Part shown: positions 1 through 64,000 of the stretch, piece by piece
Numbering within the stretch: the stretch's first letter is position 1
Layout: each line of letters begins with the position of its first letter
Assembly: GCA_019873625.1 (NCBI GenBank)
Contig: JAIOAW010000007.1
Coordinates: forward strand, 13,596-77,595
Length of the DNA: 64,000 nucleotides
DNA from: Chloroflexota bacterium
Lineage (GTDB): Bacteria > Chloroflexota > Anaerolineae > UBA1429
Direction of reading: 5' to 3'
Program-made: the position numbers and the translations under genes
The notes under the pieces: generated by a model
What the model saw: the letters and a program-made list of their open reading frames with translations, nothing else
The model's database searches: none
What the model was told of the DNA's origin: nothing

Positions 1-340
1 GGGCCTCACCCAGCCGGATATCCTGACGATCATCGTCGCCCCGTTGGAGGACCCCAATTACGAGGCCCTGCGGGATATCGCCCAGGTAACGGATATGCTC
101 AAATCGCCCTCCATCGGCCTCATCAGCGAGGCGGATGAGCGCGTCGCCGCGCAGGTGGATGACGTCTTTCGCCTGGATGAGACGGATCCGCACCTTTTTG
201 CCATTTTGGCCATCTTGCCGGGGCAACTTTTGCCCTATTGGGGGTCCGTGGCCCAAGGCTTCAACCCAGATTGCCAACGTTCCGATATCGCCCGCCACGC
301 CAAGGTGTGGAATTGGCTCTTCCCGCCGCACACGCACTAG
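1..340 (+). CDS. 3' end of a gene whose start lies upstream of the window; product unknown
   Basis: Open frame 2 runs from base 2 to a TAG at 338-340 (G-L-T-Q-P-D-I-L-T-I-I-V-A-P-L-E-D-P-N-Y...). There is no internal start and I recognise no family. Confidence 0.3.
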   Translation, partial: GLTQPDILTIIVAPLEDPNYEALRDIAQVTDMLKSPSIGLISEADERVAAQVDDVFRLDETDPHLFAILAILPGQLLPYWGSVAQGFNPDCQRSDIARHAKVWNWLFPPHTH

Positions 341-355
341 GCCGAGGGGCTTGCC

Positions 356-1321
356 ATGGCATATGACGCCTCGGTGATCGGCCCGCTCAATATAGACCTG
401 CTCATCGTGGGCGAAGGCCCCCGCGACTGGGCTGACCTCCCCACGTGGGATGGCCCCGCGCAGATGGAGATGGTGGCGGCCGGTTCGGTGGGCTACCTGG
501 TGAGCGACCTGGCCAAACTCGGCCTGAGGGTGCGGGTCTCTTCTTGCGTGCCAGATGATGCCCTGGGCACCTTTATTGTAGACGCGCTCCAGCGCGAGGG
601 GGTGGATACGCGCGGCGTGCGCCTGGTGCCCGGAACGCTGTGCGGCATCGGCGCGTATGTGCTCCTCTTTGGGAGCCGCAAGCGCCCGCTCATCTACCGC
701 CTGCCCACCCACGAGCCGTGGCCCCAACACTATACGAAAGACGAAGAGGCGAGCCTATTGGAGGCTCGCCTCTTGCATAACGGCGGATATCTGCATTTTC
801 AAAACGCCTGGCACGGCGTAACGGTAGACCTCTTTCGCCAAGCGCACCAGCGCGGCCTGCTCACCTCGATGGATCCCCAATTCCCGCTTGCCCCGCTGGA
901 CCCGCCGTGGATCCGCGCGCTAGAGGACGTGTTGCCTTACGTCAGGCTCTTTTTCTGCGACGAGACGGAGGCGCGCCGCTTGACCAGCAAAGAGGACCTG
1001 GCGGCCTGCGCTCAGGTGCTCCTCGAGGCCGGGCCAGAGACGGTCGTCATCAAACAGGGGGCGGAGGGGGCGACCGTCTTCCAAGCGGGCAGGTGGCACC
1101 ATCAGCCGGCCATCCATTTGGGCGAGGTGGTGGATACCATCGGCGCGGGAGATGCCTTTGACGCCGGGTTTCTCTATGGCACGCTCCAGGGATGGCCCCT
1201 CGAAGAACGCGCCCTCTTTGCCGCCATCGCGGCGGGGTTCACGGTAACGGGTGTCGGCGGGAGCAAGACGTTCCCATCGTATGGCGAAATCCGGCGGGTT
1301 ATGGCGAGGTTCGATCGCTAG
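356..1321 (+). CDS. PfkB-family carbohydrate kinase (ribokinase-like)
   Basis: 321-aa ORF with ATG at 356 preceded by GAGGGG. The C-terminal motif GAGDAFDAGFLYG is the PfkB signature 2, and the N-terminus is Gly-rich. Confidence 0.7.
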   Translation: MAYDASVIGPLNIDLLIVGEGPRDWADLPTWDGPAQMEMVAAGSVGYLVSDLAKLGLRVRVSSCVPDDALGTFIVDALQREGVDTRGVRLVPGTLCGIGAYVLLFGSRKRPLIYRLPTHEPWPQHYTKDEEASLLEARLLHNGGYLHFQNAWHGVTVDLFRQAHQRGLLTSMDPQFPLAPLDPPWIRALEDVLPYVRLFFCDETEARRLTSKEDLAACAQVLLEAGPETVVIKQGAEGATVFQAGRWHHQPAIHLGEVVDTIGAGDAFDAGFLYGTLQGWPLEERALFAAIAAGFTVTGVGGSKTFPSYGEIRRVMARFDR

Positions 1322-1344
1322 CCCATTTCGCCAGCCCCGCGCCC

Positions 1345-1794
1345 CTATGGCAAACACCGAATATCCGCATAGACGAACCCCGTCGAGCGGCGATCCTCCT
1401 GTTCGACGATCCAGCGTTCTAGGCCGATTTGGCGCATCCGCTGGCCATCCGCCAGGAGCATCACATACCTTTGGGCCAATGCTTCGATGCGTTGGCAGGG
1501 GTACTCTTCACAAAAGGGGCAGACCGTTACGCCCCTTTCTTTTGCGCAATCGCGAATGGCGCAGGAGGGCGGGCCACAGACCTCCTCGCGGCAACTGGAG
1601 TGCGCCTCGGCCTCTACAAGGTGGCCCAAGAACTGCCAGAACACCTCGAACCCGGGCAATTCCGGCCCCCAGAATTCCCAGCCCTCCCGCCGCATCGTCT
1701 CACGCAGGGCGGCGGCTTGTTTGGGGATGCGGTTGCACTGCGCGCACAGGCCACAATACAGCCCGCAATAGGTTACGAGCCTTATATCGGCCAT
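1345..1794 (-). CDS. Cys-rich DUF3795-like protein (putative metal/Fe-S binding)
   Basis: 149 aa with the motif YCGLYCGLCAQC and many further Cys residues. The ATG at 1794 is preceded by GAGGAG. The family assignment is from memory of the CGLYCGxC motif. Confidence 0.45.
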   Translation of the reverse strand: MADIRLVTYCGLYCGLCAQCNRIPKQAAALRETMRREGWEFWGPELPGFEVFWQFLGHLVEAEAHSSCREEVCGPPSCAIRDCAKERGVTVCPFCEEYPCQRIEALAQRYVMLLADGQRMRQIGLERWIVEQEDRRSTGFVYADIRCLP

Positions 1795-1821
1795 AGGATC
1801 TCCTCGTGCCCAACCGGGCCA

Positions 1822-2295
1822 CTATTTTGCGAGCGACGCGGCCCACTCCGCGGCGCGCTCCAATTCCCCCTCCAAGAGCGGCCCCTCGGAGCCTCGGACA
1901 AAGAACCCCTCCGGGCTGCCCACGAGCGTGCCGCCTTTCTTTTGCAGGCTCGCGGCGATGGGCTGGGCCGCATAGCCAAAGATCCGCGCCATAAAGCGCA
2001 AAATGCCAGGGACTGCTTTATCCATCACGGTGCGCGTGTCGAAGGCGGCCACCTTGACGCCATTCAGCGCCCCGGCGGGGATGGCGGCGAGGAAGGCCTT
2101 CGTCGCGGGGCAGGGCCGGAAGGCCCGCGTGGGCGACCCCACGATCAGGAGGTCAACGCCGGCGATGTGCTCCGGTTTGGCCTCCGCCGCCCGCAAGGTT
2201 TGCACCTCGCCCTGGGCCTTGAGCGCCTCGGCCACGGCCCGCGCCACCTTTTCTGTATTGCCGTAGAACGTCTCGTAAACGACCAACGTCTTCAT
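1822..2295 (-). CDS. flavodoxin family protein
   Basis: 157 aa starting MKTLVVYETFYGNTEKVA, the classic flavodoxin FMN-binding N-terminus. RBS AAAGGAG lies upstream. Confidence 0.75.
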   Translation of the reverse strand: MKTLVVYETFYGNTEKVARAVAEALKAQGEVQTLRAAEAKPEHIAGVDLLIVGSPTRAFRPCPATKAFLAAIPAGALNGVKVAAFDTRTVMDKAVPGILRFMARIFGYAAQPIAASLQKKGGTLVGSPEGFFVRGSEGPLLEGELERAAEWAASLAK

Positions 2296-2336
2296 AGCGA
2301 TGTGCTCCTTTCGGCTCGCCTCTCAACACCCAACGC

Positions 2337-2365
2337 ACAATACGCCCAGATAACCGAAATGTCAA
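2337..2365 (-). promoter_or_regulatory. sigma-70-like promoter for the flavodoxin gene (TTGACA-17-TATTGT)
   Basis: Minus strand reads TTGACA (plus 2360-2365), a 17-nt spacer, then TATTGT (plus 2337-2342), about 40 nt upstream of the ATG at 2295. Confidence 0.35.
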
Positions 2366-2398
2366 TAAGAAAAGGCCCGTTCCGTTGAGGAACGGGCC
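2366..2398 (-). terminator. rho-independent terminator downstream of the two tRNA genes
   Basis: Perfect 10-bp stem GGCCCGTTCC/GGAACGGGCC (2374-2398) with a 5-nt loop, followed on the minus strand by TTTTCTT. Confidence 0.5.
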
Positions 2399-2402
2399 TC
2401 GA

Positions 2403-2474
2403 TGGCGGCGACTAGATTTGAACTAGTGACCAAGGGCTTATGAGTCCCCTGCTCTGCCGCTGAGCTACGCCGCC
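2403..2474 (-). tRNA. tRNA with CAT anticodon, resembling tRNA-Ile2 (lysidine, k2CAU) more than elongator tRNA-Met
   Basis: Minus-strand sequence GGCGGCGTAGCTCAGCGGCAGAGCAGGGGACTCATAAGCCCTTGGTCACTAGTTCAAATCTAGTCGCCGCCA. It folds as a cloverleaf with a 7-bp acceptor stem, T-loop TTCAAAT and anticodon loop CUCAUAA. The D-arm, anticodon-arm and variable loop (TGGTC) closely match E. coli ileX. No CCA is encoded. Confidence 0.8.
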
Positions 2475-2482
2475 CAAAAAAG

Positions 2483-2554
2483 TAGCGGGGCCAGGATTCG
2501 AACCTGGGACCTTTGGGTTATGAGCCCAACGAGCTGCCACTGCTCCACCCCGCA
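2483..2554 (-). tRNA. initiator tRNA-fMet (CAT anticodon)
   Basis: Minus strand reads (T)GCGGGGTGGAGCAGTGGCAGCTCGTTGGGCTCATAACCCAAAGGTCCCAGGTTCGAATCCTGGCCCCGCTA. It has three consecutive G-C pairs (GGG/CCC) in the anticodon stem and a mismatched 1:72 position, both hallmarks of a bacterial initiator. It is near-identical in layout to E. coli tRNA-fMet. Coordinates are +/-2. Confidence 0.8.
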
Positions 2555-2655
2555 TCGTGCGTCCTTTAGTATAGAAGGGAGGGCGCACTTTGTCAAATCA
2601 GCGGCTCCCTTTGATGAGAGCCTTTTGAGAAAGCTCCTCCTCCAGAAATGGTGTA

Positions 2656-4758
2656 TCATTGGGCAGGTAGGGATTCTACCCGCAGCGGCACAGCCAACTC
2701 GATGGCCCCACCCTCTGCTTGCTCGGGCGCTTCTGCGCGGGCCGGCACACGTTCCCCTGTTTGCAATGTGTACATCCCTACAAGAAAGCGATACTCGCCT
2801 GGCACAAGATCTGCCGGCAATTGGAGAACGTGGCGATCTCCTACAAGTTCACCCGCTTTCCATAGGCTCGTCGGATAGTACCCGCCCAGGGGCTGTTGAT
2901 CGTGTTGACTCAACAGGCGGCTTTGTTGATCTACCAAATGAACAAACACGGTGTAATCCGCTTCGGTTGGGTTGAGCGCTCTCCAGTAAAGGGTCAGGTA
3001 CACCTTTTCACCGGCATGGGCGGGTTGTGGGTAGAGTTCATAGCCTTCCAAGCGGGCAAGGTCGCCGACCTCAGCCTGTGCCCCATTCGCAAGCGGCACG
3101 GAATCGGTGAGGCGTAGAATGCACCAATTCGCCGGGATGCCCTCGTATGGTAGAACGAGCGCCCATTTTTCAGGAAGCCGTTCGATAATGACCCAAGGGT
3201 ATTCAGGCGTGAAGTATCCGGCGAAGGCCTCCGCTCGGCGGCTAACGACTTCCCAATCCAAGATGGCATAGACCAAGCGTTTCTCTCGCGCGTAAGCAGT
3301 GATATCTTCTAGATTTTGCACCTTGGAGGGAATATCTTTGAGGCTAAGGCGCCGTTCGTAGAGCCAATTGGGCAGGGTATAACTTGGCCCCCAAAGCACC
3401 TTCGTGCCGTAAGGAGTGCCTTCCTCCAACCATTCTAGAACGGCCTGCCCACGCGTATTGGCTTCCCGATCGATGGTTACAGGATGAGCGCGGATTTGGG
3501 GCCAAGCGCGGCCAGCGGAGACGCCCGCCCAGAGGGCCAACCCTGCACCTAAAGCCAAAGGCACCTTCGCTGTAAGATTCCTGAGCCTTTCCCTGCCCGC
3601 TATCCATTGACCCCCAATTGCTCCTAATGCGTCAAGGGTAAAGAGATAGATCATCGGGTGGAACAGGATGATAAATCTTGGCCCTACGTTGCTCGCTTGG
3701 ACGAACCACCCCAGCGGGATGAGCGAGAAGATAAGCATCCCCAGAAAGAGCCAAAAAGCGAGCGCCAAATGCCCCCACTGAGCACAGATCAGCCGGCGTT
3801 TTTGCCAAAAGAGCACCAACAGCCCTAACCAGAGGGCAATCCAGACCTTTTCTCCAACCGTTCCTCGGAAAGCATCCGGTGAAATGGGGCCTAATGCGTC
3901 AAAAAGGATGCGCGTAACCTCTCGCAACCCGAACCACAAGCGGTAGGCAATATCCGCCGCGGTATGTGTGCGGAGATAGGTCTGGAGCGTCGGCGCCTCG
4001 CTTAGGTCTGCAAAATGCCGTTGAGTTGGGCTATCAAGAAAGATCTCGTGCCGATAGTTATAATTGTACAAGGGGTTACCGTATTCTTTGATATTGAACA
4101 CAAAGAGAGGTGCCCAGGCAATAAGCCAAGTCAGGCCAAAGAGCCAAACCTCGCGGCGTTGCCATACCTTCCGCCGGTAAACCTTGAGGGCAACCAAGCC
4201 AAAAGCCGGCACGATTTGGAGCGCCGTCCCTTTGGTAAAGTAGGCTAGCCCCGCCATAATCCCCGCCAAAGAGATAAGGAAGAGTGCCTTGCGCTCCGAG
4301 GAGGCCAAGCCCTCGGTCATCAGATACCAACTAGCCAAGGTGAGGAGAATAAGGAGTGGTTCCGCCATCACGCGTGATGATACCTCGAGGAACGATGCAT
4401 TGAGGCTCAATAGGCCGGCTGTCAATAATCCCACTTTGGGGCCAAACCACCGCTTTCCCAAGAGGTATACCATCACGAGGCATAGCCCGCCCAAGAAAAG
4501 GTTCAGAAACTTGGCGCGTGTGTAATAGCGCCACTCACGTTCAGCAAAAAGTGAAAGAAGGGCGGGCAAAAGGGGATGGCGTTTGCCATCGGTCAGGTCG
4601 TGGCCGTCGCGCAGGTTCAACCCCAGCGTGAGATAGGATCGTTGGTCGAACGCGCTGGAGTTCGTGTTCTGTTCAACCGCGACGATCCCCCGAACCGTAT
4701 AACTCGCCAGAAGTAAAGTGAGAAGAAACCAATAAGCCCACGGCGTCTTGGATTTCAT
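2656..4758 (-). CDS. GT-C fold membrane glycosyltransferase (GT39/ArnT/PMT-like, polyprenyl-phosphate-sugar dependent) with a large C-terminal non-membrane domain
   Basis: 700 aa. The N-terminal roughly 450 aa contain many predicted TM helices and a conserved-looking early loop (DEAFH-like region, RDGHDLTDGKRHPLLP). The C-terminal roughly 250 aa are soluble. The start codon overlaps the stop of the upstream FAD flavoprotein gene. Confidence 0.45.
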   Translation of the reverse strand: MKSKTPWAYWFLLTLLLASYTVRGIVAVEQNTNSSAFDQRSYLTLGLNLRDGHDLTDGKRHPLLPALLSLFAEREWRYYTRAKFLNLFLGGLCLVMVYLLGKRWFGPKVGLLTAGLLSLNASFLEVSSRVMAEPLLILLTLASWYLMTEGLASSERKALFLISLAGIMAGLAYFTKGTALQIVPAFGLVALKVYRRKVWQRREVWLFGLTWLIAWAPLFVFNIKEYGNPLYNYNYRHEIFLDSPTQRHFADLSEAPTLQTYLRTHTAADIAYRLWFGLREVTRILFDALGPISPDAFRGTVGEKVWIALWLGLLVLFWQKRRLICAQWGHLALAFWLFLGMLIFSLIPLGWFVQASNVGPRFIILFHPMIYLFTLDALGAIGGQWIAGRERLRNLTAKVPLALGAGLALWAGVSAGRAWPQIRAHPVTIDREANTRGQAVLEWLEEGTPYGTKVLWGPSYTLPNWLYERRLSLKDIPSKVQNLEDITAYAREKRLVYAILDWEVVSRRAEAFAGYFTPEYPWVIIERLPEKWALVLPYEGIPANWCILRLTDSVPLANGAQAEVGDLARLEGYELYPQPAHAGEKVYLTLYWRALNPTEADYTVFVHLVDQQSRLLSQHDQQPLGGYYPTSLWKAGELVGDRHVLQLPADLVPGEYRFLVGMYTLQTGERVPARAEAPEQAEGGAIELAVPLRVESLPAQ

Positions 4759-6569
4759 AATCCCAGTCTCACGGGTTCACGGCGTTCGATGAGGGGCCCC
4801 TCAGCCCCGCGCTTGAGCACGAGGTACACCCGCCAGCGCGCATCATCGCGCGGGAGGGGCCTTAGGCTCCCCTCGGCAAAGCGGAGGTGCGGCCCTCGGC
4901 TTTCGTCGCGCTCCAAGGCCGCTCGCGCCACCAGATGAGCCACTTGGAGGATGTTCAAGGTTTCCACCGCATAGGAGAGGCCCTCACCCGAGGCGGGGGC
5001 CACGCCGGCCTTGCCCAGGGCTGCAAGGCGGTCGCAAAGGGCCTTCAAACCGGCCTCCGTGCGATACACGCCGCAAAAGGTGCTCATTTCCTCTTGCACG
5101 GGGCGCCGTATCGCCTCTGCCGCCGCGCCTTGGGCCGAAAAGAGGTTGGAGATCGCCCCGCGCGCCCAGGCGTCGGGCAACATCGGCGGCGAGCCGTGGC
5201 CGAGCGCCCAGGATACGGCCGCCTCTCCCGCTAGCCGGCCGAAGACCTGCCCATCGAGCAGGGCGTTCCCGCCAGGGCGATTGGCGCCGTGCTGGCCGCC
5301 GGCCACCTCGCCGGCGGCATATAGGCTGGGTATGGTGGCGTTGCCCCGTGTGCGGATCTTGACGCCGCCCTGAAAGTGCTGGACGGCCGGCGCGATTTCC
5401 AGGCATTCTCCGGCTTCCAAATCCACCCCGCGTTCCTTAAGCCAAAGGATGGAAGGCCGATTGATGGCCCGCAGGCGCGCCAAAGGCGTGGAGAGATCCA
5501 CATCTCCCCCTACGGCCAGCCCCTTCGTCTCCCGGTACCAGAGCGCGGCGCCCCCTGGCAGGGCCTCTACCCGCAGGCCCTGCGGATTGCGCGCATAATC
5601 GAGGTAGACGCGCCGCCCCGCGCGCCGCTCGCGATCTACGGCGAGGTCTATGATGTGCGAAGGGGCCTCCGCCGAGACGGGCCAACTGGCCCCTTTGGCA
5701 AACAGCGTAGCATAGACCTCCTCAAGGGGCGTGCCCGTTGGAAAATAGCGCGGCAGGAACTCCTCGCCCGCGTCGTTCACCAGGCGCGGCAGGGCGCGCA
5801 TCATACTCCCTGAACAGGCCAAGTGGGTCTTGACCGAGCAAAGGCCAATCTGGATAAACTCCAGGTTCACCAACTCGGCCCCAGCGCGGTAGGCCAGGGC
5901 CAAGCCATCGCCCGTGCAGTCGGCGGGGTAGACATTCTCCGCAAACACCTGGCCGGCCCCGCCCGTGGCGAGGATCACGGCGTTCGCGCCGATGGCCTCG
6001 ATGGCCCCCGAACCCTCATGAATGAGCGCTGCGCCGATGACCCGTTCGCCCTTGCGATCGAGCAACAGTTCGCCCACCATCGCGTGCTCGATGACCTCGA
6101 CGGGCAGTTGGCGCAGGCGCCGCAAGAGGGCTTGCTCGATGTGCTGGGCCGTGTGGGGGCCTGTGTAGCAGGCGCGGGCATAGCGGGAGCCATCCGTTAC
6201 GAATTGGTCTACCGCGCCGTTGGCCGTGCGCGCCCAGGGCACACCCAGCCGGTCGAGATAGTCAAAGGCCTCCGCCGCGCGCTGGGCTAGGATCGCGGCA
6301 AGGTCCGCATCCGAAACCTCACCCCCCAGGCGGTAGATATCCTCGGCGTGGTAGCGCCAGGCCTCCGGGCCGCCGGGTTCCGTGGTGGGCAACGTGGCAT
6401 GAAACGCCATCCGGTCGGAGCAGGCCGTAGCCGTCACGCCGCTCTGGCCCAATGCGCCCTTGGTAACCAGGAGGATGCGCGCCTGGGGGGCGGCCTCACA
6501 GGCGGCGATGGCCGCCCGCAGGGCCGCGCCCCCGCCGCCCACCACCAAGACGTCACACGTGCGGCTCAT
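4755..6569 (-). CDS. FAD-dependent oxidoreductase, succinate dehydrogenase/fumarate reductase flavoprotein-like (SdhA/FrdA/NadB superfamily)
   Basis: The true start is the ATG at 6567-6569, giving MSRTCDVLVVGGGGAALRAAIAA, a Rossmann FAD-binding GxGxxG motif. The 733-aa ORF in the track has a spurious 129-aa N-terminal extension that overlaps the upstream gene in another frame. The ATG overlaps the upstream TGA (ATGA), and the C-terminal capping domain is SdhA-like. Confidence 0.65.
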   Translation of the reverse strand: MSRTCDVLVVGGGGAALRAAIAACEAAPQARILLVTKGALGQSGVTATACSDRMAFHATLPTTEPGGPEAWRYHAEDIYRLGGEVSDADLAAILAQRAAEAFDYLDRLGVPWARTANGAVDQFVTDGSRYARACYTGPHTAQHIEQALLRRLRQLPVEVIEHAMVGELLLDRKGERVIGAALIHEGSGAIEAIGANAVILATGGAGQVFAENVYPADCTGDGLALAYRAGAELVNLEFIQIGLCSVKTHLACSGSMMRALPRLVNDAGEEFLPRYFPTGTPLEEVYATLFAKGASWPVSAEAPSHIIDLAVDRERRAGRRVYLDYARNPQGLRVEALPGGAALWYRETKGLAVGGDVDLSTPLARLRAINRPSILWLKERGVDLEAGECLEIAPAVQHFQGGVKIRTRGNATIPSLYAAGEVAGGQHGANRPGGNALLDGQVFGRLAGEAAVSWALGHGSPPMLPDAWARGAISNLFSAQGAAAEAIRRPVQEEMSTFCGVYRTEAGLKALCDRLAALGKAGVAPASGEGLSYAVETLNILQVAHLVARAALERDESRGPHLRFAEGSLRPLPRDDARWRVYLVLKRGAEGPLIERREPVRLGL

Positions 6570-6940
6570 TCGACCACGCGTTCCACCGTGATGCGCGCGC
6601 CATCCGAAACCTTTTTGAAGACGGTGGCATCGCCCTCGACCTTCCCCCACACGTTGACGGGGCTGGCCGGGCGGATTTCGTTGCCCCGGCTCATCGGCGT
6701 GCGCCCGAAAAAGATGCACATAGCATGCCCGGGCGGCCAATAGCCCAAATCTCCCATCGAGACGACCTCTTGGGCGTTCTCCTCTTGGAGGCGGACCGGG
6801 ATGCCGAAATAGATTTCGTCTCCCCAGGTGTTGGCGCGCGCCGTGATGGGGAGCGCCTCCCAAATGGCGTCGGCCGTGCGGCTCTCGTTCAAGACGGCCG
6901 TCGCCGTAACGTCTCCCGCTGTGATGCGAATCCTGCGCAT
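6566..6940 (-). CDS. cyclophilin-like fold protein (PF04126-like, small roughly 124 aa)
   Basis: 124 aa, MRRIRITAGDVTATAVLNESRTADAIWEALP...GDEIYFGIP...GDLGYWPPGHAMCIFFG. Size and motif pattern fit the small archaeal/bacterial cyclophilin-like family. AAAGGAGG lies 5 nt upstream of the ATG at 6940. Confidence 0.5.
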   Translation of the reverse strand: MRRIRITAGDVTATAVLNESRTADAIWEALPITARANTWGDEIYFGIPVRLQEENAQEVVSMGDLGYWPPGHAMCIFFGRTPMSRGNEIRPASPVNVWGKVEGDATVFKKVSDGARITVERVVE

Positions 6941-7034
6941 AGGCCTCCTTTCGCACGAGTATTCCGTAACAACACCTAACCGACCCTGGCCTTTCGGCAG
7001 GGTTTCTTACATCGAACGGTTTTTGAGCCGGGAG

Positions 7035-7634
7035 TTAGGCCTCTTCAGCCACTTTGGCTCCGCAGTGATCGCAGAAGCGCGCCCCCGGCCGCAAGGCTTG
7101 GCCGCACTGCGGGCAGGTGATCTCCAGCCGGGCACCACAGTGATCACAAAACTTGGCGCCCTCTCGCACGGTATGGCCGCAAGAAGGGCAGGTCATTACC
7201 CCTTCTTGAGCGGGCGCCGCCTCAAACGGCAACGCTGCGCTGACCTTCCCGCCGCTCAGGATGTACTGGTTCACGAAATTGAACACCTGATCCGGCAGTT
7301 TTTTCTGCTGCCAGGCCCCGTAGGCCGCCGGGATGAGCGCCGGCCAAAAGAGAAGCACCCCCACCGCGCCAACCACCGCCTTATCTGCCCACGGAGCGGC
7401 ACCCGTTTGCACGGTGAGAAGATCATCCGTCTTTGTGAGGCTCACGTTGAGCGCAGCAGACATCCCCACGAACTGTCGCCAGCCCTCCGTTTTGCGCGCC
7501 TGGACGAGCACGCCGCCGCCCGGCGCGGACATCGCCTGGGCTTCAAACCCGCCGCGCTGAAACCATTCCACCAAGGCTTGGCCGAGTTGCCCGAGATCTA
7601 CCCCCGGCGCTTGATACACTCGCTGATCTGCCAT
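7035..7634 (-). CDS. hypothetical protein with C-terminal double zinc-ribbon (DZR) domain
   Basis: 199 aa. The C-terminus carries CPSCGHTV...CDHCGARL...CPQCGQAL...CDHCGAKV, i.e. four CxxC pairs. There is a central hydrophobic segment. Confidence 0.5.
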   Translation of the reverse strand: MADQRVYQAPGVDLGQLGQALVEWFQRGGFEAQAMSAPGGGVLVQARKTEGWRQFVGMSAALNVSLTKTDDLLTVQTGAAPWADKAVVGAVGVLLFWPALIPAAYGAWQQKKLPDQVFNFVNQYILSGGKVSAALPFEAAPAQEGVMTCPSCGHTVREGAKFCDHCGARLEITCPQCGQALRPGARFCDHCGAKVAEEA

Positions 7635-7801
7635 CTTGCCCTCCTTTCGGGCCTACACGCCTCGGTCGCACCGCGAAAGTAACCCACGACGCACACGCAT
7701 TCTATCTCACAAGGGGCAAACGTCCAACCCGCCGGAAGACCAGAGTTGTCAAAACCTGCGATCCTGCATATCCTCACGGCAACGACGTGCGAAAAGGTGT
7801 T

Positions 7802-8575
7802 ATGATGGAATTTACCCCTTATGAATATCGCGGCTTGGTGGCCCAAGCCTGGGATATCTTGCGCGGTGATACCTCTCACTGGGCGGACCGTTTTTTCTAC
7901 CTCGAAATCATCTGCCAATACGGCGAACCCGTTTTGGATATTGGTTGCGGCACGGGGCGGTTGCTTTTGGATTATCTTTCCCAGGGAGTCGCCATTGAGG
8001 GGGTGGATAATTCTCCAGAAATGCTCGCCCTTTGCCGCCAAAAGGCGGAGCATCTAGGCCTCGAGGTAACGCTCTATGAACAATATCTAGAGCGCCTGTC
8101 TCTGCCGCGGCGCTATCGGACGATCCTTATCCCCTCGAGTACTCTACAACTGCTGACCGATCCGCAAATGGCCCTGGAGGCACTACGGCGAGTGTATGCG
8201 CATCTCGCGCCGGGGGGCGCTGTGGCTGCCTCGATGATGACGCTGTGGCAGACTGGTGAGCCACTTTACTCTGAAGCCGAGCAAACGGCCGTCCGCCCAG
8301 AGGATGGCGCCCTCGTTCGGCGCGTCGCCAAAACCTGGTACGATCCCTCTAGCGAATGCGAAAGCACTGAAGACTTGTATCAAATCATCAGCGCCGACGG
8401 GCAAATTCTCGCCGAAGAATGTCACCGGCGTTCGCCTGCTACGCGTTCTTATACGCAAGACCAAGCGCGAGCGCTTTTCGCCCAAGCCGGGTTCAACCGC
8501 ATTAGCCTATACAGCCAATTCACCTTTTCGCCTGCTCAACCAGCAGACCGCCTTTTTACTGTGGTCGCCCAATAA
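7802..8575 (+). CDS. class I SAM-dependent methyltransferase
   Basis: Carries the motif VLDIGCGTGR (motif I) followed by an acidic motif II. ATG ATG at 7802/7805 is preceded by AAAAGG. Confidence 0.7.
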   Translation: MMEFTPYEYRGLVAQAWDILRGDTSHWADRFFYLEIICQYGEPVLDIGCGTGRLLLDYLSQGVAIEGVDNSPEMLALCRQKAEHLGLEVTLYEQYLERLSLPRRYRTILIPSSTLQLLTDPQMALEALRRVYAHLAPGGAVAASMMTLWQTGEPLYSEAEQTAVRPEDGALVRRVAKTWYDPSSECESTEDLYQIISADGQILAEECHRRSPATRSYTQDQARALFAQAGFNRISLYSQFTFSPAQPADRLFTVVAQ

Positions 8576-8670
8576 ATGCCTGGCGCGTACCTCGTTTGCA
8601 TTTTCGCCTGGGCCGTGGCATATTTGTAACCAGGTCGAGAATGGCACGTGATCCAAGCCGGGCGAGGAGC

Positions 8671-9579
8671 ATGAAACCGAGGCAAATAGCGGCGTTAGGG
8701 GTTGCTCTGATTTTCCTCTCGGCCCTCTTTTTGGCAGGGTGTGGCCGCCACCCATCCCCTTCTTCCGAAGTGGCCGCCCAAGCCCCTGTCAGGACGATCG
8801 AAAATAAAGGCTCCGATACCCTTGTCAACCTCGCCTTGGCCTGGGTGGAGGCCTACACCGCCCTTCACCCGGAGGTACGCATTTCGGTAACGGGCGGCGG
8901 CACCGGCACGGGCATCGCCGCGATGATCAACGGCACGGTGGATATCGCCAACGCCTCCCGTGAGATGAAGCCCGAAGAGATCGCCGCGGCCAAGGCGAAC
9001 GGCATCACGCCCGTGGAGTTCGTCGTCGCTTGGGATGCCATCGCCATCGTGGTGCACCCCGCGAACCCCGTGAACGGCTTGACCCTTCAGCAACTCTCCG
9101 ATATCTACACGGGCAAAATCACGAATTGGCGTGAGGTGGGCGGGGAAGATCGGCCCATCGTGCTCCTCTCGCGCGAGTCGAACTCGGGCACGTATATGTA
9201 CTTTTTGGAACACGTGGTGCGCCTGGGCCAAAAGAACGACCTCCTCTTTTCGCCCGATACGCTCCTGATGCCCTCGTCGGAGGGCATCAGCGCCGAAGTG
9301 CGCCAAAACCGCAACGCCATCGGCTATGATGGGTTGGGCTATGTAACGCCCGATATGAAAGTGCTCGCCATCGCGCGCGATGAAAACAGCCCATACGTCC
9401 TCCCTTCCATCGAGACGGTGAACGATGGCTCCTACCCCATCTCGCGGCCGCTCTATATGTACACCCCTGGCGAGCCGACGGGGCAGGTCAAAGAGTACAT
9501 CGAATGGGTCCTGACGGATGGCCAGGCCTTGGTGGCCGAGTTGGGGTTCGTGCCCCTCAAGAACGCAGGGGGTCGGTGA
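8671..9579 (+). CDS. pstS: phosphate ABC transporter substrate-binding lipoprotein PstS
   Basis: MKPRQIAALGVALIFLSALFLAGCG is a lipobox signal. TGGGTGTGIAAMINGTVDIANASREM is the PstS family signature. RBS GAGGAG lies upstream of the ATG at 8671, and this is the first gene of the pst cluster. Confidence 0.85.
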   Translation: MKPRQIAALGVALIFLSALFLAGCGRHPSPSSEVAAQAPVRTIENKGSDTLVNLALAWVEAYTALHPEVRISVTGGGTGTGIAAMINGTVDIANASREMKPEEIAAAKANGITPVEFVVAWDAIAIVVHPANPVNGLTLQQLSDIYTGKITNWREVGGEDRPIVLLSRESNSGTYMYFLEHVVRLGQKNDLLFSPDTLLMPSSEGISAEVRQNRNAIGYDGLGYVTPDMKVLAIARDENSPYVLPSIETVNDGSYPISRPLYMYTPGEPTGQVKEYIEWVLTDGQALVAELGFVPLKNAGGR

Positions 9580-9584
9580 GGCCT

Positions 9585-10505
9585 ATGAAGAAACCCTCTT
9601 CACAAACCCGCGTGGCGCGCTTGCCCTCTAGGCCGCTCGAGTTCGCCATCGAGAGCCTCATCCGCGTGTTGGGGTTCTCGGCCATCGGCTTTGTCACGCT
9701 CATCTTTATCTTTCTCTTGACGGAAGGGCTGCCCGCCTTCTTACAGGTGCGCCCGGGGAACCTCTTTAGCACGCGCTGGTACCCTACGTTTGACCTATAC
9801 GGCGTCTTGCCGCTCATCTCGGGGTCGGCGCTCGTTACCATCACGGCCATGCTCATCGCCTTCCCAATGGGCCTTTTTACGGCCGTGTTTGTGCGCGAGG
9901 TGGCGCCCAATTGGGCGCGCGAAGTGCTCAAACCGCTCATCGAGGTGCTAGCGGGTATCCCCTCGGTGGTGTTGGGCTTTTTCGGTATGACGATGCTCGC
10001 GCCCATCGTGCGCGAGGTGCTCGGCGCGCCCACGGGCCTCACCGCCCTCACGGGGGCCATCATCCTCGCCTATATGTCGCTGCCTACCATCATCAGCGTG
10101 GCGGAGGATGCCCTCGACGCCGTGCCCAAGAGTTACCGCGATGCCAGCCTGGCGATGGGCGCCACGCGCTGGCAGACCATTTGGCGGGTGGTGGTGCCCT
10201 CGGCCCGTTCGGGCATTTTGATGGCCTTGATGCTGGGCATGGGGCGTGCCATCGGCGAGACGATGGCCGTGATGATGGTAACGGGCAACGCGGCCCGTAT
10301 GCCGGAGGGTTTGCAGGCCATCCTCAAACCCGTCCGCACGATGACGGCCACCATCGCTGCTGAGATGGGCGAGGTGGCCCACGGCAGCACGCACTATCAC
10401 GTGCTCTTTGGCATTGGCCTCATCCTCTTTGCCATCACGTTCCTCATCAACCTGGCGGTGGCTTCGATGATGTTCCAGAAGCGGTCGCGTGGGGGGTTGC
10501 GATGA
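9585..10505 (+). CDS. pstC: phosphate ABC transporter permease PstC
   Basis: Multi-TM protein with ABC permease EAA-like region. The ATG at 9585 lies 6 nt after the pstS stop. Order and similarity match PstC. Confidence 0.85.
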   Translation: MKKPSSQTRVARLPSRPLEFAIESLIRVLGFSAIGFVTLIFIFLLTEGLPAFLQVRPGNLFSTRWYPTFDLYGVLPLISGSALVTITAMLIAFPMGLFTAVFVREVAPNWAREVLKPLIEVLAGIPSVVLGFFGMTMLAPIVREVLGAPTGLTALTGAIILAYMSLPTIISVAEDALDAVPKSYRDASLAMGATRWQTIWRVVVPSARSGILMALMLGMGRAIGETMAVMMVTGNAARMPEGLQAILKPVRTMTATIAAEMGEVAHGSTHYHVLFGIGLILFAITFLINLAVASMMFQKRSRGGLR

Positions 10506-11350
10506 CGCAGCGCCACCTCATCCAGAGGTTGGGGTTCATCTTCCTGGGGCTGGTGGGGTTCCTCGTCGTGGCGCCCATCTTGTTCGTCGTCGGGTCCATC
10601 ATCTGGCGGGGCGCCGGCGCCTTGACCTGGCGCTTTCTCATCGAGATGCCGCACAACGGGATGAAATCGGGCGGCATCCTGCCGGCCATCGTGGGCACGC
10701 TGGTGCTCACGGCGGGGGTGGCCATCGTCGCCATTCCCGTGGGGGTGGGGGCGGCGGTCTATCTTTCGGAATATGCCACCGATAACTGGTTCACGCGAGC
10801 CATTCGGCTGGCCATCGTGAACCTCTCCAGCATCCCCTCGGTGGTATATGGCCTCTTTGGGTTGGGGCTGTTCGTGCTCTTTTTGGGGTTTGGCACCTCT
10901 ATCCTGGCCGGTGCGCTCACCCTGGCCATTATGACGCTCCCCGTCATCATCAGCACCGCCGAGGAGGCCTTGCGCGCCGTGCCCGCCGAGTTCCGCACGG
11001 TGAGCGCCAGCCTAGGGGGCACTAAATGGCAGGGCATCCGTTACATCGTGCTGCCGCAGGCCCTGCCGGGCATCCTCACGGGGGTCATTTTGGGGCTGCT
11101 GCGCGCCGCCGGAGAGACGGCCCCTATCCTCTTTACAGTGGCGGCCTTCTATCTGCCGCGCCTGCCGCACTCCCCCTTTGATGAGACCATGGCCCTGCCT
11201 TACCATCTCTATGTCATCAGCACACAAGTGCCCGGTATGCCCGAAGGCGTGCAGAACGCCACCGCGTTGGTGCTTTTGGCGCTCGTGCTCACGATGAACC
11301 TCGTAGCCAGCATCATCCGCAGTTATTTTCGGCGAAGGCGAGAATGGTGA
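10502..11350 (+). CDS. pstA: phosphate ABC transporter permease PstA
   Basis: 282 aa. Its start overlaps the pstC stop (ATGA). PstA-like TM pattern. Confidence 0.85.
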   Translation: MTQRHLIQRLGFIFLGLVGFLVVAPILFVVGSIIWRGAGALTWRFLIEMPHNGMKSGGILPAIVGTLVLTAGVAIVAIPVGVGAAVYLSEYATDNWFTRAIRLAIVNLSSIPSVVYGLFGLGLFVLFLGFGTSILAGALTLAIMTLPVIISTAEEALRAVPAEFRTVSASLGGTKWQGIRYIVLPQALPGILTGVILGLLRAAGETAPILFTVAAFYLPRLPHSPFDETMALPYHLYVISTQVPGMPEGVQNATALVLLALVLTMNLVASIIRSYFRRRREW

Positions 11351-12102
11351 AGGCCCAAGTTCGCATCCAAGAGGTAACCTACCGCTACGGTTCGCGCGTG
11401 GTCCTGCGCAACGTGACCTTGGATATCCCCGCGAACCAGATCACCGTCTTTTTTGGGCCGGCTTCCTCGGGTAAGACGACCCTCTTGCGCCTCATCAATC
11501 GCCTGAATGACGATATCAGCGGCACTTCCCTCAGCGGCCATATTTACGTGGGAGACCAAGATATTTACGCCCCCGGCGTGGATGTGCCCAGCCTGCGCCG
11601 GCGGGTGGGGATGGTCTTTGCGCTCCCCTTGCCCTTGCCCGGCACCATCCGTGAGAACGTCCTTTATGGGCCAAAACTGGCGGGGATCCGTTCCCGCGCG
11701 CGGTTGGAAGAGATTCTCTACAAGAGCCTCTCTCAGGCCGCCCTGTGGGATGAGGTCAAAGACCGCCTCGATGACCGTGCCAGCGCCCTTTCGGGCGGCC
11801 AACAGCAGAGGCTGTGCATCGCGCGCAGCCTGGCCTTGGAGCCAGAAGTCCTCCTTCTCGATGAGCCGACCTCCGGCCTGGACCCCATCTCCACGGCCAA
11901 GGTCGAGCAGTCGCTCCTCGCGCTTAAAGAGCACTATACCATCATCATCGTGCCGCACAGCGTTCAGCAAGGGGCGCGCATTGCGGATTACGCTGCCTTT
12001 TTCCTGATGGGCGAACTCGTGGAACACGGCCCGGGCGTGCAGGTGTTCCAGAACGCACGAGACCGCCGCACTGAAGATTACGTCACCGGCCGCTTTGGCT
12101 AA
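11344..12102 (+). CDS. pstB: phosphate ABC transporter ATP-binding protein PstB (copy 1)
   Basis: Walker A GPASSGKTT, the signature [13 protein letters not shown], Walker B LLLDEPTSGLD, and the PstB-type C-terminus DYVTGRFG. Confidence 0.85.
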   Translation: MVKAQVRIQEVTYRYGSRVVLRNVTLDIPANQITVFFGPASSGKTTLLRLINRLNDDISGTSLSGHIYVGDQDIYAPGVDVPSLRRRVGMVFALPLPLPGTIRENVLYGPKLAGIRSRARLEEILYKSLSQAALWDEVKDRLDDRASALSGGQQQRLCIARSLALEPEVLLLDEPTSGLDPISTAKVEQSLLALKEHYTIIIVPHSVQQGARIADYAAFFLMGELVEHGPGVQVFQNARDRRTEDYVTGRFG

Positions 12103-12115
12103 AGGGTAAACCGGG

Positions 12116-12913
12116 ATGATGGAGAGGCGCAAGTCAACCCCAGGCACCAAAATCGCCGTCGAGCACCTGAACGTCCACTACGGCAAGAAACAGGTGCTCG
12201 CCGATATTTGCATCGAAATCAAAGAGCGGCAGATTACGGCGCTCATTGGCCCTTCTGGCTGCGGCAAGAGCACCTTTTTGCGCTCTCTCAACCGTATGAA
12301 TGACGCCGTGCCCGGCGCGCGCATCGAGGGGGAAGTGCGCCTCGATGGGGAGAATATCTACAACCCGCGTTTCGATGTGGTGCAACTGCGCCAACGCGTG
12401 GGGATGGTTTTTCAGCGGCCCAACCCCTTCCCGCAATCCATCTACGATAACGTGGCCTTCGGGCCGCGCATCTTGGGCATTCGCCGCCGTTCTAGGCTGG
12501 ATGAAATCGTCGAGCAGAGCCTGCGCGAGGTGAACCTCTGGGATGAGGTGAAAGAGACGTTCCGTAAGCAGAATGCCCTCACCCTCTCTTTGGGCCAGCA
12601 ACAGAGGCTGTGCATCGCCCGCACCATCGCCACGCGGCCCGAGGTTATTTTGATGGATGAACCGGCTTCCGCGCTCGACCCCATCGAGACGCTCCGCATC
12701 GAAGACCTGATGCGCGCCCTGGTACAGGAATACACGATCGTCATCGTCACCCATAATATGCAGCAGGCTGCCCGCGTCTCCGATTGGACAGCCTTTTTCC
12801 TTACCGATGACGGGCAAATCGGCAAACTCGTCGAATATGGGGAGACGGGGCGCGTATTCACCAACCCGCGCGATCAACGCACGGTAGATTACATCACAGG
12901 GCGCTTTGGCTAA
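12116..12913 (+). CDS. pstB: phosphate ABC transporter ATP-binding protein PstB (copy 2, canonical)
   Basis: Walker [10 protein letters not shown], the signature [13 protein letters not shown] and C-terminal DYITGRFG. It is a tandem paralog of the preceding gene. Confidence 0.85.
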
Positions 12914-12932
12914 CGCCCAAAGGAAGGGCATT

Positions 12933-13610
12933 ATGTTGCGAGTACGCCTTCAAGAAGAATTGGCTCGGGTCGAACGGGATGTGTTGGCCCTGGGCGCGAT
13001 GGTGGAGGAGGCCATCAAGGCCTCGGTAGATGCCCTGGTGCGCCGCGACCGCGAGGCCGCCCAGCGCATCATTGATGACGATCGCCTCATCAACGAACGG
13101 CGCTTTGCCATCGAGTCGGATATCCTGGTGCTCATCGCGACGCAACAGCCCATTGCGCGCGACTTGCGGCTCCTGGCCGCTATGTTGGAGATCATCACAG
13201 AATTGGAGCGCTCGGGCGACTATGCCAAGGGGATTTCTCGGGTGAACCTCTATCTTGGAGATGCCCCGCTCATCAAACCGCTCATTGATATCCCCCTGAT
13301 GGCGCAAAAGGCCACCGATATGCTTCACCGGGCCTTGAAAGCCTTTGCCGAGCGCGATGTGGAGGCGGCGCGCGCCATCCCCCGCGAGGATGACGAGGTG
13401 GACGCGCTTTACAATCGCGTGAACGAGGAACTGCTGCGCTTGGTCATCGCCGATATCAAGAACCTCGAGCAGGCCAACTATCTCCTATGGGCCGCGCACA
13501 ACTTGGAACGCGCCGCCGACCGTGTAACGAATATCTGCGAGCGGGTGGTGTTCACCGTCACCGGCGAGATGAGCGAACTCGACACCCACTTTGACGCGGG
13601 CATAGACTAG
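12933..13610 (+). CDS. phoU: phosphate uptake regulator PhoU
   Basis: Two PhoU repeats (e.g. DxxV...D motifs; IAxxQPxARDLR). The ATG at 12933 is preceded by AAAGGAAGGG. The track start at 12906 is a TTG inside the pstB tail. Confidence 0.8.
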   Translation: MLRVRLQEELARVERDVLALGAMVEEAIKASVDALVRRDREAAQRIIDDDRLINERRFAIESDILVLIATQQPIARDLRLLAAMLEIITELERSGDYAKGISRVNLYLGDAPLIKPLIDIPLMAQKATDMLHRALKAFAERDVEAARAIPREDDEVDALYNRVNEELLRLVIADIKNLEQANYLLWAAHNLERAADRVTNICERVVFTVTGEMSELDTHFDAGID

Positions 13611-13622
13611 CCCGCTCCGGCG

Positions 13623-14933
13623 ATGCGGAATATCCGTCTCCTCAGCCGGTTAGGGCGTGCCCAGGATGAGGGCCGCGCGAAGGCGCCCCGGGCCAGGCGC
13701 TGGTATGATGACCTCGCCTTGAATGCCTACTTTTTCGGTCTCTCGTTTATGTGGAACGCCCTTCACCCCATCCTCCTGCCGCTCGTCCTCCTGGCCTTTG
13801 GCGAAGAGACCAAGAACACCCTCTATGGCCTCCTCACCTTCGCGGGGTTGATCGTGGCCCTGGTAACGCAACCCCTTAGCGGCGCCCTAAGCGATTACAC
13901 GCGCTCGCCCTTGGGCCGGCGGCGCCCGTGGATCCTCTTGGGGACGATGCTGAACGCCCTTTGGCTCGTGGCCATCGCCGTGGCGCGCCGGTGGTGGCTG
14001 GTGGCCGCGGCCTACCTCCTCCTCCAGTTTACCTCGAATGTGGCCCACGGCCCGGCCCAAGGGCTGATCCCCGACCTCGTGCCCCCAGGGCGCCGCGGCA
14101 TCGCCGCCGGGTTCAAGAACCTTTTGGAGATGTTCGCCATCGTGGCCTCGGCCCTGGCGATGGGGCGCCTTGCCCACCGGCCCCTGGCAGCGGTCGGGGC
14201 CATCTTGGCCATCCTATGGGGGATGATGGCCCTCACCTGCGGCCTCAGCCGCGAGCCATCTACCGCCGAAGGGGAGCGCCTCGGCCTCCAGGCCCTAGGC
14301 CAAACGGCGCGGCAGGTGTTCCGCGTGGATTTTCGGCTGTATCCCACTTACGGCCGGTTGCTCCTGGCGCGGTTCTTTATCCTCTTGGGGAGTTATTCCG
14401 TCCAATCCTTCGCCCTTTACTACTTTCGAGATGTGCTCGAACTCGCCGCCCCCGCTCGGGCGATGAGCGATATGATGGCCGTCGTCGGGCTGAGCGTCAT
14501 CGTCGTGGTGTACCCAGCGGGCGTCCTTTCGGAGCGGTGGGGCCGCAAACCCCTGAGCGCCGCGGCCTGCGCCCTGAGCGCCCTAGGGCTTACGTTCCTC
14601 GTGCTCAATCGAGATCCACGCTGGCTCCCCGCCTTGGCGGGGTGCATCGGCGCGGGCATTGGCATCTTTTCCTGCGTGAATTGGGCCTGGGCTACCGACC
14701 TCGTGCCCTCGGCGGAGGCGGGCAAATACCTCGGCCTTTCGAACTTGGCCACGGCCGGCTCGGCGGCGGTGGCCCGCCTCTTGGGGCCGGCGATTGACGG
14801 CGTGAACCGCATTTCCCCCAAGGCCGGGTACTCGCTCGTGTTCATTTTGGCGGCGGTGAGCGCCGTGGTCGGCCTTATCCTCATCCTGCGTATGCCGGCC
14901 GGGCGAAAGCCCGCCCCAGCCCCATTGCCATAG
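13623..14933 (+). CDS. MFS transporter
   Basis: 436 aa with roughly 12 predicted TM helices and an MFS-like motif after TM2 (GALSDYTRSPLGRRRPW, D-R/K-x-G-R-R-like). Confidence 0.7.
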   Translation: MRNIRLLSRLGRAQDEGRAKAPRARRWYDDLALNAYFFGLSFMWNALHPILLPLVLLAFGEETKNTLYGLLTFAGLIVALVTQPLSGALSDYTRSPLGRRRPWILLGTMLNALWLVAIAVARRWWLVAAAYLLLQFTSNVAHGPAQGLIPDLVPPGRRGIAAGFKNLLEMFAIVASALAMGRLAHRPLAAVGAILAILWGMMALTCGLSREPSTAEGERLGLQALGQTARQVFRVDFRLYPTYGRLLLARFFILLGSYSVQSFALYYFRDVLELAAPARAMSDMMAVVGLSVIVVVYPAGVLSERWGRKPLSAAACALSALGLTFLVLNRDPRWLPALAGCIGAGIGIFSCVNWAWATDLVPSAEAGKYLGLSNLATAGSAAVARLLGPAIDGVNRISPKAGYSLVFILAAVSAVVGLILILRMPAGRKPAPAPLP

Positions 14934-15002
14934 GCATTGCCAGGCTGGTTCGTTCCTTCTACAATCCGTTCGGTTCACCCTACCTTCCAGGAGGCAGATT
15001 CT

Positions 15003-16691
15003 ATGTCTTCTCGCTCCTTGCCTCGCCCGCAAAGCGCCGCGATGACCGAAGGCCTCACGCGCGCCACCCATCGCGCCCTCTTGTATGCGATGGGGCTTAG
15101 CCGTGAGGATTTGCGCAAACCCCTCGTGGGCATCGTTAACTCGTTCAACGAGTTGGTGCCAGGGCATATCCACCTCCAGCCCCTGTGCCAGGCCGCCAAA
15201 CTGGGCGTGGCCGAGGCGGGCGGCACGCCTCTCGAGTTCCCCGCCATCGCCATCTGCGATGGCCTCTGCACCGGCCTCGAGGGGATGAAGATGCCGATGA
15301 TCAGCCGCGAACTCATCGCCGATTCCATCGAGGTGATGGCCAAGGCCCACGCGCTGGATGCGCTCGTCCTCCTGACGAACTGCGACAAGGTGACCCCCGC
15401 TATGCTTATGGCCGCGGCGCGGTTGAATATCCCCGCCGTGCTCGTTTCCGGCGGCCCTATGGAAACGGGCTGTATGGAGGGGCAGCCGGCTTGTTACGTG
15501 GACCTGATCCAATCGGAGGCGCTCGTGGCGCGCGGCGAGATGACGCCGGAGGCGCTGGAGGCCTTTGAGCACACGGCCACGCCAGGCCCTGGCTCCTGCA
15601 ATATGCTCGGCACGGCGAACACGATGAACATCCTGGCCGAGGCCCTGGGGATGGCCCCGCCCGATAACGGCCTCATCCCGGCCACGTTCGGGGCGCGGCT
15701 GGCTTTGGCTCGCCACGCGGGGCGGTTGGTGATCCAACTGCTCGAAAAGGGCATCCTCCCGCGCCACATCCTCACGCCGGAGGCCTTTGAAAATGCCCTC
15801 GCCGTGGATATGGCCATCGGAGGCTCCACGAACACGGCGCTGCACTTGCCGGCCATCGCCCACGCCGCCGGCTTGGCTTTGGACCTCGAGGCCTTCGAGA
15901 AGGCCTCGGCGCGCACGCCGCACCTCGTCCATATGAAGCCTTCCGGCCCATACTTCCCCCGAGACGTGTATGACGCCGGCGGCATCCCCGCCCTGATGAA
16001 CGAACTGGCCCGCCACGGCCTTATCCACGGCGAATGCCTCACCGTAACGGGCCGCACCATCGGCGAGAACATCGCCGGCCGGGCCATCCGCCGCAAAGAG
16101 GTCATCCATCCTGTGGAATCGCCGGTGCGCCCCAGCGGCGGTTTGGCTATCCTTTACGGCAGCCTCGCGCCGGAGGGGGCCATCGTCAAGAGCAGCGCCG
16201 TGGCCGAAGAGATGCTCGTGCATCGCGGCCCGGCGCGCGTGTTCGACCGCGAAGAACCGGCGCTTGAGGCCATCCTGGCGGGGCAAATTCGCCCGGGAGA
16301 CGTCGTCGTCATCCGCTACGAAGGCCCGAAGGGCGGCCCCGGTATGCGCGAGATGCTGATGCCCACCTCAGCCCTCATCGGGATGGGCTTGGGGCGTTCT
16401 GTGGCGCTCGTGACGGATGGGCGCTTTTCGGGCGCGACCCAGGGCGCCTGCGTGGGGCACGTCACGCCGGAGGCCTACCTCGGCGGCCCCATTGCCCTCG
16501 TCCACGAGGGGGATTTGATCGCCATAGACATCCCCGCGGGCCGTATAGACCTCGCGGTGAGCGCCGAGGAACTCGCTCGCCGCCGCGCCGCATGGCGCCT
16601 GCCCGAAAACACGCGCCTGGAGCCAGGCTCGCTCCTCGATCGGTACCGCCGCAGCGTGGCCCCGGCCACGCGGGGGTGCATCTTGGAATAG
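15003..16691 (+). CDS. ilvD: dihydroxy-acid dehydratase
   Basis: IlvD/EDD family motifs (CDGLCTG / CDKVTPAML...SGGPME). The ATG at 15003 is preceded by CAGGAGG. The track ORF has a 22-aa spurious N-terminal extension. Confidence 0.85.
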   Translation: MSSRSLPRPQSAAMTEGLTRATHRALLYAMGLSREDLRKPLVGIVNSFNELVPGHIHLQPLCQAAKLGVAEAGGTPLEFPAIAICDGLCTGLEGMKMPMISRELIADSIEVMAKAHALDALVLLTNCDKVTPAMLMAAARLNIPAVLVSGGPMETGCMEGQPACYVDLIQSEALVARGEMTPEALEAFEHTATPGPGSCNMLGTANTMNILAEALGMAPPDNGLIPATFGARLALARHAGRLVIQLLEKGILPRHILTPEAFENALAVDMAIGGSTNTALHLPAIAHAAGLALDLEAFEKASARTPHLVHMKPSGPYFPRDVYDAGGIPALMNELARHGLIHGECLTVTGRTIGENIAGRAIRRKEVIHPVESPVRPSGGLAILYGSLAPEGAIVKSSAVAEEMLVHRGPARVFDREEPALEAILAGQIRPGDVVVIRYEGPKGGPGMREMLMPTSALIGMGLGRSVALVTDGRFSGATQGACVGHVTPEAYLGGPIALVHEGDLIAIDIPAGRIDLAVSAEELARRRAAWRLPENTRLEPGSLLDRYRRSVAPATRGCILE

Positions 16692-16703
16692 GAGGGGGGT
16701 ACG

Positions 16704-17762
16704 ATGCTCTTGATAGATGGCCACTTGGATTTGGCGATGAACGCCCTGAATTGGGATCGCAACCTCGCCCTCGACGTGTACGCCATCCGCCAGGCTGAAG
16801 CCGGGATGACGGAAAAAGGTCGGGGCCGGGGCACGGTGTCGCTCCCGGAATTGCGCAAGGCGGAGGTGGCCCTCTGTTTTGCCACCGTCATTGACCGCAC
16901 GCGCCACGCGGGGAGCACCTCCACCGGCTCGGCCTGCCAGGAAATCTCTTACGCCAAGGCCCAAGGGCAGTTGGCCTACTATCGCGTTCTCGAGGCCGAG
17001 GGCAAACTCAAGATCATTACGGATTGGCCCGCCCTACAAGCGCACCTCGCGGCTTGGCCGCGAGAGGCGGAGGCCCCCTTGGGCATCGTCCTCAGTATGG
17101 AAGGGGCTGACCCCATCGTTTGGCCGGAACAGGTGCGCGCCTGGTGGGACGATGGCCTGCGCGTGGTGAGCCTTTCTCACTATGGGCGGAGCGCCTACGC
17201 CTACGGCCACGATATGGAAGGCGGCCTCACTGAGGCGGGGCGCGCGCTTTTGCGCGAGATGGAGGCGGTGGGGATGATCCTCGACCTCAGCCACCTGGCT
17301 GAAAGGGCCTTTTGGGAGGCCCTGGAGCGTTTTCAGGGGCCTGTGCTGGCGAGCCACAACAACTGCCGCGCCTTGGTGCCGGGGAACCGCCAATTCACCG
17401 ACGAGCAAATCCGCGCCCTCATCGGGCGGCAAGGGGTCATCGGGGTGGCGCTCGACGCCTGGATGCTTTACCCCGGCTGGGTGCGGGGCGAGACCTCTCC
17501 CTGCGTGGTGAGCCTCGAGGCCGTGGCCGATCACATTGACCACATCTGCCAACTCGCCGGGGATGCGCATCACGCGGCCATCGGCAGCGACCTCGATGGC
17601 GGCTATGGCACCGAGCAAACCCCGCACGATCTCGACACCATCGCCGATCTGCAAAAGGTAGCCGGCCTCCTCGAAAGGCGCGGCTACCGCCAAGAGGAGA
17701 TCGCGCGTATCTTTCACGGCAACTGGCTCGCCCTCCTGCAGCGCGCCTGGGCGGGCGGATGA
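16704..17762 (+). CDS. membrane dipeptidase (peptidase family M19)
   Basis: MLLIDGHLDLAMNAL...HYGRSAYAYGHD...DLSHLAE...HNNCRALV...IGSDLDGG. These are M19 renal-dipeptidase-family zinc-ligand motifs. Confidence 0.7.
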   Translation: MLLIDGHLDLAMNALNWDRNLALDVYAIRQAEAGMTEKGRGRGTVSLPELRKAEVALCFATVIDRTRHAGSTSTGSACQEISYAKAQGQLAYYRVLEAEGKLKIITDWPALQAHLAAWPREAEAPLGIVLSMEGADPIVWPEQVRAWWDDGLRVVSLSHYGRSAYAYGHDMEGGLTEAGRALLREMEAVGMILDLSHLAERAFWEALERFQGPVLASHNNCRALVPGNRQFTDEQIRALIGRQGVIGVALDAWMLYPGWVRGETSPCVVSLEAVADHIDHICQLAGDAHHAAIGSDLDGGYGTEQTPHDLDTIADLQKVAGLLERRGYRQEEIARIFHGNWLALLQRAWAGG

Positions 17763-17887
17763 GATCATCCTCCCCAAACCTCCCGCAGGCGCTGGAGCCT
17801 GTGGGAGGGGCTGAAGCGGAGATTGGCCTTCTTGCGCGGGGTTCCCCTTTTCCGCTTTCGAATTGTGGCCACGATGTTTGGGGAATC

Positions 17888-17925
17888 AAAAAAAGGCGCC
17901 AGAGAGGATCTGGCGCCTTTTTGAC
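17888..17925. terminator. bidirectional rho-independent terminator between the dipeptidase gene and tRNA-Arg
   Basis: AAAAAAA GGCGCCAG-agaggat-CTGGCGCC TTTTT: an 8-bp GC stem flanked by an A-run and a T-run. Confidence 0.5.
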
Positions 17926-17928
17926 CAG

Positions 17929-18001
17929 CGCCCCAAGGAGGACTCGAACCTCCGGCCCACTGCTTAGAAGGCAGTTGCTCTATCCGCTGAGCTATTGGGG
18001 C
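17929..18001 (-). tRNA. tRNA-Arg (anticodon TCT)
   Basis: Minus strand reads GCCCCAATAGCTCAGCGGATAGAGCAACTGCCTTCTAAGCAGTGGGCCGGAGGTTCGAGTCCTCCTTGGGGCG. It folds as a cloverleaf with anticodon loop CUUCUAA (UCU). No CCA is encoded. Confidence 0.85.
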
Positions 18002-18010
18002 TTATTTCTA

Positions 18011-18038
18011 ATTATAAAATAGGGAGGGGGCCTGTCAA
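18011..18038 (-). promoter_or_regulatory. consensus sigma-70 promoter for tRNA-Arg (TTGACA-16-TATAAT)
   Basis: Minus strand reads TTGACA (plus 18033-18038), a 16-nt spacer, then TATAAT (plus 18011-16). The tRNA 5' end lies about 10 nt downstream. Confidence 0.45.
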
Positions 18039-18123
18039 AGGGGGCTGAGGGGTTGCGCGCTCTGACCCTGCCGCGGGCTTGAGGGTTGCGGGAGGGTGAA
18101 AAGCCTTATCTCATCGGCCAGCC

Positions 18124-19008
18124 TCACCGAAAGAAGGCAAATGCCCCCAATTTGCCCACGATGAGCACCACGGCGGCAAGCACCACGAAGCAAAAATAGC
18201 GCCGCAGGCGCGCGCCGCCTGTGCGGTTGCATACATTGACCCCCACTTGCAGGCCGAGCGACCCGCCCACCAAGAGCGGCACGGCAAGCAGGAGGTCCGT
18301 GTTGCCGGCCAGGCTGTGCGTGATGGTGGCCACGAACGAGGTGAGCCAGACGATGACCAAACTCGTGGCGGCGGCGCAATGCGTGCGCATACCCACGAGA
18401 TAGACGAGGGCCGGAAGGAGGATGACCCCGCCGCCGATGCCCAATAGGCCCGTCAAGAAGCCCAGCGCCAGCCCAAAGTAGGAAAGGACGGGTATGGAAA
18501 GGGGCGTTCCTCCCACGGAGGCCAAGTGTGTATAGGGCGGCAAACGCACCCGAGCAAAGAGGCCCTGTGGGGGTTCCTCGGTGTGCGAACGGGAGGTATC
18601 CAGGAACATCCACACGGCGATGCCGATGAGGAGCACGGCAAAGATGAGGAGCGTATAGACCTCGCCGGCCGGCGCCCGCCGGCTGCCCAGAGAGATGCTC
18701 TCTAGGCCGTTCAGCCAGCCAAGTGTGCGCGCGCCCAAGCGCACCCCGACATAGTTCCCCCCAAAGAGGATGAGGGCCATCTTGTAGTCAATCAACCCTT
18801 CACCGCGTCGCCGGTAGATGCCCGCCGTGGAGACGCCCAAAATCTGCACGACCCCCGTGCCCACGGCGATGGAGATGGGCACGCCCAAGAGGACATTGAG
18901 AAGCGGCGTGATGAGGAACCCACCCCCTACGCCGAACATCCCCGTGAGGACGCCGATGCTCGCGCCGATGGCCAAGGCCCCGAGGTAAACGCCGATGGGG
19001 AAAATCAT
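18124..19008 (-). CDS. sulfite exporter TauE/SafE family membrane protein (DUF81)
   Basis: 294 aa with two TauE repeats containing GxGGG motifs (GMFGVGGGFLITPLL; GLLGIGGGVILLPAL). Confidence 0.75.
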   Translation of the reverse strand: MIFPIGVYLGALAIGASIGVLTGMFGVGGGFLITPLLNVLLGVPISIAVGTGVVQILGVSTAGIYRRRGEGLIDYKMALILFGGNYVGVRLGARTLGWLNGLESISLGSRRAPAGEVYTLLIFAVLLIGIAVWMFLDTSRSHTEEPPQGLFARVRLPPYTHLASVGGTPLSIPVLSYFGLALGFLTGLLGIGGGVILLPALVYLVGMRTHCAAATSLVIVWLTSFVATITHSLAGNTDLLLAVPLLVGGSLGLQVGVNVCNRTGGARLRRYFCFVVLAAVVLIVGKLGAFAFFR

Positions 19009-19172
19009 CCCTTGCGGCCTCCTTCGGGTAGGTCGCAGGCCTTGCGCCGGTTGGCGCGTTCACGCAGCCGGTCGAAGAACCAGGCGCTGAGCAACCCCCA
19101 GCCGATGGGCACCAAGAGCGCCAAAAGGACGTTCCCGAGCGGCGACTGAAAGAAGGCTAAAAGGGTGGGCAT
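19005..19172 (-). CDS. small hydrophobic protein (55 aa) translationally coupled to the TauE gene
   Basis: MPTLLAFFQSPLGNVLLALLVPIGWGLLSAWFFDRLRERANRRKACDLPEGGRKG, one predicted TM helix. Its TGA overlaps the TauE ATG (ATGA). It is below the 60-aa track cut-off. Confidence 0.35.
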   Translation of the reverse strand: MPTLLAFFQSPLGNVLLALLVPIGWGLLSAWFFDRLRERANRRKACDLPEGGRKG

Positions 19173-19226
19173 CACCGAATGGCTCCTACAATGTATTTTC
19201 CTGCGAATCGAATGCGGGATGCCGAT

Positions 19227-20714
19227 TTAGGTTGCTCGTTCAGGGGCACGGGAGGCGCGCTCTACGGCCTGGCGCAGGCCCTCTTGCAGCACAGAGGCCT
19301 CCGGCGGGCAGCCGCGCACCCAGATGACGTCATCCTCGGCATCCATATCAAACTGCGCGGCGCGTTCGCGGAGGATGCGCACGTAACGCTGCATACAATC
19401 GCCGATGACGAGTTCCACGTGCCACCCAGCGCGATCCACCTTCTCCCCTTGGAAGACCTCCGCCCCCGCCGCGCTGAGGCGCAGCCAGGCCCGGGCCTCC
19501 GCCGGCAGCCCCGCGAGGACTCCTTGGGCGAGGGCGCGGCACGCTTGGCAGAAACACCCCGTCTCTTCGAGAGCCGCGATGATCTCCGGCACGGGGGCGG
19601 GGCAACCCGCCGCCCTACGCCCCGCGAGGCCCTCGGCGCGCCGGGCGGCGCAATTCCCCACGATGATCGTCTCCGCCTCTTGGGGCGCAATGTCTCCCTC
19701 GCCGCCGTAGATAAGGCGCAGGGGTTTGTTCAACCTTTGGTAGCGAAAGCGGGAGACGGCCGCCAGGGCCGCGATGCGGCAGCCGCTGCAGGCATCCAAA
19801 TCGCACAGGGTGAGGCCAGGGAGGAGGATTTCCAACTCTTCGGCGGGCGTCATAAAGCGGCGGCGGAGTTCGTCAAGCGGGCTGCCGCGCAGGGCGATCC
19901 GTTCGCGGTCGCCAATCCCCACGCCATCGGCGATGGCCCACTCCAGGTAGCGCGTGCGCTGATGGGCGATCCCCATCACCTCTCGGGCGATGACATCCAC
20001 CGCCACGGGGTCATTCCCCGCCATCATCAGGCGAGCGCGCGCTGGCCGCTCAAAGTCGGTTCCGCCGGCGATGCCCTCGGCGCCATCCCAGCCATCCACG
20101 ATGATGAGGTCGGGCTTGCGGATGCGGTTGAGATCCACGAGCGAGGCCTCGATTTGGTATTCACGGTGAATCTCGGTGCGCTTCCACTGCGGCGTGAGGG
20201 CGAAACTGTTCTTGAGCGCTACGGTGTAATCGGTGGTGATGTGCGTCTTGAGGCAGGGCACCGAGATAAAGACGTCGCACTCGCGCACGAGCCGCGAGAA
20301 GGGGAGGGCCCCCGGGTAACGCCCGTTGGGGATGCGCATCTCATCGTGAGGGCCGGCGTCGAGGTTATAGAGCATAACGCCTAGGCGCGTGGCCATCTGG
20401 CGCCAGCCGCCCGTGGGGAAGGCCGTCTCGTGGCGGGTGCCAAAGGCCCCTGTGCCTTCGGCCACGATGATGCGGCTAGGGAAGCCAGCGCGCACCGCCT
20501 CGACGATGGCCGCGACGAGATCCGTATGGGTGGTGCCGCCGGAGGTCTCGGGCGCGTTCGCCGTGAGGTTCGGCTTGATGACGACCCTCTGCCCAGGGCG
20601 CACAAAACGGGTGATGCCCCCCAAGTCTCTCAGGCAGGCGCCCAGTGTGGCCCGCAGGGCCGAGAACTCGCGCCACGGCCGCATCGTAACGATGGCTTGC
20701 TCGCTCAAAGGCAC
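19227..20714 (-). CDS. DUF362 domain protein (putative Fe-S protein) with a Cys-rich C-terminal extension
   Basis: N-terminus carries RVVIKPNL...VxAEG (the DUF362 core). The C-terminal roughly 200 aa carry several Cys clusters (CDLDACSGC, CPAPV...CFCQAC, GDCMQ). Confidence 0.55.
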   Translation of the reverse strand: MPLSEQAIVTMRPWREFSALRATLGACLRDLGGITRFVRPGQRVVIKPNLTANAPETSGGTTHTDLVAAIVEAVRAGFPSRIIVAEGTGAFGTRHETAFPTGGWRQMATRLGVMLYNLDAGPHDEMRIPNGRYPGALPFSRLVRECDVFISVPCLKTHITTDYTVALKNSFALTPQWKRTEIHREYQIEASLVDLNRIRKPDLIIVDGWDGAEGIAGGTDFERPARARLMMAGNDPVAVDVIAREVMGIAHQRTRYLEWAIADGVGIGDRERIALRGSPLDELRRRFMTPAEELEILLPGLTLCDLDACSGCRIAALAAVSRFRYQRLNKPLRLIYGGEGDIAPQEAETIIVGNCAARRAEGLAGRRAAGCPAPVPEIIAALEETGCFCQACRALAQGVLAGLPAEARAWLRLSAAGAEVFQGEKVDRAGWHVELVIGDCMQRYVRILRERAAQFDMDAEDDVIWVRGCPPEASVLQEGLRQAVERASRAPERAT

Positions 20715-20797
20715 CTCCTATGGCAAGGTGTTGAGGGATGCGCGCGGGGCGCATACTCGTTACTATACGCCAACTCGCCGGAGGCGTCGAATCGGTT

Positions 20798-21775
20798 TCA
20801 CCGGGCCAGGTCTCGCGCGGCCGGGAGGCCCTCCACTCCCTCTGCAGCCCAGGCGGCGTTCAGCACAGCGCGTTCCACGGCCTGCGCTGCCAGGCTATAG
20901 ACCACGAGCGGATGCGCCTCCACGCGGCCTGTGGCCAAGGCGAAAAGAGTATCCCCATCATACAGGGTATGCGAAGGGGAAATAGTGCGCGCTAGGCCGT
21001 CGTGCGCGGCGGAGGCCATCTGGTTTGCTTGGGCTGCGTCGAGGCGGGCATTGGTGGCGACCACGCCGATCACCGTATTCCCCCAAGAAGCCATGCGCCC
21101 AAGCGGCAATTGCGCAAGGGCCCGCGCCGTATCGAGGAACCCCTGCCCATCGGGCCGGCGGGCGCCGGCGATGATCTGCCCCGTGGCGGGGTCGCGGATA
21201 TCTCCAAAGGCATTCACGGCCACCAGCGCCGCTACCACGAGTTCGCCCGTTCTGATGCTAGAGGTGCCGAGGCCCGCTTTGCAGGCGTGGGCCATACCCA
21301 GGAGTTTCCCCACGGTGGCGCCCGTCCCTACGCCCACGTTGCCCTGGGCGTTGTTGGGGGCGCTCGCCGCGCGGCAGGCGGCGTAACCCATCTCGGCATT
21401 AGGGCGCACCTCAGGGAGGCCGAGGCCCAAATCGAAGAGCACCGCCCCCGGCACGATGGGCACGCGCACCGGCCCGGCCTCGAACCCGATGCCCTCCTCT
21501 TCTAGGTAGCGCATCACGCCATCCGCGGCGGCCAGGCCGAAGGCGCTGCCCCCTGTGAGGAGGATGGCCTGGGCGCGTTCCACCAAGGTGCCGGGGCGCA
21601 GGAGGTCCGTCTCGCGGGTGCCGGGTGCCAAGCCCCGCACCGAGACGCCCCCGATGGCCCCCTCACGGCAAAGGATGACCGTGCATCCCGTAAGGGCCTC
21701 TCGGTTTGTGGCATGCCCGACCTCGAGGCCCTCGACATCCGTCAGCGCGCCGGGGGCGAGATTAGCCATGGTCAC
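20798..21775 (-). CDS. P1-family (S58) peptidase, DmpA/L-aminopeptidase D-Ala-esterase/amidase-like
   Basis: 325 aa, GHATNREALTGCTVILCREGAIGGVSVRGLAPGTRETD ... LLTGGSAFGL. These are self-processing Ntn-type S58 family motifs. Confidence 0.7.
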   Translation of the reverse strand: MTMANLAPGALTDVEGLEVGHATNREALTGCTVILCREGAIGGVSVRGLAPGTRETDLLRPGTLVERAQAILLTGGSAFGLAAADGVMRYLEEEGIGFEAGPVRVPIVPGAVLFDLGLGLPEVRPNAEMGYAACRAASAPNNAQGNVGVGTGATVGKLLGMAHACKAGLGTSSIRTGELVVAALVAVNAFGDIRDPATGQIIAGARRPDGQGFLDTARALAQLPLGRMASWGNTVIGVVATNARLDAAQANQMASAAHDGLARTISPSHTLYDGDTLFALATGRVEAHPLVVYSLAAQAVERAVLNAAWAAEGVEGLPAARDLAR

Positions 21776-22982
21776 GCCTCCAAAGTGCGGCCACGCGGGC
21801 GATGATGTGCTCGGCTACATCTGCCTTGGTCATAAGGGGCAGGGCCTCTTGTTCGCCGGCCGGGTTGAGGAGGATGACCCGGTTCGTATCCACCTCGAAA
21901 CCGCTATCGGCGGAAGAGACGTCATTGGCCACCATCAGGTCTAGCCGTTTGGCCTGCATCTTGCTCAGGGCATTTTCGAGGAGGTTTTCCGTCTCGGCGG
22001 CAAAGCCCACCACAAGGAGCCGATGGGCGAGGGCCGGGCGCCTTCGGGCCACCTCCGCCAAGATATCTTCCGTCTTTTCCAATTCGAGGAGGAGCGCCCC
22101 CTCGCCCTTTTTGATTTTTTGCTCGGCGGTTACTTTGGGGCGGTAATCGGCCACGGCTGCGGCCATCACAAGGATATCCGTTTCCTCCAGGCGGCCCAGC
22201 ACGGCCTCGGCCATCTCGGCGGCCGTGCGCACGTTCACCCTCTCTACGCCGTAAGGGGTGTTCAGGGCTGTGGGCGCCGTAATGAGCGTAACCTGAGCGC
22301 CGGCATCGCGCGCCGCCTCAGCCAACGCATAGCCCATTTTGCCGGAAGAGCGGTTGGTCAGGTGGCGCACGGGGTCAAGCGGCTCTTGGGTGCCGCCGGC
22401 CGTCACCACCAGCCGCGCCCCTGCCAAAGGCCCCTTGCGCCCCAAGGTCTGGCGGATGGCCCCCAGAATGTCCTCCGTGGCCACCAGGCGGCCGGCCCCG
22501 ATGCGCCCCGAGGCCAACCGTCCATAGCCCGGCCCCACGATGACGGCGCCCCGCGCGCGGAGCGCGGCGATATTCGCCTGGGTGATGGGGTTCTCCCACA
22601 TATCCGTATCCATCGCCGGCGCTAGGACGAGCGGCGCCGTGCAGGCGAGCGCCGTGCTCGTGAGGAGGTTATCGGCCAAGCCGTGGGCCAGTTTGGCGAT
22701 GGTGTTTGCCGTGGCCGGTGCGATGACGAGCACATCGGCCCGTTCGGCCAGCGAGATGTGTGCCATATCCGTATCGCGCAAGAGTTGGAACATATCCACC
22801 GAGACGGGCCGTTTGGTCAAGGTTTGAAAGGTCAGGGGCGTCATAAAGGCCAAGGCCGCTGGGGTCATGATCACATCCACGATGGCCCCGGCCTGCACCA
22901 ACTTGCTGCACAGGTCAGCCGCCTTGTAGCAGGCGATGCCCCCCGTGATGCCCAGGACGATATTCTTCCCCTTGAGGATCAT
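21762..22982 (-). CDS. coaBC: bifunctional phosphopantothenoylcysteine decarboxylase / phosphopantothenate-cysteine ligase
   Basis: 406 aa. N-terminal flavoprotein (GITGGIACYKA) and C-terminal CoaB ligase domain. The start overlaps the coaX stop (ATGA). Confidence 0.85.
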   Translation of the reverse strand: MILKGKNIVLGITGGIACYKAADLCSKLVQAGAIVDVIMTPAALAFMTPLTFQTLTKRPVSVDMFQLLRDTDMAHISLAERADVLVIAPATANTIAKLAHGLADNLLTSTALACTAPLVLAPAMDTDMWENPITQANIAALRARGAVIVGPGYGRLASGRIGAGRLVATEDILGAIRQTLGRKGPLAGARLVVTAGGTQEPLDPVRHLTNRSSGKMGYALAEAARDAGAQVTLITAPTALNTPYGVERVNVRTAAEMAEAVLGRLEETDILVMAAAVADYRPKVTAEQKIKKGEGALLLELEKTEDILAEVARRRPALAHRLLVVGFAAETENLLENALSKMQAKRLDLMVANDVSSADSGFEVDTNRVILLNPAGEQEALPLMTKADVAEHIIARVAALWRRDHG

Positions 22983-23752
22983 CGCGCCCCCCGATTCATC
23001 TCATAAATGATGCGCAGGCCCTTGAGCGTGAGCCAAGGGTCCACATGCTGGATGACCGAGGTCTCGGCGGCGATGATGGCCGCCAGCCCCCCGGTGGCGA
23101 TGACGCGCATCGCCTCGCCCAATTCGCGGCGGAAGCGTTCCACCATCCCCTCGACGAGGCCCACATACCCAAAGAGGATGCCCGAACGCATCGCCTCCAC
23201 GGTGTTTGTGCCGATGGCGCGCTCGGGGCGTTGGAGGTCAATGCGGGGCAGTTTGGCCGTGCGTTGAAAGAGGGCCTCGGCGGCTACCATAATGCCGGGC
23301 GAGATGGCCCCGCCGAGGTAGTCTCCCTGGGCAGAGATGGCATCGAACGTGGTAGCCGTGCCGAAATCTACGATGCAGGCCGGCCCCCCGTAGAGGCGGA
23401 AGGCCGCCGCCGCGTTGACGATGCGGTCGGCGCCCACATCGCGCGGGCTATCGTAGCGGATGGCCACGCCCGTCTTGACGCCCGCGCCCACCACCAGGAG
23501 GGGCGCCTCGGTGTAGAGGCGCAGCATCTCGCAGAAGCGATCGGTCACCGGCGGCACCACGCTCGCCAAGGCGATGCTGTCAATATCCCGCAAGGTATAG
23601 CCATAGTAGGCCAGGAGGCTGGCCAGGATCATCGCGTATTCATCGGGCATCTTTTGGTGATCGGTGCTGATGCGCCAATGGGTGAGGAGTTCCTCGCCGC
23701 GATAAAGGCCCATCACGATGTTCGTGTTGCCGATATCCACACACAGGAGCAC
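22979..23752 (-). CDS. coaX: type III pantothenate kinase
   Basis: MLLCVDIGNTNIVMGLY, and an ASKHA-fold type III PanK of 257 aa. Confidence 0.8.
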   Translation of the reverse strand: MLLCVDIGNTNIVMGLYRGEELLTHWRISTDHQKMPDEYAMILASLLAYYGYTLRDIDSIALASVVPPVTDRFCEMLRLYTEAPLLVVGAGVKTGVAIRYDSPRDVGADRIVNAAAAFRLYGGPACIVDFGTATTFDAISAQGDYLGGAISPGIMVAAEALFQRTAKLPRIDLQRPERAIGTNTVEAMRSGILFGYVGLVEGMVERFRRELGEAMRVIATGGLAAIIAAETSVIQHVDPWLTLKGLRIIYEMNRGAR

Positions 23753-23773
23753 GCCACACCTCCCTTTCCTCGA

Positions 23774-24523
23774 TTACAGCCGCGCTCGGCGCCAGCGAGA
23801 GCCGATCTGCCGCAGGGCGGTCACAACCGCTACCGTGATGATGCCCGAGGCGATGACCTCCGGCACGCCGTGGGTCAGGCCGATGCCCCAGGCCGCCTCT
23901 TGGGGAATATACCCCCGAAGCACCGCCGCGGAAAGCACGAGCACGGTGTTGGTAAGCGACCCCACGGCCGCGGCGATGCCCAGCGCTACCACCTGCACAT
24001 CTTCGCGGCGCATCCACCAGAAGAGGAACGCCGCGCCTGCCACCGAAAGCACGCCCCAGGTAATGCCCAGCCAGAGGATGGTGCCGGCCATTTGCCAACT
24101 AAAGAGAAGCATAAAGCCGAGCAATACGGCGAGCAAAATTGCCAAGACGGGCTTGCTCGCTCGGCGCACGGCGAAAAAGGCGAAGCTCGCCGTCACGCCG
24201 ATGAAGAGGCGCGGGACGATGGCCACAAGGGGGTCTTTGAACATAGGGATGGTGGCCCGCGCGAAACTGGCAAAGCCGAAGCCCATCCCTACGAGCAGCC
24301 CCACGAGCGGCCCCTCGAGGATGCCCCCGATGATGGCGGGGATGTGGGCGATGGTGGCATGGCCCGCCGGCGTGGGCACGGGGAACATCCCGATGGTCGT
24401 AAAGACGAGAAGTAGCGTGATGGCCAAAAGGAGGCCCGCCGTGGTAACGCGCCGGATGGCGCGTTCGCTGGCCACGGCCAAAGCCTTCTCTTGGCGGGTT
24501 ACGGTCGGCCGATGCTTGCTCAT
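23774..24523 (-). CDS. ECF transporter substrate-specific (S) component; specificity not determinable, pantothenate (PanT-like) suggested only by context
   Basis: Roughly 6-TM small membrane protein. The likely start is the ATG at 24523 (MSKHRPT...), preceded by the strong SD AGGAGGG. It sits between ecfT and coaX. Confidence 0.55.
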   Translation of the reverse strand: MSKHRPTVTRQEKALAVASERAIRRVTTAGLLLAITLLLVFTTIGMFPVPTPAGHATIAHIPAIIGGILEGPLVGLLVGMGFGFASFARATIPMFKDPLVAIVPRLFIGVTASFAFFAVRRASKPVLAILLAVLLGFMLLFSWQMAGTILWLGITWGVLSVAGAAFLFWWMRREDVQVVALGIAAAVGSLTNTVLVLSAAVLRGYIPQEAAWGIGLTHGVPEVIASGIITVAVVTALRQIGSRWRRARL

Positions 24524-24542
24524 TAGGGTATCCCTCCTGGAA

Positions 24543-25391
24543 TTATGGCCAATGGGCGATGTATTGGCCCACAAGGATGCCGCCAAAGAGGAGCACGCTC
24601 GCCCCTAGGGCGGCGTAATCTCCCCTGTTTAGCCGATAACGGATGAGGTGCGTGCGCCCGCGGCCGCCCCGATAGCAGCGGGCCTGCATAGCCAGGGTCA
24701 TCTCTTCGGCGCGACGGTAGGCCTCCACAAAGAGCGGCACGATGAGCGCGGCCATACGCCGGGCGTTTTGCAGAAATTGCCAACGCGAGCGCCCCCCAAG
24801 GCTCGCCCCCCGCGAGGCCTGCGCCTGGACGATCGTCTCCAGCGCCTCCCCCAAGATAGGGATAAAGCGGAGCGCGATGGCCCCCACCATAGAGAGTTCG
24901 TGCCCCGGCAGGCCGAGGGCATCGAGCGGGGCCAGGAGCCTCTCCAGGCCATAGGTGAGGGCGCTCGCCGTGGTGGTGTTGAGCAAGAGGCTGGTGAGGA
25001 AGACGAGGTCTACAAAGCGCACCAACGAAACGGCCACCACGCGGAGGCTCGCCACCGAGATGCGCAGCGGCCCCCAGGCCACGAGCACCTTCGTCTGGGC
25101 CTCGGGGCCGTTGTAGAAAAGGAGTTGCATCGCCGCGAGGAGGAGGATGAAAGCGAGCGCCGGGCGCACGCTAAGGAGCGCATCCCGCGCTCGCAGACGC
25201 GCCCATTTGAGGAGGGCAAAGATGGCGACAAAAAGCAAAAGGTTCGCGCTGTACGTGGTGGCTATGGCCACGGCGATGGTCAAAAGCGCCGCGCCCACAA
25301 GTTTCACGCGGGGGTCCGCCCGGTGGATGGGCGAATCCAGCGGGATGTATTGCCCCAGCGAGGCGTATCTCAGCCCTTCATACCCTGCCAT
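24543..25391 (-). CDS. ecfT: ECF transporter transmembrane (T) component EcfT
   Basis: 282 aa of CbiQ/EcfT family, with the conserved ARG-containing coupling helices near the C-terminus. Confidence 0.75.
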   Translation of the reverse strand: MAGYEGLRYASLGQYIPLDSPIHRADPRVKLVGAALLTIAVAIATTYSANLLLFVAIFALLKWARLRARDALLSVRPALAFILLLAAMQLLFYNGPEAQTKVLVAWGPLRISVASLRVVAVSLVRFVDLVFLTSLLLNTTTASALTYGLERLLAPLDALGLPGHELSMVGAIALRFIPILGEALETIVQAQASRGASLGGRSRWQFLQNARRMAALIVPLFVEAYRRAEEMTLAMQARCYRGGRGRTHLIRYRLNRGDYAALGASVLLFGGILVGQYIAHWP

Positions 25392-26233
25392 ATGGCCTCC
25401 ACCAATTCCTCGCTCCGCATCGGCTCCCCCGCCAAGGGGAACCCGGCCTTCTTCAATGCCCAGGCCAGCCGCACCGTGGGCGGCTCGGCAAGGCCAAGCG
25501 CTCGAAGGCGTTCGGGTTGGGTTAACACTTGGGAGGGCGCCCCTTCGAGCACGGTTTGGCCCTCTTTGAGCACGGTAACCGTGTCGGCTAGGGCGGCCAC
25601 CTCCTCCATATCGTTGGAGACGAGCACGATAGTTACCCCTTGCTCCTCCCGCAAGGCCCGCAAGAGGCGATGCACCTCCTGCCGGCCTTGGGGGTCCAGC
25701 CCCGTCGTCGCTTCATCCAAAAGGAGCACCTCCGGCCGCATCGCGAGCACCCCCGCGAGCGCCACGCGGCGCATCTCCCCGCCGCTCAACGAAAAGGTGT
25801 GCCGATCCACAAAGAGGTCGGGGTCCAGCCCCACGGCGCGGAGCGCCTCGTAGACGCGCGAGCGAACCTCCTCCCGGGCGAGGCCCAATTGGCGCGGGCC
25901 GTAGGCCACATCATCTCCGACGAACCGTTCCAAGAGTTGCTGATGCGCCTCTTGAAACACCAGCCCCACCCGGCGGCGCAGGGCGCTCAAGTCGGTGCGG
26001 GGGTCGGCCGTATCCTGTCCCAAGATGGTTACACATCCCCTCTCGGTGGGGGTGAGCAGGCCATTCAGAAAGCGCAGGAGGGTGGATTTGCCCGCGCCGC
26101 TTTCCCCCACGAGGGCGGCGATCTCGCCGCGGCGCACGGTCAGGTGGGCGCCGCGCAGGGCCTCCCGCGCGAGCGGCGTGCCCTGGAGATAGGTGTGGTG
26201 CAGGTTGCGCACGGAGAGGATCACCTCGCCCAT
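25370..26233 (-). CDS. ecfA2: ECF transporter ATPase EcfA2
   Basis: Walker A GESGAGKST, signature LSGGEMRRVALAGVLA, Walker B LLLDEATTGLD. Confidence 0.8.
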   Translation of the reverse strand: MGEVILSVRNLHHTYLQGTPLAREALRGAHLTVRRGEIAALVGESGAGKSTLLRFLNGLLTPTERGCVTILGQDTADPRTDLSALRRRVGLVFQEAHQQLLERFVGDDVAYGPRQLGLAREEVRSRVYEALRAVGLDPDLFVDRHTFSLSGGEMRRVALAGVLAMRPEVLLLDEATTGLDPQGRQEVHRLLRALREEQGVTIVLVSNDMEEVAALADTVTVLKEGQTVLEGAPSQVLTQPERLRALGLAEPPTVRLAWALKKAGFPLAGEPMRSEELVEAIWQGMKG

Positions 26234-27075
26234 AGCCGCTCCTTGACGTTGACTAGGGCCTCCACGAGTTCGCGCTCCGTGAGGATAGGGGGCAGGGCCA
26301 CCCCTCGCTCGCGCAGGCCGGCTGCCACGGCCACGGCCGCCGGCGCGGAGAGGTTGAGGCGCCGCAGTGCGGCCTCATCGGCAAAGAAGGCACGCGGGTC
26401 GCCCTCTAGGGCGATGCGCCCCTCTGCCAAGGCCACGATGCGGTCGGCCAGGGCGGCCTCGCCCATATGGTGCGTTACCATAATGAGGGTCATCCCTTGT
26501 TGGTGGAGGCGCCCGAGGAGTTCGAGCACGGCCTCGCGGGCCAAGGGGTCGAGGAAGGCCGTGGCCTCATCGAGGATGAGGCATTCGGGGCGCATCGCGA
26601 GGATGCTCGCGATGGCTAGGCGCCCCTTTTGCCCTGCCGAAAGGCTGTGCGGGTTGGCCTGGCGGAGGGCGGTGAGGCCGGAGATTTCAAGCGCCTCGTC
26701 TACGCGCTCGCGCAATACGGCAGGCGGGAGGCCGAGGTTCTCTGGCCCAAAGGCCACTTCCTCTTCCACGGTGCTGGCCACGAATTGATTATCCGGGTTT
26801 TGGAAGACGATGCCCACCGTTTGGCGAATGGTGAGCCAATGGGCGCGCTCGCGGGTGTTCAGGCCTTTCACCCACACCTCCCCCGCGGTGGGCAAGAGGA
26901 GGGCATTGAGGCATTTGGCCAGGGTAGATTTGCCCGAGCCGTTATGCCCGATGAGGGCAAGCCATTCGCCGCGCGGCACGGCCAGGTCCACGCCCTTGAG
27001 CGCCTCCACGGGCGCCTCGGAGCCGGCGCCATACACGTAGCGCAGCCCTTCCACGCGGATGAGGAAATCGGCCAT
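26221..27075 (-). CDS. ecfA1: ECF transporter ATPase EcfA1
   Basis: Walker A GHNGSGKST, signature LSAGQKGRLAIASILA. The likely ATG at 27075 (MADFLIRVEG) is preceded by GAGAAGGGG. Confidence 0.8.
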   Translation of the reverse strand: MADFLIRVEGLRYVYGAGSEAPVEALKGVDLAVPRGEWLALIGHNGSGKSTLAKCLNALLLPTAGEVWVKGLNTRERAHWLTIRQTVGIVFQNPDNQFVASTVEEEVAFGPENLGLPPAVLRERVDEALEISGLTALRQANPHSLSAGQKGRLAIASILAMRPECLILDEATAFLDPLAREAVLELLGRLHQQGMTLIMVTHHMGEAALADRIVALAEGRIALEGDPRAFFADEAALRRLNLSAPAAVAVAAGLRERGVALPPILTERELVEALVNVKERLWAR

Positions 27076-27093
27076 AATGCCCCTTCTCAACAA

Positions 27094-27410
27094 AAACGCC
27101 TCGCGCCGACGCGCGAGGCGGGAAAATGCAGCACTCTCTATGGAGCGTGCTCGAATATCCTGCCGTCTCGGTCGCCGTGCGATCCAAGCGACGTGTTGTG
27201 CTCGAACCCTTGCTCAATGCCCCCGAGGGGTCATTGGCACATAGATTGTATGCGAGATGGGCCAAAAAGCAAATCTTGGGGCCTATGCGAGGCAGGCGCC
27301 TCGCGCTTCACAACCTCACGCAGGGTTTGAACCTGCGGGAGGGTCGGCTTCCGCACCCCACGACCGGAGCGCGGGCCTCCCGGCCCGCGTGCGAGGCAAG
27401 AGCCTCGCGT
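27094..27410. repeat. 317-bp non-coding region containing three related GC-rich palindromic hairpins (GCGAGGC...GCCTCGC) plus a CGCGGGCC/GGCCCGCG hairpin
   Basis: 27105-27130 CGCCTCGCGC-cgac-GCGCGAGGCG; 27283-27300 GCGAGGC-aggc-GCCTCGC; 27391-27408 GCGAGGC-aaga-GCCTCGC; 27361-27380 CGCGGGCC-tccc-GGCCCGCG. Confidence 0.4.
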
Positions 27411-29078
27411 TTAGCGCCCCGCTACGATGGAGGCGACGTCCTCCTCCACCGATTGGATGGGGCGCAGATCAAACGTCTTGACGAGCGCCTCGACGATGCC
27501 CGGCGCGAGAAAGGCGGGCAACGTCGGCCCCAAACGGATGCGCTTGACTCCAAGCGAAAGGAGCGCCAAGAGCACAATGACCGCCTTCTGTTCGTACCAG
27601 GCGATATCGTAGGCGATGGGCAAATCGTTGATGCTCTGGGCGCCCAGGGCCTCGGCCAGTTTCATCGCGATGACCACTAGGGAGTAGGAATCGTTGCACT
27701 GGCCGGCATCGAGCACCCTGGGCAGGCCGCCGAGGGTGCCCAGGCCCAGTTTGTTGTAGCGATATTTCGCACAGCCGGCCGTGAGGATGATGGTATCGGC
27801 CGGTAGGGCCTTGGCCACCTCGGTATAGTACTCGCGCGAGCGCATACGGCCATCGCAGCCGGCCATCACCACAAAACGTTTGATGGCCCCGGCCTTGATC
27901 GCCTCGATGATTTGGCTAGCCCGGCTCAGAACGGATTCATGGGCATAGCCGATGGGCAGCGTGCCGCTTTCGAGGGGCTGCGGGCTTGGGCACTGGAGGG
28001 CCTTTTCGATGATCGGCGAAAAATCCTTGGGGGCCTCTCCAAGGCGGTCGGGGATGTGCGGCACGCCGGGCCAACTCACCACGCCCGTCGTGAACAGGCG
28101 CCCAATGTAACTGGGCCTCGGCGGGATGAGGCAGTTCGTCGTCATCAAAATGGGGCCGTTGAACTTTTCGAACTGTTCCCCTTGCTGCCACCAGGCCCCG
28201 CCATAGTTGCCCACCAGGTGCTCGTACTTTTTGAGGGCCGGGTAGGCATGCGCCGGGAGCATCTCGCCGTGGGTGTAGATGTTGATGCCCTTCCCCTTGG
28301 TCTGCTCCAAGAGTTCGTGCAGGTCTCGCAAATCATGCCCGCTCACGAGGATGCCCGGCCCCGGTTTGACGCCCAAATAAACCTCCGTCGGCTCGGGGTG
28401 GCCGTAAGTGGCCGTGTTCGCCCGGTCGAGGAGGGCCATCGTGCGCACACCCATCTCGCCGGTACGCTGGACCCAGGCCATAAGGTCCTCCGCCGTGAGC
28501 GAGTCATCCGTAATGGCAGCGAGCGCCTCTTGGATGAACGTCATAACGGCCTCATCGCGGTAGCCGAGCACCAGGGCGTGGTCGGCATAGGCGGCCATCC
28601 CCTTGAGGCCGAACTGGATGAGGTGCCGCAGAGAACGCACCTCGGCAGGGAGGGCGGCCGGTTCGAGAAGGCCCACCGAACGGCTCACGGCCAACCAGCC
28701 CTCGAGCGTATCTGCCTCCGGCTTGAACGTCGCTTCAAGGGGCAGCCGTTCGGGCAGAGCGCCGGCCCGAGCCAACCACTCCCGCAGGGCCTCGCGGAGG
28801 GCATAGGCGCGGCGCACGAGGGCCAGCATCGTCTCCGGGTCAAAGTTCACGTTCGTGATGGTCGTGAACAACCCCTCGAGGAGGAATCGGTCCACGTCCG
28901 CATCGGGGGCCTCTGCCGGCAGGCCGCGCGCGGCGAGGCGATAAACGGAGATGCCCTTCAGGAGGGCCATAAGGGCATCTTGCAGGTTGGCCACAGGCTC
29001 CTCTTTGCCGCACACCCCGCGCACGGTGCACCCTTGGCCGCGCGCCGTCTCTTGGCACTGATAACAGAACATACCCAT
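27411..29078 (-). CDS. hcp: hydroxylamine reductase / hybrid-cluster protein
   Basis: [25 protein letters not shown] is the N-terminal Cys cluster. 555 aa of Hcp family. Confidence 0.85.
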
Positions 29079-29164
29079 CGTTTCGCTCCTTTCTCACTTT
29101 ATCTTGCCACTTATTTTAGCAGGGTGAAAGGCCCCGCGATGTGATTTTTGTTCCATAAGCGGCT

Positions 29165-29193
29165 TTGACTTTTATCCTTACATTTCCTATACT
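29165..29193 (+). promoter_or_regulatory. sigma-70 promoter of gap (TTGACT-17-TATACT)
   Basis: TTGACT at 29165-29170, a 17-nt spacer, then TATACT at 29188-29193. The 5' UTR of roughly 105 nt follows. Confidence 0.5.
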
Positions 29194-29304
29194 CTGGAGG
29201 GTGGCCGGCGGCCGTATGCTCCTGCACGAGCGCCGAAAGAAGGCAAAGGTTGCCTGGCAAGGAATCTCGGCTTGGTGACAACGAACAACAGAAAGGAGTT
29301 CTCT

Positions 29305-30318
29305 ATGGCGATCAAGGTAGGTATCAACGGGTTTGGGCGTATTGGCCGGCAGACGTTCAAGGCGATTGTCTCCAACTATGCCGATCAGATTGACGTCGTC
29401 GCCATCAACGACGTATTCCCGCCGGCCTCGTTCGATCTGCTCCTGCGGTATGACTCGATTTACGGCCACTTTGACGGGACGGTCGCCGTCAAGGAAGATG
29501 GCCTCGTGGTGAACGGCAAGGAGATCAAGTTCTTTGCCAAGCGCAACCCGAGCGAGATCCCTTGGGGGGATTTCGGTGTGGATGTGGTCGTCGAATCCAC
29601 CGGCCTCTTTACCGATCGCGAGGCGGCGGCCCAGCACCTGACGGCGGGCGCGAAGAAGGTCATCATCAGCGCCCCGGCCAAGGGCGAGGATATCACCATC
29701 GTGATGGGCGTGAACGAGCAGGATTACGATCCTGCCAAGCACACCATCATCTCGAACGCCTCCTGCACCACGAACTGCTTGGCCCCGGCGGCCAAAGTGG
29801 TGCACGATCGGTGGGGGATCGTTCGCGGTTTGATGACCACCGTCCATGCCTATACCTCCGATCAGCGCCTGCACGATATGCCCCACCGCGACCTGCGGCG
29901 GGCGCGCGCGGCGGCGTTGAGCATCGTGCCCACCTCCACGGGTGCGGCCAGGGCCTTGGCGCTGGTTATCCCCGACCTCAAAGGCAAGTTTGACGGCCTC
30001 GCTTTGCGAGTGCCCGTGCCCACGGTCTCTATCGTGGATTTCGTGGCCGATGTGCAAAAGCCGCTCACGCTCCCCGAACTCATTGCCGCCTTTGAAGAAG
30101 CCGCCGCAGGGCCTATGAAGGGCATCCTCGGCGTCTCCAAAGAGCCGCTCGTCTCGGCCGATTTCATCCGCGATACGCGTTCCAGCATCATTGACGCAGA
30201 TTCGTGCATGGTGCTGAACGGCACGATGGTGAAGGTGGTCTCTTGGTACGATAACGAATGGGGCTACTCGAACCGCGTAGCCGACCTCATCGTGTATATG
30301 GGGCAGAAGGGCTTCTAA
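29305..30318 (+). CDS. gap: type I glyceraldehyde-3-phosphate dehydrogenase
   Basis: [16 protein letters not shown], the active site [10 protein letters not shown]. The ATG at 29305 is preceded by GAAAGGAG. Confidence 0.9.
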
Positions 30319-30335
30319 GGCCCTGAGGAAAGCGC

Positions 30336-30376
30336 GAGGAGCCGGCAAGATTCCCTGCCGGCTCCTCGTCCTTTTA
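30336..30376. terminator. bidirectional terminator between gap and the FemAB-family gene
   Basis: Perfect 12-bp stem GAGGAGCCGGCA/TGCCGGCTCCTC with an 8-nt loop, followed by CTTTT. Confidence 0.55.
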
Positions 30377-31423
30377 GGCCCCTTGAGGGGGCGCGCCCGG
30401 GCGTGCCCGCCGCCAGGCCCAGGCGCGCCGAAGCGCCCAGGCGAGGGGCGGCATATCGTCTCGATCATAAGCCCCCGCGAACGAGACGATCTCCCCCCCG
30501 AACCCCGCTTTGAAGCGTTCGACGCCGCTCAGGCTCTCCGCAGGGTCGCCCCGATCGGTGATGCCCCACAGGTCGTAGGTGTGGCAGCCAGAGGCCTTGG
30601 CCCACTGCATGGCTCGCCACTGGAGTTGGTGGTTGGGCATATATTCACGGTAAGCGTCGCTAGAGGCGCCGTACATATAGATGGCCTGGCCGTTGAAGGC
30701 GTAGGCCAAAAGGGCGGCCAGGGTTTCTCCCTCGTATTCGGCGAGGAAGAGCCGCGCCCGCCCTTGGGGGGCAAAGAGCGCCCAGGCGCGTTCGTAATAG
30801 GCCGCGCTGTGAATGGCAAAGCCATCTCGCTGGCCCGTGAGGCGCATCAGGCGGTAAAAGGTCGGCAAGTCTTTGGCCCCTCCCTGGCGGACGGTAACCC
30901 CTTTGCGCATCGAGAGGCGGATGTTATAGCGCCATTTGGGCTTCATCCGCGCCAGGATCTCCTCTTCGCTTGGGCGCAGGTCTACGAAGATGGTGCGGCG
31001 AGGCTGAATGCGCTCGGCGCTGGGCGCAAACCCCGCGCCAAGGAGCCAGCGCCGTTCGGCCTCCTCTTCTTCGCGCCAGGGGGGTTCTACCTTAAGGCTG
31101 ATGGCGCGCATCCGCCGCGAAAGGCGGTGGATGCCCTGCCACAGGCGCTCGACGATCATCCCTTCTTCTTCGAGGAATACCGGCCCTTTGGGGATGTACC
31201 CCACCGTGCAAGGCCCCAAGCGGCGGTAGAGCACCTGCGCGCCGGCCACCAGGGCGCCATCGCGCGCCACGGCCACTCGCGTGGGCACCCATCCAAAGGC
31301 CCCTTTGAGTTCGCCCCAGGCAAAGGTCTGCAGTAAGTGGCCCCTGGGGTCGGCGGCCACGAAGGCATCCCACACTTCGGCGGAGGGAAAACCTCGTTGA
31401 GTGGAATAGAGCGTTTGAATCAT
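30374..31423 (-). CDS. FemAB-family protein (peptidoglycan interpeptide-bridge aminoacyltransferase-like)
   Basis: 349 aa with the FemABX-family layout (GNAT-like repeats; ...KPKWRYNIR...GASSDAYREYMPNHQLQW). Confidence 0.6.
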   Translation of the reverse strand: MIQTLYSTQRGFPSAEVWDAFVAADPRGHLLQTFAWGELKGAFGWVPTRVAVARDGALVAGAQVLYRRLGPCTVGYIPKGPVFLEEEGMIVERLWQGIHRLSRRMRAISLKVEPPWREEEEAERRWLLGAGFAPSAERIQPRRTIFVDLRPSEEEILARMKPKWRYNIRLSMRKGVTVRQGGAKDLPTFYRLMRLTGQRDGFAIHSAAYYERAWALFAPQGRARLFLAEYEGETLAALLAYAFNGQAIYMYGASSDAYREYMPNHQLQWRAMQWAKASGCHTYDLWGITDRGDPAESLSGVERFKAGFGGEIVSFAGAYDRDDMPPLAWALRRAWAWRRARPGAPPQGA

Positions 31424-31580
31424 CGTCCTGTGCCCCCTCGGGCGGCATTATACCACAATGCGCAGGTCGCTAGAGGCCGATTTGCCAACTTTTTTGACAT
31501 AGCCCTTCCCTTTGGGCTATGATGATTTCGACGGATGGCGCCTTGGGGTGTTGGCCCCGTTCAGGCACAAGGAGATGACG

Positions 31581-32279
31581 ATGAAGAGAGGCTACTGGTT
31601 CTTGGCGATGATGGCCGGCATCGCGGTGTTGAGCCTTGTGGGGTGCCAGCAAGTATCTCAGGAGTGGGCGCGGCTCACCCGGCGCCCAACACCCATCACC
31701 GTGGATACGCCCCTGCCCAGCCCAACGCCCAGCCCCACGAGCACGCCCACGTTGGGGGCGACGTGGACCCCCGTGCCATCCGGCGCGCCGCTCCTCGGTT
31801 TGGGAACGGCGACCGCCACGCCCATCGTAACGGCCACGCCAACGCCCGTGCCGCTGGAAGTCTCTTGTGCGGCCCTGTGGGATATCTATCCCAGCGGCGA
31901 GGCGTTGATCAGCGAGTGGCTGATGTGGTCGGCTACCGATCCCCCTTCGCCCGCCGAACACAAGGCCAAACTCGACGCCCTCGTGGCCCGATGGACCCAA
32001 TACGAAGAGCGCCTTGAAGGGGTGCCGGTCGCGAGCGACACCCAAGCCGTTTATGAGGCCTTCAAGGCCGCGGCGGAAAAGTGGATTCTCTCTTTTACCA
32101 ATGCCTCGAATATGCTCGCCACGCTGAACCCTTGCTGTGCGGACGAGGCCCTCGCCCTAGAAGGGGAGGCCCGCGATTTGTGGAACCAGGCGTATGGTCG
32201 CTTGACCTCCGTATGCGCCTTTTGCGTGAGCGCGCGGCCTTCGCCGACGGTTACGCCGACCTTGACGCCCACTCCCTGA
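31581..32279 (+). CDS. lipoprotein with Pro/Thr/Ser-rich linkers; function unknown
   Basis: MKRGYWFLAMMAGIAVLSLVGC is a lipobox. PT-rich low-complexity segments occur at both ends. AAGGAG is upstream, and an alternative ATG lies at 31575. Confidence 0.45.
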   Translation: MKRGYWFLAMMAGIAVLSLVGCQQVSQEWARLTRRPTPITVDTPLPSPTPSPTSTPTLGATWTPVPSGAPLLGLGTATATPIVTATPTPVPLEVSCAALWDIYPSGEALISEWLMWSATDPPSPAEHKAKLDALVARWTQYEERLEGVPVASDTQAVYEAFKAAAEKWILSFTNASNMLATLNPCCADEALALEGEARDLWNQAYGRLTSVCAFCVSARPSPTVTPTLTPTP

Positions 32280-32377
32280 CCCTTAGGGGTTACACGAAGT
32301 ACGCCTTGGCTTTGGCCAGGGGCAAAAGAGCTGTGGCGCGGGGCTACAGCTCTTTATCATCATCGGAGTTTTAGACG

Positions 32378-34237
32378 ATGAGCGAAAGGCAGGCACCCTC
32401 GAGGCGCCCCATAATGCGCCGGGTGCGGCGCTTGGGGTGGTCTCGGGTGAATTTGCGGACGCAACTTCTCGTCTCCACCGCTGTGCCGATGATCCTTCTC
32501 TTGGTGGCCCTGGCGGTGGTCAGCGTGTTTGCCTTTACGCGCATCACGCAAACGCTCATCGAGCAGCGCGATGCCGAACTCGTGCAACTCGCCGCCCAGC
32601 AGGTCTCTTCGCACCTGAGCGATTCGGTCCTCCTTTTGGCGCAGGTGGCTTCGGCGAATGAGGTGCGCAGCGGCGATCTCCCCACGGCGCGCGCCTTGCT
32701 GGAGGCCAACGTGGCCTTGCGCCAGCGCTTCGATGCCCTAAGCATTACCGATGCGCAAGGGGTCGTCCTTCTCTCGCTGGGGGGCGTGGAAGGGGAAGAC
32801 CTCGGCAAATACGCGTTCTTTGAGCGCGCGCGGCAGTTTCGCCGGCCGGTGCGCTCCGCCGTCTATACCGATGCCCTCGGGCGGAGGGTGGTGGCCGTGG
32901 CGGTGCCCGTTTTCGACCGCTTGAGGGGGTTTGCGGGGTGCGTGGTGGGCTTTTGGGCCTTGGGAGAGGGCGCCTTGGGCCTGCCCCTGCGCGGCGTGCG
33001 CGTGGGCGACCACGGCTTTGCTTACCTGGTGGATGAAACGGGGCGCATTCTCTACCACCCCTCGGCGGAGATGATCGGCGCGGACGCGCACCGCCACCCC
33101 GCTGTGGCCGCCCTCCTCGAGGGGAAGGTGGGAGCGCAGACGGTGAACGACCGCGGCCTGACCACGGTCATTGGCTACGCGCCCTTGCCTTTGCGCGAAC
33201 GGGGCGGCTCGCTCCTCGCCGATGAATCGTGGGAGGGCTGGGGCCTGCTCACGGCAGAATATTGGGGCGATATCATTGCCCCCTTGCGCCCTTATCTCCT
33301 CCTGATGCTGGGGCTGCTCGTGCTTTTGGTGCTCTTGCCCATCGTCGTCCTGGCGATCAACAGTGGGCGCATCGCCGCACCCGTGCACAGCCTCGCCGCG
33401 CAGGTGGAGCGCGTGGCCTCCGGCGAGTTCGATACGCAGGTCTCCATCGGCGCCGGCCCCTCGGAGGTGCGCGATTTAGAAGAGGCCTTTAACAAGATGG
33501 TGGAGCAGTTGCGCCGCTACCGGGCGGATATCCAGCGCTATGTGGTGGCCATCCTCAACTCGCAAGAGCAGGAACGCAAACGCGTAGCGCGCGAACTGCA
33601 CGATGAGACGGCCCAGGCCCTGGTCGTCTTGGGCCGGCAAATCGAGATGGCCCAAGAGATGGCACGCGATCCGCGCTTGATTGCCCACCTCGAGCAGGTG
33701 CGCGACTTGGTGGATAGCACCTTGCAGGAGGTGCGCCGCTTTACGAGCGACCTACGCCCGCCCCTTTTGGAGGAACTGGGCCTGACGAAAACGCTGGAAA
33801 TTTTGGGGAGCCGCACGGCCCGCGAGGCCTCGCTCGAGGTGGACGTGCGCATCGTGGGGGAGCCGCGCCCCTTGCCCCCCGAGTTGGAACTGGGCCTCTA
33901 TCGCCTGGCGCAGGAGAGCCTGAGCAATGTGCGCCGCCACGCGGGGGCCTCTCACGTGGATGTTACGCTCACTTACGGCGAGGAGGCCGTGAAACTGGAG
34001 ATTCGCGATGACGGCGTGGGGTTCGAAGTGCCCTCTGACCCCGCCGAGATGATGCGCACGGGGCGGTTGGGCCTGATGGGGATGCACGAACGCGCCCGCC
34101 TGTTCGGGGGGCGGACGATTATCGAATCGCACCCCGGCGAGGGCACCACGGTTACCGTCATCATCCCGCTCTCAGCCGAAATCTTTTCGACCTTTGAGGC
34201 GGAAAGGGATGCGGCAGAACGGCCTCCCTCGGCATAG
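32378..34237 (+). CDS. sensor histidine kinase (NarL-partner type, HisKA_3) with periplasmic Cache-like sensor and HAMP
   Basis: Two TM segments flank a roughly 250-aa extracytoplasmic domain. The H-box is RVARELHDETAQAL. The C-terminal HATPase_c carries GxGxG (DDGVGF). Confidence 0.75.
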   Translation: MSERQAPSRRPIMRRVRRLGWSRVNLRTQLLVSTAVPMILLLVALAVVSVFAFTRITQTLIEQRDAELVQLAAQQVSSHLSDSVLLLAQVASANEVRSGDLPTARALLEANVALRQRFDALSITDAQGVVLLSLGGVEGEDLGKYAFFERARQFRRPVRSAVYTDALGRRVVAVAVPVFDRLRGFAGCVVGFWALGEGALGLPLRGVRVGDHGFAYLVDETGRILYHPSAEMIGADAHRHPAVAALLEGKVGAQTVNDRGLTTVIGYAPLPLRERGGSLLADESWEGWGLLTAEYWGDIIAPLRPYLLLMLGLLVLLVLLPIVVLAINSGRIAAPVHSLAAQVERVASGEFDTQVSIGAGPSEVRDLEEAFNKMVEQLRRYRADIQRYVVAILNSQEQERKRVARELHDETAQALVVLGRQIEMAQEMARDPRLIAHLEQVRDLVDSTLQEVRRFTSDLRPPLLEELGLTKTLEILGSRTAREASLEVDVRIVGEPRPLPPELELGLYRLAQESLSNVRRHAGASHVDVTLTYGEEAVKLEIRDDGVGFEVPSDPAEMMRTGRLGLMGMHERARLFGGRTIIESHPGEGTTVTVIIPLSAEIFSTFEAERDAAERPPSA

Positions 34238-34585
34238 GAACAGTGGGCCAAAGATAGGCAAAAATGCTTATTGCGTTTGTGTCATCTGGCGGATGCTCCT
34301 ATGAAGGGGATATGCTATATTGGGGGTGGATGCGGGGGAAGGGCTCAATTGACGACGTTGGGACCAGACGACCTTGGCATCTTGAGACGTTCGCTGTAGC
34401 CTTGTCCGGCGCGAGGCTCGGCACTTCTTCTCCTCCTTGGTAAGACGCCCCTCATCTGTCGTATGGGCAGCGGCAGATGGGGGGCGTCGAGTTTTTACCA
34501 TGCCCGCTTGTGCCCCGTTATGTGGCCCTCGTTTGAGCCGCCGGGCCATTCCATTATAATGATTGGGTAAGGGAGGGTGATTCCT

Positions 34586-35293
34586 GTGGGGGGTGTTGCG
34601 TCACCGAGAACGATGGGAGGCGAGGCCTCAGGAAGGATTCGTATCCTGCTGGCCGATGATCACCTCGTGGTGCGCGAGGGCACGCGGCAAATCATCGAAC
34701 GCGAGCCGGACCTCGTCGTGGTGGCAGAGGCCAACGACGGCCGCGAAGCGGTGGCCCTCGCCGAAAAGGAACGCCCCGATGTGGCCTTACTGGATATCAG
34801 TATGCCCGTGATGAACGGCATCGAGGCCACCAAGGCCATCAAGAAGGTCTGCCCCCGTACGGCGGTGCTTGTTTTTACGGCTTATGATTACGACGAATAC
34901 GTCTTTGCCATCTTGGAAGCGGGGGCGGCGGGGTACCTCCTCAAAAACGTGCGCGGCGGCGAGTTGATTGACGCCCTGCGCCGTGTGTACGCAGGCGAAT
35001 CGGTGCTTCACCCGGCTATCGCTAAAAAGGTGGTCAGCCGCGTGGCCGCGAGCGCCAGCGGCGAAGAGGCCCCCGGTCGCGAGGTCCTTACCGAGCGCGA
35101 ACTGGAAGTGCTCCGTTTGGCCGCGCAGGGCTTGAGCAACCGCCAAATCGCCGAGCGGTTGGTGGTTAGCCCGCGCACCGTGCAATCGCATATGGCGAAC
35201 ATCTTTGGCAAACTCCAGGTGGGCTCCCGCACAGAGGCCGTTACCCTGGCCCTGCGCCGGCGGTGGATTTCGCTCAAGGATATCTCTCCGTGA
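34586..35293 (+). CDS. response regulator, NarL/FixJ (LuxR-type HTH) family
   Basis: The receiver domain (ILLADDHLVVREG...LDISMPVMNG) is followed by the LuxR HTH (LTERELEVLRLAAQGLSNRQIAERL). The likely GTG start at 34586 lies 9 nt after the SD GGGAGG. An alternative ATG is at 34613. Confidence 0.8.
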   Translation: MGGVASPRTMGGEASGRIRILLADDHLVVREGTRQIIEREPDLVVVAEANDGREAVALAEKERPDVALLDISMPVMNGIEATKAIKKVCPRTAVLVFTAYDYDEYVFAILEAGAAGYLLKNVRGGELIDALRRVYAGESVLHPAIAKKVVSRVAASASGEEAPGREVLTERELEVLRLAAQGLSNRQIAERLVVSPRTVQSHMANIFGKLQVGSRTEAVTLALRRRWISLKDISP

Positions 35294-35393
35294 GCCAGTC
35301 GGCTTCTGCGATGCTGCTTCCCCTCAGTTCCCCTTATATAAGGTTGGGTGAAACTCCTTTGCCCCGGGCGTGTTATCTTATCAAGAGGCCTTT

Positions 35394-35951
35394 ATGAGCG
35401 ACTGCGACGACCGAGCCTTGATTGAGGCGGCTCAAAAAGACCCTCTAGCCTTCGGCGCCCTATATGAGCGCTATGTGGACCGCATTTATAACTATATCTT
35501 TCACCGTGTGGGGAACGTGTACGACGCCGAGGACCTCACGTCGCGCACCTTCTTCCGCGCCCTTTCGCACCTGGCGGATTATCAAGACCAGGGGTACCCT
35601 TTTTCAGCCTGGCTGTATCGGATCGCCCACAACCTGGTGGCCAACTGGCACCGAGACCGTTCGCGGCGGCCCGTCATCGCGCTCGATGAGATCGTGGCGC
35701 GGAGCCTTTCGGAACAGCACCCGGAGGTGGTAACCGAGGCACGCGCGACGATGCGCCTCCTGCGCGAGATCATCCGCACGCTGGACCCCGTGCGCCAGGA
35801 ACTGCTCGTGCTCAAGTTCGCCGAGGGCCTCTCGAACGCGGAAATCGGCAAGATCCTGGGGCGCAGCGAGGGGGCCATCAAGTCGTTGTATCACCGCACA
35901 CTGCTCCAATTGCGAGAAGAGATGGAAAAAAGGGAGCGAGGAGAACGATAA
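35394..35951 (+). CDS. ECF-type RNA polymerase sigma factor (sigma-70 family, group 4)
   Basis: Sigma region 2 (YNYIFHRV...AEDLTSRTF) and region 4 (LLVLKFAEGLSNAEIGKILGRSEGAIKSLYHRTL). The ATG at 35394 lies after AAGAGG. Confidence 0.75.
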   Translation: MSDCDDRALIEAAQKDPLAFGALYERYVDRIYNYIFHRVGNVYDAEDLTSRTFFRALSHLADYQDQGYPFSAWLYRIAHNLVANWHRDRSRRPVIALDEIVARSLSEQHPEVVTEARATMRLLREIIRTLDPVRQELLVLKFAEGLSNAEIGKILGRSEGAIKSLYHRTLLQLREEMEKRERGER

Positions 35952-36311
35952 ATGAGGATCCAACGGGGCATCCTAGAACGCTTTTCGGGCCTGGAGGAAC
36001 GGTTCGTGGGCTATCGAGAGCGCCTTCTGCGGCGCTTTGCCAAGCGCTCGCCGGCGCCGGAGCACGTGGCCGAGGTGGAGACGGCTGTGGGGCAGGCGCT
36101 AGCGCCCGTGCGCACGCCGCCGGACTTTCGGCGCTACCTGGGCCAGAATTTGGCGCTCGCGGCCTGGCGCAAAGGAGCGGGGTTGGAGGTGGAGCGCTTT
36201 CGCCCGCCCCGTTTCTGGCTCGCGGTGGTGGCCATTTCGGCGGGGGTTTTGGCGACGATCGCCACCCTTCTTATCGCCTTGCGCGTCCGCTCCAACTCGG
36301 TGCACGAATAG
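35952..36311 (+). CDS. putative anti-sigma factor (small, C-terminally membrane-anchored)
   Basis: 119 aa. Its start abuts the sigma gene stop. The C-terminal TM helix is WLAVVAISAGVLATIATLLIAL. Assigned by position. Confidence 0.4.
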   Translation: MRIQRGILERFSGLEERFVGYRERLLRRFAKRSPAPEHVAEVETAVGQALAPVRTPPDFRRYLGQNLALAAWRKGAGLEVERFRPPRFWLAVVAISAGVLATIATLLIALRVRSNSVHE

Positions 36312-36335
36312 CGCCCGAATCATTCGCCTAAAATG

Positions 36336-36370
36336 ACAAGCCCGGCGCGATGCGCGCCGGGCTTGTGTTT
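36336..36370. terminator. bidirectional rho-independent terminator (sigma operon / opp operon)
   Basis: Perfect 13-bp stem CAAGCCCGGCGCG/CGCGCCGGGCTTG with a 3-nt loop, followed by TGTTTT. Confidence 0.55.
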
Positions 36371-36387
36371 TGGCAAGAGGTAGAAGG

Positions 36388-37398
36388 CTACTCGGAGGTC
36401 AGCCCCAATTCCCGATCTACCCGATGGCAGGCCACCCAGTGATCTCCGCCCACGTCTCGCCAGATGGGGTCTACCGAATCGCATATCGGCAGTTTGACGG
36501 GGCAACGCGTAGAAAAATGACAGCCCTTCGGCGGGTTGGCGGGGCTGGGCACATCTCCCGTGAGGATGATGCGCTTGCGGCGCGCCTCCACGGCCGGGTC
36601 TGGGATGGGCACGGCCGAGAGGAGGGCCTGCGTATAGGGGTGCAAGGGGTTTTCATACAGCGTGGCGCGGTCGGCCAATTCCACCAATTTGCCCAGGTAC
36701 ATCACGGCCACGCGGTTCGAAATGTGCCGCACCACCGAAAGGTCGTGGGCGATAAAGAGATAGGTCAGCGAGAAGCGCTCTTGCAGTTCTTCCAAGAGGT
36801 TGATGATCTGCGCCTGGATGGAGACATCCAGCGCGGAGATGGGTTCATCGCAGACGATGAATTCGGGCTGAACGGCCAGCGCCCGTGCCACGCCGATGCG
36901 CTGACGCTGGCCGCCGGAGAATTCGTGCGGATAGCGGTTCACAAAGTAGGGGTTCAGCCCTACGATTTCGAGGAGTTCCATCACCCGCGCACGGCGTTCT
37001 TTGGGTGAGAGGAGGTTGTGTACCTCCAGCGGTTCGCCGACGATATTCCCCACCGTCATACGCGGGTTCAGAGAGGCATACGGGTCTTGGAAGATCATCT
37101 GCATCCGCCGGCGCATACGGCGCAGGCTCTCGCCCTTCATCGTGGTGAGGTTCTGGCCATCAAAATACACCTCACCGGCCGTGGGGCGGTAGAGTTGCAG
37201 GATGGCGCGGCCTGCCGTGGATTTGCCACAGCCACTTTCGCCCACCAGGCCCAGGGTTTCGCCCCGGCGGATAGTGAAACTGATGCCATCCACCGCCTTG
37301 ATATCCCCAATATGCCGCTGGATGACGATGCCGCGGGTGATGGGGAAGTACATCTTGAGGTTTCGTACCTCAACGAGCGTCTGCGTCGAATCGCTCAT
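36388..37398 (-). CDS. oppF: oligopeptide/dipeptide ABC transporter ATP-binding protein (OppF/DppF type)
   Basis: Walker [10 protein letters not shown], signature [15 protein letters not shown], and the C-terminal oligopeptide-type extension. Confidence 0.85.
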
Positions 37399-38393
37399 GC
37401 GCGGATCTCCTCTCGTTGTGTAACATCTACCCAGCAGGCCACCTCATGGCCATCTTGCCCATCCACGGCGTGCAAGGCGGGGTTTTCATCCAGGCACCGG
37501 GGCACGCGGTAACTGCAACGCGGGTAGAACGGGCACCCCAAAGGCAAGGTAATGAGGTCAGGGGGCAGGCCCTCGATGGGGGTGAGTTTTTCGCGCGTGC
37601 GCGCGTCGAGGCGCGGCAAGGAACGCAGCAGCCCTAGCGTGTAGGGGTGCCGCGGGTTGGCATACAAATCGTGCACATTGGCCCGCTCGACGATATAGCC
37701 CGCGTACATCACCTGAACGCGATGCGCCAGCCCCGCCACGATGCCCAGGTCGTGCGTAATCCAGATGATGGCCATACCCAATTCGCGCCGCAACTCTTTG
37801 ACGAGGTCCACGATTTGCGCCTGGATGGTCACATCGAGCGCGGTGGTTGGCTCGTCCGCAATGAGCACTTTGGGATTGCACGAGAGCGCCATGGCGATCA
37901 TCACGCGTTGGCGCATCCCCCCCGAAAACTGGTGCGGATAATCGTTCACGCGAGATTCGGCCTCGGGGATGTGCACCAGACGCAACAGTTCGATGGTGCG
38001 CTGGCGCGCCTCTTCTTTGGTCATATTGAGGTGCAATTCCAGCGCCTCCGAAATCTGCTGGCCGATGGTCAGCACGGGGTTGAGGGAGGTCATCGGGTCC
38101 TGAAAGATCATCGCGATCTTGTTGCCCCGAATTTTGCGGATCTCGTTCTGGTCGAGTTTCAGGAGATCTCGCCCCTCAAAGAGCACCTCTCCCCCCACGA
38201 TGCGGCCGGGCGGTTCGGGGATGAGGCGGAGGATGGAGAGCATACTCACGCTCTTGCCGCAGCCGCTCTCTCCCACCACGCCCAAGGTCTCGCCCTCGTT
38301 CAGGTCAAACGACACGCCATTTACGGCATGGACGACCCCATCTTGCGTGTCAAAGATGGTGGTCAGCCCGCGTACTTGAAGTAAAGGGGCCAT
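37395..38393 (-). CDS. oppD: oligopeptide/dipeptide ABC transporter ATP-binding protein (OppD/DppD type)
   Basis: Walker [10 protein letters not shown], signature [15 protein letters not shown], and C-terminal Cys motifs (CPFYPRC). Confidence 0.85.
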
Positions 38394-38433
38394 CCTTATC
38401 TTCCTTCCTTACCACAGATCAGATGATTCCACT

Positions 38434-40086
38434 TCATTGGGCAATCGAGATATCCGTGAGCCACGGGTAAAGGCTCGCGCTAGCGCGGTACCCCTGGACG
38501 TAAGGCTTGACGAGCATCACGTTTACGCCATGGGTCAGGGGAATCCACGGGGCGTCCGCCACGATCTTTTTCTCGGCCTCGAGGTAAAGGGCCATTCGCT
38601 GGGCGGCATCCTCCTCCACGCGCGCCTTCTCTAACAGGGCATCCACCTCGGCATTGGCATAAGCCGTGTGATTCTGGGCGCTCGCGCTATGAAAGAGGAG
38701 GTCGAGAAAGTTCTGCGGGTCCGGGTAGTCGGCGATCCACCCCGCCATAAACATCTGGTAGCGGCGCTTGTTCATATCCTGCAAGAAATCGGGCCAATCC
38801 ACCTGTTCCACCGTGAGCGCAACGCCCAGGTTCTCTTCGAGCATACTCACTACAGCGCGCGTCACCGGGGGCATATGGCCGCTCGTGCCGCTGATGGCCA
38901 ACGCGATGGGCGGCAGGGCGCTCGCCGAGCCGTAGCGCGATTGGGCCAGGAGTTGCTTGGCCCGCGCCGGGTCATACGGCAAGGCGGCCGATTCCGCGCC
39001 GTGGGCCAAGGACGGCGGGAGGATGCCCCGCGCAGGTATGGCCGTGTTCTTGAGCACGAGTTGGGCGATCTTGGCCGTGTCAATGGCCTGGGCAAAGGCC
39101 TGCCGCACCAAGGGATCGTCAAACGGTGGCTGGGAGAGGTTCATCGCGAGATATTCGGTGCTCAACTCGGGCGCGAGATGGACCTCATCGTGCAGGGGAT
39201 TTTCCGGGTCGAGCACGCGCTCGACCTCGTCCGGCCCGACGGCCGCCATATCGAGTTCGTCATTCTCATACATCGTTACGGGGTCGCCGCCCCGCGTGAT
39301 AAAGGTTACGCGCGCCAGGGCTGGCTTGGCCCGATAGTAGCGCTCGTTGCGCACAAGGACGATCCGATCGCGCGAAAGGGCCTCCAGCACAAAAGGCCCC
39401 GAACCGTTCGGATGGCGCATCCAGGCCTCGCCCTCGCGCGCGATCTGCTCGCGATCCACCACAAAGGCGGTGGGGTAGGTCAATTTGGCCAAGAAATAGG
39501 CCTTGGGCGCGTCAATCCGGATGGTTACCGTATGCGCGTCGGGCGCGGCCAAACCGGCGATGTGCTCCGCTTGCCCCTCGAAATAGGCTTCCGCCCCGAC
39601 GATATCTCCCAAATAACTGAGGGCTACAGGGGAGCGCAGTTGAGGGCTGCAGGCCCGTTCCAACGAGTAAAGCACATCTTCGGCGGTGAGCGCCCGCCCA
39701 TCTGCCAAGGAGGCGTTGGGGCGCAGGGTGAACGTATAGGTCAACCCATCGGCGCTGACGGCCCATCGTTCCGCCAAATCGGGTATGAGGTTGAGGTCGC
39801 CATCGAGCGAGACGAGGCCGCTAAAGAGGTGGACGACATACTCGGCGGAGGTGCTATCCTGCACGAGGGCGGGGTCGAGCGTGGGGGGCAGGTCCCCATA
39901 GATCACCAAGGCCCCGCCCTGCGGAGAGGCCTCTTTGGGCGCCGTGGTGGGCAAAAACTCAAGCCCGCTCGTGGTGCTCCGGCTGAGGGAGCGGTAGGCA
40001 AAATAAGCGCCCCCTCCACAGAGCACCGTGAGCGAGCAGGCCCCGAGCAGGATGAGGATGAGAACGAGCCGCGTCGTCTTACTCAT
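38434..40086 (-). CDS. peptide ABC transporter substrate-binding protein (SBP family 5)
   Basis: 550 aa. N-terminal signal/TM MSKTTRLVLILILLGACSL. Family-5 SBP architecture. Confidence 0.8.
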   Translation of the reverse strand: MSKTTRLVLILILLGACSLTVLCGGGAYFAYRSLSRSTTSGLEFLPTTAPKEASPQGGALVIYGDLPPTLDPALVQDSTSAEYVVHLFSGLVSLDGDLNLIPDLAERWAVSADGLTYTFTLRPNASLADGRALTAEDVLYSLERACSPQLRSPVALSYLGDIVGAEAYFEGQAEHIAGLAAPDAHTVTIRIDAPKAYFLAKLTYPTAFVVDREQIAREGEAWMRHPNGSGPFVLEALSRDRIVLVRNERYYRAKPALARVTFITRGGDPVTMYENDELDMAAVGPDEVERVLDPENPLHDEVHLAPELSTEYLAMNLSQPPFDDPLVRQAFAQAIDTAKIAQLVLKNTAIPARGILPPSLAHGAESAALPYDPARAKQLLAQSRYGSASALPPIALAISGTSGHMPPVTRAVVSMLEENLGVALTVEQVDWPDFLQDMNKRRYQMFMAGWIADYPDPQNFLDLLFHSASAQNHTAYANAEVDALLEKARVEEDAAQRMALYLEAEKKIVADAPWIPLTHGVNVMLVKPYVQGYRASASLYPWLTDISIAQ

Positions 40087-40118
40087 AATGGTTTCGCGCC
40101 GTACCCCAGCCGTGCCGA

Positions 40119-41180
40119 TCAGGAGGTGCCGCGCATACGCGGGTCAAGGGCGTCGCGCAGGCCGTCTCCAAGGAAGTTGAAAGCGAACATTGTGATGGCC
40201 AGCATCAGGGCGGGCAGAAGGACCTGGTTCGGATACGAGCGAATGGCCCGTGCCCCCTCGGAGATCATCGCGCCCCAACTTGGCGTGGGTGGGTCCACCC
40301 CCAGGCCGATGAAACTCAGGAACACCTCCGTGCTGATGTAGCCGGGGATGCTGAGCGTGACGGTCACCAAGATCGGCCCGATGATGTTCGGCAGGATGTG
40401 GCGCGTGATGATGCGGATGTCGCTCGCGCCGATCATCCGCGAAGCCAGGATGAACTCCTTCTCTTTGAGGGAGAGGATCTGTCCTCGGGCCAAGCGGGCG
40501 ATGCCCATCCAGGCCGTGATGCCGATGCCCATAAAGATAAAGAGCATCCCGCCGCCTTCCAGGCCCAAGAAGCGGTCTACAACGTGGTTGATGCGGTTGA
40601 AGGTGTAGGCGGCCGTGCCCGGCACGTTCGCCCCGCCAAAACTCGTCTTGAAAAAGGCCATCAGAAGGATGATGAGGAGCATCGTGGGGAAGGCGTAGAC
40701 GATATCTACGATGCGCATCATAATATCATCCACCTTGCCCCCGTAATAGCCGGAGATGCTCCCATACACGAGGCCGATGATGAGTGCCGTCATCGCCCCC
40801 ACAAAGCCCACGGGCAGGGAGACGCGCGTCCCATAGATGACGCGGCTCAACAGGTCTCGCCCCAAATAGTCCGCGCCAAAGAGGTATTTGTTCCCAATTT
40901 GCGCGTAGGCGGCCATATTGCCCGGCAAAATGCGCGTCAGCCACAAGGGCACCATATAGTTATCGGCCGAATCGCCCGCCCGATAGTCATAAGGGGCGAT
41001 TTTGTCGGCAAAGATGGCCATAATGACCAAAGCGATGATGATGACGAGGCCCACGATAGCGGCCCTGTTGCGCGCCATACGGCGCAGGGCATCGGCCCAA
41101 AGGTTCGTAACCTTTTGTTCGCGCTCGGCTTCTTGCTCGCGCCCCAAAAGGCGGCGCGCGGCGGCTTCTTGTCTGGTCAT
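40119..41180 (-). CDS. oppC: peptide ABC transporter permease (OppC/DppC type)
   Basis: C-terminal binding-protein-dependent transport motif (...SFIGLGVDPPTPSWGAMISEG...). Confidence 0.8.
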   Translation of the reverse strand: MTRQEAAARRLLGREQEAEREQKVTNLWADALRRMARNRAAIVGLVIIIALVIMAIFADKIAPYDYRAGDSADNYMVPLWLTRILPGNMAAYAQIGNKYLFGADYLGRDLLSRVIYGTRVSLPVGFVGAMTALIIGLVYGSISGYYGGKVDDIMMRIVDIVYAFPTMLLIILLMAFFKTSFGGANVPGTAAYTFNRINHVVDRFLGLEGGGMLFIFMGIGITAWMGIARLARGQILSLKEKEFILASRMIGASDIRIITRHILPNIIGPILVTVTLSIPGYISTEVFLSFIGLGVDPPTPSWGAMISEGARAIRSYPNQVLLPALMLAITMFAFNFLGDGLRDALDPRMRGTS

Positions 41181-41205
41181 ACGCTGTGCTCCTCTAGGCG
41201 GTCAA

Positions 41206-42168
41206 TCACTCGTAATGGATGCGCGGGTCGAGATAGGCATAGGTGATATCCACGATCAGGTTCGCGATCACCAAAAAGACGGCATACAGGAGCGTCGTGC
41301 CCATCACGACGGGATAGTCTCGGTTGGTGATGCTCGTGATGAAATACTTGCCCATCCCTGGGATGGCAAAGATCTGTTCCACCACAAAGGTGCCCGTGAG
41401 AAGGGCGGCGAACATCGGCCCGAGGATGGTCGCCACCGGGATAAAAGCGTTCTTGAGGGCGTGGCGGATGATCACGACGCGCTCCGCCAGGCCCTTGGCG
41501 CGCGCCGTGCGGATGTAATCCTCCCGGATGACCTGGAGCATACTCGCCCGGGTGAGCCGCGCGATGAGGGCCGACGAGTTGAGGCCAAGGGCAAAGGCCG
41601 GCATCACCATCTGCGCGGGGGTGCCCCAGCCGGCCACCGGGAACCAGCCCAACGTCAGGGCAAAGATGAGGATAAAGATCGGCCCCAAGACGATGTTCGG
41701 CACCGATACGCCAAAGATGGCGATGGCCATGCTGAAATAATCCCAAAACGAGTTCTGCTTGAGGGCGGCGATGATGCCCAAAGGCACGCCCATCCCCACG
41801 GCGATGCACAGCGCCCAAAAGCCCAATTGCGCTGAGACGGGCAGATGGGCACGAAAGATGTCGTTCACCGTGCGGCTGCGCGAGGAATACGACGGCCCGA
41901 ACTTGAACTGCAACACCCCGGCGTACTCGCCGCTGGGGTTGCGGGTGAGGCCGATCCAATCCGTGTATTGCTTCCACAGGGGCTGGTCAAGGCCGTAGTA
42001 GCGGTTCAGGTTGGCTTTGATTTCGGCCGGCAAGGGCTTTTCGCGGTCGAACGGCCCACCCGGCACGGCATGGGCCAAGGCAAACGTAACGAGCGAGATG
42101 AAAATGAGCACGGGGATCATACTCAAAATGCGGCGGATGATATACCTCGTCATCGGCGTATATCTCAC
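41206..42168 (-). CDS. oppB: peptide ABC transporter permease (OppB/DppB type)
   Basis: N-terminus MRYTPMTRYIIRRILSMIPVLIFISLVTFAL is typical of OppB. 320 aa. Confidence 0.8.
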   Translation of the reverse strand: MRYTPMTRYIIRRILSMIPVLIFISLVTFALAHAVPGGPFDREKPLPAEIKANLNRYYGLDQPLWKQYTDWIGLTRNPSGEYAGVLQFKFGPSYSSRSRTVNDIFRAHLPVSAQLGFWALCIAVGMGVPLGIIAALKQNSFWDYFSMAIAIFGVSVPNIVLGPIFILIFALTLGWFPVAGWGTPAQMVMPAFALGLNSSALIARLTRASMLQVIREDYIRTARAKGLAERVVIIRHALKNAFIPVATILGPMFAALLTGTFVVEQIFAIPGMGKYFITSITNRDYPVVMGTTLLYAVFLVIANLIVDITYAYLDPRIHYE

Positions 42169-42347
42169 CTTCCTCTAGGCATAATAGGAACGTAAAGGCT
42201 ATTGGGCGTTTGGCGCATTATAGCACAACTTTTACTCTCTACATAAAGCGGCTATGGAGCCTATGAAGGCCCGCTCTTCGCCTCCCGTATAAGGGCGGAG
42301 GTCGGCAAGGATTTCCTTTTGCCATACCCCCGACCTTGCCTAAAAGG

Positions 42348-42388
42348 CCCCGAAAAAGCAGGCCACGTAGCCGCCAGGCTACGTGGCC
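42348..42388 (-). terminator. intra-operon terminator/attenuator hairpin downstream of the first SBP gene
   Basis: Perfect 11-bp stem GGCCACGTAGC/GCTACGTGGCC (42361-42388), followed on the minus strand by TGCTTTTTCGGGG. Confidence 0.45.
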
Positions 42389-42412
42389 TGTAAGAGGGCC
42401 GCTCTTTAGGGC

Positions 42413-44056
42413 CTATTTCGTGATCTTCCACTTATCCCAGTGCTCGCCGCCCAACGGCGCATAGGTGCGCTGGACGTACGGCTTGGTCACCACGACGCGG
42501 GTGTAGTAGTAGATCGGGGCGATGATGGCCTGCTCTTCGACCAGGATCTTTTCGGCCTCAAAGTAGAGCCGAGCGCGCTCTTTCGGGTCGGAGGCCGCAG
42601 CGGCATCCTCGACGGCCTTCATAAAGCGCTGCGCAGCCGGGTCGTCGGGGCTCCACTTGGGGTTGTTCGAGCCTTTGGTGGGATGGAAGTTCTCCAGCAC
42701 CCAGTTGTTCTCGTCAGGATAGTCCGCGCACCAACCGAGGCGGTAGATTTGCGGAGCATCCGTGTTGACCGTCTGGAGGTAAACCTTCCACTCCTGGTTG
42801 GCCAGTTTGACGTCAATCCCCAGGGTTTCCTTCCAGCCCCGCTGGATGAACTCGGCGATGCGCTGATGGCCCTCGCTCGTGTTGAACATCAGCGTGATCT
42901 CGGGCGTGCCCGTGTAGCCGGATTCGGCGAGCAACTGCTTGGCCTTCGCCGGATCATACGAGACGCCGACAAAGTTCGGGTCATCGGCCGGGCTGCCAAA
43001 GATGCCGGGGCAGGCGAACGTCTTAGCCGGGCGCTGGCCACCCTTGAGCACCGTGTCAACCAACTTCTGGCGGTCAATGGCGTAAGAAAGCGCCAGGCGC
43101 AGTTTGACGTTATCCATCGGCGGCTTGGAGACGTTGAACCCGTAGTAATAGGTGCAGAGGTACGGCGCGATGTAGAGTTCCTTAGAAAGGACGGGATCGG
43201 ACTTGACGCGCTCCATCTCCGTGGAGGGAACGCCCACCACATCCAACTCGCCGTTCTCGTACATCGCAAAGGCCGTGGATTCCTCCACCACCATCACGGC
43301 CTCGACGCGGTCAATATCCACGTTCTTGGCATTCACGTAGTAGGGGTTCTTGACGAAGACCATCTTGCTCTCATGCTCCCAGGTCTCGAGCATATAGGGG
43401 CCGTTCGTCCAGATGTTCCCCGGTTCGGTCCACTTGTCGCCAAACTGTTCGATGGGCTGGCGCGGCTGGGGGCGGTTCACCCACATCCCCGCGATGCCCG
43501 GGAAGTAACCGGCGGGCTGCTCGAGGGTGAACTCGACGGTGTAGTCATCCACCGCGCGAACGCCGAGGCTGTTCAAATCCGTGTTCTTGCCGGTGTTGAT
43601 GGCTTCCGCGTTCTTGATGATATAGTCTACATAGGCATAGTCGGAGGCCGTCGCGGGGTCCACCGTGCGGCGCACACCGTAGACGATATCATGCGCGGTC
43701 ACCTTCCCCTTCTTTTCCACCTTTTTCTTCACGGGGTCATAGTGCACCCACTCGACGTCCTTGCGCATCTTGAAGGTCCACACCAGGCCATCTGGCGAGA
43801 CGCTCCACTCGGTGGCGAGTTCCGGGATGACCTCGACCGTCTTGTCGTCGAAATCGGTGAGGCCCAGGAAGAGCACCTCGTCGCACTGGACGGAGGTCGT
43901 ATCCGTGGCCAGGGCGGGGTCCAGCGTGGGGGGTTCGGTGCCCAAGTTCACACGGAGCACCTTGCCGCCCCCCTTGGCACCGGCGCACCCGCTCAAAATG
44001 GTGGCAACCGCAATGACGATCGCCACAACCCAGTACATACGTTTCTTACTCAGCAT
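42413..44056 (-). CDS. peptide ABC transporter substrate-binding lipoprotein (SBP family 5), second SBP of the operon
   Basis: MLSKKRMYWVVAIVIAVATILSGCAG is a lipobox. 547 aa of family-5 SBP. Confidence 0.8.
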   Translation of the reverse strand: MLSKKRMYWVVAIVIAVATILSGCAGAKGGGKVLRVNLGTEPPTLDPALATDTTSVQCDEVLFLGLTDFDDKTVEVIPELATEWSVSPDGLVWTFKMRKDVEWVHYDPVKKKVEKKGKVTAHDIVYGVRRTVDPATASDYAYVDYIIKNAEAINTGKNTDLNSLGVRAVDDYTVEFTLEQPAGYFPGIAGMWVNRPQPRQPIEQFGDKWTEPGNIWTNGPYMLETWEHESKMVFVKNPYYVNAKNVDIDRVEAVMVVEESTAFAMYENGELDVVGVPSTEMERVKSDPVLSKELYIAPYLCTYYYGFNVSKPPMDNVKLRLALSYAIDRQKLVDTVLKGGQRPAKTFACPGIFGSPADDPNFVGVSYDPAKAKQLLAESGYTGTPEITLMFNTSEGHQRIAEFIQRGWKETLGIDVKLANQEWKVYLQTVNTDAPQIYRLGWCADYPDENNWVLENFHPTKGSNNPKWSPDDPAAQRFMKAVEDAAAASDPKERARLYFEAEKILVEEQAIIAPIYYYTRVVVTKPYVQRTYAPLGGEHWDKWKITK

Positions 44057-44228
44057 CTTTCCTCCTCAAAAAATGTTAGAGCGTAAAACCGGCTTGCCGA
44101 ACATCGTTTCCGTCGTTGCGTTGCCACCTCCTTGTGTTGAGAATCCTGAGCCTATACCCTTGCCCGTATAAGCCCAGATTATACCCATCCCAAAATGCTT
44201 CGCAAGTCCACCCGACAGGAATTCCCCC

Positions 44229-45002
44229 CTAATCTGGGATGATCAACTGCTGGCCGGCGTAGATGAGGTTGCGGTTCGTCAAGCCATTGGCTTGCATCAA
44301 ATCCTCAACCGTGAGGCCATAGAGCGCGGCGATGGACGAAAGGTTTTCGCCGTAGCGCACCGTATGCGTGCGCGCGCGACCGCCTGGCCCCACGGGCACA
44401 AGGAGGGCCGTGCCGCGCACGAGATGATTCGGGTCGCGTATGGAAGGGTTCCATGCGAGGATCTCCTCGACCGTCGTATGGTAGAGGCGCGCAATTTGAT
44501 ATAACGTCTCACCCGGGCCTACGATGTGAGAGACGGTTTTGATGTTCGACGTGCCGGGCCTAGCGGCCGGTGTGGCGGGGGCGGGTGTAGGCGTCGGCAC
44601 CAGGAGGGGCGCCGCCGTGGCCGTGGGTTGCATCGTCGGAGAGGGCGCTGCGGCGGCGAGAACGGCTGGCGTAGGCGGGATGGGCGCAGGCGTAAACGCC
44701 TTTTGAGGTGCGGAGGTTGGGGTGGGCGATGAAACGGCTTGGGCCTTGGGGGACACCGAGGAGGGGCTTGGCGAGGGGGAGGGCATACTCACCGTAGGGA
44801 CGCCCGCAAAGGGAGGGCGTTCCCGCCGGGGCTTGGAGCGCGTGCACGCGGCTAAGCCGATGAGCGCCAAGGTGCACAAGGCGATGCGTAGGGCCCTTTG
44901 ACTCGCGCTGGCCATGCCACCCTTTCTCAGCCATGAATTCGCCGCACTGCGTACATCGCACACGATTGTATACATCATAACACACAAACAAGAAAAGGTC
45001 AA
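44229..45002 (-). CDS. LysM-domain peptidoglycan-binding (lipo)protein
   Basis: Two C-terminal LysM repeats (GETLYQIARLYHTTVEEILAWN...; GENLSSIAALYGLTVEDLMQAN...). A PAT-rich linker precedes them. The likely real start is the ATG near 44915 (MASASQRALRIALCTLALIGLAAC, a lipobox). The track start is TTG. Confidence 0.65.
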   Translation of the reverse strand: MTFSCLCVMMYTIVCDVRSAANSWLRKGGMASASQRALRIALCTLALIGLAACTRSKPRRERPPFAGVPTVSMPSPSPSPSSVSPKAQAVSSPTPTSAPQKAFTPAPIPPTPAVLAAAAPSPTMQPTATAAPLLVPTPTPAPATPAARPGTSNIKTVSHIVGPGETLYQIARLYHTTVEEILAWNPSIRDPNHLVRGTALLVPVGPGGRARTHTVRYGENLSSIAALYGLTVEDLMQANGLTNRNLIYAGQQLIIPD

Positions 45003-45175
45003 AGTCTTTTGAAGGAATACGCGCTTGAACGATTTTAGAACGCCACAAGGAGCGTTTCCTCATCCCCTTTGCCGAGGGTGTTCGGTGGGGAGGTCGGCGA
45101 TCCTGATTTCACTCTCGCCCGCCCCCATTTCCCCGAGCGATTCAATCCCCCAATGCGCAGGCGCCGAATGATGCT

Positions 45176-45901
45176 CTAGAAGGGGCTTGCTCTATCCGTA
45201 TCGAGCGCGGCGCGCGCCAAAGTCAACCCCCACACGGCGGCTGCCCCTGCCGCTTTGAGCGGCGCAGCGCAGGCCTCTAACGTGGCCCCCGTCGTTAGGA
45301 CGTCATCCACCAAGAGGATGCGCGCGCCTTCCGGGATGGCGTGCAGGGGGGCGAAGGCACCCTCCATATTCAGCCGGCGTTCCTCACGAGACTTGCCTAC
45401 CTGCGGGGGCGTGTCTCGGCAGCGCACGAGGAGGTCGGCACAGTACGGCAACCCAAGGCGCTCAGCCAGGGCGCGCGCCAGCAGGGCTGACTGGTTGTAG
45501 CCGCGGCGCCTTTCGCGCCGTTTATGAAGCGGCACAGGAGCGACGAGATTTACATTCAGCGGGTGAGCGCGAGAGTATTCTGCGAGGAGGTTTGACAAAG
45601 GTTCGACCAGCACCCATAGCCCCTCGTACTTGAGCGCCCAGATGGCCTTTTGCAGCGGCCCAGCATATAGGCCAAAGGAGCGGATGCCTTCGAGCGAGGA
45701 GGCGCTCTGCGCGCAGTGGCGGCAGAGGCGCTCCGAGCGTTGGGGTTCGCCGCAGTGCGGGCAAATGGGCGGCACAATACGGGGCAAAGCCTCGAGGCAA
45801 GCCGCGCACAACCAGGCCCCTCGCGCGCCGCACGCGGCGCAATGCGGCGGGAAGAGCCAATCCCAAAAGATCTGCCATGTGATGCGAAAGGGCTTGCTCA
45901 T
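45176..45901 (-). CDS. comF: ComF-family protein (double zinc ribbon plus phosphoribosyltransferase domain)
   Basis: N-terminal CxxC x4 (CAACGARG...CAAC...CPHCGEP...CRHC) and the C-terminal PRTase motif ILLVDDVLTTGATL. Confidence 0.7.
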   Translation of the reverse strand: MSKPFRITWQIFWDWLFPPHCAACGARGAWLCAACLEALPRIVPPICPHCGEPQRSERLCRHCAQSASSLEGIRSFGLYAGPLQKAIWALKYEGLWVLVEPLSNLLAEYSRAHPLNVNLVAPVPLHKRRERRRGYNQSALLARALAERLGLPYCADLLVRCRDTPPQVGKSREERRLNMEGAFAPLHAIPEGARILLVDDVLTTGATLEACAAPLKAAGAAAVWGLTLARAALDTDRASPF

Positions 45902-45967
45902 ATGCAGGCTATTCTAACCGAGAAGGCCGGACTGGGCTAGCATTCCTTCTTGCCGGGCGGAGGGGCG

Positions 45968-45996
45968 TTGACAGGGCCTTCTCACTGCGCTACATT
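45968..45996 (+). promoter_or_regulatory. sigma-70-like promoter (TTGACA-17-TACATT) for the adenylate-forming enzyme / flavodoxin / plsY unit
   Basis: TTGACA at 45968-45973, a 17-nt spacer, then TACATT at 45991-45996. The ATG at 46017 is preceded by AAAGAGGG. Confidence 0.4.
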
Positions 45997-46016
45997 GAGA
46001 CCTAAAGAGGGAGCGT

Positions 46017-47603
46017 ATGACCGTCGTTCACGATGTGCGGATGATGGGGCGCTACTTGAGGAGTTTGCGCGAGTTCTGGCAGGCGCCGCCGAATTGGCAC
46101 GATGCGGAGGGCACCATCCAAATATGGTTAGCCGAACGGCAAGGTGCCTTCGAGCGGATGCTGCGCTTGCATATCTTTGGGAATCCCTCCAGCCCATATT
46201 GGCGCCTGATGGAGATGGCTGGGCTGACGGAAGAGCGCGTCTGCAAGATGATCCGCGATGGCGGCATCGAGGGGTGTCTGCGGCAGCTGTACGAGGCGGG
46301 GGTTTATGTGACGCTGGACGAGTTCAAAGGGCGGCGCCCCATCCAGCGAGCGCGATTGGAGATGCCCGTAACGCCCGAGGCGTTCAATGTGGCGACCGCA
46401 GGCACACAACTGACGTCTCACACGGGCGGCTCGCGGTCGCGCGGCACGGCCACGCCCCTCGATGTGCTCGACTTGATGTACGAACTGCCTCCGCGCTACC
46501 TGTTCTTGCGCGCCTATGGCTTGGAAGATAAGCCCTTTGCCCTTTGGAGGCCGGCACCGCCTGGAGCAGCGGGGTTGCGCGGGGCATTGCGCAACATCAA
46601 GATTGGCCAGCAGGCGGTGCGCTGGTTCACTCCAACGCGCCCGGGGTTTTCTTCCGCCTCGGGCAAAAGCGCCTTCGTCACGGCGGCGACGGTGCTCGGC
46701 TCCGCCGTGATGGGTCAACACATCCCCTGGCCCGAATATGTGCCGATGGATCGCGCCGAGGTGATTGCAAAATGGTTGGCGGAAGAAAAGGCGCGGGGGC
46801 GCTTACTCCACCTCGATACGATGACGAGCGGCGCAGTGTTCATAGCCCAAGCGGCGAAACGCTTGGGGTTGGATATCCGCGGCCATACGGTGCGCGTAGG
46901 CGGCGAACCCCTTACGGAGGCCAAAGCGGCGCTCTTTGATGAAGTAGGGCTTCGCTATGCTTCACAGTACGCCATTGCCGAGACGGGGGCCATCGGTTAC
47001 TCTTGCGGTTATGCGGCCGTGCCCGATGATGTGCACATCCATACTTATCGCGTAGCGATCATCCAAGAACCGAAAACCCTGCCCGGCTGGCCGGAACCGA
47101 TCGGCGCGCTCTTCTTGACTTTCTTTTCGCCACGGATGACCAAAGTGATGCTGAATGTAGAACTGGGCGATTATGCCACGATGGAGGTTCGCGAGTGCGG
47201 CTGCCCTTTGGGCGCGGCTGGGCTGAACGTCCATCTCCACACCATCCGCAGTTATGAGAAGTTGACCTCCGTGGGGATGCACTTTATGGGGGCGGATCTC
47301 CTTGACCTTTTGGAATCTGCTCTGCCACAGCGCTTCGGGGGCGGGCCGGGAGATTATCAATTCGTCGAGACAGAAGAGGGCGGGCGAACGATCCTCAAAT
47401 TGGTGGCCTCGCCAGGGGTTGGGCCACTTGAGGAAAAGGAAGTCATCGCTTTCGTGTTGCGCGAACTCGAACGGCGGACGAAATCGGGGCGGATGATGAC
47501 GGATATCTGGCGAGATAGCCGCCTACTCCGCCTAGAGCGCGCTCAACCGCGTACGACGCGGGCGGCCAAGGTTCAGCCGCTCCACGTCGAGCGTAGATCA
47601 TAG
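46017..47603 (+). CDS. adenylate-forming enzyme, phenylacetate-CoA ligase (PaaK)/CapK/F390-synthetase-like family; substrate unknown
   Basis: 528 aa. P-loop-like motif LTSHTGGSRSRGT where PaaK has SSGTTGKP. The central segment ETGAIGYSCGY and the C-terminal small domain are collinear with PaaK. Family assignment is by motif recall only. Confidence 0.45.
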   Translation: MTVVHDVRMMGRYLRSLREFWQAPPNWHDAEGTIQIWLAERQGAFERMLRLHIFGNPSSPYWRLMEMAGLTEERVCKMIRDGGIEGCLRQLYEAGVYVTLDEFKGRRPIQRARLEMPVTPEAFNVATAGTQLTSHTGGSRSRGTATPLDVLDLMYELPPRYLFLRAYGLEDKPFALWRPAPPGAAGLRGALRNIKIGQQAVRWFTPTRPGFSSASGKSAFVTAATVLGSAVMGQHIPWPEYVPMDRAEVIAKWLAEEKARGRLLHLDTMTSGAVFIAQAAKRLGLDIRGHTVRVGGEPLTEAKAALFDEVGLRYASQYAIAETGAIGYSCGYAAVPDDVHIHTYRVAIIQEPKTLPGWPEPIGALFLTFFSPRMTKVMLNVELGDYATMEVRECGCPLGAAGLNVHLHTIRSYEKLTSVGMHFMGADLLDLLESALPQRFGGGPGDYQFVETEEGGRTILKLVASPGVGPLEEKEVIAFVLRELERRTKSGRMMTDIWRDSRLLRLERAQPRTTRAAKVQPLHVERRS

Positions 47604-47622
47604 GTGAGGCAAAGGAGGAACG

Positions 47623-48078
47623 ATGGCGAAGGTATTGGTGTTGTATCATTCGCAAGAGCACGGCAACACGGGGTTGATGGCCCAGGCCGTGGCCGAGGGC
47701 CTGCGCGAGGCGGGGTGCGAGGTTGCATTGTGGAACACGAACGACGGCCGCTTCGATGCAGCCTCCTTCGCCCAGTACGATGGCGCGGCCTTTGGCTCGC
47801 CGGACTATTATTCCTACATCGCCGGCGGCCTCAAGATGTTCCTGGACGATCATTTCATCCTTTCCGTGCGTCAGGGGATGCCCGGCCTCACGGGCAAGCC
47901 CTATGCCCTCTTTTGTTCGCACGGGCGGGGCGGCCGCGTGAAAGAGGTGATGCCGAACCTGTTCCGAAGGATCGGCACACAGGTGGGCGACCTGGTGGCC
48001 TCGCAGGGGCGGCCCAGCGAACAAACCCTCGAGCAGTGCCGTGCCTTGGGGCGCGCCTTGGCCGCGGCGGCGCGCTAA
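47623..48078 (+). CDS. flavodoxin-like fold protein (NAD(P)H-dependent FMN reductase / flavodoxin family)
   Basis: MAKVLVLYHSQEHGNTGLMAQAVAEGL. 151 aa. RBS AAAGGAGG. Starts 20 nt after the upstream gene. Confidence 0.6.
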   Translation: MAKVLVLYHSQEHGNTGLMAQAVAEGLREAGCEVALWNTNDGRFDAASFAQYDGAAFGSPDYYSYIAGGLKMFLDDHFILSVRQGMPGLTGKPYALFCSHGRGGRVKEVMPNLFRRIGTQVGDLVASQGRPSEQTLEQCRALGRALAAAAR

Positions 48079-48107
48079 AGAGGGGCATTCCTGGCTGAGG
48101 GGTGGGT

Positions 48108-48722
48108 ATGATCGGGTTGCGCGTGGGGGTGGGGTTGGTGCTGGCGTATCTCTTGGGCGCCTTGCCCGTGGGGTACCTCATCACATTGGCCGTCAAAAAA
48201 GTGGATATTCGCGCCGTAGGGAGCGGGCACACGGGGGGCACCAACGTGCTCCGCGTGGCGGGCGCCCTTCCCGCGGCGCTGACCATCTTGGGCGATGCGG
48301 CCAAGGGGTACGCCGCTGTGGCCGTAAGCAAAGCCTTGGGCGGCACCTGGCCTTGGGCCGCGCCGCTGGGGGGCGTTGCCGCCGTCGTTGGGCACAACTA
48401 TTCGATTTTTCTCGCTTTTAAAGGCGGCGTGGGCACTATGGCCACCCTGGGGGCAGCGCTCGGTTTGATGCCCTGGGGAGGCTTGGGGGCGGCGGCTGCG
48501 GCCCTTGGGGTCATCGCGGGCACGCGCTATGCCTCGCTGGGGTCGCTTACTTTCGCCGCGCTCTTGCCCGTGGCGTGCATCGCGGGGGCGACCTGGGGCG
48601 CCTGGCCGTGGGAGACGCTCGCCTTCACCCTGGCGACGGGCGCCCTTTCGGCCTGGGGGTTGCGCGCTAACATCCGCCGCCTCCGCCAAGGCACGGAACG
48701 CAAAGTCGGCCAACGCGCCTAA
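48108..48722 (+). CDS. plsY: glycerol-3-phosphate acyltransferase PlsY
   Basis: SGHTGGTNVLR...VVGHNYSIFLAFKGGVG are PlsY signature motifs. The ATG at 48108 has an alternative GTG at 48102. Confidence 0.85.
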   Translation: MIGLRVGVGLVLAYLLGALPVGYLITLAVKKVDIRAVGSGHTGGTNVLRVAGALPAALTILGDAAKGYAAVAVSKALGGTWPWAAPLGGVAAVVGHNYSIFLAFKGGVGTMATLGAALGLMPWGGLGAAAAALGVIAGTRYASLGSLTFAALLPVACIAGATWGAWPWETLAFTLATGALSAWGLRANIRRLRQGTERKVGQRA

Positions 48723-48767
48723 GGGTTGCGTTGAAGGGGCCCCCTCTCCTTGGAACGCAGCGCCTTA

Positions 48768-48797
48768 GGGGGCAGGCAGCCGCCTGCCCCCTTTTTG
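48768..48797 (+). terminator. rho-independent terminator after plsY
   Basis: GGGGGCAGGC-agcc-GCCTGCCCCC followed by TTTTT. Confidence 0.6.
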
Positions 48798-48830
48798 TGC
48801 TATTCTTTACGCACGGGCGCCCCAAAAGGC

Positions 48831-48859
48831 TTGACAGCCCTCTTTGCGTATGCTAGGAT
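48831..48859 (+). promoter_or_regulatory. sigma-70 promoter of ftsZ (TTGACA-17-TAGGAT)
   Basis: TTGACA at 48831-48836, a 17-nt spacer, then TAGGAT at 48854-48859. Confidence 0.45.
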
Positions 48860-48897
48860 GGGCCTATCATAACGCCTCTGCGATGGAGAGGGGGAAT

Positions 48898-50001
48898 ATG
48901 GATACCAATTGGGAAAACCTAGGGGACCTGGTCAAGATCAAGGTGGTCGGCGTGGGGGGCGGCGGCTGTAACGCCATCAACCGTATGATGGATGCAGGCG
49001 TTGCCGATGTGGAATTCATCGCCATCAACACCGATGCGGCCGCCCTGGCCCTCTCCAGCGCGCCGATTCGCCTATGCATCGGGAGTAACTTGACGAGGGG
49101 GTTGGGCACGGGGGGCCACCCTGAGATCGGCGCCAAAGCAGCCGAGGAATCCGAAAAAGAGGTGCGCGCCCTCCTCGATGGGGCCGATATGGTCTTTATC
49201 GCCACGGGCCTGGGGGGCGGTACGGGCACCGGCGCCTCGCCCGTCATCGCTGAGATCGCCCAAAGCGAAGGCGCGCTGACCGTGGCTGTGGTGACGCGCC
49301 CCTTTAGTTTCGAGGGGGCCAAGCGCGCCCAGGCGGCGAGTGAGGGCCTCAAAAAACTCAGCGAGCACGTGGATACGCTGATCACCATCCAGAATGACCG
49401 CCTCTTGCAGTTGGTGGATCGGCACGTACCCCTCCAGCAGGCCTTCTCCCTGGCCGATGACATCCTCCGGCAGGGGGTGCAAGCCATCTCCGAACTCATC
49501 AATGCGCCGGGCCTCATCCATGTAGATTTCGCCGATGTGCGGACAATTATGACGAACGGCGGCGCGGCGTTGATGGCCATCGGCCGTGCCTCCGGCGAGG
49601 AGCGCGCCTTGGCCGCCGCCCAGCAGGCCATCACTAGCCCCTTGTTGGATGTGGATATCAGCGGCGCCTTGGGGGTGCTCTTTGTGGTGAAGGGCGGCGA
49701 GGACCTGACGCTCTATGAGGTATCTCAGGCGGCAGATCTCATCTGCAAGACGGCCGCGCCCGATGCGAACATCATCTTTGGCGCGGTGATTGACCCGCAG
49801 ATGCGCGATCAACTGCAGATTACTGTGGTGGCCACAGGGTTTAGCCTCGATCAGCGCGGCCGCACGCAGGCGCGCGAGGTGCCCACATCCCGCGCTCAAC
49901 AGCCGGCGCCTCAAGCCGCCCCCAAGCCCTCCGCGGCCGCCTCCTCGAAACCGTTCGATGTAACCGACCTCGACATCCCGCCCTTCTTGCGGCGCCGATA
50001 A
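48898..50001 (+). CDS. ftsZ: cell division protein FtsZ
   Basis: GVGGGGCNAIN...GLGGGTGTGASPVIAEIA is the tubulin signature. The ATG at 48898 is preceded by GGAGAGGGGG. An alternative ATG lies at 48883. Confidence 0.9.
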   Translation: MDTNWENLGDLVKIKVVGVGGGGCNAINRMMDAGVADVEFIAINTDAAALALSSAPIRLCIGSNLTRGLGTGGHPEIGAKAAEESEKEVRALLDGADMVFIATGLGGGTGTGASPVIAEIAQSEGALTVAVVTRPFSFEGAKRAQAASEGLKKLSEHVDTLITIQNDRLLQLVDRHVPLQQAFSLADDILRQGVQAISELINAPGLIHVDFADVRTIMTNGGAALMAIGRASGEERALAAAQQAITSPLLDVDISGALGVLFVVKGGEDLTLYEVSQAADLICKTAAPDANIIFGAVIDPQMRDQLQITVVATGFSLDQRGRTQAREVPTSRAQQPAPQAAPKPSAAASSKPFDVTDLDIPPFLRRR

Positions 50002-50008
50002 GATACAC

Positions 50009-50033
50009 GGCGCACCGGGCCGCCCGGTGCGCC
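50009..50033. terminator. GC-rich hairpin between convergent ftsZ and aroQ (probable bidirectional terminator)
   Basis: GGCGCACCGGG-ccg-CCCGGTGCGCC, a perfect 11-bp stem. There is no strong U-tract. Confidence 0.4.
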
Positions 50034-50042
50034 GTGAGTTAC

Positions 50043-50501
50043 CTATTCCCCAGGCGCCGATTCCTCGCGATCGCGTGCCAGGAGGGCCTGCAAGGCCAAG
50101 AGGTAGCCGCGCCACCCCAGCCCGCAGATCTGCCCCAGGCAGACGGGCGCAATGAGGCTGCGGCGCCGAAAGGCCTCTCGCGCGTGGATGTTCGAGAGGT
50201 GCACCTCGATGGCGGGGAGGCGGATGGCGGCGAGGGCGTCTCGGATGGCGTAACTGGTGTGCGTATAGGCCCCCGCGTTGATGACGATGCCCCGCGCCCA
50301 GGTTCTTGCCTCCTGAATGGCGTCTATGATGGCCCCTTCATCGTTGCTCTGGATGATGCGGAGCGAGACGCCCTCTTGTTCGGCCCATACGCGGAGGCGC
50401 CGGTTGATCTCCTCAAGCGTCTCGTGGCCATAGATCTCGGGTTCGCGCATGCCGAGGAGGTTCAGGTTCGGGCCGTGGATGACGAGGTATTGCGGGTTCA
50501 T
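50043..50501 (-). CDS. aroQ: type II 3-dehydroquinate dehydratase
   Basis: [25 protein letters not shown]...[12 protein letters not shown] are AroQ type II motifs. Confidence 0.85.
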
Positions 50502-52075
50502 AGGCGGATCCTTTCTAGCGCCTTGAGCACGAGGGATGGGGGGATATCGCCATCCACCACCACGTCGCCAATGGCGCGGGGCAAGATGAACCGCAAACGG
50601 CTCCCCTGGCGCTTTTTGTCGAGGGCCATCGCGCCATATACGGCCTCGGGGGGATGGCTATCATAGTGCGTGGGGAGGCCGTGCCGTTCGAGCGCGGCGA
50701 GAATGCGCCGGCGCGTCTCTTCTGTGCATAGGCCGCGCAGTTCGGCCAGGTGGGCCGCCGCCGCCAGCCCGATGCTCACCGCGAGGCCGTGATGTAGGCG
50801 ATATTCCGAAAGGACCTCGAAGGCATGGGCAAAGGTATGCCCCAGGTTGAGCACCACGCGGCGGCCCTTCTCATAGGGGTCCTCTTCCACCACGTCTATC
50901 TTGACCTGGAGTTGGCGGCGTAAGACCCAGTTGAGGTCGGGGGAAGCGTTCGCCTCCAGCGCGGCAAAGAGTTCGGGGTCGCCGATGATGCCGTGCTTGA
51001 TGACTTCCGCCATACCGGCGCGGTATTCGATTTCCGGCAGGGTATCGAGGAGGAGAGGGTCGAGGAGCACCAAGAGCGGCTGGACAAAGGCCCCGATGAG
51101 GTTCTTGCCCCGTGGGTGGTCCACGGCCACCTTGCCGCCTACGCTCGCATCGGCCATCCCGAGAAGGGTGGTGGGCACTTGCACGAGCGCCACACCGCGC
51201 ATATAGGTGGCGGCGGCAAAACCGGCCATATCCGTGATGACGCCCCCACCCAGGGCCACCACCACGCCGCTGCGGTCGAGGCCCATTTCGGCAAAGCGGT
51301 CATAGAGGGAAGCGACCGTGGCAAGGGTCTTGTGCTCCTCGCCGGCGGGCAGGTGGATGGCCTCCGCGGAGAGGCCCCAACGCTTCAGGCTTGCCACGGC
51401 CCGCGCGCTGTAGAGCGGCCCCACGTGCTCATCGCTCACCACCACCGCGCGCGTGCGGATACCCGCCTCATACACCAACGCGCCGAGCGCATCCAGCCCG
51501 GCCGCCGCGAGGTGGACGGGATATTCCCCCGTGGGCGTTTTGACGTGCCATAGTTTGGGTTCCGCCCCGTAGCGCGAAGCGATGCGCTCGACGACCTCCG
51601 GCGCCGAAAGGGCCGTCGTATCCACGTGGTGTGGGATGGCCGCATAGGCCGGCTGGCGCTTGGCCCAGAGGGCGCGCAGGCGCTGTTCGGGGTTTTCTCC
51701 CCAGAGCATCGGGCGATCGGCCACGTTTCGCAGGCGGCGCAACAGGGTGGGGATTTCGCAATCCAAACAGATGAGGATGCCCCGGCGGGCGAGCAGGTCT
51801 CGATTCCTCTCATCCACCAGCGCCCCGCCCCCCGTGGCGATGACCAACCCCTCGCGGGCGGCGAGTTCCTCGCACAGGGCGCGCTCCAACTGGCGGAAGG
51901 TGACCTCGCCATAGCGGCGAAAGATCTCGGGGATGCTGCAGCCCGCGCGTTCGGCGATAAGGGCGTCCATATCCACAAAAGGGCGGCCCAGCCGGGCGGC
52001 CACGCCGCGGCCGACGGTCGTCTTGCCGGTGGCCATAAACCCCGTGATGACCAGATTACGCTTGGCGAGGTCCAT
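50498..52075 (-). CDS. aroKB: bifunctional shikimate kinase (N-terminal) / 3-dehydroquinate synthase (C-terminal)
   Basis: N-terminal Walker [10 protein letters not shown] (AroK). The C-terminal roughly 360 aa carry AroB motifs ([20 protein letters not shown], HGxxVxIG). It forms a single ORF. Confidence 0.85.
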
Positions 52076-53180
52076 CCTTTAGCCTCCGCAGAATGGTGCT
52101 CAAATCGTCTCCGCCGTAACGCTCCAAGAAGGCATCGGCCAACACCCAGGCCACCATTGCCTCGGCCACCACCGCCGCAGCGGGCACAGCGCATACGTCG
52201 GAACGCTGATACTGGGTGGTTACCGCCTCGCCCGTGGCGAGATCCACCGTGGGGAGGGGTGCCAGCGTGGTGGGGATGGGTTTCATCGCCGCGCGGAGGA
52301 GGAGTGGCTCGCCGTTGGTGATGCCTCCTTCCAACCCGCCGGCGCGGTTGGTATGGCGCACGGGGCCATACGGGCCGGGGTAAAGCGCGTCATGCACGGC
52401 AGTGCCGGGTAGGGCGGCATTCTCGAAGGCGGGACCGATCTCCACGCCCTTGATGGCCGGGATGCTCATCACGGCGTGGGCCAGGCGCGCGTCAAGGCGG
52501 CGATCCCACTGGGCGTAGGAGCCGAGGCCCACCGGCAGGCCCAAGGCCACCACGACGAGGATGCCGCCCAAGGAATCCCCCGCCTGGCGGGCGGCCTCGA
52601 TGCGCTGGCGCATACGAAGGGCGGCGGCCTCGTCGGGGCAGGAGACGTCGGAGGAAAGGGCCAGGGCCAAGCGCTCCTCTAGCGGCATGGCCTCCACCGA
52701 GGCGGTCTCTCCGCCGATCGCCTCCACATAACTGCCCACGACGATGCCCGCCTGGCGCAAGAGGTGTTTGGCCACGGCGCCCGCGGCCACCCGCGCGGCT
52801 GTTTCGCGGGCGCTGGCGCGCTCTGCCACCAGGCGCATATCCTCTAACAAACCGTATTTGCTGGCCCCGGCCAAATCCGCATGGCCGGGGCGGGGGCGCG
52901 TCCACCGGGGGATGGGGCGGTTTCGCCAGTTTTCGTAATCTCGATTGGGGATGAACATCCCAAGCGGTGCGCCGATGGTCTTCCCCTCAACGACCCCGCC
53001 GAGAATCTGCACCTCGTCGCGTTCGATGTGTTGGCGGCCTCCGCGCCCGTAACCGCCCTGGCGGCGGGCGAGGTCGCGGTTGATCTCCTCGGGGGCGATG
53101 GGCAACCCGGCGGGCAGACCATCTACGATGACGGTGAGGCCGGGGCCGTGGCTCTCGCCGGCGGTGAGGAAGCGGAGCAT
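52056..53180 (-). CDS. aroC: chorismate synthase
   Basis: MLRFLTAGESHGPGL...RRQGGYGRGGR are AroC signatures. Confidence 0.9.
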   Translation of the reverse strand: MLRFLTAGESHGPGLTVIVDGLPAGLPIAPEEINRDLARRQGGYGRGGRQHIERDEVQILGGVVEGKTIGAPLGMFIPNRDYENWRNRPIPRWTRPRPGHADLAGASKYGLLEDMRLVAERASARETAARVAAGAVAKHLLRQAGIVVGSYVEAIGGETASVEAMPLEERLALALSSDVSCPDEAAALRMRQRIEAARQAGDSLGGILVVVALGLPVGLGSYAQWDRRLDARLAHAVMSIPAIKGVEIGPAFENAALPGTAVHDALYPGPYGPVRHTNRAGGLEGGITNGEPLLLRAAMKPIPTTLAPLPTVDLATGEAVTTQYQRSDVCAVPAAAVVAEAMVAWVLADAFLERYGGDDLSTILRRLKDGPRQA

Positions 53181-53181
53181 C

Positions 53182-54045
53182 TTACATCCCTCCTAGGGCT
53201 TGTTCGCAGGCGGCGCGCATCACCTCTACCGGCGGTTGGATGCCCGTCCACAGGGCGAAGGATTCCGCCCCTTGGTGTATGAGCATCCCCAGGCCGTTCG
53301 CGGCCTGAGCGCCGGCGGCACGCGCCTGGTGCACAAAATGCGTCTCTCGCGGCGTGTAGATGAGATCGTAGCAAAAGGCCCCTTTGGGGAAGGGAAGGCG
53401 CGCCGGCCAAGGGCTGGCCTCTACCTGAGGCCACATACCCAGAGTCGTCGCGTTGACCACGAGGTCTATCGGCAGGTGTTGCGCAATGGCCTCCGGCGTG
53501 AGCGGCCCGGCCGAAAGGTCAGCCGTGGGGAGGCGCGCGCGCAAGGCGGCGACCAAGGCTTCAGCCCGCGCCACCGTGCGGTTGAGGATACGAACGCTTG
53601 CCCCGACGCTCGCCAGGGCGTATACCACGCTTCGCGCCGCGCCCCCTGCGCCCAACACGAGGGCCGCGCAGCCGGCGGGGTCAAACCCCGCCTCGTGGAG
53701 GGCGCGCAGGAACCCGGCCGCATCCGTATTGTGGCCCAGGATGCCTTCCTCGCGGATGTGGAGCGTGTTGACCGCGCCGATGGCCTCTGCCTCGGGCGTC
53801 AAGGCATCTACCAAGGGGAGGAGCGCCTCTTTATGGGGGACGGTGGCGTTCACCCCGCGCACGCCCAAGGCGCGCAAACCGCGCACCGCCTCCGGCAGGC
53901 GCTCCGGGGGCACCGCGAAGGGCACGTAGCACCAATCCAGGCCGAGCGCGGCAAAAGCAGCGTTATGCATCGCGGGCGAAAGGCTGTGGCCGATGGGCCA
54001 ACCGATGACGCCCGCCACTTGCGTATGGCCCATAATGCGCGGCAT
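53182..54045 (-). CDS. aroE: shikimate dehydrogenase
   Basis: VIGWPIGHSLSPAMHNAAF...NATVPHK...GAGGAARSVVYAL. The true ATG is at 54045 (MPRIMGHTQ). The track ORF carries a spurious 54-aa extension running through the aroA tail. Confidence 0.8.
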   Translation of the reverse strand: MPRIMGHTQVAGVIGWPIGHSLSPAMHNAAFAALGLDWCYVPFAVPPERLPEAVRGLRALGVRGVNATVPHKEALLPLVDALTPEAEAIGAVNTLHIREEGILGHNTDAAGFLRALHEAGFDPAGCAALVLGAGGAARSVVYALASVGASVRILNRTVARAEALVAALRARLPTADLSAGPLTPEAIAQHLPIDLVVNATTLGMWPQVEASPWPARLPFPKGAFCYDLIYTPRETHFVHQARAAGAQAANGLGMLIHQGAESFALWTGIQPPVEVMRAACEQALGGM

Positions 54046-54053
54046 TGAGCGGT

Positions 54054-55355
54054 TCACAGGGCGGCTCCTTCGGTAAGGGTCAAGAGGCACTCTTGAAAAC
54101 CGGGGAAGGAATCGGCGATGCATTCGCTGCCCTGGATGGTCGTCTGCCCCGAGGCGATGAGGCCGGCGATGGCCAAGGTCATTGCCAAACGGTGGTCGCC
54201 GTAACACTCGACCGTGGTGCCCACGAGGGGCGTTGGCCCTTCGATATCAAAACCGTCGTCATACGGCTCGATGTGGGCGCCCAAGGCCCGTAGGGCCGAG
54301 ACGATGGTGGCGATGCGATCGCTCTCTTTGACGCGGAGTTCCGCCGCGTCCCGCACCCGCGTGACGCCCTCGGCCTGGGTGGCCGCCAGGGCCAGGATGG
54401 GGAATTCATCAATCATCCGGGGCACCAGGTCTCCGCCGATGCTCGCGGCCCGCAGGGGCTGGCTCTCGATGAGGAGATCGGCCACGGGTTCGCCGCCCGT
54501 ATCGCGCCTATTCGCCATCTGCACCGAGCCGCCCATCGCAGCGAGGGCATCGAGCAGGCCCGTGCGCGTCGGGTTGATGTTGACGTTCTTTAGGAGAACG
54601 CGGCTATCGGGCACAAGCATCGCCCCTACGATGAAATAGGACGCAGAAGAGAAGTCCCCCGGCACAATGGTCTCCACGGCGTTCAAACGCTCCGCTGGCC
54701 CTTGGAGGGTGTGCCGCAGCCCCTCGGTGCGAACGGCCACCCCCCGCGCCTTCAGCATACGTTCCGTGTGGTCGCGCGAAGGCCCCGGCTCGATGACGGT
54801 CGTCTCCCCTTCAGCATAGAGGCCCGCGAGGAGGAGGCACGATTTGACTTGGGCGCTCGCCACGTTCAGGCGGTGTTCGGCGCCGTGGAGCGCGCCCCCC
54901 TGGATGCTCAGGGGCGGGAACCGCCCCCCCTCGCGCCCCCAAATGTGCGCCCCCATAGCGCGCAAGGGGTCTGCCACGCGATCCATCGGCCGGCGCAAGA
55001 GTTGGGCATCTCCGGTGAGGACGCTGTAAAAGGGCTGCCCCACCAAAAGGCCGGCGAGGAGGCGCATCGTAGTGCCCGAGCGCACGCAGTTGAGGACGTT
55101 CACAGGCTCGCGCCACCCGCGCAGGCCCTTCCCGTGGATGAGCAGTTCGCCCGGCCCGGGCCTCTCGATGAGCACTCCCAAGGCCTGTAGGCAGCCTAGC
55201 GTGGCCTGGCAATCTCCTCCGCTCTGAAAGCCCTCGACGCGCGAGGCGCCTTCGGCGATGGCCCCCAAGAGGAGCGCGCGGTGGGTGATGGATTTATCGC
55301 CGGGGAGGGTAGCCTCTCCGCGCAGGCGAGGCACCGGGTTGACTCGCAATTTCAT
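54054..55355 (-). CDS. aroA: 3-phosphoshikimate 1-carboxyvinyltransferase (EPSP synthase)
   Basis: LPGDKSITHRALLLGAIAEG...GNSGTTMRLL-like motifs. The true ATG at 55355 (MKLRVNP) is preceded by GGAGGTG and overlaps the tyrA stop (ATGA). The track ORF has a 75-aa spurious extension. Confidence 0.85.
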   Translation of the reverse strand: MKLRVNPVPRLRGEATLPGDKSITHRALLLGAIAEGASRVEGFQSGGDCQATLGCLQALGVLIERPGPGELLIHGKGLRGWREPVNVLNCVRSGTTMRLLAGLLVGQPFYSVLTGDAQLLRRPMDRVADPLRAMGAHIWGREGGRFPPLSIQGGALHGAEHRLNVASAQVKSCLLLAGLYAEGETTVIEPGPSRDHTERMLKARGVAVRTEGLRHTLQGPAERLNAVETIVPGDFSSASYFIVGAMLVPDSRVLLKNVNINPTRTGLLDALAAMGGSVQMANRRDTGGEPVADLLIESQPLRAASIGGDLVPRMIDEFPILALAATQAEGVTRVRDAAELRVKESDRIATIVSALRALGAHIEPYDDGFDIEGPTPLVGTTVECYGDHRLAMTLAIAGLIASGQTTIQGSECIADSFPGFQECLLTLTEGAAL

Positions 55356-56230
55356 GGGAACACCTCCATTCGTCGCTGCCGTGCGGCCTCTAGTTTGGCC
55401 TGCAAGGCGCTGAAATCCTGTTGAGCCAAGAGTTCGGCAAGCGTTGCGAGTTCGCCTTGGGCGGTCCGCAGGGCGGCAAGGATCGGCTCGCGGTTCGTGA
55501 TGAGGATATCCAGCATCATCTCCACGTTCGTTGCCGCCAGGCGGCTCGTATCTCGAAAGCCGCTGGCGGCGAGCGCCCAAAGGAGCGCATCCCCTTCGGC
55601 AAGGCGTTCGGCAGAAAGGACGAGCGCGATGGAAAGGAGATAGGGCAAGTGGCTGATGGCCGCGACCAAAGCGTCATGCCGGGCGGGGTCAAGCACTAAA
55701 GGGCGCGCCCCCACGGCGCGCACCATTTCCTCGGCCAGGGCCAGGGCCTCGGGCGCCGTGCGCTCCAAGGGCGAAAGGACGAATACGCGGTCTTGATAGA
55801 GGTCCGGTTCGGCCATAGCCAAGCCAGAGGTCTCTTTGCCGCACATCGGGTGCGCGCCGATGGGCTGGACGTGCGGCGGCAGGGCCTCCATCGCTTGGCA
55901 GATGGCCCGCTTGGTGCTGCCCACATCGAGGAGGACGCACCCCGGCTTGAGGAGCGGCCCGATTTCGGCGATGCGGGCCAAGATATCGCGCACGGGCGTG
56001 GCGAGCACCACGAGGTCCGCCTCTCGCACGCCTGCGGCGAGGTCCGTCTCCCCTTGGTGGATGATGCGCAGGGCGAGCGCCGTGCGGAGGGTGCTCGGCC
56101 GGCGGGCGATGCCCACGATGCGTCGGCAGGCGCGCCGCGCACTGAGCGCGGCGGCAAGCGACCCGCCCATCAGCCCCAACCCTACGATGGCCACCTGGGC
56201 CTCTGACAAGGGCACTGGCATAGCCCTCAC
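55352..56230 (-). CDS. tyrA: prephenate dehydrogenase
   Basis: The Rossmann motif [14 protein letters not shown] and the TyrA/arogenate dehydrogenase family. A GTG start at 56230 overlaps the upstream TGA (GTGA). An alternative ATG lies at 56221. Confidence 0.75.
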
Positions 56231-57246
56231 CCCTCCACCGTACGCCCGACGGCCTCGGCCACCTGGCGCGCCCGCGCCACCATCTCGGCAAAGCGCTCGG
56301 GCCGCAGAGATTGGGCGCCGTCGGAAAGGGCCTTATCGGGGTGGGGGTGCACTTCCACCTCCAGCCCATCGGCGCCGGCGGCGATGGCCGCGAGTGAGAG
56401 GGAGGTTACCCATTCCCAACGGCCGGCGGCGTGGCTCGGATCCACTACCACGGGCAGGTGTGTCGTCTCTTTGAGGACGGGTACGGCGCTGATATCCAGC
56501 GTGTTGCGGGTGTACGGCTCAAAGGTGCGGATGCCCCGTTCGCACAGGATGACGCGATAGTTCCCGTGCGAAAGGATGTACTCCGCGGACATCAACAGTT
56601 CTTCCATAGTGGACATCATCCCGCGTTTGAGGAGCACGGGCCTGCCCAGGGCGCCCAAGGCGTGAAGGAGGTTGTAATTCTGCATATTGCGGGTGCCCAC
56701 TTGGAGGATATCGGCCACCTCAGCCACCATAGGCACTTGCTCGGGGGCCATCACCTCGGTGATGACGGGCAAGCCCGTGGCCGCCTTGGCCTCGGCGAGG
56801 AGTTCCAGCCCCTTGTAGCCCAACCCTTGGAAACTGTACGGCGAGGTGCGCGGCTTGAAGGCCCCGCCGCGCAGGATGTGCGCCCCCGCCTCTTTGACGG
56901 CTTGGGCCGTCTCTAGAATCTGTTCGCGGCTCTCCACGGCGCACGGCCCGGCGATGATGACCACGCTGCGATCGCCGATGCGCACACCGTTGATGGGCAC
57001 GATGGTATTTTCGGGGTGAAAGTCTCGGCTGGCCAGTTTGTAAGGCTTGAGGATGCGGACGACCTTTTCGACGCCATCCATCAGGCGAAAGACGGAATCG
57101 TCTATGGGGCGCTCATCGCCGATGACCCCGATAATCGTCCGCTCCTGGCCCTCGGAGAGGTGTGGGCGGAACCCTAATTCGTGCACCCGGCGGACGACGG
57201 CTTGAATCTGCTCTTTGGTGGCGCCATTTTGCATCACGACAATCAT
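56227..57246 (-). CDS. aroF: 3-deoxy-7-phosphoheptulonate (DAHP) synthase, type I-beta (AroF/KDO8PS-like) with N-terminal ferredoxin-like regulatory domain
   Basis: The catalytic core (GPCAVES...[11 protein letters not shown]...) is preceded by a roughly 70-aa N-terminal domain, as in the Thermotoga/Bacillus type DAHPS. The start overlaps the aroH stop (ATGA). Confidence 0.8.
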
Positions 57247-57641
57247 CGTTCTTTCTCCTTTCCTTGTGGGGGAGGGTCTTGCCCGAGGAGGTCTGGGCGC
57301 AGGGCGCGCGCCTCACGCTGGTAAACGTGGATGATCTCATCCTGAGGTTTCTCAGTATTCCATAGGAGGAGGATGCGGATGCACCGCGGCAGGCTGCCCG
57401 GCACGGCGATTTCGACGGCATCCAACAGCGGCACGTGCTGCCAGCCCAATTCGCGGGCGGCGCGCGCGGGGAAAGCGGCGTTCAGGTCTGGGGTGGCGGT
57501 GAAGAAGGCCGCGGCGACGTCGGCGCCGGCGATGCCGTTGGCGCAGATCATCTCCTCCAACAAGGCCCTCGTCGCCCCCAGGATGAGGTCGGCTTCGTTG
57601 GCCGGGGCGGTGGTGGCCCCTCGCACACCTCGTATGGGCAT
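57243..57641 (-). CDS. aroH: monofunctional chorismate mutase, AroH class
   Basis: [12 protein letters not shown]...[53 protein letters not shown] aligns closely with B. subtilis AroH (MMIRGIRGATTV...SATPDLHAVFPAKAVREL...). The ATG at 57641 is preceded by AAAGGAG. Confidence 0.7.
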
Positions 57642-57661
57642 AGATGCTCCTTTCTGCGGCC

Positions 57662-57702
57662 GTAAAATAAAGAGAGCGTGGGGCTTGGCGCTCCACGCTC
57701 TC
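57662..57702 (-). terminator. rho-independent terminator (attenuator) immediately upstream of the aroH RBS
   Basis: Minus strand reads GAGAGCGTGG-agcgccaagcc-CCACGCTCTC followed by TTTATTTTA. It ends 20 nt before the aroH ATG. Confidence 0.6.
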
Positions 57703-57728
57703 GATGTATATGGATTCTGTGATGCTTC

Positions 57729-57908
57729 TTACCTATACCGGCCCCCGTGGAGCGCAGCAGCCCCCGCAAAGTAGCGGGGATAATAAAAGTAGAACGCAAA
57801 CAGGCTGCCCTCGAAGGAGGCACGGGCCGCAGCGGGCAAGCGCGATGCGTTGGCCATCGCACCGTTCAAAAGGTTCATCCGGTTTCGCGTTTTCGCGAGA
57901 TCAACCAT
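57729..57908 (-). CDS. putative Phe/Tyr-rich leader peptide of the aro-operon attenuator
   Basis: 59-codon ORF, MVDLAKTRNRMNLLNGAMANASRLPAAARASFEGSLFAFYFYYPRYFAGAAALHGGRYR*. Eight of eleven consecutive codons are Phe/Tyr. The ATG lies about 20 nt downstream of the predicted TSS, after AGGGTAAGGG. The stop lies 12 nt after the antiterminator arm. Shorter in-frame starts exist at codons 11 and 18. Confidence 0.5.
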   Translation of the reverse strand: MVDLAKTRNRMNLLNGAMANASRLPAAARASFEGSLFAFYFYYPRYFAGAAALHGGRYR

Positions 57909-57935
57909 CGCCCTTACCCTGCGGAAGTTGCTTTT

Positions 57936-57963
57936 AGCATATACGATTTGGCGAAAAAGTCAA
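57936..57963 (-). promoter_or_regulatory. sigma-70-like promoter of the aromatic amino acid super-operon (TTGACT-16-TATGCT)
   Basis: Minus strand reads TTGACT (plus 57958-63), a 16-nt spacer, then TATGCT (plus 57936-41). Confidence 0.4.
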
Positions 57964-58490
57964 TTTGCCGTGCCAGGGGGTTGAGGGCTATCCGGCGCCC
58001 TGAGCAGTTCCACGAGCGAGGTGCCGATCTCTCGCTCCACCCGTTGCAGGGCGCGGCACCGCGCGATGGCCCAGCGCCAGCCTTGCGCATCGGCTTCCTC
58101 CAAACTAGCGATGAGGGCCTCCCAATCACCCTCGTAGAGGTCATCTCTCAGGCGGAGGAGGGCCACATCGGGCAGGGTATCGTCGGGGGTGCAGGGGCGA
58201 AGCAGCCAGGGCGGCGCGCTCGCCAAGGTGTACCACATCGCGCAGTCATCCTCCGCACCGCGCGCCTGGCCCTCCTCGATGGCCTCGGCCAAACGGAGCA
58301 GGGCTTGAGCGGCCTGGCGCAGTAGGCCGCAGGCCCGTGGAGAACCGGACGTTGCAAAGAGCCATTGCAAGGGCGCATCGGAAGATTCCGCTTGGGCGCG
58401 CAGGGTAGCCAGGTCTGGGCCGGTTCGGCAGGCCTCATCGTAAAAGAGGAGGCCGGCGAGAAGGGCTTCTACAAGGCTTGCTGTGTTCAT
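57960..58490 (-). CDS. hypothetical protein (176 aa), no recognisable domain
   Basis: ORF with AAAGG upstream. Acidic and Leu-rich (LLRLAEAIEEG...). It ends exactly at the aro promoter. It could be a real gene or a GC artefact. Confidence 0.3.
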   Translation of the reverse strand: MNTASLVEALLAGLLFYDEACRTGPDLATLRAQAESSDAPLQWLFATSGSPRACGLLRQAAQALLRLAEAIEEGQARGAEDDCAMWYTLASAPPWLLRPCTPDDTLPDVALLRLRDDLYEGDWEALIASLEEADAQGWRWAIARCRALQRVEREIGTSLVELLRAPDSPQPPGTAN

Positions 58491-58652
58491 CGGTTGCCTT
58501 TCGGTTTCACCGCTCGCAGCGCGGCCCTTCTAAGAGGCCCTATCGCCCGAGAGGTGAGGGTGGGGGGGAGAAACTCCTCATATCGTCCTCTTGGATCGTA
58601 TCCCAAAGGGGCGACGAAACCTGTCGCCGCGTCTTCTTAGGGGCAGGGTTTT

Positions 58653-59453
58653 CTAGGGCATCGGCGGAACGTCCTCCAGAAGCCATTCCAGCAGGCGATC
58701 TACCCACGAGCGCAGATCGGGCCATTCCTCGGCCAACCCCACGCCGTGCGGCCCGCTGGGGTAGATGTGTAGCGAGACGGGCACGCCCTGGGCGCGGCAG
58801 GCCTGGGCAAACCGGAGGCTATGGGAGGCGGGCACCACGTCATCATCTGCTGTGTGAAAGATAAAGGTGGGCGGGTTAGCCGGGGAGACGTGCAGTTCGT
58901 TGCTCAGTTGGCGACGCAGGGCTTCCGGTGGCCGGGGACCAAGGAGCGCCACGGCCGAGCCGAGGTGATACTCGCGCACCATCGAGATGACGGGGTAGGC
59001 CAAGGCCAGGCGATCGGGCCGGGCGCTGTAAAGGGCCGCAAGGTCATCCAGCGGGTCGCGGTGCACATCGGGCTGGGTGGCGATGGTGCTCGCCAAATGC
59101 CCGCCGGCGCTGAAGCCCATCAGGGTGAGCGCCCCTTGGCGCAGCCCCCAACGCGCGGCTTGAGCGCGCACCAGACGCACGGCACGGGCGGCGTCGGCCA
59201 TCGGCGCGGGGTAGCGATGGGGCGCTACGCGATAAACACACACCGCCGCGAGGAGGCCGTGCCGCGCAAAGAGCCGCGCAAAGGGTTCGCCCTCGTGGGG
59301 GGCGAGCATCTCATAGCCGCCGCCGGGCAAGATGATGATAGCCTGCCCCCGAAACGCCCCCGTGGGATGATATATCTCCAATCGGGGCCGCTGCGCGGTC
59401 TTGTTGTGGGGAGACCCATCGGGCCAGAGGAAGAGCGTCTCGTCAGCGGTCAT
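58653..59453 (-). CDS. alpha/beta hydrolase (esterase/lipase family)
   Basis: GFSAGGHLA is the GxSxG nucleophile elbow. The HGGG-like oxyanion region is IIILPGGGY. The true ATG at 59453 overlaps the SDR stop. The track ORF has a 155-aa spurious extension. Confidence 0.65.
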   Translation of the reverse strand: MTADETLFLWPDGSPHNKTAQRPRLEIYHPTGAFRGQAIIILPGGGYEMLAPHEGEPFARLFARHGLLAAVCVYRVAPHRYPAPMADAARAVRLVRAQAARWGLRQGALTLMGFSAGGHLASTIATQPDVHRDPLDDLAALYSARPDRLALAYPVISMVREYHLGSAVALLGPRPPEALRRQLSNELHVSPANPPTFIFHTADDDVVPASHSLRFAQACRAQGVPVSLHIYPSGPHGVGLAEEWPDLRSWVDRLLEWLLEDVPPMP

Positions 59454-60241
59454 AGCAGGCCCTGGATCGCGCCGCCATCCACCTGGATGGTGGCCCCGGT
59501 GATGTAAGAGGCCTTCTCGGAGGCCAAAAAGGCGATGAGCGCGGCGAGTTCCTCTGGGCGGCCCAGGCGCCCCATCGGGATGGCGGCCTGCGATTCCGCC
59601 AAGACCTCCTCCACCGTTCGCCCCTCGCGGGCAGCGCGATCGGCAGCCAGGGCGCGCACGCGGTCGGTAAGCATATAGCCGGGGCAGACGTTGTTGACGG
59701 TGATGCCCTCGGCGGCCACTTGGCCGGCCAAGGTCTTGGCCATAGCCACGACGCCGGCGCGCACGGCGTTGGAGAGGATGAGGTTCGGAATGGGCTGTTT
59801 GACGGCGAGGGAGACGATGTTGATGATGCGCCCCCAACGGCGGGAACGCATTTCGGGGAGGACGAGCCGCGTAAGCCGCACGGCGCTCATCAGGTTCAAC
59901 TGAAAAGCGGCGAGCCAATCCTCATCGGTTACATCGGTAAAGGTGCCCGGGGGCGGCCCGCCCGCGTTGTTCACCAGGATTTCCACCGGGCCGAGTTCGG
60001 CGCGCACGCGCGCCACAAGCGCTTCGCAATCGGCGGCACGGCTCACATCCGCGCGGACCGGGAGGATCGTGCTCCCGGTGGTTCGGCGGATTTCTTCCGC
60101 GGCGAGCGCTAGGTCGGCTTCGTTGCGCGCGGCAATGGCGACGGCGCACCCCTCTTCGGCGAGGGCGAGGGCTGTCGCTTTGCCCAGGCCTTTACTCGCG
60201 GCAGCCACTAAGGCGACCTTGCCTTGAATCCCTAATTCCAT
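59450..60241 (-). CDS. SDR-family oxidoreductase (FabG-like)
   Basis: GKVALVAAASKGLGKATA is the TGxxxGxG-like motif, NNAG is present, and the catalytic residues sit in a YxxxK-like context (SNAVRAGVVAMAK). Confidence 0.8.
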   Translation of the reverse strand: MELGIQGKVALVAAASKGLGKATALALAEEGCAVAIAARNEADLALAAEEIRRTTGSTILPVRADVSRAADCEALVARVRAELGPVEILVNNAGGPPPGTFTDVTDEDWLAAFQLNLMSAVRLTRLVLPEMRSRRWGRIINIVSLAVKQPIPNLILSNAVRAGVVAMAKTLAGQVAAEGITVNNVCPGYMLTDRVRALAADRAAREGRTVEEVLAESQAAIPMGRLGRPEELAALIAFLASEKASYITGATIQVDGGAIQGLL

Positions 60242-60250
60242 GGCGCTCCT

Positions 60251-61309
60251 TCAGGCTCTTTGTAAGGGGATGGTCGTGCCGCAATACTCGCAGCGGATGG
60301 ACGATAGCCCCCGCACCGGGCCAGCGCGGTCGAGCGCCGCCCCGCAAGAAGGGCACTTGGGCGGGATGATGAACACGGGCACCTCGGGCGCGCCGCCCGC
60401 CCGATCCTGCGCGACCTCGCCCGTTTGGCAGCGCAGGATGAGGGCGCGCCAGGTTTCGGAATCGGCGTCGAGTTCCAGTTCGGCGCGGCCAAAGGGCCCA
60501 CCTGGGGCGGGCGAGATGGCCAAAAGTTCGCGCTTCAGGACGAGCGCCCTGCGCGCCTCGGCCGCGTTGACCTCGCCAACCTGGGCAAGGGGTGCCTCCC
60601 AAACCACCTCTTGGATGGTCTCCGAGGCCGTGGTGATAAAGAGCACCTTTTTGCGGGCCACCTTTTCGCGCCGCTCGAAGATGAGACGCTGATCGGTGAG
60701 GAAGAGGATGCCCTCTTGGCGCTCATCTCCCCGTAGGAATCGCGCTTGGACGGCCTCCACGAGGCCCTCGCCCGGCTGGAGCACAAAACGCGCCTCGGCC
60801 AGCCAACCCATCATACGCGAGATATCGGCCACTTCACGAGAGAGGGCCTCCAGGTTCGTCAGGAACCCTCGGAACAGGTTCTGCACGGCATCGGCCGAGG
60901 CGTTCACAAGGTGCTCGCAGGCAGCGATTTCACTTTCCACGCGGCGCAAGGTAGGCTCGGCGGCGCTCAAAGGGCTGGAACGCAGGGCGGAAAGGCGACG
61001 CACGGATTCTTCGACGCTCAGGATAGCGGGCCGCAGCCTGGCGCTGTGGCTTTCGATGGCGTTCAGCACGCCAGGGCGCAGGCGCGGCCATTCCTCGGCG
61101 AGGGCGCTCAAGCGCGCCTCCCAGCCGGCGCGATAGAGGAACCCCCGGCTGCGGAGAGCGGCGATTTCCTGCGGCAGGCGGAGGAGATCGGCATCCGCCT
61201 GGGCCAGCCGGTTGCGCACATCGTTCAGGAGCGCGGCCCGTTCCAACGCGGCGAGCCGCTCCTCCAAACGGCGGACGGCCGCCTCAGCCGTGGGGGGTGG
61301 TTGCGTCAT
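60251..61309 (-). CDS. hypothetical protein: N-terminal coiled coil, central bacterial PH/GRAM-like domain, C-terminal zinc ribbon
   Basis: GILFLTDQRLIFERREK...VLFI is a bPH-like core. The C-terminus carries CPSCGAAL...CEYCGTTI. The start overlaps the PAP2 stop. Confidence 0.45.
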   Translation of the reverse strand: MTQPPPTAEAAVRRLEERLAALERAALLNDVRNRLAQADADLLRLPQEIAALRSRGFLYRAGWEARLSALAEEWPRLRPGVLNAIESHSARLRPAILSVEESVRRLSALRSSPLSAAEPTLRRVESEIAACEHLVNASADAVQNLFRGFLTNLEALSREVADISRMMGWLAEARFVLQPGEGLVEAVQARFLRGDERQEGILFLTDQRLIFERREKVARKKVLFITTASETIQEVVWEAPLAQVGEVNAAEARRALVLKRELLAISPAPGGPFGRAELELDADSETWRALILRCQTGEVAQDRAGGAPEVPVFIIPPKCPSCGAALDRAGPVRGLSSIRCEYCGTTIPLQRA

Positions 61310-62259
61310 CTTGGCTCCTTGAGAGGGGAGTTGGCATTTACCTCGTTTTTATTATTGCCGCCGTGAAGAGGCCTGTCAAGCACGGCAAGGCCCAAACGGG
61401 CCATCGCCCACGGCACGCCGAACATAACCCAAGCCCCTAGCGCGGCATAGCGCAAGAAGCGCAGCGCGGCAAACGAGGCGGCCTCTCCGAAGAGGGCTTT
61501 GAGGCTCAGATAAAGGAGGGCCACGCCGCCCATGCCGATGCCCAGCGCAGCGACCATCGCCCAGCCCCAGCGGGCGCGGCGGAAGCGCACCCAGCGCCGT
61601 TCCAAGGGGAGCGTGCCCGCTATGCCGGCCAGGGCCGCAGCGGCGATGAGGGCGTCGCCGGTGGGTTCGGCGTATAGGGCGAGGATAACGGCGGGCAGGG
61701 CCAAGCCAGCGCCGACCTGTAGGCCGAAGGGGAGGCCTCCCCAGGCGGCGGCTAAGCGATCTTGGTAGCGCCAAAAGAGGGCCAGACCAAGCGCCCCTAA
61801 TAGCCAACCGCCTAGGATATCTGTGGGAAAGTGCACCCCCAAATAGACGCGCGAGAGCGACACGAGCACGATGAGGAGCGCGGCCAGGGCCGTGAAGAGG
61901 CGCCTCTTCCAGCGCAGGGCCAGATACCCCCACAAGACGACGGCATTCTGCGCATGCCCGCTGGGCAGGCCGCCCCCTGTGGCCGAGGTGAGCATCAAGA
62001 CGCGCGGATCGTAGGCAAAGGGGCGCGGCTGGGCCAAGATGGCCTTGGCCACGGCGTTTAGGTAGGCGGAAGCCAAGAAGAGGAGGGTGAGGCGCACGGC
62101 CGTAGAGCGATCCACAAGCCAGTAGAGGAGCGGCAAGAGGAGGATGTAAAACGCCGCCTCGCCCGTCCAGGTGAGCACGCGAAAGGGTGCATCGAGCGCG
62201 GGGCTGAAGCGCTGGCACCAGAGGATGACTTCAACGCCCCAATTCAAGATAGGAGTCAT
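61306..62259 (-). CDS. PAP2-family phosphatase (type 2 phosphatidic acid phosphatase / undecaprenyl-PP phosphatase-like)
   Basis: The three PAP2 motifs are KxxxxxxRP (KAILAQPRP), PSGH and SRxxxxxHxxxD (SRVYLGVHFPTD). There are multiple TM helices. Confidence 0.75.
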   Translation of the reverse strand: MTPILNWGVEVILWCQRFSPALDAPFRVLTWTGEAAFYILLLPLLYWLVDRSTAVRLTLLFLASAYLNAVAKAILAQPRPFAYDPRVLMLTSATGGGLPSGHAQNAVVLWGYLALRWKRRLFTALAALLIVLVSLSRVYLGVHFPTDILGGWLLGALGLALFWRYQDRLAAAWGGLPFGLQVGAGLALPAVILALYAEPTGDALIAAAALAGIAGTLPLERRWVRFRRARWGWAMVAALGIGMGGVALLYLSLKALFGEAASFAALRFLRYAALGAWVMFGVPWAMARLGLAVLDRPLHGGNNKNEVNANSPLKEPR

Positions 62260-62462
62260 ATCGCCCGCCTTATCCCTTGGTGCTGGGCCTCCGCTTCACA
62301 AGGGGTCTCGCCTTAGCCCGTTTGTGGGAAACTTAACGCCTCGACGTGGGTGGTGCGCGCATTATCGCTGCGCGCCCGAAGAAGTCAAGCGAAATGCGGC
62401 GCAAAATTATGTTTGATAATGCATAAATTTTTTTGTAAAAAGGCTTTTTAGACAAAAAATAG

Positions 62463-62491
62463 TTGACATCTGGTCAAATTTGTGCTATACT
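62463..62491 (+). promoter_or_regulatory. near-consensus sigma-70 promoter (TTGACA-17-TATACT) with an AT-rich UP-like element
   Basis: TTGACA at 62463-68, a 17-nt spacer, then TATACT at 62486-91. The 80 bp upstream (62400-62462) are more than 75% AT in a roughly 67% GC genome. RBS AAGGAGG and an ATG lie 21 nt downstream of the -10 element. Confidence 0.55.
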
Positions 62492-62511
62492 CTTTGGTGA
62501 AAGGAGGGGCG

Positions 62512-62916
62512 ATGCGCACGATATTGACTCGGTGCCCTAACTGCGGCGGGGAGATGGAGGTTACCAGGCTCCATTGTACGCGCTGTGAGACGGTCATCTT
62601 GGCGCGGTACGATCCCTGCCCTTTCTGCCGCCTCAAACCCGAGAGCCAAGCCTTCATCACGGCCTTTGTGCGGTACCGTGGCAACCTCAAAGAGATGGAG
62701 CGCGAATTGGGCCAATCCTACTGGTCGCTGCGCAACCGCCTGCAAGAGATCATCCAGGAGCTGGGCTTTGAGGCGGTTCCCTCCCGCGAGGAACAGGGGG
62801 CCGAACGCGAAGCGGCCGTGGCGCGGCGCGAGATCCTCGAGCGCCTGGAGCGGGGCGAAATCAGCGTGGCCGAGGCAGTGGCGGCGCTTTCCAAGCGCGG
62901 CGAGGCCGCCCCATAA
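62512..62916 (+). CDS. DUF2089-like protein (N-terminal zinc ribbon, HTH-like middle, C-terminal SHOCT-like helix)
   Basis: MRTILTRCPNCGGEMEVTRLHCTRCETVI...CPFC is a Zn-ribbon pair. FVRYRGNLKEMERELGQSYWSLRNRL is HTH-like. The C-terminal EILERLERGEISVAEAVAAL is the SHOCT-like motif. Confidence 0.55.
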   Translation: MRTILTRCPNCGGEMEVTRLHCTRCETVILARYDPCPFCRLKPESQAFITAFVRYRGNLKEMERELGQSYWSLRNRLQEIIQELGFEAVPSREEQGAEREAAVARREILERLERGEISVAEAVAALSKRGEAAP

Positions 62917-62939
62917 AAATGTTCGAAAGAAGGAGCAAG

Positions 62940-63839
62940 ATGGACGAAGAACGGGAGCGTATCCTTCAGATGCTTGCGGAACGCAAGATCAGCGTGGATG
63001 AGGCCGTACAACTCTTAGAGGCCTTGGGCCAGGGAGGGCGGGCCGAGGGTATGGTGAACCCCTGGGAACGGGACGAGGCGGGGCGCGCCACGCGGCCCTT
63101 GATGGAAGACCCTTTTGCGCCCCCCGAGCCGGCCACACCCCCGCCCTTTGAGGCCGGGCCAGAAGATGCCCAGGCGAAACGGTGGGAGCGGGCTAAGCCC
63201 GATTGGCATGGGCGCGACCTGCGCGAGATGGACCTGCGCGGTTGGAACTTGATGGGGGCCGACCTCCATGGCGCGAACCTAGAGGGGGCCAACCTAAAAG
63301 GGGTAACGCTTATGGGCGCCAATCTGCACGAGGCGAATCTGCGCGGAGCGAACCTCAAGGGCGCCAACCTCACGGGCGCCAACTTGGAAGGCGCCAACCT
63401 CGAAGAGGCCGATCTCCACGGGGCGAACCTGCGAGGGGCCAACCTCCGGGGGCAGAACCTCGCCGAGTTGGACCTGCACGGCGCTAACCTGATGGGAACC
63501 AACCTCGAGGGGGCGCAGTTGGAGGATTGTGAACTCCACGGCGCGAACTTGCAAGGCGCCGTGCTCAAAGGGGCCAATCTGCGCGGTGCGGACCTCCACG
63601 GGGCGAACCTAACGGGGAGCAATCTCACGGAGGCGGACCTGGAGGGAGCCGACTTCCACGGGGCGAACCTTACTGGGGCCAACCTGGCGGGCGCTAAGCT
63701 GCGCGGCACGGATCTTCATGGGGCGAACTTGGCGGGCGTCAACCTACGGGGGATGGACCTTTCCGGCGCAGACCTCCACGAGACGGACTTGCGAGGTCGC
63801 AGCGCGCCCCAAGAGGAAGATGCCCCGCCAGAGGAATAG
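62940..63839 (+). CDS. pentapeptide-repeat protein with N-terminal SHOCT-like helix
   Basis: The N-terminus (RERILQMLAERKISVDEAVQLLEAL) has the same motif as the upstream protein's C-terminus. Roughly 28 tandem A(N/D)LxG pentapeptide repeats follow. The ATG at 62940 is preceded by AAGGAG. An alternative ATG at 62919 lies 2 nt after the upstream stop. Confidence 0.75.
   Translation: MDEERERILQMLAERKISVDEAVQLLEALGQGGRAEGMVNPWERDEAGRATRPLMEDPFAPPEPATPPPFEAGPEDAQAKRWERAKPDWHGRDLREMDLRGWNLMGADLHGANLEGANLKGVTLMGANLHEANLRGANLKGANLTGANLEGANLEEADLHGANLRGANLRGQNLAELDLHGANLMGTNLEGAQLEDCELHGANLQGAVLKGANLRGADLHGANLTGSNLTEADLEGADFHGANLTGANLAGAKLRGTDLHGANLAGVNLRGMDLSGADLHETDLRGRSAPQEEDAPPEE
63230..63800 (+). 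repeat. tandem 15-nt/30-nt DNA repeats encoding the pentapeptide-repeat array
   Basis: Recurring GGCGCGAACCT / GGGGCCAACCT units (e.g. 63271-63420). It is a coding repeat, not a CRISPR. Confidence 0.7.
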
Positions 63840-63845
63840 ACCTTA

Positions 63846-63876
63846 CCCTCCCGCAGGTTTCTAAACTGCGGGAGGG
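63846..63876. terminator. hairpin downstream of the pentapeptide gene (probable terminator between convergent genes)
   Basis: Perfect 11-bp stem CCCTCCCGCAG/CTGCGGGAGGG with a 9-nt loop. Confidence 0.4.
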
Positions 63877-63896
63877 TTCACTGCACCTGACGATCC

Positions 63897-64000
63897 TCAG
63901 CCCGCCCGCACCGTAATATCGGAGACAAAGTGCACGGCCTCCACCCGCACGCGCCGTTTGGCCTCTTCATATTCCGGTGTGGCGTAGGTGATGGGGGAGA
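63897..64000 (-). CDS. 3' end of a minus-strand gene continuing beyond the window; product unknown
   Basis: The open minus-strand frame ends ...ITYATPEYEEAKRRVRVEAVHFVSDITVRAG* with TGA at 63897-63899. Confidence 0.3.
   Translation of the reverse strand, partial: SPITYATPEYEEAKRRVRVEAVHFVSDITVRAG

Follow-up and report, generated by a model that had tools for sequence, protein, structure and literature searches.

A putative Tyr/Phe-sensing leader-peptide attenuator in front of the shikimate operon of Anaerolineae (Chloroflexota)

Introduction

Attenuation of amino acid operons by a translated leader is described for pheL-pheA and trpL-trpEDCBA of Escherichia coli and other gamma-proteobacteria (PMC3082878; PMC11802643). 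In Corynebacterium glutamicum a short leader ORF, aroR, lies before the DAHP synthase gene aroF, and ribosome stalling within it is proposed to raise readthrough (Neshat et al. 2014, summarised in PMC11802643). The amino-acid RNA regulators reported in Chloroflexi are T-boxes (RF00230; PMC3766115).

The locus considered here lies in a window of 64,000 nucleotides from an Anaerolineae assembly (GCA_019873625.1, contig JAIOAW010000007.1). The approximately 320 bases 5' of its shikimate operon very probably form an on/off switch sensed by the ribosome. Judged by its description, aroR-aroF is the closest known analogue, as both systems place a leader with Phe and Tyr codons before an operon that opens the common aromatic pathway (PMC11802643). 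The principle is therefore not new, because a Phe/Tyr leader peptide before DAHP synthase is known in an actinobacterium. The likeness is functional, however, with a different phylum and no evident sequence relationship. For aroR, a single Phe-Tyr-Phe motif and a reported response to Phe but not to Tyr are described, whereas the Anaerolineae element has 6-9 aromatic codons with a Tyr majority (PMC11802643). The regulated unit also differs, consisting of eight genes with an AroH-type chorismate mutase first and tyrA included.

With pheL and trpL the element shares a promoter, a short ORF in which cognate codons are clustered, an antiterminator and a terminator that exclude each other, a U-tract and a stop codon placed so that an unimpeded ribosome would block the antiterminator. 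It differs in having a leader of 59 rather than 14-15 codons, no match to an Rfam leader family, a mixed Tyr/Phe(/Trp) run, and a target comprising the common pathway and tyrA instead of a terminal branch. The codons lie in the loop of a helix between regions 1 and 2 and not in region 1; hairpin P1 is additional, as is a helix that would hide the leader's own Shine-Dalgarno sequence. Like a T-box, it is a cis-acting terminator/antiterminator leader that would report tRNA charging in front of amino acid genes; unlike a T-box, it has no detectable T-box motif, specifier loop or Stem I, and sensing would proceed through the translating ribosome and not by direct tRNA binding. No published description of this Anaerolineae element was found in the literature searched.

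Results

The leader and the operon

Eight genes are encoded on the minus strand (57641-50043) in the order aroH-aroF-tyrA-aroA-aroE-aroC-aroKB-aroQ, with aroH first. Pfam identified their products as CM_1, DAHP synthase with an FXD domain, prephenate dehydrogenase, EPSP synthase, shikimate dehydrogenase, chorismate synthase, a shikimate kinase-DHQ synthase fusion and type II dehydroquinase. The following features precede and adjoin the first gene.

57936-57963, minus strand: sigma-70-type promoter, with -35 TTGACT (57963-57958), a 16-nt spacer and -10 TATGCT (57941-57936)
57729-57908, minus strand: leader ORF, 59 codons and a stop codon, peptide MVDLAKTRNRMNLLNGAMANASRLPAAARASFEGSLFAFYFYYPRYFAGAAALHGGRYR
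57768-57800, minus strand: putative regulatory codon run, codons 37-47, FAFYFYYPRYF, eight aromatic in 11
57663-57702, minus strand: intrinsic terminator, with 5' arm GAGAGCGUGG (57702-57693), loop AGCGCCAAGCC (57692-57682), 3' arm CCACGCUCUC (57681-57672) and U-tract UUUAUUUUA (57671-57663)
57647-57654, minus strand: aroH Shine-Dalgarno sequence GAAAGGAG, followed by the ATG start codon at 57641-57639

An earlier note, made from the letters of the window alone, had described the minus-strand promoter TTGACT-16-TATGCT, the 59-codon ORF with its eight aromatic codons in 11 (57908-57729), the terminator hairpin and U-tract 5' of aroH (57702-57663) and the eight-gene aromatic amino acid operon, all of which were present, with all eight products borne out by Pfam. 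Its supposition of a Chloroflexota-like host also holds, the class being Anaerolineae of the phylum Chloroflexota.

The leader promoter was the sole sigma-70-like site within 56500-59000 (one found, 0.4 expected), with transcription predicted to start at approximately 57929. The upstream 176-aa gene ends within the -35 hexamer, where its TGA stop codon occupies 57962-57960. The -10 hexamer ends 27 nt upstream of the leader ATG, which is preceded at 3 nt by a Shine-Dalgarno-like AAGGG (57915-57911). In public sources the leader ORF is unnamed or at best a 'hypothetical protein'. The codons of the run are TTT GCG TTC TAC TTT TAT TAT CCC CGC TAC TTT. Enrichment of the leader in the rarer Phe or Tyr codons was considered and rejected, as Phe is encoded by TTT/TTC 21/23 times in the aro genes and 3/2 times in the leader, and Tyr by TAT/TAC 22/22 and 3/2 times.

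Alternative pairings in the leader RNA

In DNA letters the GC-rich terminator reads GAGAGCGTGG (57702-57693), an 11-nt loop, CCACGCTCTC (57681-57672) and then TTTATTTTA (57671-57663), with a folding energy of -22 to -23.5 kcal/mol. A consensus terminator scanner with a loop limit of 8 nt missed it, solely because the 11-nt loop exceeds that limit. The U-tract ends approximately 9 nt before the aroH Shine-Dalgarno sequence; the 20 nt given in the earlier note holds if counted from where the stem ends.

The leader can adopt several further pairings, which involve these segments. The earlier note had not described P1, region 1 or the 5' helix.

57804-57821, minus strand: distal anti-antiterminator strand (region 1), GCCUCC..GAG.GCAGC
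57762-57779, minus strand: hairpin P1, with CCCCGC (57779-57774), loop UACUUU and GCGGGG (57767-57762)
57746-57767, minus strand: 5' strand of the antiterminator (region 2), GCGGGGGCU (57767-57759) and GCGCUCCACG (57755-57746)
57676-57697, minus strand: region 3, CGUGGAGCGC (57697-57688), AGCCCC (57685-57680) and CGC (57678-57676)
57827-57924, minus strand: 5' helix, in which the leader's own Shine-Dalgarno sequence and AUG (57924-57899) pair with codons ~19-27 (57855-57827)

The segment GCGCTCCACG within codons 52-55 (57755-57746) is the exact reverse complement of CGTGGAGCGC (57697-57688), so the complementarity to the terminator 5' arm and loop claimed earlier is exact over its 10 nt. The antiterminator, previously put at 10 bp, is nevertheless longer, with 19 pairs in three segments joining 57767-57746 to 57697-57676 (-40.7 kcal/mol). 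Its pairs also take in the loop of the terminator and some of its 3' arm, and through this shared arm and loop the two structures are mutually exclusive, as had been proposed. The leader stop codon starts 14 nt after the antiterminator arm, and not 12 nt.

The 5' arm of P1 begins directly after Tyr43 and its 3' arm is the outer part of the antiterminator. P1 would thus act as a local anti-antiterminator, melted when a ribosome stalls on Tyr40-Tyr43; in folding of the window's leader it is the deciding structure. Region 1 pairs with 57758-57741 (GCUGC.CUC...GGGGGC), overlapping the antiterminator arm, and this helix is seen in the ribosome-free MFE structure. The 5' helix was obtained both in the MFE structure and by RNAalifold on five lineages, in which ~25 pairs persist around a divergent stretch of ~40 nt; on this folding evidence it may bury the leader's own ribosome-binding site.

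Conservation in close relatives

Close relatives comprised five lineages in which AroH is 82-87 % identical. All retain the promoter and a leader ORF of exactly 59 codons. The N-terminal 28 residues diverge, whereas the C-terminal 31 codons are nearly invariant, synonymous sites included; third positions of aroH are 58-71 % identical in the same lineages. Such frozen synonymous sites are expected if the bases both code and join two or three alternative pairings. Region 1 is likewise invariant in nucleotides across the five lineages.

Survey of Anaerolineae

The survey covered 80 GTDB species of Anaerolineae and relatives, with 85 AroH loci. An upstream ORF with at least five aromatic codons in 11 was found at 65 of the 85 loci, compared with 4 of 85 in the reverse-complement control. 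A terminator (hairpin and T-run) follows the leader stop codon in all 65, and 59 of the 65 have a promoter of the form TTGAC[A/T/G]-17-TAnnnT at a fixed distance from the leader start. The end of the -10 hexamer lies either 24-31 nt before an ATG preceded by a Shine-Dalgarno sequence or 7-10 nt before an ATG lacking one. The conserved Phe/Tyr-rich small ORF and paired arms that the earlier note suggested looking for in orthologous leaders were therefore recovered on a large scale.

Over the family the runs contain 235 Tyr, 179 Phe and 20 Trp codons. The earlier proposal of Phe/Tyr sensing stands as regards the run of Phe and Tyr codons and is amended in that Tyr codons outnumber Phe codons family-wide and Trp is added in some lineages. 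Among orthologous runs TAC/TAT and TTT/TTC interchange freely, and the order and number of triplets change.

The segment after the run showed non-random complementarity to the terminator of its own locus (mean z = -1.76; 55 % of loci below -1.64; Wilcoxon p = 3e-11). Covariation was assessed with a covariance-model alignment; for P1 this took the place of a column-wise test on a MAFFT alignment, which was given up on account of register shifts of the arms among lineages. Pairing in the three terminator helices reaches 88-99 % in the covariance-model alignment, with 9 of 12 pairs changed on both sides. For P1, all six pairs are changed on both sides and 81.5 % of cells are paired (57 sequences). 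The antiterminator pairing is kept in register (67.6 % versus 24-49 % in slid controls), but its compensatory changes are few, with 12 cells compared with 8.2 in shuffles, a value reached by 40 of 500 shuffles. Support for the antiterminator accordingly comes from in-register pairing and the shuffle test and not from covariation. Of the two putative anti-antiterminator structures, P1 covaries and the distal strand is conserved in the close family only; as a general feature, the distal 1:2 helix is unsupported in the wider family (z = -0.32, p = 0.06). The covariance model found the element upstream of aroH in approximately 50 loci and gave a single match in the window. In one genome (L029) the same element precedes a prephenate-dehydratase-like gene.

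These comparisons bear on whether the small ORF is instead a functional micro-protein followed by an ordinary or partially efficient terminator, with no amino acid sensing. Gene callers predict the ORF independently in related contigs from several assemblies, and the invariance of the C-terminal 31 residues in the close family could be read in the same way. Beyond that family, however, the peptides share only the run, and their length from the inferred start varies several-fold, from ~16 to 63 codons (median 37). Searches of Pfam and NCBIfam at E up to 10 gave no match for the window's peptide. The L031 ORF has its stop codon ahead of the conserved GCGCUGCACG, which is still retained as RNA, and the frozen synonymous sites point equally to constraint at the RNA level. 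A plain terminator, moreover, needs no complementary segment just after the run, and such a segment is seen in most lineages. A micro-protein is therefore extremely unlikely, and an attenuator read by the ribosome is preferred.

Another possibility is that the leader is a switch that binds a ligand, tRNA or protein, such as a divergent T-box, an aromatic amino acid or chorismate riboswitch, or a TRAP/PyrR-like site, with the ORF incidental and untranslated. The whole leader folds much more stably than its dinucleotide shuffles (z = -4.66), the nucleotides of its 3' half are conserved beyond what the peptide needs, and T-boxes are the amino-acid RNA regulators already reported for the phylum (PMC3766115). 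Nevertheless, neither T-box nor any other Rfam family, including the amino acid leader families (Trp, His, Leu, Thr and similar), matched 57400-58300 at E up to 10, and none reached its gathering score in 39 related loci; a T-box or other known RNA family was rejected on these grounds. Nor was a T-box found in the AroH loci without a leader ORF. What persists across lineages is limited to the codon run, region 2 and the terminator, nothing like a conserved aptamer core is seen, and the distance from promoter to run varies several-fold. The run itself varies as in-frame TAY/TTY triplets that change in order and number, and it always lies within an ORF whose start is at a fixed distance from the promoter. 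Overlapping alternative pairings account for the nucleotide conservation. A direct-binding switch is thus very unlikely, and the data again point to a translated leader.

Dependence of the fold on ribosome position

Constrained folding of the window's leader without a ribosome gave P1, the 1:2 helix and the terminator together. With the A site on Y40-P44, the extended antiterminator became the MFE structure of the 3' RNA (-43.7 kcal/mol, with the complete terminator present), an outcome stable for assumed 3' footprint edges of +11 to +16. With a ribosome at the stop codon the terminator formed (-23.5 kcal/mol). The computed behaviour therefore agrees with the earlier expectation, in which stalling leads to the antiterminator and arrival at the stop codon to the terminator. 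The accompanying claim that a ribosome at the stop blocks region 2 holds in that the terminator forms, but the ribosome merely abuts region 2 across the 14-nt gap. In the window it leaves GCGCUCCACG uncovered, so termination under plenty would hinge on timing or on re-sequestration of region 2. Region 2 would be occluded while codons ~47-58 are read and is then probably recaptured by P1 and the 57821-57804 strand.

Across the family, the gain in antiterminator stability, calculated from MFE energies, lies between -8.5 and -9.7 kcal/mol for A-site positions of -10 to +1 codons relative to the last aromatic codon. It falls to approximately -2.5 kcal/mol by +5 codons, the collapse occurring 3-5 codons past the last aromatic codon; on the 3' side the permissive interval ends where the run ends. 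In approximately 20 loci the terminator is dropped from the equilibrium MFE structure, nearly always with the A site on aromatic codons. In approximately 45 of the 65 leaders it stays in the equilibrium MFE structure even with a stalled ribosome, and a kinetic, co-transcriptional argument is consequently needed for those. Pairing of the terminator 5' arm in the nascent transcript, before the 3' arm is made, was 0.66 for aromatic and 0.60 for other codons, a comparison that discriminates little because a lone 5' arm pairs with almost anything. Coupling of translation to transcription is weak in Bacillus subtilis.

The equilibrium result could also be taken to favour an attenuator that answers general translation status or NusA/NusG/Rho (polarity or coupling of a long operon), or control of initiation at the aroH Shine-Dalgarno sequence, with codons that carry no amino acid specificity, since the terminator wins in most leaders whatever the ribosome position. 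An 8-bp pairing of CUGCGGCC with GGCCGCAG (57832-57825/57661-57654) in the MFE structure, which spans the leader and reaches the aroH Shine-Dalgarno sequence, fits the same explanation. That pairing is not kept in the close relatives L001 or L007, however, and was treated as a chance pairing and not as a regulator of the aroH Shine-Dalgarno sequence. The codons enriched in the runs are exactly those of amino acids made by the operon (Tyr, Phe and sometimes Trp), and the contrast between the 65 loci and the four controls is hard to explain without specificity. The match between the permissive interval's 3' edge and the end of the run, and the element before the prephenate-dehydratase-like gene, also argue for amino acid sensing. 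Control without specificity consequently carries very little probability, and sensing of Tyr and Phe by the ribosome remains the favoured reading.

Proposed mechanism

We infer that the leader ORF is translated, that ribosomes stall on the run, that they are coupled to RNA polymerase and that the operon responds to amino acids in this way. Transcription would start at approximately 57929, and a ribosome would begin translating the 59-codon leader ORF. If Tyr or Phe is scarce, this ribosome would stall while a codon of F37-F47 occupies its A site, Y40-Y43 being the most effective positions. Within its footprint the 5' arm of P1 would be melted, and the ribosome would sit between the 57821-57804 strand and region 2. 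Region 2 (57767-57746) would then be free as the terminator 5' arm and loop emerge, allowing the 19-pair antiterminator to form and transcription to read through into aroH. When Tyr and Phe are both plentiful, the ribosome would translate region 2, codons 48-55, and reach the stop codon (57731), with region 2 occluded while region 3 is made. P1 and the distal strand would later reclaim region 2, the terminator (57702-57663) would form and transcription would stop. If the leader is not translated, P1 and the 1:2 helix would form, leading to termination.

Discussion

The leader is very likely a ribosome-mediated (leader-peptide) transcription attenuator, in which expression of the operon is set by the supply of charged tRNA-Tyr and tRNA-Phe. 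The comparative data are decisive for this reading, which is supported by the sequence elements, their conservation, covariation in the terminator and P1, the non-random complementarity of regions 2 and 3, and the computed dependence on ribosome position.

At a wider scale, it is reasonably likely that the element is the first recognised representative of an undescribed family spread through the class Anaerolineae, which senses Tyr and Phe (and Trp in some members) by means of one mixed run and governs the whole shikimate operon, together with prephenate dehydratase in at least one genome. Such a family would include both Shine-Dalgarno-led and leaderless forms, to which the lineage of the window adds the helix that hides the ribosome-binding site. 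The mechanism is that of textbook leader-peptide attenuation; what is new is the lineage and the breadth, extending over dozens of Anaerolineae species, which widens the known phylogenetic range of ribosome-mediated attenuation.

In Thermotoga the ferredoxin-like regulatory domain (FXD) of DAHP synthase mediates feedback inhibition by Tyr and Phe. As the DAHP synthase of the operon has this domain, control at the enzyme and transcript levels would read the same two amino acids.

If the interpretation is correct, the breadth of the conservation would mean that ribosomes keep close behind RNA polymerase in a deep-branching phylum for which only T-boxes and riboswitches have been catalogued. It would also run against the published suggestion that amino acid attenuators originated in gamma-proteobacteria and spread rarely. 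The element offers a reporter for transcription-translation coupling in Chloroflexota, and its alignment and covariance model could serve as the starting point of a new RNA family with which genomes are annotated. For the organisms themselves, it would account for the tuning of aromatic amino acid synthesis in abundant but poorly cultured bacteria of digesters and sediments.

Elements of the aroH leader

On the minus strand, the gap between an unannotated 176-aa gene, counted from its stop codon, and the aroH start codon is 318 nt. The promoter, leader ORF, complementary segments and terminator that the earlier note had placed there were all found on this strand as described:

57963-57958 and 57941-57936, minus strand: sigma-70-like promoter, TTGACT, 16-nt spacer, TATGCT
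57908 (ATG) to 57731-57729 (TAA), minus strand: leader ORF of 59 codons, AAGGG ahead of the ATG
Inside the leader ORF, minus strand: aromatic run, residues 37-47, F-A-F-Y-F-Y-Y-P-R-Y-F
57755-57746, minus strand: GCGCTCCACG, exactly complementary to CGTGGAGCGC at 57697-57688
57702-57672, minus strand: terminator, GAGAGCGTGG, 11-nt loop, CCACGCTCTC, then TTTATTTTA at 57671-57663
57654-57647 and 57641, minus strand: Shine-Dalgarno (SD) sequence and ATG of aroH

Two spacings required correction: region 2, the 5′ strand of the antiterminator, lies 14 nt rather than 12 nt from the leader stop, and the U-tract ends about 9 nt, not 20 nt, before the SD. A consensus scanner found the leader promoter as the only sigma-70-like site in 56500-59000; the terminator was not listed because scanner loops were limited to 8 nt at most. 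The upstream 176-aa ORF (57960-58490, minus strand) has no Pfam match and terminates within the -35 hexamer of the leader promoter; close relatives have a gene of 168-173 aa at the equivalent position.

Pfam searches confirmed all eight genes of the proposed aromatic operon, namely AroH-type chorismate mutase, DAHP synthase with an FXD domain, prephenate dehydrogenase, EPSP synthase, shikimate dehydrogenase, chorismate synthase, a shikimate kinase-DHQ synthase fusion and type II dehydroquinase; neighbouring genes overlap or abut.

Comparison with close relatives and known families

By its AroH homologues the window belongs to Chloroflexota, class Anaerolineae. Contigs with AroH 82-87 % identical share the gene order, and gene callers report the 59-codon ORF at the same place. 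The ORF is exactly 59 codons long in five distinct lineages, among which the first 28 residues diverge freely and the last 31 (ASFEGSVFAFYFYYPRYFAGVAALHGGRYR) are essentially invariant, synonymous sites included. Third codon positions of aroH are only 58-71 % identical among the same genomes, indicating that the leader nucleotides are under constraint at the RNA level in addition to their coding role. At one related locus (L031:1263-1391) the leader ORF ends with TAA ahead of the conserved GCGCGCUGCACG and the segment is nonetheless kept, which shows that region 2 is conserved as RNA and not as the peptide 'ALHG'.

Searching 57400-58300 against Rfam at a permissive cut-off (E up to 10) gave noise only, with no T-box or amino-acid leader family, and 39 related loci gave no Rfam match at gathering thresholds. 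The leader peptide matched no Pfam or NCBIfam model and is unnamed or a "hypothetical protein" in public sources. Folding of the leader was far more stable than that of shuffled sequence (z=-4.66).

Folding and the predicted switch in the window

The unconstrained fold contains three structures (all minus strand) that are absent from the earlier note. Hairpin P1 (CCCCGC-UACUUU-GCGGGG, 57779-57762) immediately follows the Tyr43 codon. A long-range helix joins 57821-57804 (GCCUCC..GAG.GCAGC, upstream of the run) with 57758-57741; it overlaps the antiterminator arm and is predicted to serve as a 1:2 anti-antiterminator around the aromatic codons. The third, a 5′ helix of about 25 bp, pairs 57924-57899 (leader SD and AUG) with 57855-57827 (codons ~19-27) and has been retained by the five close lineages without exception, even though the 40 nt inside it diverge. 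Such a helix might limit leader translation to the brief time before its 3′ strand is made, and to one synchronised ribosome. A further pairing of CUGCGGCC (57832-57825) with GGCCGCAG (57661-57654), which closes the whole leader in the minimum free energy (MFE) structure and touches the aroH SD, is not kept at the related loci L001 or L007 and is thus probably fortuitous.

Position dependence was computed by folding only the RNA 3′ of the ribosome. With the A site on Y40-P44 the P1 5′ arm is masked, and the MFE structure is an extended antiterminator (-43.7 kcal/mol) of nineteen pairs, in which GCGGGGGCU (57767-57759) and GCGCUCCACG (57755-57746) pair with CGUGGAGCGC (57697-57688), AGCCCC (57685-57680) and CGC (57678-57676); the terminator is abolished despite the presence of its whole sequence. 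With the A site before or after these codons the terminator forms, including on the stop codon (-23.5 kcal/mol). Codons Y40/F41 to P44/R45 remained the permissive window whichever 3′ footprint edge between +11 and +16 was assumed. The alternation proposed earlier, antiterminator at the aromatic codons and terminator at the stop codon, was reproduced by folding the ribosome-constrained leader. A ribosome on the stop codon merely abuts region 2, so occlusion under plenty must fall at codons ~47-58: when Tyr and Phe are plentiful, a ribosome reading these codons would occlude region 2, which P1 and the distal strand would then recapture.

Distribution and composition of leaders in distant relatives

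An AroH profile run against the genomes of GTDB species yielded 80 further loci, almost all in Anaerolineae metagenome-assembled genomes. The Phe/Tyr-rich small ORF expected in orthologous leaders was present: in 65 of 85 loci the best upstream ORF had five or more aromatic residues within 11 codons, compared with 4 of 85 on the reverse complement. The 65 peptides (from the inferred start codon, ~16 to 63 codons, median 37) are unrelated outside the run, for example MLKSARWFAFYFYYGFRDSVAVGGA, MKPSLSARYFYFYRYFYGTPEPAAGSGA, MRISRFYYAFFYYGYRITAAVGGA and ...GYYYYYYYARGAGG... Across the family the runs comprise 235 Y, 179 F and 20 W, and both TAC/TAT and TTT/TTC occur. This composition and peptide diversity are the behaviour of regulatory codons, unlike that of an RNA motif or a functional peptide. 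A hairpin and T-run followed the leader stop in all 65, mostly 5-35 nt away (-13 to -32 kcal/mol).

A TTGAC[A/T/G]-17-TAnnnT promoter (9-11 of 12 matches) preceded 59 of 65 leaders, compared with 17 of 65 when the reverse strand was searched at any position and with looser criteria. The -10 ends either 24-31 nt ahead of an SD-preceded start codon or only 7-10 nt ahead of an ATG without SD. The latter spacing suggests that those ORFs (L041, L042, L046, L047, L051, L052, L059, L062, L070, L071, L079-L083 and L089; for example MLKSARWFAFYFYYGFR...) would be read from leaderless or near-leaderless transcripts; several hold Trp beside Phe and Tyr. Two of these, L046 and L070 (aroH at 1501), from MAGs labelled Neomarinimicrobiota and Thermotogae, have the common leader MM(M)(R/K)PKEIL...FGFYYWFSDGF and a different terminator undetected by the covariance model R1; the two contigs are either mis-binned or represent a remoter branch of this design.

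Covariation and the proposed switch logic across the family

Model R1, seeded with 12 leaders on P1 plus the terminator, matched over its full length ahead of aroH in about 50 loci; in the window it hit a single site. Paired cells on the model alignment reached 91.6 % (38-62 % in slid controls). Changes on both sides occurred in 15 of 18 pairs, with 118 cells against 33 in shuffles, and all six P1 pairs covaried, on an alignment fitted to P1 and the terminator. The 10-bp antiterminator, outside the model, was paired in 67.6 % of cells compared with 24-49 % when slid, which points to a pairing potential conserved in register. The covarying arms anticipated in orthologous leaders were thus found for the terminator and P1; for the antiterminator there were only 12 double changes against 8.2 in shuffles (40 of 500 shuffles reach 12), and few are expected if each base of region 3, the terminator-side partner, must suit two partners. 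By eye, subfamilies change coherently between the two strands:

Region 2 and terminator partner by subfamily
Window family: region 2 GCGCUCCACG, terminator partner CGUGGAGCGC
GRLLH group: region 2 GCUUCACG, terminator partner CGUGGAGC
SGRCFA group: region 2 GCUUCGCGC, terminator partner GCGUGGAGC
L034 group: region 2 CUGCGCU, terminator partner AGCGCAG

The same attenuator type (leader ...EEFFSYYYFAYASALGRW..., model score 45.9 bits) was seen in Anaerolineae at L029:2162-2304, before an ORF (2439-3317) downstream of an aroH without its own leader. By eye the translation looks like prephenate dehydratase, suggesting that the element is not tied to aroH. A weak match (L063:99-207, 32 bits, E about 4e-4) immediately before an ORF of 420 aa, which by eye resembles a Cys/Met-metabolism PLP enzyme, may be only a similar terminator.

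When folded at equilibrium with the complete terminator sequence, about 20 of the 65 leaders lost the terminator, nearly always with the A site precisely on the aromatic codons; the remainder would need a kinetic argument. A test on nascent transcripts was uninformative. Complementarity between up to 60 nt after the run and the leader's own terminator exceeded dinucleotide-shuffle controls (mean z -1.76, Wilcoxon P=3e-11; 55 % of loci below z -1.64), while distal pre-run versus post-run pairing was not significant family-wide (z=-0.32, P=0.06). The energy gained by letting the terminator 5′ arm and loop pair with the RNA behind them was averaged over the 65 leaders, with the last aromatic codon as common reference point. 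This gain was -4.4 kcal/mol at -22 codons and lay between -8.5 and -9.7 kcal/mol with the A site at -10 to +1; it dropped to -5.9 kcal/mol at +3, -4.7 at +4 and -3.3 at +5, and was about -2.5 kcal/mol thereafter. The run thus lies at the 3′ end of the A-site positions that permit antitermination, which is what the model demands.

Precedents and significance

Leader-peptide attenuation is the mechanism best supported by sequence, conservation and folding, and the leader is very probably the ribosome-mediated Tyr/Phe attenuator that the earlier note proposed. In logic its classical relatives are pheL-pheA and trpL of E. coli. The closest functional precedent is aroR-aroF of Corynebacterium glutamicum, a leader peptide with Phe-Tyr-Phe before a DAHP synthase operon that reportedly responds to Phe, not Tyr (PMC11802643). 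A 2005 survey of Actinobacteria did not find Phe or Tyr attenuators (PMC1262725). A leader-gene survey regarded the sampling of Chloroflexi as too sparse for interpretation (PMC4833913). The RegPrecise RNA-regulon survey lists T-boxes, not amino-acid attenuators, for Chloroflexi, and suggests a gamma-proteobacterial origin and little transfer for such attenuators (PMC3766115). Full-text literature searches found no leader-peptide attenuation for Chloroflexi, Chloroflexota or Anaerolineae and no Tyr-rich leader before an aro operon.

The operating principle is textbook and an actinobacterial analogue exists; what appears new is an unannotated element, matching no curated family, that is conserved across a class, in a phylum for which such attenuators are previously unreported. 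The finding extends leader-peptide attenuation phylogenetically and provides a seed for a new RNA family, and the attenuator would imply ribosome-polymerase coupling in Chloroflexota.

Follow-up and report, generated by a model that had tools for sequence, protein, structure and literature searches.

A two-gene locus near the end of the 64-kb window (the whole stretch of Chloroflexota DNA that was analysed) encodes a DUF2089 regulator, here gene 1, followed by an acidic pentapeptide-repeat protein, gene 2. We consider the case evenly balanced that this pair is a self-contained, autoregulated two-gene regulatory cassette. The functional partnership of the DNA-binding protein and its tagged partner is, on sequence comparison, well founded, because the domain assignments, the homology of a SHOCT-like helical hairpin carried by both proteins and the adjacency of the two genes all hold. 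The AT-rich island upstream of the pair is a conserved control region, a finding that is new in this analysis. The presence of the hairpin in both proteins is no new discovery, since Pfam has a model for it (PF22746) and the dyad of SHOCT-like and DUF2089 proteins is already listed by Ravi et al. 2024 (PMC11237479). The features of the locus are collected in Table 1.

Table 1. Features of the DUF2089/pentapeptide-repeat locus, in window coordinates.
Feature	Position	Strand	Description
AT-rich control region	62360..62525	.	Lowest-G+C island of the window; contains the promoter and the palindromic sites
Palindrome-like 14-mer CAAAATTATGTTTG	62402..62415	.	Putative distal operator; next site 20 bp away, the most frequent spacing in the family
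Palindrome-like 14-mer CATAAATTTTTTTG	62422..62435	.	Putative operator; kept across the window's own clade
Site CAAAAAATAGTTG	62453..62465	.	TTG in common with the -35 hexamer; clade-conserved; -8/-11 position class of the family
-35 hexamer TTGACA	62463..62468	+	Invariant in aligned promoters of related loci
Spacer site CAAATTTGTG	62475..62484	.	Shortened copy of the family spacer palindrome; final TG is the extended -10
-10 hexamer TATACT	62486..62491	+	17-nt spacer to TTGACA
Shine-Dalgarno GGAGG of gene 1	62503..62507	+	Predicted leader just ~14 nt
Gene 1, 134 aa	62512..62916	+	Zinc ribbon, LuxR/GerE-like HTH, linker, SHOCT-like helical hairpin (~92-130)
Shine-Dalgarno AAGGAG of gene 2	62930..62935	+	Precedes the 62940 start
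Gene 2, 299 aa	62940..63839	+	SHOCT-like hairpin (2-30), linker (34-87), pentapeptides (88-287), acidic tail
12-bp G+C-rich hairpin	63845..63877	.	Between convergent genes; probable operon end, without U-tract
LiaF-TM / LiaF-like_C (Toastrack-type) gene, 3' end	63897..64000	-	Convergent; cut by the window end

The assignment of gene 1 as a DUF2089 zinc-ribbon/HTH protein, first made from sequence alone, was confirmed by Pfam, with 46.9 bits against Zn_ribbon_DUF2089 (PF22747, cut-off 27.6) and 66.7 bits against DUF2089-HTH (PF09862, cut-off 33.4). The zinc ribbon contains three CxxC pairs within residues 8-39 and the HTH covers residues 41-87. Across an alignment of 84 sequences, C8, C11, C22 and C25 never vary, nor do G57, N58, M62, R64, S69, Y70 and R74 of the HTH core RGN-KEME...SYW-LR; conservation of C36 and C39 is 90% or higher. 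AlphaFold2 (pLDDT 82) predicts a helical hairpin at residues 92-113 and 119-130. Gene 1 alone scores 17.2 bits against PF22746, under the Pfam threshold of 27; the family profile described below and the predicted hairpin together give it the three-part architecture with a C-terminal SHOCT-like domain. Foldseek matches to the HTH have weak E-values (0.4 or higher) and are all of one class, while a PDB sequence search with the DUF2089 profile returned chance zinc-ribbon matches only. Public assemblies gave no exact copy of gene 1; the closest relatives, 92% and 91% identical, lie in Chloroflexi metagenome bins. In public data, DUF2089 regulators fall into ~2,000 clusters at 50% identity, and we know of none that has been characterised. 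Among the PADLOC defence models gene 1 drew only a 13-bit match to LmuB and gene 2 none, and a search of a phage library gave nothing relevant to the cassette.

Both domains proposed for gene 2 were likewise recovered above threshold, with 250 bits against Pentapeptide (PF00805) and 37.7 bits against PF22746 over residues 3-32 (threshold 27). The count of about 28 repeats was too low: residues 88-287 comprise 40 consecutive pentapeptides, or 10 coils. In the AlphaFold2 model this domain is a right-handed quadrilateral beta-helix with pLDDT above 90 over residues 88-283, preceded by helices at 2-13 and 19-30 (pLDDT 82-85), and the best PDB matches found by Foldseek, to E 1e-16, are pentapeptide-repeat proteins, with consensus designs and HetL at the top. 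Identity is 35-45% to HetL and consensus designs versus ~20% to Qnr/MfpA structures. The linker, ~55 residues long, is disordered, acidic and proline-rich, and the whole protein, which also includes a histidine ladder, has a net charge of -24. Orthologues of gene 2 likewise start with M-D/S/N-E-E at the SHOCT-like domain. For the gap between the two genes, given earlier as 2-23 nt, the 23-nt figure stands; the 2-nt alternative, with an ATG at 62919, has no support.

Repeat content complicates similarity searches with gene 2. The Alr5209 family model (NF052603, 113 positions, cut-off 125) gives 223 bits, summed over five partial repeat matches, and we treat this score as repeat-driven; the architecture of gene 2 differs in its SHOCT-like domain, its linker and its 10 coils. 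A full-length search was dominated by generic pentapeptide proteins and held no orthology information, and a search for SHOCT-tagged proteins with residues 1-95 gave no matches.

The original prediction held that the same helix occurs at the C-terminus of the first protein and the N-terminus of the second. In the window pair, 12 of 29 hairpin residues are identical (BLASTP E 5e-4), and alignment of a profile of regulator C-termini with one of partner N-termini gives an hhalign probability of 97% and an E-value of 5.7e-11. By this profile comparison the hairpin common to gene 1 and gene 2 is truly homologous, and low-complexity coincidence is excluded. The hairpins are acidic, with median net charges of -2 and -3, and just 1% are positive. 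Cognate regulator and partner hairpins are 36.7% identical and non-cognate ones 37.6% (4,814 of 5,000 permutations reached the observed value); because cognate hairpins are no more alike than non-cognate ones there is no co-variation signal, a result that is uninformative for or against contact between them. To our knowledge, no experiment has established the role of SHOCT or SHOCT-like domains. The only published oligomerisation test known to us used a classical SHOCT domain and gave a negative result (PMC3581485).

The adjacency on which the original prediction depended is conserved. Directly downstream of DUF2089 genes, 90 of 92 genes match PF22746 at their N-terminus. At least one SHOCT-tagged partner is present in 70 of the 79 related loci (mostly Chloroflexota) with enough downstream DNA, in 62 of these within ~250 nt; a pentapeptide partner occurs in 27 of the 79 and two to four partners in 16. 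The arrangement spans several phyla, and the pair itself is kept in close and distant relatives (L001, L004, L007 and L090); complete Chloroflexota genomes with the cassette include OY776562.1, OZ244843.1 and OZ241994.1. Elsewhere the partners carry Toastrack or unknown domains; in the 70 loci the regulator is accompanied by one to four soluble, unusually acidic proteins. Partner charge per residue has a median of -0.073, versus -0.007 in neighbouring genes (p = 6e-18), whatever the domain type, and transmembrane segments were found neither in the 92 partners nor in gene 1 or gene 2. The genes flanking the cassette upstream and downstream are heterogeneous across loci, and the cassette is therefore the conserved unit. 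No family was enriched when 141 downstream and 73 upstream neighbours were scanned with Pfam: PspC, sigma and anti-sigma factors are not enriched around the cassette, and LiaF-TM appears in 2 of the 141 downstream neighbours.

The island upstream of gene 1 has the lowest 80-nt G+C anywhere in the window (0.24); the next-lowest islands in the same scan reach 0.35-0.36. The stretch at 62400-62479, originally described as an AT-rich tract in a roughly 67% GC region, is indeed 25% G+C, but the window averages 63.8% rather than 67%. Equivalent islands at 84 related loci mostly have a minimum 60-nt G+C of 0.10-0.30. Within the island, the promoter matches 11 of 12 hexamer positions and has an extended -10 TG at 62483-62484. 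It had been called the best promoter in the window, which needs qualification: on the minus strand, at 18038, the hexamers match 12/12 with a 16-nt spacer and without the TG, and 11/12 is reached at three more places. It is the sole match in the window that combines a 17-nt spacer, the TG and an AT-rich upstream region. Among the related loci, 65 of 84 have a promoter scoring at least 10/12 and 71 of 84 a 17-nt spacer, and in most the -10 lies 20-25 nt from the start codon of the regulator. The promoter of the cassette is AT-rich and probably strong and self-regulated. The island had earlier been taken as a strong promoter alone; it also contains conserved, phased operator-like palindromes.

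These palindromes define a family motif, CAA-W5-TTG, of which we found 70 sites in 53 of the 84 upstream regions, versus 1.6 +/- 1.3 in dinucleotide shuffles. Its density is 5.6/kb in the upstream regions versus 0.009/kb in the remaining 808 kb, or ~600-fold over flanking DNA, and 0.24/kb in other AT-rich stretches. The sites fall at discrete positions relative to the -35 (-40/-41, -28, -20/-21, -8/-11 and +10/+11), and of 18 pairs of neighbouring sites 16 have a spacing of 19-21 bp. Palindromes are the general target of LuxR/GerE-type HTH proteins, which bind them as dimers. The half-site spacing of the motif is not fixed, with 70 W5 and 20 W6 sites, and such variability is unusual for a rigid dimer. 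The motif is mostly a feature of Chloroflexota (51 of 71 loci, versus 3 of 13 in other phyla). It occurs at 52 of 73 loci whose regulators carry SYW in the recognition helix and at none of 5 with SYP (p = 0.013), an association that is only a hint because it is confounded by phylogeny.

Exact CAA-W5-TTG is absent from the window, where the sites are 14-mers or shortened copies. Allowing up to two mismatches, CAWAAAWWTTTTTG occurs in the 64 kb only within the island, bar one weak match at 62912, and neither the window nor L001 nor L090 has further motif copies beyond this promoter. At the 62422 site the clade alignment reads CAAAAATTTTTTTG in L001, CAAAAAATTTTTTG, a perfect palindrome, in L090 and CATAAAATATTTTG in L093. 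Positions +12 to +21 of the promoter spacer carry ~1 bit each over 55 loci; the window agrees at +13 to +18 and +20 to +22, and L090 has an exact CAAAATTTTTG at the spacer site. An extended -10 or '-16' promoter element would by itself account for some of the spacer motif (TTTG). Judged from sequence pattern and position, the palindromes of the island resemble operators and are putative binding sites for gene 1.

Downstream of gene 2, the G+C-rich hairpin folds with -26 kcal/mol (z-score -4.2), and none of 200 shuffles folds as well. The convergent reading frame beyond it matches the C-terminus of a 176-aa LiaF-like protein in L001; it is a neighbour, and its position does not establish membership of the module. 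Genes found beside the cassette encode PAP2, SDR, LiaF-like, AP endonuclease and PMT_2 proteins, a 109-aa protein, and a 352-aa protein with a C-terminal zinc ribbon and GRAM/PH-like similarity at sub-threshold level only. In phmmer searches, matches to the LiaF-like and 109-aa neighbours were confined to the window's own clade. No sigma factor or zf-HC2 anti-sigma receptor gene is adjacent to the cassette, where the convergent LiaF-TM/LiaF-like_C gene is the sole counterpart of a membrane-anchored Toastrack gene, and neither a LiaS histidine kinase nor a LiaR response regulator was found in the window flank, L001 or L090.

We propose that the near-consensus sigma-70-type promoter, with its extended -10 and AT-rich upstream region, would drive a bicistronic operon whose first product is a transcription factor. 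Gene 1 would bind the AT-rich CAA(A)-Wn-(T)TTG palindromes, which are spaced by about two turns of the helix and lie upstream of the -35, over it and in the spacer, and by competing there with RNA polymerase it would repress its own operon. The two hairpins may join gene 1 and gene 2, either directly or through a common third component, and the acidic solenoid so tethered could alter DNA binding by the regulator, most simply as an anti-repressor or decoy. Signal dependence would then follow if the solenoid serves as an input or scaffold surface. It may be an exchangeable input module, given that the same regulator is found with one to four tagged partners in related genomes. A bolder form of this proposal, which we think quite improbable as it stands, takes the SHOCT-like hairpin as a docking code: one LuxR-class autorepressor would be titrated by interchangeable, strongly acidic solenoid or repeat proteins serving as tethered DNA decoys, up to four per operon feeding different inputs to one promoter, with the pentapeptide helix mimicking the operator of the regulator rather than a topoisomerase substrate. 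Such a code, if true, would amount to a one-component-plus-adaptor type of signalling that has so far gone unrecognised.

Rather than bind each other, the hairpins could anchor each protein at the inner face of the membrane, with the regulator kept there beside the solenoid scaffold and released on membrane or cell-wall stress in concert with the LiaF-TM/Toastrack neighbour, making a Lia-like circuit without a two-component system. Ravi et al. (PMC11237479) predict membrane localisation of SHOCT-like domains and a Lia-like role of DUF2089/Toastrack operons, and describe pentapeptide domains standing in for Toastrack in HAAS-PadR systems. The surroundings fit as well: in the window's clade a LiaF-TM + LiaF-like_C gene converges on gene 2, an undecaprenyl-diphosphatase-type PAP2 phosphatase gene diverges from gene 1, and some orthologous partners combine SHOCT-like and Toastrack domains (L031). 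However, transmembrane segments are lacking in both proteins and in all 92 partners, and the acidic hairpins are ill suited to bind anionic bacterial membranes directly. The rarity of LiaF-TM downstream, the lack of PspC, sigma or anti-sigma enrichment, and an AT island without a good motif copy beside the LiaF-like operon of L090 also count against this envelope-stress role, which we regard as unlikely. A co-repressor or scaffold function, in our view rather improbable, would have the partner bridge regulator dimers on phased operators, instead of antagonising the regulator, with the solenoid as a rigid spacer; cooperativity and repression would rise, and the operon would be induced once the partner is lost or modified. 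Several operator-like sites ~20 bp apart, the predicted co-transcription of the two genes at a fixed ratio and the proposal of beta-solenoid surfaces as assembly platforms by Ravi et al. are consistent with it, but a strongly acidic rod beside DNA is electrostatically unfavourable, and self-association of the partner is not indicated, with no C-terminal helix predicted.

The original prediction also suggested topoisomerase protection, in which a DNA-mimicking pentapeptide helix shields gyrase as in Qnr and MfpA and gene 1 is merely its regulator. The fold of gene 2 is an acidic pentapeptide beta-helix, and Qnr, MfpA and AlbG structures are among its matches, although at the lower identity given above. 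In Qnr structures loops interrupt the helix and a C-terminal helix serves dimerisation; the 40 repeats of gene 2 run uninterrupted, so Qnr loops are absent, and beyond residue 283 the prediction shows a disordered tail with no helix. MfpA is paired with an mfpB-type GTPase operon partner, and no such neighbour is present. The NCBIfam scores fall well short (Qnr 85.6 bits against 240, MfpA 81 against 360), as do those for all Qnr sub-family models, and orthologous operons hold Toastrack or unrelated acidic domains in place of the pentapeptide. This suggestion is therefore not upheld, and we consider it highly improbable. That the genes are unrelated neighbours whose helices look alike by composition could be argued from the size of the hairpin (~30 aa), its richness in E, A and L, and the below-threshold PF22746 score of gene 1. 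This reading is already refuted by the hhalign E-value of 5.7e-11, by PF22746 in 90 of 92 downstream genes and by adjacency in several phyla, which leaves it virtually no probability.

The closest described likeness to the proposed cassette is the dyad of Ravi et al. 2024, in which a three-part regulator is followed on the same strand by a gene whose product begins with a SHOCT-like domain; both that dyad and the present locus are known from computational description only. There the partner domain X is unnamed, whereas here it is a 10-coil pentapeptide beta-helix, and the four-gene DUF2089 context with sigma, anti-sigma and Toastrack described there is absent here. The parts of the paper and its supplement that were searched do not describe the promoter-palindrome architecture, the acidity of the partners or multi-partner arrays. 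PF22746 (SHOCT-like_DUF2089-C) is named for the DUF2089 C-terminus, but in gene 2, as in 90 of the 92 partners, the domain is N-terminal in another protein; Pfam attaches no function to PF22747, PF09862 or PF22746. The Lia system of Firmicutes (LiaFSR with the LiaG/YvlB Toastrack) is similar in tying a beta-solenoid accessory to transcriptional output, and YvlB-type proteins bear N-terminal SHOCT-like domains according to Ravi et al. (PMC11237479); a LiaF-like gene also adjoins the cassette in the window's clade. In contrast to Lia, the locus lacks both a histidine kinase and a response regulator; its regulator is a ZnR-HTH protein of the one-component type, with a soluble pentapeptide protein as partner. 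Nor is the link to LiaF conserved. The HAAS-PadR system (AOH56696.1), as given by Ravi et al. 2024, also combines a small transcription factor with a short helical signalling module fused to a pentapeptide domain, but uses a PadR winged helix in place of a LuxR-like HTH with zinc ribbon, and HAAS in place of the SHOCT-like module.

HetL, Np275/276, Alr5209, Qnr and MfpA share the right-handed quadrilateral beta-helix of gene 2 but have neither an N-terminal SHOCT-like hairpin nor a DUF2089 neighbour; against the HetL NCBIfam model gene 2 scores 134 bits (cut-off 260), its 35% structure identity being repeat-driven. Short DUF2089 proteins of leaderless-bacteriocin clusters, such as enterocin DD14 ORF C (89 aa), are annotated to the same Pfam family. 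At ~89 aa these basic proteins are too short for the three-part architecture, and their listed neighbours are genes for membrane immunity and transport, none of them a SHOCT-tagged partner.

Should the module turn out to be yet another envelope-stress accessory, what is gained would be incremental. As it stands, the cassette is a compact system of a defined promoter with candidate operators, one regulator and one tagged soluble partner. Genetic tools for Chloroflexota are few, and the promoter, with its near-consensus hexamers, TG extension and ~14-nt leader, is a candidate strong, regulatable part for these bacteria. The locus could show which role SHOCT-like hairpins have, protein-protein docking or membrane anchoring, and it could give pentapeptide-repeat proteins a second assigned role besides topoisomerase protection.

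Gene 1, which encodes the DUF2089 regulator, and gene 2, which encodes its partner, a SHOCT-like and pentapeptide protein, lie behind the most AT-rich DNA of the window. As the original prediction had it, the stretch at 62400–62479 is strongly AT-rich (25% G+C vs a window average of 63.8%), and nowhere else in the 64 kb does 80-nt G+C fall as low as in the surrounding island (62360–62525), where it reaches 0.24. The islands next in rank, at 4019–4133 and 44950–45051, reach only 0.35–0.36 and are both without palindromes. The predicted TTGACA-17-TATACT promoter is present and matches 11 of 12 consensus positions, with an extended −10. By its hexamers alone it is not quite the best match in the window, as had been claimed, since the minus strand has a perfect TTGACA-16-TATAAT (12/12) at 18038; no other strong match has optimal spacing, the TG and AT-rich upstream DNA together. 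The Shine-Dalgarno sequence and start codon of gene 1 follow the promoter, and the leader would therefore be only ~14 nt long. Of the proposed intergenic gap of 2–23 nt, the longer value holds; the 2-nt option, from ATG 62919, is unsupported because orthologues begin at the SHOCT-like domain. A 10/12 minus-strand promoter (62388 to 62361) adjoins the AT island, which might therefore also influence the divergent operon.

Features of the cassette, its surroundings and related loci (window positions, except for L-numbered loci, which carry a related DUF2089 regulator gene and have their own coordinates)
Feature	Position	Strand	Remarks
CAAAATTATGTTTG	62402-62415		20 bp from CATAAATTTTTTTG
CATAAATTTTTTTG	62422-62435		14-mer, palindrome-like
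CAAAAAATAGTTG	62453-62465		over −35
−35 TTGACA	62463-62468	+	17-nt spacer to −10
CAAATTTGTG	62475-62484		in spacer
−10 TATACT	62486-62491	+	TG at 62483-62484 (extended −10)
Shine-Dalgarno GGAGG	62503-62507	+	precedes ATG 62512
Gene 1	62512-62916	+	134 aa
Gene 2	62940-63839	+	299 aa; 23-nt gap after gene 1 holds AAGGAG
Hairpin, 12 bp, G+C-rich	63845-63877		−26 kcal/mol, z-score −4.2; separates gene 2 from convergent gene
LiaF-TM + LiaF-like_C (Toastrack-type) membrane protein gene	63897-64000	-	cut by window end; convergent; L001 7487-8422
PAP2 phosphatase	61306-62259	-	divergent three-gene operon
352-aa protein	60251-61309	-	divergent three-gene operon
SDR	59450-60241	-	divergent three-gene operon
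Tandem SHOCT-tagged genes, L028	5443-9820		
Tandem SHOCT-tagged genes, L013	5483-7497		
Tandem SHOCT-tagged genes, L022	5460-7260		
Tandem SHOCT-tagged genes, L007	6430-9296		

Our main new result is that the AT island is, judged by sequence comparison, a conserved control region. Nearly all related loci pass from AT-poor to AT-rich DNA upstream of the regulator gene, and their promoters match at least 10 of 12 consensus positions in 65 of 84 loci, with a 17-nt spacer in 71 and the −10 placed 20–25 nt from the start codon. Embedded in these promoters are CAA-W5-TTG palindromes, most frequently CAAAATATTTG, with 70 sites in 53 of the 84 upstream regions vs 1.6 ± 1.3 in dinucleotide shuffles. 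Their density is 5.6 per kb in upstream regions, compared to 0.009 across the remaining 808 kb of locus DNA and 0.24 in other AT-rich stretches, where upstream regions end at 150 nt and several ‘outside’ matches fall just past this limit. Sites are discretely positioned, at −40/−41, −28, −20/−21, −8/−11 and +10/+11 relative to the −35; the −8/−11 class shares its TTG with the −35 hexamer, while the +10/+11 class lies within the spacer and its G is that of the extended −10. Of 18 distances between neighboring sites, 16 measure 19–21 bp. Promoter spacer positions are normally unconstrained, yet here positions +12 to +21 carry ~1 bit each (55 loci).

The exact 11-mer is absent from the whole 64-kb window. 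The window’s clade has 14-mer or shortened versions of the motif, conserved among four relatives, and in the corresponding places L090 carries a perfect CAAAAAATTTTTTG and an exact CAAAATTTTTG. Within the 64 kb the 14-mers are confined to this promoter, bar one weak match. This 2-mismatch copy, CATAAAAATGTTCG, spans the gene 1 stop codon and intergenic gap (62912–62925), and L033 has an exact CAA-W5-TTG between its regulator and partner genes; these could be chance or internal control sites. Four Gemmatimonadota/Latescibacterota loci (L043, L048, L081, L031) have an extremely AT-rich island upstream of position 5001 (minimum G+C 0.10–0.15) with other repeats, such as TTTTGAAAA / TTCAAAAATTT, in place of CAA-W5-TTG. 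Their regulators open the recognition helix with SYP or SYS, not SYW, and operator and regulator may have co-diverged in these non-Chloroflexota loci.

The assignment of gene 1 as a DUF2089 zinc-ribbon/HTH protein is borne out by Pfam, with Zn_ribbon_DUF2089 and DUF2089-HTH above threshold and PF22746 (SHOCT-like_DUF2089-C) below it. The family comprises 2,096 clusters (50% identity, E ≤ 1e-3). An AlphaFold2 model from 84 homologues (pLDDT 82) folds into a small beta-ribbon, an HTH unit made of three helices (43–83) and a C-terminal helical hairpin (92–113 and 119–130). A PDB sequence search with the DUF2089 profile returned no related solved structure. Foldseek matches have weak E-values (~48 residues aligned at ~2 Å), and all belong to a single HTH class: RcsB, GerE, DesR, LiaR, DosR, ECF sigma region 4 and PucR. 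The ribbon (62533–62628, residues 8–39) has three CxxC pairs, C8/C11, C22/C25 and C36/C39, of which the first four cysteines are invariant across the 84 homologues and the last two at least 90% conserved. Four cysteines suffice for a zinc ribbon; the third pair could act as a redox switch or provide a metal site, either a second one or one between molecules. The Foldseek class agrees with the placement of DUF2089-HTH with GerE-HTH by Ravi et al. (mSystems 2024, PMC11237479).

Gene 2 matches PF22746 at residues 3–32 (37.7 bits vs a threshold of 27), followed by pentapeptide repeats. These were predicted to number about 28; the repeats are there, and the count is 40 without interruption, or 10 coils. 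The model has helices at 2–13 and 19–30, a disordered segment (34–87), a beta-helix at 88–283 (pLDDT >90) and an acidic tail that is likewise disordered. The protein has a net charge of −24, with −13 coming from the repeats, and a search for a transmembrane segment in gene 2 found none. Nine of its ten histidines lie in DLHGA pentapeptides at an exact 20-residue spacing (63201–63800, residues 88–287), so that a coil has one, facing outward at position i+1. This ladder is kept in L001 and present in the distant pentapeptide partners L044, L060 and L076, whereas many others lack it; the surface may respond to metal or pH, or the ladder may just reflect recent coil duplication. Structurally, the closest matches are to consensus-designed solenoids and to HetL (35–45% identity), with Qnr and MfpA structures at ~20%. 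The suggested topoisomerase-protection role of the Qnr/MfpA kind failed every family test and conflicts with replacement of the domain in orthologous operons.

The helix common to regulators and partners is real, as measured by profile-profile comparison: the gene 1 and gene 2 hairpins share 12 of 29 residues (E 5e-4), and a profile of 30 regulator C-termini matches one of 28 partner N-termini at 97% probability (E 5.7e-11). The consensus is IL..L.RGEI.A.EAA.LL in regulators and ER..IL.ML.EGKIT..EA..LL.AL in partners; the hairpins are acidic, their median net charge being −2 in regulators and −3 in partners. The helix already has a Pfam model in PF22746, and Ravi et al. divide DUF2089 into ZnR, HTH and SHOCT-like modules; what the original prediction found had thus been observed before, by computation alone.

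The adjacency is also conserved. The closest relatives, Chloroflexi metagenome bins at 84–92% identity, share the pair and a good part of its gene order (SDR, 352-aa protein, PAP2, regulator, partner, convergent LiaF-like gene, 109-aa gene). Relatives at 61–64% identity have other neighborhoods, yet still a regulator followed by SHOCT-like and pentapeptide proteins; in L007 there are two of these paralogues, with an 84-aa ORF separating the regulator from the first. Scanning one genome per species yielded 80 loci from Chloroflexota, Latescibacterota, Gemmatimonadota and Poribacteria, along with two labelled Sulfomarinibacteraceae and Holophagaceae. At least one partner is found in 70 of the 79 loci with enough DNA, a pentapeptide partner in 27 and two to four partners in 16. 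PF22746 is matched by 90 of 92 downstream SHOCT-candidates, among which 37 have pentapeptides, a few Toastrack/DUF4097 and the rest no known domain. Together with the profile match, these counts exclude chance adjacency. Genes beyond the cassette are heterogeneous on both flanks (LiaF-TM in only 2 of 141 downstream neighbors), and conservation therefore extends only to the regulator with its tagged partner or partners. Some genomes place three or four tandem SHOCT-tagged genes, mixing pentapeptide and other domains, behind one DUF2089 gene.

None of the 92 partners has a hydrophobic segment. Their median charge per residue is −0.073 vs −0.007 in neighboring genes (Mann-Whitney p = 6e-18), equally in the pentapeptide (−0.071) and other (−0.075) classes. 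Many non-pentapeptide partners (L085, L088, L089, L083, L077, L071, L024) span 420–550 aa with net charges of −40 to −53. Numerous sub-threshold, multi-segment Pfam matches in these large proteins (DUF4473, DUF5615, DUF2639) suggest an uncatalogued acidic repeat domain.

No transcription factor other than gene 1 is always found with the palindrome element, and LuxR/GerE-type HTHs on phased palindromes overlapping the −35 and spacer are a classical autorepressor layout. Gene 1 would thus bind the putative operators, throttling its own strong promoter, and its activity would be set by the partner bearing the same hairpin. We favor an association through the hairpins, direct or bridged, that would place the acidic solenoid beside the HTH, where it would work as an anti-repressor or a decoy and offer an exchangeable surface for input. 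Such a mechanism would explain why domains vary between operons, why one regulator can have several partners, and why all partners are acidic and soluble. Against it, self-association of a classical SHOCT domain was not seen in the single published test (PMC3581485), no cognate co-variation was found between regulator and partner hairpins, and the half-site spacing of the palindromes is variable. We consider an autoregulated regulator-plus-partner cassette probable, and the whole chain evenly balanced.

A variant of this model with the partner as co-repressor or scaffold appears improbable, slightly more so than the envelope-stress model of Ravi et al., which retains some weight but is unlikely here and has SHOCT-like domains act as anchors beneath the membrane in a Lia-like circuit. 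LiaF-like and PAP2 genes do flank the cassette in the window’s clade, but this linkage is not conserved in related loci, the hairpins are acidic and the cassette lacks a membrane-bound component. The LiaF-like gene follows, in relatives, a conserved 109–110-aa protein without a family match, and this pair is restricted to the window’s own clade. The PAP2/352-aa/SDR trio is syntenic in the 91–92% relatives; the best curated matches of the PAP2 phosphatase are undecaprenyl-diphosphatases, below cut-off, and the 352-aa protein, which has a zinc ribbon at its C-terminus, fits no family with confidence and shows only weak similarity of the GRAM/PH-like kind.

Already known are all three Pfam families, as is the dyad of DUF2089 followed by SHOCT-like+X, where X is the domain behind the partner’s hairpin. 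What is new is that X is a pentapeptide helix at roughly one locus in three, which no paper in our literature search connected with the dyad, along with the conserved promoter and its phased palindromes, the consistently acidic character of the partners and the multi-partner arrays. The cassette is a clean, testable system for what SHOCT-like domains do.
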